Below are positions 1-17,818 of a DNA stretch of 17,818 nt, one piece after another. The notes under the pieces are model-generated. The model was not told where the DNA came from. It saw nothing but the letters and a program-made list of their open reading frames with translations, and ran no database searches. This DNA is from a virus (taxonomy: Duplodnaviria; Heunggongvirae; Uroviricota; Caudoviricetes). A program made the position numbers and the translations under genes. The DNA lies in the IMG/VR virus record IMGVR_UViG_2713896903_000004; one strand, given 5' to 3'. The stretch's first letter is position 1. Each line of letters begins with the position of its first letter.

Positions 1-475
1 ATACCTCAATCTCTCTGACCGTTCCGCCTGCTTCTTTGAATTTTGCAATCAGGCTGTCAGCCTTGTGCTCGAACTGACCATAACCAGCGCCCGGCAGTGA
101 AGCCCAGATATTGCTGCAACGGTCAATTGCCTGACGAATATCACCGCGATCAATCATCAGTAAAGCGCCACGCTCTTTAATCTGCTGCAATGCCACAGCG
201 TCCTGGCTTTTCGGAGAGAAGTCTTTCAGGCCAAGCTGCTTACGGTATGCATCCCACCAACGGGAAAGAAGCTGGTAACGTCCAGCTGCGGTTGATTTAA
301 GTTGCGGGTTTAGCGTGACAAGTTTGCGAGGATGATCGGAGTAATCCGTGAATAGCTCACCACCTACAATAACGTCGTAGCCGTGATTGCGGGTTGGCTG
401 TCGCCCGTTATCCGTTCCTTCTGACCACGCCAACATATCGAGAAAAGCTTTACGCTGGGAATTTAGTACCTGCAT
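1..475 (-). CDS. R: Endolysin, lambda R-type lytic transglycosylase (158 codons; stop codon cut by window edge)
   Basis: Minus-strand ORF from ATG at 475..473 translates MQVLNSQRKAFLDMLAWSEGTDNGRQPTRNHGYDVIVGGELFTDYSDHPRKLV...KFKEAGGTVREIEV, near-identical to my memory of phage lambda R. It starts 3 nt after the holin stop. It is absent from the ORF track only because its stop is truncated. Confidence 0.9.
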   Translation of the reverse strand, partial: MQVLNSQRKAFLDMLAWSEGTDNGRQPTRNHGYDVIVGGELFTDYSDHPRKLVTLNPQLKSTAAGRYQLLSRWWDAYRKQLGLKDFSPKSQDAVALQQIKERGALLMIDRGDIRQAIDRCSNIWASLPGAGYGQFEHKADSLIAKFKEAGGTVREIEV

Positions 476-478
476 AAA

Positions 479-805
479 TTACTCCTTCGAGCTACCAAAT
501 TTGTTGCCGATTACTCTCATTGCAGCACCACGAATAGCATCGACGCCGATCAGCCCAACGCCGCCACCAATGGCAACAGAAAGTGATTTAGGCCATCCGA
601 CATACTCAAGCGCGGATGCAAAGGTCAGCGTCAGAGCGCCACAGAGCAAAATCTCGAGCGTTTTTCTCTTCCAGCCACCACCACCGCCAAAATAGGCAAT
701 GCGCAAGCCAGCCATAACGATCGACATAATCACTGCGCCCAGCGGTGTGTCTCCACGCCACCAGCTCTGGACCAACTCCAGCCAAGTATTTGGGTTATGA
801 GGCAT
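479..805 (-). CDS. Holin (class I-like; three hydrophobic segments, charged C-terminus)
   Basis: 108-aa ORF immediately upstream of the endolysin. Hydrophobic stretches LGAVIMSIVMAGLRIAYF, TLEILLCGALTLTFASALEYV and LSVAIGGGVGLIGVDAI, with a basic tail. Not lambda-S-like in sequence; the call rests on position and topology. Confidence 0.7.
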   Translation of the reverse strand: MPHNPNTWLELVQSWWRGDTPLGAVIMSIVMAGLRIAYFGGGGGWKRKTLEILLCGALTLTFASALEYVGWPKSLSVAIGGGVGLIGVDAIRGAAMRVIGNKFGSSKE

Positions 806-940
806 TTGTAGTTATCTCTCACCTCGCTGATACAGCAGGTGCAAATTGAGGAAACATCATGTACCGCAAATCAGAAGCGGAAACGTCAAAGAAGCCGAGC
901 CAATGGATAACTGCGGGATAGACTAGGCCCAACGAATCCC

Positions 941-980
941 CAGGCCCAGAAACGACAAAACCCGCTCGACGGCGGGTTTA
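941..980 (-). terminator. Rho-independent terminator for minus-strand transcripts (tR'-like, upstream of holin)
   Basis: 8-bp stem aaacccgc / gcgggttt (958-965 and 972-979) with loop tcgacg. On the minus strand it is followed by the U-rich run uuuugucguuu. Confidence 0.6.
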
Positions 981-1024
981 AGCTGTGTGGCGAAGTAACC
1001 ACTCTTAACACAATACAATACTTT

Positions 1025-1053
1025 TTGCGTACGCGTTAGTGTTTTGATAGAAT
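1025..1053 (+). promoter_or_regulatory. Candidate sigma70 promoter for the AT-rich operon (TTGCGT-17-TAGAAT)
   Basis: -35-like TTGCGT at 1025-1030 and -10-like TAGAAT at 1048-1053 with a 17-nt spacer, about 45 nt upstream of the ATG at 1097. SD-like GGGGA at 1086-1090. Motif match only. Confidence 0.3.
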
Positions 1054-1096
1054 TTTCAGCCACATAAAAATCCATTCTTATAATTGGGGATATATA

Positions 1097-2272
1097 ATGG
1101 ATATAACTTGTTTAGAATGTGGCAATGTTCTTGACGACCCAACTGTAGCTTGCGATAAATGCGGTGCCACGCCTCATGTTGTAGTGCTGGGCAAACAATC
1201 GTACTTTCCTATTGGTGCTGTAACAGCAAATCTTGAAAAAAATGATTCAAGAGCATTTGATTATCGATTAGGTGAAGTTTGGGATCTAAAAAATGAAGTC
1301 ACATCTGAATTCATAACCAGAATTGAGAAAAAATTTAGCCGAAAAAACAAATTTCATAACTTCCTAGACTCAGATCACAACCCTTCATCCATTCCTACGA
1401 TCCTAAAAAAATACATTAATAAAAATAATGAATTCATTGATTTATCTAGAGCTATAATAGAGAGGCTTAAACATAATGCTAATAACGAATCGAGAGTTGC
1501 CCAACTTCAGGGGGGGAGCGTTGTTTTCATCCACTATAAGTCTACCGAACCAGAGGATTTGGGGAAACTTCTAATCGTAATGGTTGATAAACAAAGCGCC
1601 TATGACTTTGATTCGGATAAGTTGACCCCAACAAGATTAAATCCAATTAATACCGATGCCTTACGGCAGGCTGCGATGTTCGATTTAACTTTATTCGAAG
1701 CCAGTTATCCAGAAAACAAGGGTGACTCATATGTACATTTCTTGCAAGGTAAATCTAAAAGCGATTTTTTCAAAGACTCATTAGGTTGCCGACATGATTC
1801 GGACAATAAAAGAAGCATTCAGCAATTATTCAGTGCTATAGATATTTTTGCTAGTAAAAACTCACTCGGTCGTGTACTGCGTGATACTATTGACAATGAA
1901 GTTAAATCCTTACTGGAAAAAAAATCAAAAGATAAACACGGAAATAAGTCCGTTAAGATAGAGGATATTTCAAAAATAATTGACTCATGCCTGACTGATT
2001 CACACAAATGTAAGGGAACGTTTGTCGATTTTGTTAATCTTAATGGTTTCCAGATTGACCCTCAATTTGAACCAACTCCTAAAGCAGCTGAAAGCGCGCT
2101 TACAATTGAAGTGGCAGATAACGACAATAATTTTAAGTTGAAAATAATGCGTGGAGCTATTGGAGACGAAAAGTCAAATAAGCCTGTAATTCTCACTGAC
2201 AACAAATGCGAAATTGTGATAAAATTGAGTCAGGCAAATTATGATGAACTCAAAAGATATAGAGACAGCTAA
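1097..2272 (+). CDS. Hypothetical protein with N-terminal C4 zinc ribbon; possible NdpA/YejK-like (nucleoid-associated) central region
   Basis: 391-aa ORF in an AT-rich block. CxxC...CxxC at residues 5, 8, 19, 22 (CLECGNVLDDPTVACDKCG). The central segment (GGSVVFIHYKS..., YVHFLQGKSKSDFF) resembles my recollection of the YejK/NdpA family but is unverified. Stop TAA is 2 nt before the next ATG. Confidence 0.8.
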   Translation: MDITCLECGNVLDDPTVACDKCGATPHVVVLGKQSYFPIGAVTANLEKNDSRAFDYRLGEVWDLKNEVTSEFITRIEKKFSRKNKFHNFLDSDHNPSSIPTILKKYINKNNEFIDLSRAIIERLKHNANNESRVAQLQGGSVVFIHYKSTEPEDLGKLLIVMVDKQSAYDFDSDKLTPTRLNPINTDALRQAAMFDLTLFEASYPENKGDSYVHFLQGKSKSDFFKDSLGCRHDSDNKRSIQQLFSAIDIFASKNSLGRVLRDTIDNEVKSLLEKKSKDKHGNKSVKIEDISKIIDSCLTDSHKCKGTFVDFVNLNGFQIDPQFEPTPKAAESALTIEVADNDNNFKLKIMRGAIGDEKSNKPVILTDNKCEIVIKLSQANYDELKRYRDS

Positions 2273-2274
2273 TA

Positions 2275-3489
2275 ATGACAATTGCTGATGACTTATCAAG
2301 ATTAGCGCAGATTATTAACGGAGCCTCAAGCAGAGTTGAGGGCTACTACACTGTCATAAGTCTTGAAGAAAGCATTGTTATTGTAAATAGTTCTGAAATA
2401 ATTAGACTGTTACAATCTATAGGTTATAAAAAGGCAACAACCTGCATCGAAAATAATGAAATTTGGCTAGATCGCCAAGCTTCATCTTGGGATGACGCTA
2501 TAATTTATGAGAATGTTGAGTCTTTTTGGTCTAGAGTAAACACCCAAAACGCTCTTCCGAAAAATTATATCATCGGAACGCCGTTAATACTCCCTACTTC
2601 TAAGAATGAAAGCATCGAAAAAATCCATATTTTCTTTATGTGGAAAGATATCCTTTCATTAATTGCTGATCATCATAACAGTGACTGCTCTGTCTTATTT
2701 TTCACCAATGAAGACAAAAGTTATACAGTCGAACTCACGCATTTTTTACAATATAGCGAGATTAATCGCTTATCGAACTCGTCTCTTAAATATGAAATTA
2801 TAAAGGAGCTTCTCGACACAATAAAAATCAATGATTTACACAAAAGCGAGCGCAAGCTCGTTATACGCTCAGCCATAAACGAAGTATTTAAAGCAAATGG
2901 TACGTTCAATTTCTTTGACTTGCTTAACTCTACTGAACTCGTCAGGAAAAAATATGATGAACTATATGAGATTTACACAAAGAGGTTTTCTGTAAATAAA
3001 ATTCTTAACGAACTCGATGAGAAAAATCTTGAGTTCACGAGTAAAATTAACGAATTCATATCATCTAATCAGACAAAAGCATTGACTATTCCCGGTGCAT
3101 TAATAGCAGCTGGTGGCTTAGTGAAGGCTAATGAAACAACCGAAGCAATATTGATTATCGCAGGACTTTGGATGATAAAAAAAGTCAATTACATTTCTAT
3201 TGAGATATTCAATGAAACATTCGACAACTTACGTTCTCGAGTGGAGTCCGCTTTCGATAAGTATTTAAAGTTTGAAGAAAATAAAGAAATCAAAGATAAT
3301 GCAGATAGTATTAAGAGTAGCATTACAGGTTTGATTGATAAAGCTAAAAAAAGGATGAGAACTGTTAAATATCTCGCATCAGCCATGTTTTATGGAGGCC
3401 TTATTTACGTTGGATATAAGCAGTTCCCAGTCTTTTTTGAAAAATCGGCAGTAAATCTATTTTATTTTTTATGCCATACTATAAGCTAA
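2275..3489 (+). CDS. Hypothetical protein with C-terminal hydrophobic (possibly membrane-inserting) segments
   Basis: 404-aa ORF translationally coupled to the upstream gene. Hydrophobic stretches LTIPGALIAAGGLV, AILIIAGLWMI and LASAMFYGGLIYVGY in the last third. No recognisable catalytic motif. Its last 21 nt overlap the 3' end of Q on the other strand. Confidence 0.8.
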   Translation: MTIADDLSRLAQIINGASSRVEGYYTVISLEESIVIVNSSEIIRLLQSIGYKKATTCIENNEIWLDRQASSWDDAIIYENVESFWSRVNTQNALPKNYIIGTPLILPTSKNESIEKIHIFFMWKDILSLIADHHNSDCSVLFFTNEDKSYTVELTHFLQYSEINRLSNSSLKYEIIKELLDTIKINDLHKSERKLVIRSAINEVFKANGTFNFFDLLNSTELVRKKYDELYEIYTKRFSVNKILNELDEKNLEFTSKINEFISSNQTKALTIPGALIAAGGLVKANETTEAILIIAGLWMIKKVNYISIEIFNETFDNLRSRVESAFDKYLKFEENKEIKDNADSIKSSITGLIDKAKKRMRTVKYLASAMFYGGLIYVGYKQFPVFFEKSAVNLFYFLCHTIS

Positions 3490-3825
3490 CATTGCTAAAC
3501 AGCCGTCAACAAACCCCATTGCAGTTTGCAGTTCCTTCCTAATTGTGCCATCAGAGCATTTTCTCTTCTTCGCAATAGTGCGTAATGAGATACCGATAAC
3601 AAAGTGGGCGATGATGAGCTCATATTCCTCTGGTTTATACCTTCTCAACCGAGCCACACAACTGTCTATCATGATGCCTTCATCATCATCGCACTGGAGA
3701 CGTGACTTTTTACCGTGTGGTAGAAGCCCCTTGAAACCAGCCGCTATCGGCTGCCAGTCGACACCACTATTTTCTGCTGCAGCCCAAGCCCCCCAACGAT
3801 CTAAAACTTCGTACATATCACGCAT
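3469..3825 (-). CDS. Late-gene antiterminator Q (small QuuD-type Q family)
   Basis: 118-aa ORF MRDMYEVLDRWGAWAA...IAAGFKGL...CSDGTIRKELQ matches my memory of the DLP12 QuuD-type Q family. GGAGG about 10 nt upstream of the ATG. Positioned between replication genes and the lysis cassette. Confidence 0.75.
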   Translation of the reverse strand: MRDMYEVLDRWGAWAAAENSGVDWQPIAAGFKGLLPHGKKSRLQCDDDEGIMIDSCVARLRRYKPEEYELIIAHFVIGISLRTIAKKRKCSDGTIRKELQTAMGFVDGCLAMLAYSMA

Positions 3826-4082
3826 CAGCGCAGTACCTCCTGCACCAGTTTTTCAAACTTTCCAACTTTGGTTTCCAGCTCTGCCACACAATCAACGAGC
3901 TCATCCACCGCTTTTTGTGCGCGATGTTTCGCCTGCATCAGTTCCCTGAGCGCTGGCACCATATCCCGACGAATGGCATCTTTTGTTACACCTGTTTTTT
4001 CCAGTTGTTCCGCCTGTCGCAACATTTCCTGTGCCTGTTTACGTAGTTGTTCAGGGGTAAAAGTCATTGTCTGGTTGTTCAA
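3825..4082 (-). CDS. Hypothetical coiled-coil protein (nin-region position)
   Basis: 85-aa ORF rich in E/K/R/Q heptad-like sequence. TTG start overlaps the DnaB stop (TTGA) with GGAG upstream; an alternative ATG lies at 4067. Its stop overlaps the Q start by 1 nt. Confidence 0.55.
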   Translation of the reverse strand: MNNQTMTFTPEQLRKQAQEMLRQAEQLEKTGVTKDAIRRDMVPALRELMQAKHRAQKAVDELVDCVAELETKVGKFEKLVQEVLR

Positions 4083-5470
4083 AAGAAACGCTCCATCTTA
4101 CTGCTGTCAGTTCGTTTGTTGCTGTATCTGCGCGGCTGGGGCTGCTGCATTGGGGTGGAAAGAATCTGTGCGCTTTCCTGATCCACAGGCAGAAAATGTC
4201 CGTTATAAAAACGCCGGTAAATCGTCCCCAGAGAACCGTTACGTTGTTTCGTGATATTGATTTCTGCTATGCCCCGGGCCTGCGTATCCGGGTTGTACAC
4301 TTCATCCCTGTAAAGCATCAGAATGATGTCTGCATCCGCCTCTATTTCTCCGGAATTTTTCAGGTCTGAGTTCATGGGGCGTTTATTGGGTCTGGACTCC
4401 ACACCACGGGAGAGCTGGCTCAGCGCAATTAAGGGAAAACCACCGGATTTTGCCAGGCCTTTAAGCCCCTTTGAGATTTCACCCACGGCAAGGTCATGAC
4501 GCCCCGTGGTTCGGGTTTTTATCAGCCCGAGATAATCAACCACCACCAGCGCCGTTTCCGGATATTTAATCAGGTGGTGTTTCGTTGTTGCGCATATCTC
4601 GTCAATGGTCAGGTTCGCCTGGTCCACCATCCAGATATTGCGCCCGGTCATCCGCCCCACCCCTTGTGAGAAACGCGCCCAGTCTTCGTCTTCAAAGTGA
4701 GCGACAGATTTCAGACGTGATACCGGCATTCCTCCAGCCGCAGATACCATGCGCTCACCAATCTGGATGTTCGCCATTTCCATTGTGAACAGAAGAACAC
4801 CATGCCCCTGCTCAGTCACCTTGTCGATGATATCCAGCGCCAGTTCAGTTTTGCCCATTGACGGACGAGCCGCAATAAATACCAGGTCGCCGGGCTCCAT
4901 GCCGCCTGTTTTTGCGTCCAGTTCATCAATACCGGTCATCAACGTCCTGGATTTCTCCAGCCCCTGATTCCGGCATTCAACACGCTCAACCACTTCCGGA
5001 AGCACATCATCAATATGTACCGGCTGAATAACGCCCTTTTCCGTCGACAATGAGGCCATCATGTTCTGCGCATCCTTCAGGGCATCTTCAGCTGCTTCAC
5101 AGGTATGCGCATCACGTAATTTCTGCAACGCCTCATTCAGTGTTTTTTCTGCATCACGCAATGCGGCATTGCGACGCAACGCTGCAACATAGTGCTCCAG
5201 TGAAGACTTCACCCAGGTTTTACGCCCGGTATCAGTAATCACCGGAGCAAGTTCCGGCATCTCATTGCACAGCAGCACAGGATCAATCACACCTGAAACA
5301 CGAGCCTGTCTGCAGATGCCTGTGTAGATATCCCGATACGCTCGTACAGAAAAAACGTCCGCCGGTAGTGTGGCCAGAATATCCATCACTTCATGATCTG
5401 CCCCTCGCAGAAAAAACGCGCCAATGACAGCGCCTTCCAGGTCATCGTTACGCCAGACAGGAGAAGTCAT
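4079..5470 (-). CDS. Replicative DNA helicase, DnaB family
   Basis: 463-aa ORF with Walker A ARPSMGKT and typical DnaB C-terminal RecA-like motifs (LVVVDYLGLI, ALSQLSR). ATGA overlap with the upstream loader gene. Confidence 0.9.
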   Translation of the reverse strand: MTSPVWRNDDLEGAVIGAFFLRGADHEVMDILATLPADVFSVRAYRDIYTGICRQARVSGVIDPVLLCNEMPELAPVITDTGRKTWVKSSLEHYVAALRRNAALRDAEKTLNEALQKLRDAHTCEAAEDALKDAQNMMASLSTEKGVIQPVHIDDVLPEVVERVECRNQGLEKSRTLMTGIDELDAKTGGMEPGDLVFIAARPSMGKTELALDIIDKVTEQGHGVLLFTMEMANIQIGERMVSAAGGMPVSRLKSVAHFEDEDWARFSQGVGRMTGRNIWMVDQANLTIDEICATTKHHLIKYPETALVVVDYLGLIKTRTTGRHDLAVGEISKGLKGLAKSGGFPLIALSQLSRGVESRPNKRPMNSDLKNSGEIEADADIILMLYRDEVYNPDTQARGIAEINITKQRNGSLGTIYRRFYNGHFLPVDQESAQILSTPMQQPQPRRYSNKRTDSSKMERFF

Positions 5471-6345
5471 GCTGCCATACCTCTGATACGAGAACGATAG
5501 CTGGGCCAGTTAAACGACAACCAGTTGCGTCCCCCGTCTGTGATCCTGTCGGCAATGCGGGGGCTGATGAATGCCCACAACTCTTCCGGTGAAAGGTTGC
5601 TGATCAGGATGGTGGGCAGGATGCTTTCGTACCGGGCATTGATAATTTCCTGCAAAATAGCCATTTCAGCCGCGCTGCCAAACTGAACACCAACTTCGTC
5701 GATGATCAGCAAATCCATTGACGCATAATGCTCAATAACTTCATCCGCTGTTTTTTCGCTGTCATTCCGCCAGCAGTTTTTCACAGCACGGGTAAGGCGC
5801 ATCACGTCGGTGATCTCCACACTGGCCAGATAGTTACGGATGATGTGTTTTGCCATTGATACCGCCAGATGATTTTTCCCGGTTCCGCAACTACCAGTCA
5901 TAACAAGACTGGTACCGTTCTCCAGCATATCTGGCCAGTTCTCCGCATAGCGGCGACAGGCCGCAAGATTTCTGGCTGCGTCAGGATTAACCTCCAGATA
6001 ATTATCAAACTCGCAGTCCCGAAAACGCAGGGCAATTCCGGCGTTATCAGTCAGCTCTTCCGCCTTGAGGGACGACAGCTCCATGGTCAAATCGTTGGCC
6101 TCAGCGATCAAGCAGTCAGGGCAGCATGAAATTTTTTCTCTGTCCTCGCCATTACGATCGCTCCACACCAGTATATGCGTACTGTATTTACCGTGTTTTT
6201 CGCAATATCCGCGGCCTTCACGCATCAGGCAGGAACGATAAGGCCATGGCTTTTCGCCCTTCTGAGCAAATGCAATCTCTGCCCGTAACTCATCCATTCG
6301 CGCCTGTAGTCTTTTTTGTTGTTCACGCAGGTTAAACGTCATCAT
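5467..6345 (-). CDS. DnaC-like helicase loader (IstB-type AAA+ ATPase) with N-terminal Cys cluster
   Basis: Walker A GSCGTGKNHL and Walker B LLIIDEVG. N-terminal CEKHG...CCPDC. I prefer the ATG at 6345 (SD GAGGTGA 5 nt upstream) over the track's GTG at 6354. Confidence 0.85.
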   Translation of the reverse strand: MMTFNLREQQKRLQARMDELRAEIAFAQKGEKPWPYRSCLMREGRGYCEKHGKYSTHILVWSDRNGEDREKISCCPDCLIAEANDLTMELSSLKAEELTDNAGIALRFRDCEFDNYLEVNPDAARNLAACRRYAENWPDMLENGTSLVMTGSCGTGKNHLAVSMAKHIIRNYLASVEITDVMRLTRAVKNCWRNDSEKTADEVIEHYASMDLLIIDEVGVQFGSAAEMAILQEIINARYESILPTILISNLSPEELWAFISPRIADRITDGGRNWLSFNWPSYRSRIRGMAA

Positions 6346-6355
6346 CGCTGTCACC

Positions 6356-7180
6356 TCAGAATGTCAGTTTGTCACTGGATTTACCGAATTTGTCAGACAT
6401 GGCTCCCAGGCCAGCCAGGACATCGACCTGTCGCTGTCGCCCACCTCCGGGAGCGGCTGGCTGTTGCCAGAATTCTTCGAAGTGACGATCGGGTCCAAAG
6501 AACGTCGCAGCCTGCTTCACGAACTGTGTGCCGGTATTTCCTGTAGCACGTACCCAGGCGGCATACCGCTTCACGCCATCAAGCATGGTCTCCGGTTTTA
6601 TTCCCTCCCTGAGACGGGCTTTCCAGGCTTTGAAGGCTGCCGACTTGGAATTGCCACCAGCACGTTTGGGATATTCCTGCCAGGCCTGTTCAAATTCCGG
6701 TGAATATTCCTGTCGGGCAGAGCGCGCTGGTGCAGACGCGTCAGCGGGTGCGCCAATTGTTGGTTCATTGACTGGTTCTTTGACTGGTTCAAAAGAGTGA
6801 CTGGTTCTGGGTGAATCTCCTGCACTACCCCCTGGTGCAACTCCTGCACCACCTGGTGAATTTGCTGCACTAGGTAGTGAATTATTTGCACTACCACCTG
6901 GTGAATCTTTTGCACCATCAAGACGAAGAAGATAAATATTGCTCGAGTTCCCTTTTTCACCTTTCCGGGAAACTTTTTTTACCAGTCCCGATTCACAAAG
7001 AGCCGTAATATGATTCATCACAGAACGTTTGCTAATCTCGCACTGATCAGCAATATGCTGATAGCTGGGCCAGCACTCGCCCTGATCGCTGGCATTATCA
7101 GCCAGCTTAATCAGAACCAGTTTTCGCAACGGATTTCCCACGCGAATTTTCATCGCTTTCACCATCAGCTCCATGCTCAT
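6356..7180 (-). CDS. Replication initiator (O-like; N-terminal winged-helix, repetitive linker, C-terminal domain)
   Basis: 274-aa ORF. N-terminal HTH-like region (SYQHIADQCEISKRSVMNHITALCESGLV). A low-complexity Gly/Ser/Pro/Ala linker is encoded by the iteron DNA. GGAGG upstream. Precedes the DnaC/DnaB-like genes as in lambdoid replication modules. Confidence 0.7.
   Translation of the reverse strand: MSMELMVKAMKIRVGNPLRKLVLIKLADNASDQGECWPSYQHIADQCEISKRSVMNHITALCESGLVKKVSRKGEKGNSSNIYLLRLDGAKDSPGGSANNSLPSAANSPGGAGVAPGGSAGDSPRTSHSFEPVKEPVNEPTIGAPADASAPARSARQEYSPEFEQAWQEYPKRAGGNSKSAAFKAWKARLREGIKPETMLDGVKRYAAWVRATGNTGTQFVKQAATFFGPDRHFEEFWQQPAAPGGGRQRQVDVLAGLGAMSDKFGKSSDKLTF
6761..6916. repeat. 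Iteron array inside the initiator gene (putative origin of replication)
   Basis: Three copies of TGACTGGTTC (6769-6778, 6781-6790, 6799-6808), then about five tandem ~21-bp units of the form GGTGAAT-N-TGCAC-N-CCT (6810-6916). A more AT-rich stretch follows at ~6920-6990. Confidence 0.55.
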
Positions 7181-7401
7181 AACACACCTCCCAGGCGTTT
7201 AAACATTTTTCCGGACTGAAACACCACCAGTGGGTAACTGATGGTGTAGTTACGCCCCAGTAATTCACACACGACTTTCTGGCTTTCGGTGCTGACCAGG
7301 CAAACCCGCAGAACGTGACCGTTGCTGGTGGCGAACCACTGCCCCACACGGGGGCAACGGTTGTATCGGTGATACAGGGAATTAACGACGCGGCGAATCA
7401 T
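7177..7401 (-). CDS. Hypothetical small protein (74 aa, Cys-containing) immediately upstream of the initiator gene
   Basis: ATG at 7401 with strong SD GGGAGGTG 7 nt upstream. ATGA overlaps with both the upstream 220-aa gene stop and the initiator start. The track's longer 79-aa version lacks an RBS. Confidence 0.5.
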   Translation of the reverse strand: MIRRVVNSLYHRYNRCPRVGQWFATSNGHVLRVCLVSTESQKVVCELLGRNYTISYPLVVFQSGKMFKRLGGVL

Positions 7402-8060
7402 GGGCGCACCTCCCATTGATTACGGCGGAAAGCGGTGTGACTGAGACTGGTTTCAGTTTCATGGAATGCTTCAATGCAGCTCTCGTAGTACCGCATTGTG
7501 CGCAGACTTAACCCAAGCTGAAGCATCATCAGGCCATCAAGGGTGATGTAATAACCACGCAGGGAGTCACCATAGATGTGATAAGTACCCGGTATGAAAT
7601 TGCGGGTAAAAAATTCGCGCGAGCAGTTCAGATACTCGATTTTGTCGACGATGTTCTGGTGCATGCGCTTGAAATGGCAGGCAACATGCAGGGAGAAAAT
7701 AACGGCCTTGCCGTTGACGACTTCGATTTTCAGGTATGGGGAAGTTGGGACAGTAGCCATGATGGCAGCCTCCTTGATCGGTGAAATACTTCCACCACCG
7801 GAAACGCCAATTTCGCTGGTGGTGAACTGAACGGGGTTGGCGTAACCGGTGATCAAGGAAACCGGCGCATCTTTCGATGCCCCCGCCCAGCCCACCATAA
7901 CTTTGATGTGAGCAAATGCGGACGATAAAAAAGACGCTGGCGCGTCATATATCGCCTTGATCAATTCCAGGACGCCAATCCCGGCACCCGCTTTATAAGG
8001 TGCAGAGACAGTGTAACGTCCCGAAATTGCAGAATCAATATTTAGGATTGAAACATTCAT
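7398..8060 (-). CDS. Hypothetical protein (220 aa) occupying the cII slot
   Basis: 663-nt ORF in ~50% GC DNA, co-oriented and coupled with the downstream early genes. No recognisable HTH or catalytic motif. Weak RBS at the annotated ATG. Confidence 0.6.
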   Translation of the reverse strand: MNVSILNIDSAISGRYTVSAPYKAGAGIGVLELIKAIYDAPASFLSSAFAHIKVMVGWAGASKDAPVSLITGYANPVQFTTSEIGVSGGGSISPIKEAAIMATVPTSPYLKIEVVNGKAVIFSLHVACHFKRMHQNIVDKIEYLNCSREFFTRNFIPGTYHIYGDSLRGYYITLDGLMMLQLGLSLRTMRYYESCIEAFHETETSLSHTAFRRNQWEVRP

Positions 8061-8137
8061 ATGCTTACTGGTATTTTTGTTAACGTTCTTGGATTCTTGG
8101 GCCTGCTTTATGCAGTTGCCTGTATCAACGTTGAGCG

Positions 8138-8163
8138 AGCCGGGTCACTACCCGGCTTTTTTT
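8138..8163 (+). terminator. Intrinsic terminator oriented for + strand transcripts (antisense to the early-right operon)
   Basis: 8-bp stem agccgggt / acccggct with loop cact, followed by tttttt (8158-8163) on the + strand. On the minus strand the hairpin is followed by cgcucaacg, with no U tract. Overlaps the Rha stop codon. Confidence 0.55.
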
Positions 8164-8870
8164 CACCGGTGCCAGCCAATAACCTGAAATAACCCCATTT
8201 TCGGGTGATACCAGCGAGTCCCTCGCTGTTCTGCTTCCTCCATAACCCGATAAAAAGCAGCCATAAACGGTTCCACAGCAACAATTGCGCGACGTGACAA
8301 CAATCCGTCCGGCGTCATGAACTCATGGGTGTCTGTAGGAATTTGATAGGCGTTCACCAGATTGCGGCATTTATCATCTGACAAACCGGTTTTTGCTTTC
8401 AGTTGGCGATATCCGGCATAGCCCTCACGAATGTTGCCCTTTTTGATTTGCTCAACTGTTTCGGCAACGTGGCTGACTTTTTCTTCCACCTGAGTGATCC
8501 GTTTCTGCTGACGAACAGCTTCAAGAGCCATCGCGGCAACCATTTCGATTTCGCTCATTGGCTTACGGATCTGTTCTTCCAGTTCGCGCCAGCGATCTAC
8601 CAGGCGGGCTGTGAATTCGGGACAAAGCTGTGCGACGACAATGATGCTGTCGCGCTTACCTTGTTCGCCTTCGAAGATGTAAGCACCTACATTTCGTTTT
8701 AATCCTAAGTTGTTGATTATTTCGAAATTCGCCATTGGCGCACTTCGAATAATCCCCTTATCCATGAGCCTTTCAATGCTGCGCTTAACATCTTTGTGTT
8801 GGCTGCCCACCAACTCTGCGATTTCAAGGCTGGTCATGGATGCTTTGCCGTTAAAAATTGCGGTGTTCAT
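8163..8870 (-). CDS. Rha-family phage regulatory protein / antirepressor-like
   Basis: 235-aa ORF. N-terminus MNTAIFNGKASMTSLEIAELVGSQHKDVKRSIERL is typical of the phage Rha domain as I remember it. GGAG 8 nt upstream. ATGA overlap with the cro-like stop. Confidence 0.7.
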   Translation of the reverse strand: MNTAIFNGKASMTSLEIAELVGSQHKDVKRSIERLMDKGIIRSAPMANFEIINNLGLKRNVGAYIFEGEQGKRDSIIVVAQLCPEFTARLVDRWRELEEQIRKPMSEIEMVAAMALEAVRQQKRITQVEEKVSHVAETVEQIKKGNIREGYAGYRQLKAKTGLSDDKCRNLVNAYQIPTDTHEFMTPDGLLSRRAIVAVEPFMAAFYRVMEEAEQRGTRWYHPKMGLFQVIGWHR

Positions 8871-9130
8871 TGTTGGTCTCCTGTGGGCTTGTCATCTTCT
8901 GTGTGCGCTAAGCTTGGATGTGGAAAAAGCTCTGGTAGGTCTGGACGAAATTCATACGCTTGGATCTTTCCGTCGACAGCTGCAACCAATAACGGCACAA
9001 ATTCTGGTGAAATCTTGTTCTTGCAGTTCAACCAATCGCAGACTGTTGACTGGGCCTTTCCGCATCGCTTGGCTAAGGCTTGCTGACTTCCAAGAATCTC
9101 AATAGCTTTCTCTATGGCTTTATGTTTCAT
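8867..9130 (-). CDS. Cro/YdaS-like HTH regulator
   Basis: 87-aa product from the ATG at 9130 (SD GGAG 9 nt upstream). HTH-like LGSQQALAKRCGKAQSTVCDWLN. Divergent from the repressor gene across a ~120-bp operator region. The track's longer 104-aa version has no RBS. Confidence 0.65.
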   Translation of the reverse strand: MKHKAIEKAIEILGSQQALAKRCGKAQSTVCDWLNCKNKISPEFVPLLVAAVDGKIQAYEFRPDLPELFPHPSLAHTEDDKPTGDQQ

Positions 9131-9152
9131 AATCGCATCTCCTATTGAACGC

Positions 9153-9181
9153 ATAATAACAACAGGAAAAGCGATATTCAA
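9153..9181 (-). promoter_or_regulatory. PR-like early-right promoter (TTGAAT-17-TATTAT) driving the cro-like gene
   Basis: On the minus strand, -35 TTGAAT (9181..9176) and -10 TATTAT (9158..9153) with a 17-nt spacer, ~20 nt upstream of the cro-like SD. Confidence 0.5.
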
Positions 9182-9197
9182 CGTTAAACCTAGAATA

Positions 9198-9217
9198 TTT
9201 ATCGGAAAGCCGATAAA
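9198..9217. promoter_or_regulatory. Operator-like perfect palindrome TTTATCGG-N4-CCGATAAA between the cro-like and cI-like genes
   Basis: 8-bp inverted arms with a 4-bp spacer, just downstream of a TAGAAT -10-like element (9191-9196) oriented toward cI. Related CGATAAACCGAT / ATCGGTAAACC motifs recur at the PL-like promoter. Confidence 0.5.
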
Positions 9218-9249
9218 CTAGCCAAGATAGAGAGGGGAGGAAAATCGCA

Positions 9250-9942
9250 ATGACATTTTCAGAACGACTTGATTTAGCTATGCGCAACGCAAAATTTACG
9301 CAAGGTAGGCTGGCCAAAGAAGTGGGTATGGCTCAGTCCAGTGTTAATCAACTACTTAACAAAGCCAACGGTTCCAGAAAAACAGTCGAAATAGCAAAAG
9401 TTTTGGGCGTTAACCCGGAATGGCTCGCATCGGGTGTTGGTCCAATGGAAATCGTGACCTCTGCAGACTCACACCAAATACGTAACATTTCTGAAGATTG
9501 GGTTACTGATTCGTATGTCGTGGATGTTTTAGACATCAGATATAGTTGCGGACCTGGTAGTTATAACTCTGATTTTCCTGACATTGTCAGATCTATAGCG
9601 ATAGAACCAGGATACGCATCAAGAGTTTTTGGCGGCAGACCAGCATCAGCAATCAAAGCAATAAACGCCCACGGCGACAGTATGAAAGGCACAATAGACC
9701 CTGAAGACTTGGTATTTGTAGATGTATCAGTTCGCACATTTAATGGTGATGGTATATACGCCTTTACATACTCTGGAACATCGCACATCAAAAGACTTCA
9801 AAAAATCAAAGATACTCTAACGGTGATATCTGACAACCCAGCTTACAAGGATTGGGCTATCGAACCGGAAGACTTCGAACAACTTCACATTGACGGAAAA
9901 GTAATTGTCAGTTGGCCTATGACACTACACCGTTTTGCATAA
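9250..9942 (+). CDS. CI-like prophage repressor (N-terminal HTH, C-terminal LexA/S24 autopeptidase domain)
   Basis: 230-aa ORF with GGAGG upstream. HTH-like QGRLAKEVGMAQSSVNQLLN. C-terminal S24-like motifs GDSM (Ser) and a downstream KRL (Lys). Confidence 0.85.
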   Translation: MTFSERLDLAMRNAKFTQGRLAKEVGMAQSSVNQLLNKANGSRKTVEIAKVLGVNPEWLASGVGPMEIVTSADSHQIRNISEDWVTDSYVVDVLDIRYSCGPGSYNSDFPDIVRSIAIEPGYASRVFGGRPASAIKAINAHGDSMKGTIDPEDLVFVDVSVRTFNGDGIYAFTYSGTSHIKRLQKIKDTLTVISDNPAYKDWAIEPEDFEQLHIDGKVIVSWPMTLHRFA

Positions 9943-9956
9943 GCAAAAATCATTTA

Positions 9957-9986
9957 ACCCGCCCACTCTTAAGTGGGCTTTTTTTT
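9957..9986 (+). terminator. Rho-independent terminator downstream of the repressor gene
   Basis: Stem gcccact / agtgggc (9961-9967 and 9972-9978) with loop ctta, followed by T8 (9979-9986). Confidence 0.7.
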
Positions 9987-9994
9987 GGAAAAAA

Positions 9995-10036
9995 ATCGAT
10001 AAACCGATTGACAGGTGAAATCGGTAAACCTATTAT
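9995..10036 (+). promoter_or_regulatory. PL-like early-left promoter (TTGACA-17-TATTAT) with overlapping operator-like repeats
   Basis: Consensus -35 TTGACA at 10008-10013, a 17-nt spacer and -10 TATTAT at 10031-10036. ATCGATAAACCGAT overlaps the -35 and ATCGGTAAACC lies in the spacer. Confidence 0.55.
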
Positions 10037-10085
10037 CTTGACATAGGTATCGAACTCACCAAAGCAATTATAGAGGATGAGAAAA

Positions 10086-10583
10086 ATGTCATCGTATATG
10101 GGATTACCAACAAATCAGCACGATGCTCTTGAGAATATTCAGCTCTTAGTAGGGGCTGGTGCACTACTGTATAGCAGCAATAACCCTGAGTTAATTGAAC
10201 TTGCCAGCTCCATCCTGGCTGTAACTCAAAAATATAGCCTCACCGCGTCACGTTTATGCAAACAAAATTTAGCTATTAATTCCCAGAATCGGATTCGCAC
10301 CCAACGCGAAGCCTGCGGCTTAACAACCGCCGAACTCGCCAGGCTGCTCGAACTCGATGAAGAAATCATCATCCAGTGGGAGAGTGGAGAGTATGAACCA
10401 ACCATCAGTATGCTTATCCCACTGGCTAATGTTCTTGGCTGCGATCCGATGTGGCTGTTAACTGGCGAGGTTACTCCTCCGGAGCAACCAAAAAGTGAGG
10501 AGCAGCAACACCATGACGCATCTCAACAAGTTTGCTCCTTATCTCGCGAAGCTCTTCTACGGAAGAACCAATACCAATGGTGA
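10086..10583 (+). CDS. XRE-family HTH protein (first gene of the early-left operon)
   Basis: 165 aa from the ATG at 10086 (SD GAGGA 8 nt upstream); the track's start at 10077 abuts the SD. HTH-like segment CGLTTAELARLLELDEEIIIQWESGEYEPTISMLIPLANVLGCDPMWLLTG. Confidence 0.6.
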   Translation: MSSYMGLPTNQHDALENIQLLVGAGALLYSSNNPELIELASSILAVTQKYSLTASRLCKQNLAINSQNRIRTQREACGLTTAELARLLELDEEIIIQWESGEYEPTISMLIPLANVLGCDPMWLLTGEVTPPEQPKSEEQQHHDASQQVCSLSREALLRKNQYQW

Positions 10584-10711
10584 CATAATCGCCGCTTCGC
10601 CCCTCAAGGTACATGCGAACATTTTTATCAATCATTGCGGAAACAGTCTCAATATGAAAACACTTCTGAGACTCGCTATATAGCAGAACATATAAGTCAG
10701 CTGAGGAAGCC

Positions 10712-11077
10712 ATGAAAAAGTTCGAAAACATAACTGTTCTCCATGTTGATGACTTTGATTATACAAACCCGAAACTTCTCCCGAAGGTTGTAAAGGCAAT
10801 AGATGTTGCCGATATAGTGATTAGAGGAAAGAGAATTGTCAAAAACAGGCTCGCATGCACTTCAGGAGCAATGACAGAAACAACCTCACAACAAGATGAT
10901 TATGAAGGCATTTGTCTGGAGCCTGATTCATTTGCGGTAAATGTTTATCATTTATTGCATGCAACACAGGTATTACATATGTCAAGTAATCACGAAACAA
11001 AAACACTTGGCAGCGAAATTCTGAATTTTGCATGTGAATATGCAAAAGCTGCTGCCGAAAAAGAATTAGCGCAATAA
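10712..11077 (+). CDS. Hypothetical protein (121 aa)
   Basis: ORF with SD GAGGA 4 nt upstream of the ATG. Moderately AT-rich. No recognisable domain. Confidence 0.6.
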   Translation: MKKFENITVLHVDDFDYTNPKLLPKVVKAIDVADIVIRGKRIVKNRLACTSGAMTETTSQQDDYEGICLEPDSFAVNVYHLLHATQVLHMSSNHETKTLGSEILNFACEYAKAAAEKELAQ

Positions 11078-11155
11078 CAATAAATATTCCCTGAATGTTT
11101 ATTACGGTTTTATCGCCGGAGATTGTTGCAACCTTTATTCGCAGGAGATTATGTT

Positions 11156-11269
11156 ATGACTTTCCTGAAACATAAGGCATCGTATAAAACTGCCTGCCTC
11201 ATTGCACAACATGGAGATTCTTATCTTCATATAGCCAACCTGTATTTGCGCAAAGCATATGGGAGATAA
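11156..11269 (+). CDS. Small hypothetical protein (37 aa)
   Basis: Below the ORF-track size cut-off. ATG preceded by AGGAG at an 8-nt spacing. Ends 4 nt before the next start. Confidence 0.25.
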   Translation: MTFLKHKASYKTACLIAQHGDSYLHIANLYLRKAYGR

Positions 11270-11273
11270 GTCA

Positions 11274-11462
11274 ATGGAAGAAAAACAACAAAACATAACA
11301 CATAAAAAAGTAAGAGTGTTGCTAACCATTGAAAATGGTGAAGTAATTTACTCAAAACATCTGTTGGATAGTGAATTCGTTGGCTGCATGGATACATTTC
11401 TGTGGATGGCAAAAAGAGCTGGCTACACGATTATTCCACCAGCAAAGGAGCAAACATTATGA
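11274..11462 (+). CDS. Hypothetical small protein (62 aa)
   Basis: ATG at 11274 with SD GGGAG 8 nt upstream. Its stop overlaps the start of the next gene (ATGA). Confidence 0.45.
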   Translation: MEEKQQNITHKKVRVLLTIENGEVIYSKHLLDSEFVGCMDTFLWMAKRAGYTIIPPAKEQTL

Positions 11463-12040
11463 ATCATTCAGAGTTCCGACCAGAAGTTACTCCACATGGC
11501 ATAAAAATTGGCAATACAACCATTGATTATGTTGAAGCTGTGCGGCGTCTTAATGATGGTGAATACGATTATCCAAATTCACGCGGTTTAAGAATCCTTC
11601 AGTGCCTTGCCGAAGCTGATGATGCCGGATTGCTGGGGAAATTTTCCATCGATATGAAGGTTGCACAATGGCGCTGGCTGTATGTAACGATATTTATAAA
11701 CGAAGAGGAATATAAGAACGGCACCATTGATATCTCGAACGAAAACGGAACTACAGGTCGCGCAGTTATTTATAAAGGGAAATATGGTTGTATGGGTATC
11801 TACCCGGGACCAATTCGCATTGCCCTGCAAAACCATGTCGAATGGGGATTTATTGAAAAATATGGTGAAGATGAAGGTATGGGGCGAGTTCTGTTTCTCT
11901 ATCAAAAAATGCTCATCGCAGATCCTGATAATGGTTTCATTGTTTCTGCTATGGGACGCGAAGGGCTTGAACTCCTTCTGGATGAAATGATTAACGACCT
12001 GAATACTCATGGTATGCCAGAAGCGCCAGTGACACATTAA
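11459..12040 (+). CDS. Hypothetical protein (193 aa)
   Basis: ATG at 11459 with SD AAGGAG 8 nt upstream, translationally coupled to the preceding small ORF. No recognisable domain. Confidence 0.65.
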   Translation: MNHSEFRPEVTPHGIKIGNTTIDYVEAVRRLNDGEYDYPNSRGLRILQCLAEADDAGLLGKFSIDMKVAQWRWLYVTIFINEEEYKNGTIDISNENGTTGRAVIYKGKYGCMGIYPGPIRIALQNHVEWGFIEKYGEDEGMGRVLFLYQKMLIADPDNGFIVSAMGREGLELLLDEMINDLNTHGMPEAPVTH

Positions 12041-12086
12041 ATATTAAGAAGAAAATAATTCTTCCAGTTTTTTACTAACCGTTTAT

Positions 12087-12194
12087 ATGAAAAGCAACCG
12101 TGAATTAAACAGAGTAAAACTGATTTTAATCCTTGCCACAGTGGTGACACTAACTGAAATTATTATTCTCTTTATTGCGCTGTCAGTCGGTTAA
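12087..12194 (+). CDS. Possible small hydrophobic peptide (35 aa)
   Basis: MKSNRELNRVKLILILATVVTLTEIIILFIALSVG forms a single predicted TM helix. No clear SD, so speculative. Confidence 0.2.
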   Translation: MKSNRELNRVKLILILATVVTLTEIIILFIALSVG

Positions 12195-12217
12195 AAATAT
12201 CGGGATACCACAGACCA

Positions 12218-12406
12218 ATGAGACTGTATTTCACAATAGTAATTTTACTGGCAATTATCGCATGCATTTACGGATTACTCGTTCCGTTCCTTATATCCAT
12301 GAAGGATACGATAGCAGTTATTTCTGGCTTTGCACTGGCGTTTCTGACCCCGCCCTGCATTTATGCCATTTACAAGGGTCTTTCTTTCACTAAGGATAAA
12401 AGATGA
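12218..12406 (+). CDS. Small membrane protein (62 aa, two hydrophobic helices)
   Basis: Hydrophobic stretches FTIVILLAIIACIYGLLVPFLI and VISGFALAFLTPPCIYAIY. Its stop overlaps the SPFH gene start (ATGA). Confidence 0.5.
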   Translation: MRLYFTIVILLAIIACIYGLLVPFLISMKDTIAVISGFALAFLTPPCIYAIYKGLSFTKDKR

Positions 12407-13230
12407 AAAAAATTATTTTTGCTTTAGCCATTGTTCTGCCGACTATTGGCCTCGTCGGTTGCGATCGCGTTGAACCAGGTAATGTTGGCATCAAGGTAAA
12501 TAAACTGGGCGACGACAAAGGCGTCGGTGAGGTGGTCGGTGTTGGTCGCTACTGGACAGGCTGGAACACTGAAGTTTATATCTTCCCGACCTTTAAGCAG
12601 ATGAAGACCTACGATGATCCATTCAGTTTCCAGATGAGCGATGGAACAACCATTGGTTACCACATCGGAGTAGCCTACAAGGTTGATCCATCCAAAGTTA
12701 CCACGGTGTTTCAAACCTACCGCAAAGGTGTGGATGACATTACCGACACCGACCTGCGCCAGAAGATAGCAGATGCACTAAATCGGCTGGCCAGCAAAAT
12801 GACCACCGACAAATTTATCGACGGCGGCAAGTCTGAGCTGCTGGATGCAGCTCTAAAAGATATTCAGGCAGAAATGACGCCCATCGGTATTCAGGTAATG
12901 AGCCTGTCTTATGTAGGTAAACCGGAGTACCCGCCAACCGTTATCGACAGCATTAACGCCAAAGTCACGGCAAACCAGAAAACCCTGCAACGCGAGCAGG
13001 AAGTAAAACAGCGCGAAGCGGAAGCCAACATGTTGCGTGCGGAGGCTGCCGGACAGGCAGATGCAATTCGCACAAAAGCTCAGGCCGAAGCCGATGCTAT
13101 TCGTTTACGCGGTGAAGCTCTGCGCCAGAACCCCGGTGTTATGGAGCTGGAAGCCATCAATAAATGGAACGGCACACTGCCGCAATACATGACCAGCGGT
13201 GCCAATACACCATTTATCCAGGTTAAATAA
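12403..13230 (+). CDS. SPFH/band-7 (prohibitin/HflC-like) domain lipoprotein
   Basis: Signal peptide with lipobox LVGC (MKKIIFALAIVLPTIGLVGC). SPFH-like core and an Ala/Glu/Arg/Gln-rich coiled-coil tail (QREAEANMLRAEAAGQADAIRTKAQAEADAIRLRGEALRQ). SD AAGGA upstream. Confidence 0.75.
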   Translation: MKKIIFALAIVLPTIGLVGCDRVEPGNVGIKVNKLGDDKGVGEVVGVGRYWTGWNTEVYIFPTFKQMKTYDDPFSFQMSDGTTIGYHIGVAYKVDPSKVTTVFQTYRKGVDDITDTDLRQKIADALNRLASKMTTDKFIDGGKSELLDAALKDIQAEMTPIGIQVMSLSYVGKPEYPPTVIDSINAKVTANQKTLQREQEVKQREAEANMLRAEAAGQADAIRTKAQAEADAIRLRGEALRQNPGVMELEAINKWNGTLPQYMTSGANTPFIQVK

Positions 13231-13237
13231 CTTATAT

Positions 13238-13256
13238 GCCCGGCAGGCCGCCGGGC
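13238..13256 (+). other. GC-rich hairpin after the SPFH gene (no U tract; weak terminator or RNA-stability element)
   Basis: Stem gcccggc / gccgggc with loop aggcc, followed by taagggaaaag. Confidence 0.3.
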
Positions 13257-13270
13257 TAAGGGAAAAGCAG

Positions 13271-13630
13271 ATGAACACCCATAATGCCCAACCGCAAATA
13301 ATGAACTATGACCCGAATCTGACGTCATGCGGACGCATGGCAAAACAAACCGTTCGATTAACTTTCGGGTTATGGGAATACCGCGAAACATTCGAAGTCA
13401 CTGTCGGTGGCAACCTGACCGGACTCGATGTTATCAGTTGCGCTATTGAAAGCCTGTACGCAACGCTGCCTTATGAAGAAGTCGAGGATGAGCGCGATAT
13501 CATCGCCACCATTAATATCGGCGGCGTGAAATGCAAGGATGAAAACTTGATCGGAGAACTCTGGCTTGCCGGGATGCTTATCTCTGCAGAAATTATCAGT
13601 ATTGAACCCGCTACAAACATACCGCTCTGA
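13271..13630 (+). CDS. Hypothetical protein (119 aa)
   Basis: ATG at 13271, in frame with the longer track ORF 13199-13630. AAGGG-like SD upstream. Confidence 0.55.
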   Translation: MNTHNAQPQIMNYDPNLTSCGRMAKQTVRLTFGLWEYRETFEVTVGGNLTGLDVISCAIESLYATLPYEEVEDERDIIATINIGGVKCKDENLIGELWLAGMLISAEIISIEPATNIPL

Positions 13631-13661
13631 AGTTCTCACAACTCAGGGAACAGGAGAAAAA

Positions 13662-13904
13662 ATGTTCGCTTTGATTAATCAAGGGCAACTGTATACCGAC
13701 AGTGCCGGTTACCCGGTAAAAATTATTCGCTGCATAAATAACATCGTGTTGTACAGAAGAATGGATGGGCGAACACAGTCGGTAAAAATAAACGATTTTA
13801 ATGAACTGTTTGAACGGATCGCTCACCAGGAATACCGACAAATTCTGGCAGAAACAGAGCAGGAAGCTCATCTGAAAAAATTACGAGCCATGAAAAGGAA
13901 GTAA
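13662..13904 (+). CDS. Hypothetical protein (80 aa)
   Basis: ATG at 13662 with SD AGGAG upstream, in frame with track ORF 13566-13904. Confidence 0.5.
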   Translation: MFALINQGQLYTDSAGYPVKIIRCINNIVLYRRMDGRTQSVKINDFNELFERIAHQEYRQILAETEQEAHLKKLRAMKRK

Positions 13905-13907
13905 AGA

Positions 13908-14054
13908 ATGAATAAAGCATTTGAACGATGGGTCCACCAGCGTTACGGCAATCGCTATGACCTGACACGAGATGTCGACGGTTTCTACTGTCGTGAAATT
14001 GTGAAACGAATGTTTGAAGTGTGGTGCCACTGCCGCGGACTGAGTGTTGTGTGA
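13908..14054 (+). CDS. Small hypothetical Cys/His-containing protein (48 aa)
   Basis: ATG at 13908 with SD AGGAAG upstream. Contains FYCREIVKRMFEVWCHCRG. Below the track size cut-off. Confidence 0.3.
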   Translation: MNKAFERWVHQRYGNRYDLTRDVDGFYCREIVKRMFEVWCHCRGLSVV

Positions 14055-14061
14055 GGGAAAT

Positions 14062-14298
14062 ATGGGGAATGTGATTCAACTGGCTCCCAATGAATGGGTG
14101 TGTGAAAGCGTTCTTATCGCGATTACCGGACTCAAACCAGGCACAATTCTTCGGGCCCGGAAAGAATGCTGGATGGTTGGAAAAGAGTATATTCACGTAT
14201 CACCAGACGGTAATCCAAAGCCTTCCAGCGAGTGTATGTATAACAGAAAAGCAATAGATGCTTGGGTCGCTTCAATGAAAAACAAACAACCTGGGTGA
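14062..14298 (+). CDS. xis: Excisionase-like protein (Xis)
   Basis: 78 aa from the ATG at 14062 (SD GAGGG). The segment ITGLKPGTILRARKECWMVGKEYIHVSPDGNPKPSSECMYN matches my memory of the lambdoid-prophage excisionase family. Lies immediately upstream of int. Confidence 0.6.
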   Translation: MGNVIQLAPNEWVCESVLIAITGLKPGTILRARKECWMVGKEYIHVSPDGNPKPSSECMYNRKAIDAWVASMKNKQPG

Positions 14299-14353
14299 TT
14301 TAATGCCATGAAGTATGTAATCTCGTATCGCTCTTGGGCGTCTGGAGGTATCA

Positions 14354-15667
14354 ATGGATAAAGTCAAATATCCAACAGGCGTCGAAAACCACGGCGGCAC
14401 ATTACGCATCTGGTTTAATTTTAAAGGTAAACGTGTCAGGGAAAATCTTGGTGTCCCTGACACTGCCAAGAACAGGAAGATCGCCGGGGAACTACGGACA
14501 TCGGTATGTTTTGCCATCCGCACAGGAAGCTTTGATTATGCTGCACAGTTCCCTGACTCCCCTAACCTTCAGGCTTTTGGGGTAAGTAAAAAAGAAATTA
14601 CGGTGAAAGAACTTGAAGAAAAATGGCTGGATCTGAAACGAATGGAAATCTCTGCAAATGCATTCAATCGCTATGAATCCGTTGCAAGAACGATGGTTCC
14701 GAAAATTGGAGGCAGCAGACTGGTGTCATCGGTAACTAAAGAGGAATTGCTGTATATCAGGAAAGATTTGCTGACCGGGTATCAGAATTCAACGAAAAAC
14801 AAAGCAGCAGCAAAAGGACGGAGCGTCGTTACTGTAAATTATTACATGACGACAATCGCTGGAATGTTTCAGTTTGCTGCAGATCACGGTTACTTAGAAG
14901 CAAATCCCTTCCAGGGAATTAAGCCTCTTAAAAGAGCCAGGGCAGAGCCAGATCCGCTAACTCGTGACGAATTTATTCGCCTGATAGATGCTTGCCGACA
15001 TCAGCAGACGAAAAACCTGTGGTCATTGGCTGTGTACACAGGAATGCGTCACGGTGAACTGGTCTCCCTGGCCTGGGAAGATATCGATCTGAAAGCAGGA
15101 ACTATTACTATCAGGCGCAATTATACGAAACTCGGTGAGTTCACTCTACCTAAAACTGAAGCAAGTACAAACAGGGTTGTGCATCTTATCCAGCCCGCTA
15201 TCAGTGTCCTGAAAAATCAGGCTGAAATGACAAGACTGGGTAAGCAGCACCACATCAAGGTTCAACTACGTGAATATGGGCGTTCAGTGAATCATGAATG
15301 TACTTTCGTATTTAACCCCCAGGTGGTTAGAAAAAGCAAACAGGTCGGTTTTATCTACAAGGTAGATTCTATTGGCGACTCATGGGAAACAGCCATTAAG
15401 CGTGCGGGCATCAGGCACCGGAAAGCATACCAGTCACGACACACTTATGCGTGCTGGTCGTTATCTGCCGGAGCAAATCCAAGCTTCATTGCCAGCCAGA
15501 TGGGCCATGCAAGTGCCCAGATGGTGTTCAATGTATACGGAGCATGGATGACTGACAGTAATGCAGAACAGATCGCAATGCTGAATCAGAAGCTGGCAGA
15601 TTATGTCCCAATGATGCCCCATAGTCACCAAAATGGCACAAAAGGCTTATTAAAATCAGTAAGTTAA
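14354..15667 (+). CDS. int: Tyrosine integrase (lambda/Rac-type with N-terminal arm-binding domain)
   Basis: 437-aa ORF with SD GGAGG 5 nt upstream. Catalytic-domain motifs TGMRHGEL, SRHTYACW and the tyrosine region NVYGAWM. Adjacent to the host junction. Confidence 0.9.
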   Translation: MDKVKYPTGVENHGGTLRIWFNFKGKRVRENLGVPDTAKNRKIAGELRTSVCFAIRTGSFDYAAQFPDSPNLQAFGVSKKEITVKELEEKWLDLKRMEISANAFNRYESVARTMVPKIGGSRLVSSVTKEELLYIRKDLLTGYQNSTKNKAAAKGRSVVTVNYYMTTIAGMFQFAADHGYLEANPFQGIKPLKRARAEPDPLTRDEFIRLIDACRHQQTKNLWSLAVYTGMRHGELVSLAWEDIDLKAGTITIRRNYTKLGEFTLPKTEASTNRVVHLIQPAISVLKNQAEMTRLGKQHHIKVQLREYGRSVNHECTFVFNPQVVRKSKQVGFIYKVDSIGDSWETAIKRAGIRHRKAYQSRHTYACWSLSAGANPSFIASQMGHASAQMVFNVYGAWMTDSNAEQIAMLNQKLADYVPMMPHSHQNGTKGLLKSVS

Positions 15668-15675
15668 TCCTTAAT

Positions 15676-16095
15676 ACCCGTCATGTTAACTGCGTAGAGG
15701 GCAACACTACTCTGTATGCACTGCCGAAAGCGGAAGTTGTGCTGCGCTGGCGTGAGCAAACCAGCGACGATTTCCGTTTTTGTTTTAAGTTCCCGGCAAC
15801 TATTTCGCATCAGGCTGCATTACGTCATTGCGACGATTTAGTGACAGAGTTTTTCACCCGTATGTCGCCGCTGGCACCACGCATTGGGCAATTCTGGCTG
15901 CAATTACCCGCTACCTTCGGTCCACGGGATCTGCCTGCGCTTTGGCATTTTCTCGATACTCTACCTGGCGAGTTTACCTACGGTGTGGAAGTTCGCCATC
16001 CGCTATTTTTTGCCAAAGGGGAAGAAGAACAAACGCTTAATCGCGGCTTGCATCAACGTGGCGTTAATAGGGTAATACTAATCAGACACGTTTAA
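15676..16095 (+). pseudogene. yecE: Start-less internal fragment of a host DUF72-family gene (yecE-like), bounded by two integrated elements
   Basis: The reading frame is open from directly after the int stop, with no ATG or RBS. The product (…NCVEGNTTLYALPKAEVVLRWREQTSDDFRFCFKFPATISH…) resembles my recollection of E. coli YecE. A stop follows shortly after the sequence changes character near 16075. Confidence 0.5.
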
Positions 16096-16150
16096 ATACA
16101 CCATCCAAAGCGATACAATCACACTATTAGTTTTTTATGGTGTATAAACT

Positions 16151-17674
16151 ATGAAACGTGCAATCAGTTACATCCGATTCAGTTCTGAGAAGCAATCCCG
16201 AGGTGATTCACTACGCCGACAATCGAAGTTGGTCACTGACTGGCTTAAAGCTCGTCCTGAGTATCATCTAGATGAATCTCTTACCTTCCGTGATTTGGGG
16301 AAAAGTGCTTTTAGCGGTAAGCACTTGAAAGGTGGCTTAGGCGACTTCTTAACCGCTATTGAGAAAGGGCTTGTAAGAGCTGGTGATACGCTCTTGATAG
16401 AGTCTCTTGACCGTCTGTCACGGCAAGATGTAGACCGAGCAAGTGAACTACTCAGAAACATCCTTCGCTCTGGTGTCGATGTGGTCACATTATCCGATAA
16501 TGAACACTACACAAAGGAATCTCTTAAAGACCCGTTAGCCTTGATTAAGTCAATCCTGATTATGCAACGAGCGCATGAGGAAAGTTTGAGGAAGTCTGAG
16601 CGTATACAGGCTGCATGGGATGCAAAGAAAGAAGCCGCTAAAGCTGGTATCAAGATTTCTAAGCGTTGCCCTGCATGGCTTAAGCTTAATAATGACCGTA
16701 AAAGTTTCTCTGTAATCCCTGAGAAGGTAGCGACGGTAAAGCGATGCTTCCAGCTACGGTTAGAGGGTAAGTCTATCTTGGAAATTGTCAGAACTCTTAA
16801 TAGTGAGGGACATCAGACGCTTAACCAGTACAAAGCGGGTAAATTTAGTCAGACTTCTGTGCAAGACCTTTTGAAGAATCGCTCTGTAATTGGTTATTTC
16901 ACCCCCAAAGGCTGTGAAGAAATTTCAAACTATTACCCCTCTATCATCCCTGAGACTGATTTCTACAAAGTCCAGCAACTATCATATCCTCGTTACGGTA
17001 GAAAACCTGCTTCAGATAAACCATTGAGTGTGAATCTTTTCAAGGGTGTTATCCGTTGTTCTGAATGTGGTCATGCTCTGATTATCACAGGCTTTAGCGA
17101 TACAAGGAACGGGATATATCGCTGCCCTCTTCGTAATGAAAACCGTTGCAGTGCTAAGGGTCTGTCACGTAAGCAAACTGATGGAACATTACTTGCTTTG
17201 CTCTCTCGTCTTGACCGATTTGAGAATGGTACAACGAATGCCATTGATACACTGAAGCTACACCGTGAACACATTTCAAACAATATTGAGAAGCTGGTAC
17301 AACTCTCACTTGAAGTCGAAGACCTGACCGCTATTACCAGCAAGTTAAAACAGTTAAAGGGGGAGTTATCACAGGTTGATGCTGATATTGAGAAGGAGGC
17401 ACAACGCCTTAAATCTATTGACGTGGGTTGTTTGTCTGATTGTGACTTGAGTACAAAGGCGGGAAGGATTGAAGCACAACTGATTATTCGTAGTGCTGTT
17501 AAAGAAGTTGTTTTAAACACTGCTAAACGTCGCTGTAGAGTAACTTTTCACAATGGCAAGGTGATTGACCTGTCGATAACAGAAAACCCCGCTCAGGACA
17601 TTACAGAGGCTGAAAAGTCGCTTACTGAAATTGCTGAGAAGGGTCTGTTAGATGTTGACGCCTTCCAACTGTAG
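16151..17674 (+). CDS. Large serine recombinase (resolvase-type catalytic domain, recombinase domain, zinc ribbon, coiled coil)
   Basis: 507-aa ORF. N-terminal ISYIRFSSEKQ...SLRRQ with the catalytic Ser in RFSS. Cys cluster CSECGH...CPLRNENRC. C-terminal coiled-coil region. Confidence 0.85.
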   Translation: MKRAISYIRFSSEKQSRGDSLRRQSKLVTDWLKARPEYHLDESLTFRDLGKSAFSGKHLKGGLGDFLTAIEKGLVRAGDTLLIESLDRLSRQDVDRASELLRNILRSGVDVVTLSDNEHYTKESLKDPLALIKSILIMQRAHEESLRKSERIQAAWDAKKEAAKAGIKISKRCPAWLKLNNDRKSFSVIPEKVATVKRCFQLRLEGKSILEIVRTLNSEGHQTLNQYKAGKFSQTSVQDLLKNRSVIGYFTPKGCEEISNYYPSIIPETDFYKVQQLSYPRYGRKPASDKPLSVNLFKGVIRCSECGHALIITGFSDTRNGIYRCPLRNENRCSAKGLSRKQTDGTLLALLSRLDRFENGTTNAIDTLKLHREHISNNIEKLVQLSLEVEDLTAITSKLKQLKGELSQVDADIEKEAQRLKSIDVGCLSDCDLSTKAGRIEAQLIIRSAVKEVVLNTAKRRCRVTFHNGKVIDLSITENPAQDITEAEKSLTEIAEKGLLDVDAFQL

Positions 17675-17681
17675 ATAAGTC

Positions 17682-17710
17682 AGGGGCTTCATGGCCCCTT
17701 CCTTCTTTAG
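17682..17710 (+). terminator. Putative intrinsic terminator after the serine recombinase gene
   Basis: Stem aggggc / gcccct with loop ttcatg, followed by T-rich tccttcttt. The U tract is interrupted. Confidence 0.35.
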
Positions 17711-17818
17711 TAAGTACCACGCTTATTAGGGTTGACAGAGTATTTCCGCAGAGCATTACCTGCCTTGAGTACCTTTTCAGCACCTGAATTAGCTGAGTCT
17801 GAGAAGGTGCTTTGACCA

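Follow-up and report, generated by a model that had tools for sequence, protein, structure and literature searches.

A large serine recombinase island in Escherichia yecE with tail genes and non-coding DNA related to those of Felixounavirus phages

Introduction

Satellites of virulent phages have so far been studied mainly in Vibrio cholerae. The PLE of this species is an island with a large serine recombinase (LSR) and a replication initiator of its own, which lacks a full set of virion genes and has sequence ties to a virulent myovirus (PMC9638900 and PMC10055350). In E. coli, Barth, Nguyen & Seed 2023 (NAR Genom Bioinform lqad076) described 224 putative satellites, most of which have tyrosine integrases next to tRNA genes, with a subset that carries a serine recombinase, in some cases at a lysR-type gene. 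These satellites encode capsid and decoration proteins, and are tied via RepA_N/Odn-like nucleases to the Justusliebigvirus phages Muut, Inny, and Mt1B1_P17. Lambdoid (Stx-type) prophages, finally, are known to occupy the host gene yecE (PMC8112680).

The locus analyzed here lies in a stretch of 17,818 nucleotides (the window) from IMG/VR virus record IMGVR_UViG_2713896903_000004. The window is an entire contig of assembly GCA_001514745.1, and the protein cluster to which its LSR belongs carries the name Escherichia albertii. We find that positions 16078-17818 are very probably the attL (left) end of an integrative island of about 11 kb, which its LSR inserted into yecE of an E. albertii-type chromosome. 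The IMG/VR loci that contain this island look like prophage regions called in isolate genomes, and carry no information on packaging.

Results

Two elements in one host gene

An initial annotation of the window had proposed a second integrated element at its right-hand end, and this was borne out. A lambdoid prophage with a tyrosine integrase, one of the Stx-type yecE elements introduced above, ends near 15686 and is followed at 15686..16079 on the plus strand by a 394-bp middle fragment of yecE (nt 86-479 of the gene), a piece that abuts the junction of the lambdoid prophage on its left and that of the island on its right. This fragment matches Pfam DUF72 over profile positions 16-138 of 217, is identical to the yecE of a metagenome contig, L002, at 389/394 nt, and was also aligned to K-12 yecE. 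Lambdoid yecE prophages rely on a tyrosine integrase with a 21-bp att close to the 5′ end of the gene (about nt 76-86 here), whereas the island has an LSR, with a 2-bp crossover at yecE nt 478-479. The yecE sequence ends at 16079, 72 bp upstream of the ATG of the LSR gene. The start of the element, which the initial annotation had placed at 16075, was within 3-5 bp of the true junction, but the end that it gave, 17818, is simply the end of the contig.

In two metagenome contigs, L002 and L003, the identical 507-aa LSR and the same attL are followed by about 9.4 kb of cargo and then by a second junction, beyond which lie the 3′ part of yecE and yecN. These contigs supply the far att site that was to be sought by extending the analysis downstream, they support the earlier assignment of the recombinase as the integrase of an inserted element, and they run counter to the alternative that had been named at the time, ordinary chromosome with no second junction. 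The attR is thus known from proxy contigs with an identical LSR; the window's own fragmented assembly has a break 144 bp past the LSR gene. When attR was sought in that assembly through the C-terminal fragment of yecE, the exact protein was absent among the cluster representatives returned.

Crossover and attachment sites

An uninterrupted E. albertii-type yecE (L026) equals the left arm of attL plus the right arm of attR, with a CT dinucleotide joining them. Comparison of attL, attR, and this empty site points to a 2-bp crossover between an attP and an attB that are otherwise unlike, and marks the yecE break in the window as the predicted attL of the LSR, with crossover dinucleotide CT at 16078..16079 on the plus strand; the initial annotation had looked to just such an uninterrupted host locus for the dinucleotide. 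The position of the crossover is fixed by an island in E. coli DEC5B, because its attL and attR have only a dinucleotide, TT, in common. A 7-bp common core had been considered for the site, and was dropped on account of the same island.

The reconstructed attP (60 bp) reads AGGTCTAATAGTGCATATAGACCTTGATAATA-CT-AATCAGACACGTTTAAATACACCATCCAAAGC, and attB in yecE reads …AGGGTAATA-CT-GGACAGCC…. Judging from the reconstruction, attP is an imperfect palindrome of about 50 bp centered on the crossover dinucleotide, with 16-19 dyad matches of 32 and the dinucleotide at the center across five islands. The attP-derived P′ arm of attL occupies 16080..16111 on the plus strand and includes the dyad element GTTTAAATACACC at 16090-16102, which mirrors GGTGTATTTAGAC in the P arm at the island's other end. 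No published description of an LSR target in yecE, with either CT or TT, was found in the literature. The CT and TT variants offer a small case of an attP following a synonymous change in its host target, and an LSR with a natural attB/attP pair and natural dinucleotide variants is a usable reagent for genome engineering.

The large serine recombinase

The LSR gene (16151..17674, plus strand) is an ATG-to-stop ORF of 507 aa, for which Pfam, an alignment of 47 homologs, and an AlphaFold2 model agree on the resolvase-type catalytic domain, zinc ribbon, and coiled coil reported in the initial annotation. Pfam assigns a Resolvase domain to aa 4-164 (E=1e-17; nt 16160-16642), a Recombinase domain to aa 190-276 (E=4e-15; nt 16718-16978), and a Zn_ribbon_recom domain to aa 296-350 (E=4e-7; nt 17036-17200). 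Residues Y7, R9, S11, Q15, D87, R88, R91, and E144 are invariant in the alignment and C303, C306, C325, and C333 are at least 90% conserved; Ser11, encoded at 16181-16183, is the predicted nucleophile. The model (pLDDT 82.6) contains antiparallel long helices at residues 364-386 and 393-422 within the zinc-ribbon domain, the coiled coil of about 17240-17416, and its top PDB matches in Foldseek are full-length serine integrases (9dxd/9dxh, PhiC31 9rah, Bxb1 9iu2, and LI 4kis; E 1e-17 to 1e-10). The protein is therefore a member of the large serine recombinases both by its catalytic domain, with the Resolvase fold and the Ser/Arg residues, and by its C-terminal part, where a Recombinase domain is followed by a zinc ribbon with an inserted coiled coil. 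The gene is intact and under purifying selection, with a dN/dS of 0.11-0.21 and 507/507 codons intact across six lineages. A scan of genome contigs with the LSR returned two partial loci only, from Shigella flexneri and Escherichia sp.

The same architecture of catalytic domain, recombinase domain, and zinc ribbon with inserted coiled coil is found in the integrases of PhiC31, Bxb1, A118/LI, and TP901-1 and in SprA of SPbeta, and the resemblance to PhiC31-type integrases extends to the Ser/Arg constellation, the 2-bp crossover, the palindromic attP of about 50 bp, and a shorter attB within a gene. The LSR of the window has only 14-18% identity to characterized integrases in structural alignments, and its closest phage-borne relatives are uncharacterized YbcK-like recombinases of lambdoid phage genomes, at 35% aa identity. 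These matches, and the lambdoid prophage immediately upstream, are what one would expect if the LSR were an accessory YbcK-like recombinase of that prophage, or else a solitary invertase or resolvase. We consider this highly improbable, since 394 bp of yecE separate the two elements, no lambdoid prophage accompanies the island in L002, L003, DEC5B, WEM25, and AH04, and the island ends have the attL/attR form of an LSR element, with a 2-bp crossover and a palindromic attP.

Following the established LSR mechanism, LSR dimers bound to the attP of the circular island and to the attB in yecE would come together in a synapse. Ser11 would make cuts staggered by 2 nt at CT in all four strands, after which one half of the complex would turn by 180 degrees and the strands would be religated to give attL and attR. 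The coiled coil would block the reverse reaction in the absence of a recombination directionality factor (RDF). To our knowledge, RDFs have no common sequence signature; candidates here are the small ORFs of the island or a phage-encoded protein. On the 5′ side of the LSR gene a Sigma-70-like promoter sequence, TTTAAA-17-TACAAT, was picked up by a consensus scan at 16091..16119 (plus strand), overlapping the P′ arm, and is listed as a candidate only because the number of matches in the region does not exceed the shuffle expectation. At 17682..17699 a G+C-rich, terminator-like hairpin, AGGGGCTTCATGGCCCCT, lies between the convergent recombinase and tube-initiator genes.

Island cargo and its relation to Felixounavirus

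The initial annotation placed the cargo of the element beyond the window, and so it proved, except that the 3′ end of its first gene already lies inside. Positions 17707..17818 on the minus strand encode the last 36 codons and the stop of a Dit-like tube initiator that is cut by the contig end; the translation, GQSTFSDSANSGAEKVLKAGNALRKYSVNPNKRGTY followed by a stop, is identical to the protein of L002, and the window tail as a whole is 99.6% identical to that contig. The 890-bp contig BBVN01000092.1, from the same assembly as the window, matches L002:14530-15419 at 100% identity, so the island cargo is present in the window's own genome. The CT-to-CT length of the island is 10,990 bp in L002, and its counterparts in four E. 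coli strains measure 10.6-13.0 kb.

Cargo was read from contigs with an identical LSR, and its genes were annotated with Pfam, PHROGs, and NCBIfam. They encode a tape-measure protein (TMP) and a tube-initiator protein (TI), both of the Felix-O1-like (Ounavirinae) tail, along with a replication-initiator-like protein, a Dam methylase, and a small serine recombinase; several further genes are of unknown kind. Capsid, terminase, sheath, tube, and lysis genes were absent from the annotated cargo, and no capsid-size or packaging function was recognized. Of the two kinds of element that the initial annotation had considered, prophages and islands, the cargo is that of an island of about 11 kb and not that of a prophage.

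The link to Felixounavirus runs through two tail genes and through non-coding DNA. The TI belongs to Pfam Dit_like and has 76% aa identity to gp18 of Felixounavirus Bas63, with 82% nt identity over 538 bp. For the island TMP the best phage matches come from Felixounavirus TMPs, at 29%, and its gene lies next to that of TI in the order of gp17-gp18, which in Bas63 are the TMP and the tube initiator of the baseplate hub (PMC12609058). Non-coding blocks of the island match intergenic DNA of Felixounavirus, and these matches are confined to Felixounavirus genomes: a 281-nt non-coding query matched 254 phage records, in every case in unannotated DNA, and the names and hosts of these records fit the Felixounavirus-type distribution of the TI matches. 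Among the island proteins, none besides TMP and TI matched the Bas63 genome, and a 71-aa protein upstream of TMP had no similarity to the Bas63 chaperone gp16.

The replication-initiator-like protein matches phrog_8102, phrog_270, and phrog_428, with E down to 5e-9. Searches with the rep-like proteins of three islands gave no relevant phage homologs, two having none at all and one a single weak match in a Parageobacillus phage; the Odn-type arms-race signature of the Barth et al. satellites is therefore absent. The structure model of p239 had low confidence (pLDDT 67), and a fold search was not justified for so poor a prediction. Rfam gave nothing above chance on the island, and PADLOC recognized no defense-system family besides an orphan methyltransferase.

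The PADLOC result counts against a reading in which the island is an integrative anti-phage defense island that does not transfer, with TMP and TI acting as dominant-negative decoys against Felix-O1-like tail assembly and the LSR serving only integration and vertical maintenance. In favor of it, the TI is highly conserved when compared with its phage counterpart and the TMP has diverged into at least three types, the pattern expected of an arms race; mobile elements are documented to defend against phages by blocking tail assembly (Tai systems, PMC11364771), and the cargo has no recognized packaging or capsid genes. The replication-initiator-like gene and the phage-like non-coding blocks suggest instead an induced, replicating state, and this proposal overlaps largely with that of a satellite, since satellites interfere with their helpers too. 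As a separate explanation we regard it as unlikely, if by no means negligible.

Distribution and mobility

A yecE fragment together with the LSR was found in 191/5426 complete E. coli genomes and island DNA in 518/5426, making this a compact island family present in roughly one in ten. The same cargo layout stands behind three LSRs at three sites: yecE, tonB-yciI, where the sister LSR has 34% aa identity to that of the window, and next to lpxL, where it has 67%. No earlier description of the family was found in the literature, the nearest prior work being that of Barth et al. 2023. The name SpLE2, from O157:H7 Sakai, was considered for the island and rejected, as SpLE2 lies near sbcB and the yecE of Sakai is uninterrupted.

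Could such islands be the debris of a temperate myovirus that decayed in place, leaving an LSR and two tail genes and no functional unit? The presence of tail genes without the rest of a virion module, and the IS elements that interrupt several E. coli copies, would fit a degraded prophage remnant of this sort. Decay in place does not readily account for a gene order of about 11 kb that recurs at three sites behind three LSRs in E. coli, E. albertii-type contigs, and Citrobacter, for intact ORFs and the low dN/dS of the LSR, or for modules shuffled among islands such that TI and TMP types do not track LSR type. Occupancy of the site, and the island that fills it, also vary among closely related strains: O157:H7 Sakai has an intact yecE and O157:H7 Rafaela_II an occupied one, and the yecE island of Rafaela_II differs from that of O55:H7 DEC5B. 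Finally, the tail genes and non-coding blocks are nearest to Felixounavirus phages, and a full-length prophage version has not been seen. A remnant is thus a distinctly improbable explanation.

Discussion

A possible satellite of Felix-O1-like phages

Felixounavirus phages are virulent. Because two of its tail genes and its regulatory DNA resemble theirs, the island is probably a parasite, or satellite, of Felix-O1-like phages. According to the cargo annotation, it encodes its own integrase and replication functions but not a complete set of virion genes, and the homology and synteny of TI and TMP together with the non-coding blocks tie it specifically to a candidate helper, a tie that denotes relationship and not helper function. 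On balance we favor a phage satellite that lies dormant in yecE, excises, replicates, and feeds TMP and TI into the tails of an infecting virulent Felixounavirus. Infection would lead the island to excise from yecE, the excised form would replicate from its own initiator, and its TMP and TI would enter the tail-assembly line of the phage. Several observations sit awkwardly with a satellite: a genome of 11 kb has no obvious route into a head of 87-kb capacity, the remaining island proteins are without a Bas63 match, and the rep-like proteins of three islands lack the Odn-type signature that backs the satellites of Barth et al.

More tentatively, and at a little under an even chance, the islands at yecE, tonB-yciI, and lpxL could be an undescribed family of satellites of strictly virulent Felix-O1-like phages in Escherichia, Citrobacter, Shigella, and Salmonella. 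Infection would be the trigger and possibly the source of the RDF, replication would use the islands' own initiators, phage-like regulatory DNA would serve to express the islands' TMP and TI, and the resulting tails would contain island components, which would sabotage the phage, equip particles that carry the island, or both. What the island family takes is exactly the two proteins that start and measure the Felix-O1-like tail tube, plus non-coding DNA of the phage. Felix-O1-like phages are widely used in typing of Salmonella and E. coli, in biocontrol, and in therapy, and predictions of host range and efficacy would be affected if a resident element interfered with these phages or rode on them. 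If the island is a satellite, E. coli would also gain a tractable system for work on satellites of virulent phages.

Comparison with known systems

The island resembles the satellites of Barth et al. 2023 and belongs to a different family. In both, most tail genes are missing and replication initiators are modular, and the example L042 runs in the same order, from an integrase through a baseplate protein, TMP, and small genes to a small serine recombinase at the opposite end. That small recombinase, at 64% aa identity to the one in the window-type island, is the sole homologous protein of the two. Unlike those satellites, the island has an LSR at yecE, no recognized capsid genes, TMP and TI that are not detectably homologous to theirs, and a phage link to Felixounavirus; the combination that marks the satellites of Barth et al., MCP/decoration genes with a RepA_N matching Odn-like nucleases, does not occur in it. 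Six accessions that were checked were absent from the supplementary files of that study that were searched, although Table S6 is perhaps outside those files.

A further parallel is PLE, the satellite of the virulent phage ICP1, which like the yecE island is a small chromosomal island with a large serine recombinase and its own replication initiator, an incomplete complement of virion genes, and sequence affinities to a virulent myovirus. For PLE, induction, an RDF supplied by the helper, replication, and transduction have been demonstrated, whereas the yecE island is known from sequence alone. Unlike PLE, the yecE island carries helper-like tail genes in its TMP and TI. If the islands at the three sites do form a satellite family, that family would be an enterobacterial counterpart of the Vibrio PLE.

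Recombinase at the left end of the island

The plus-strand open reading frame at 16151..17674 encodes a 507-aa protein with Pfam Resolvase (aa 4-164), Recombinase (aa 190-276), and Zn_ribbon_recom (aa 296-350) domains, each over the gathering score. When the protein was aligned with 46 homologues (28-89% identity), residues Y7, R9, S11, Q15, D87, R88, R91, and E144 formed an invariant catalytic constellation, and cysteines 303, 306, 325, and 333 were at least 90% conserved. An AlphaFold2 model (mean pLDDT 82.6) places an antiparallel coiled coil, formed by helices 364-386 and 393-422, within the zinc-ribbon domain, and its top PDB matches in Foldseek are full-length serine integrases (9dxd/9dxh, PhiC31 9rah/9tep, Bxb1 9iu2, and LI integrase 4kis; E 1e-17 to 1e-10). 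Pfam, conserved residues, and model agree with the resolvase-type domain, zinc ribbon, and coiled coil of the initial annotation. All 507 codons are intact in six of six lineages, which comprise the window, Citrobacter freundii, and four E. coli strains; dN/dS between pairs of them is 0.11-0.21. On the strength of these domains, catalytic residues, structural matches, intact codons, and dN/dS values, the protein is predicted to be a functional large serine recombinase (LSR). It adds a member to an established class of enzymes and is ordinary as a recombinase, with 14-18% identity to characterised serine integrases in structural alignments and 35% identity to YbcK-like proteins, its closest phage-borne relatives.

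A candidate promoter-like site at 16091-16119, which does not exceed chance expectation in the scan, overlaps the P' arm, an arrangement that would allow autoregulation of the LSR. The last ~58 codons (window ~17499-17674, equivalent to 11349-11524 of L002, a metagenome contig with an identical LSR) go with the cargo and not with the remaining LSR. They share 91-96% nucleotide identity with islands whose LSR is elsewhere 67% identical in amino acids, which points to a recombination break, relative to the lpxL islands, inside the C-terminal tail, a region that includes a predicted helix at 480-496.

Attachment sites and crossover

The host gene yecE has been cut twice, since both a lambdoid prophage and the LSR island lie within it. 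The prophage (14354-15700), whose tyrosine integrase (14354-15667) has Arm-DNA-bind_2 and Phage_integrase domains, is inserted at yecE nucleotides ~76-86; prophages of this type, and the att site they use in yecE, have been described before (PMC8112680). The same tandem of prophage and island is found in E. coli JKHS016 and FAM21845 and in C. freundii. Directly upstream of the LSR is a 394-bp piece of yecE (DUF72; 15686-16079, yecE nucleotides 86-479), its left edge being the end of the prophage and its right edge the LSR element. Elsewhere in the window, a two-gene cassette of low GC (1097-3489, +; 33-37%) encodes a 391-aa NA37/YejK-like nucleoid-associated protein, together with a protein of 404 aa that neither Pfam nor PADLOC matches. 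It is opposite in strand to the flanking lambdoid holin (479-805, -) and Q antiterminator (3469-3825, -), the interval in which Stx phages carry stx, and possibly represents a moron or a defence cassette.

The right boundary of the yecE piece was set to the base by three comparisons, with contigs carrying an identical LSR, with empty yecE, and with the island of E. coli DEC5B. In both L002 and a further metagenome contig, L003, the identical 507-aa LSR and identical attL are followed by a second junction, the 3' part of yecE, and yecN, so that the recombinase is, as first annotated, the integrase of an inserted element. The uninterrupted yecE of metagenome contig L026, an empty site of E. albertii type, reads …AGGGTAATA-CT-GGACAGCC…, exactly the left arm of attL plus the right arm of attR. 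Identity between attL and attR extends over 7 bp in L002 and several E. coli strains. The junctions in E. coli O55:H7 DEC5B are …GGGTGATT-TT-CATCAGAC… and …CTTGCTAATC-TT-AGACAGCC…, with the dinucleotide alone in common, which makes the predicted crossover 2 bp, a property of all serine integrases. In the window it maps to CT at 16078-16079, the dinucleotide that the initial annotation had proposed to identify by comparison with an uninterrupted locus.

E. coli has TT at the crossover; in the E. albertii type, whose yecE leucine codon is CTG instead of TTA, the dinucleotide is CT. Reconstructed attP sites from five islands are imperfect palindromes about the dinucleotide, with 16-19 of 32 dyad matches (GGTGTATTTAGAC … GTTTAAATACACC), and their dinucleotide tracks this synonymous difference in the host gene. 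Because a central-dinucleotide mismatch blocks recombination by serine integrases, the matching of attP to the host CT or TT is a functional requirement. Following the established LSR mechanism, the enzyme would bring attP and attB into synapsis, cleave at CT through Ser11 with a 2-nt stagger, and religate after subunit rotation; excision would occur solely when a recombination directionality factor is present.

Island extent and cargo

The window is the complete contig BBVN01000044.1 (17,818 bp; assembly GCA_001514745.1), so its end is an assembly break and not a biological boundary. The protein cluster of the LSR (99% identity) carries the name Escherichia albertii, and E. coli relatives have only about 85% nucleotide identity to the locus. 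Several independent E. albertii assemblies (the ends of L004, L005, and L008; window 17790-17818) stop 107-144 bp past the LSR stop codon. From L002:11349 on, the yecE island shares 91-98% identity with the cargo of E. albertii islands at the lpxL site, and this near identity, combined with the recurring break point, makes it likely that the contig broke because the genome contains a further copy of the island.

Judged by alignment, L002 can faithfully stand in for the element of the window: the LSRs show 100% identity, the 518 bp leading to the end of the window show 99.6%, and BBVN01000092.1 (890 bp), from the window's assembly, is 100% identical to L002:14530-15419. The cargo that had been expected beyond the window is present in the window's own genome, and downstream extension in relatives identified both it and the far junction, giving an island of ~11 kb (10,990 bp from CT to CT in L002; 10.6-13.0 kb in four E. 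coli strains, with IS insertions in the longer ones). The window itself reaches into the first cargo gene and includes its final 36 codons (17707-17818, -). In L002, the cargo comprises a Dit-like "tube initiator" (TI; 256 aa), a tape-measure protein (TMP; 687 aa), ORFs without assignable function (71, 239, 97, 128, 97, and 58 aa), a 260-aa protein matching phage replication-initiator PHROGs, a Dam methylase, and a 180-aa small serine recombinase. Genes for capsid, terminase, portal, sheath, tube, or lysis were absent from the annotated cargo. Of the initial wording "prophages and islands", the second term applies; the element is not a prophage. No known defence system was found in the cargo either, the sole match being an orphan methyltransferase model. 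The conserved island protein p239 (L002:14826-15545) has 2555 database homologues and the NCBI label "transposase", which is without support from any Pfam, NCBIfam, PHROG, or PADLOC model; its AlphaFold2 model (pLDDT 67) consists mostly of long helices.

Occupancy and modularity

A yecE fragment with the LSR occurs in 191 of 5426 complete E. coli genomes, and island DNA in 518. O157:H7 Sakai has an intact yecE, and O157:H7 Rafaela_II has a 13.4-kb island different from that of O55:H7 DEC5B; across these genomes, occupancy of the site is evidently subject to fast turnover. The same gene order is found behind a 34%-identical LSR in the tonB-yciI interval of E. coli, a 67%-identical LSR at the lpxL-adjacent site of E. 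albertii, and an 83%-identical LSR in C. freundii yecE. TI and TMP types are uncoupled from LSR type, the modules being shuffled among islands. A decayed prophage is an unlikely origin given this recurrence of one gene order behind different LSRs, the shuffling, and the rapid turnover among strains. In Klebsiella, yecE (L018/L019 9968-20662) holds a 10.6-kb island in opposite orientation with a 51%-identical LSR, and for this reason yecE seems to be targeted by LSRs in more than one genus, as a conserved site. Its cargo differs, with a small invertase, an HTH_36 replication-initiator-like protein, and unknown genes, and without tail genes. Taken together, the comparisons show that the LSR is intact, that the att sites are of LSR type, that an unoccupied yecE exists, and that the element is mobile across sites and strains.

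Connection to Felixounavirus

The island TI is 76-77% identical to a Felixounavirus protein (299 phage records match overall), and the best phage matches of the island TMP are Felixounavirus TMPs (~29% over full length); the two genes are also adjacent in these phages, in the same order. In the cryo-EM structure of the Felixounavirus phage Bas63, the two proteins are gp17 (TMP) and gp18, the "tube initiator" on the baseplate hub (PMC12609058). TI identity is 61-99% between islands and 62-76% between islands and gp18, and this overlap puts gp18 inside island TI diversity; at the nucleotide level, TI shares 82% identity with Bas63 across 538 bp. There are at least three island TMP types, each about 30% identical to gp17, and the best-conserved parts are the N-terminus, the central TMP_3 domain, and the C-terminal 30 residues.

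In the non-coding DNA that runs from Dam to the right-hand end of the island are blocks with homology to intergenic regions of Felixounavirus (E down to 1.5e-10; Bas63 27464-27531, 71229-71288, 71516-71671, and 79780-79835). A 281-nt query from island non-coding DNA matched 254 of 50,697 phage records, all in unannotated DNA, and the names and hosts of these records fit the Felixounavirus-type distribution of the TI matches. Apart from TMP and TI, the island proteins had no match in the Bas63 genome. A terminator hairpin past the small recombinase (L002:20504-20527; AGCCTCCTTAATTGGGGGCTTTTTT) is 23/24 identical to two Bas63 hairpins (34945-34968 and 72120-72143).

A candidate satellite and its known counterparts

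With its own integrase and initiator, no virion gene set, and a specific tie to a single phage genus that extends from coding into non-coding DNA, the island may be a satellite or parasite of virulent Felix-O1-like phages; this is the most likely reading, with our confidence in it evenly balanced. Its main rival, which overlaps with it, is a defence-only island in which TMP and TI act as assembly poisons, and interference with tail assembly by mobile elements is documented (PMC11364771). We consider the island, whose recombinase is itself unremarkable, a moderately novel and testable candidate satellite of these phages. No description of a yecE LSR island or a Felixounavirus-linked satellite was found in the literature, of which our coverage was incomplete, and an earlier description is possible.

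The island is alike in concept to the Vibrio PLE. Its closest likeness is to the 224 putative E. coli satellites of a bioinformatic description (Barth, Nguyen and Seed 2023), of which the example in O104:H4 2009EL-2050 has the same layout of integrase, baseplate protein, TMP, and, at the end, a small recombinase, the last being the only homologous component (64%). Most satellites of that set have tyrosine integrases, with a serine recombinase additionally in a subset, and their gene content includes capsid genes and their phage link is to Justusliebigvirus (Barth, Nguyen and Seed 2023), whereas the island described here has an LSR, is without recognised capsid genes, and is tied to Felixounavirus.
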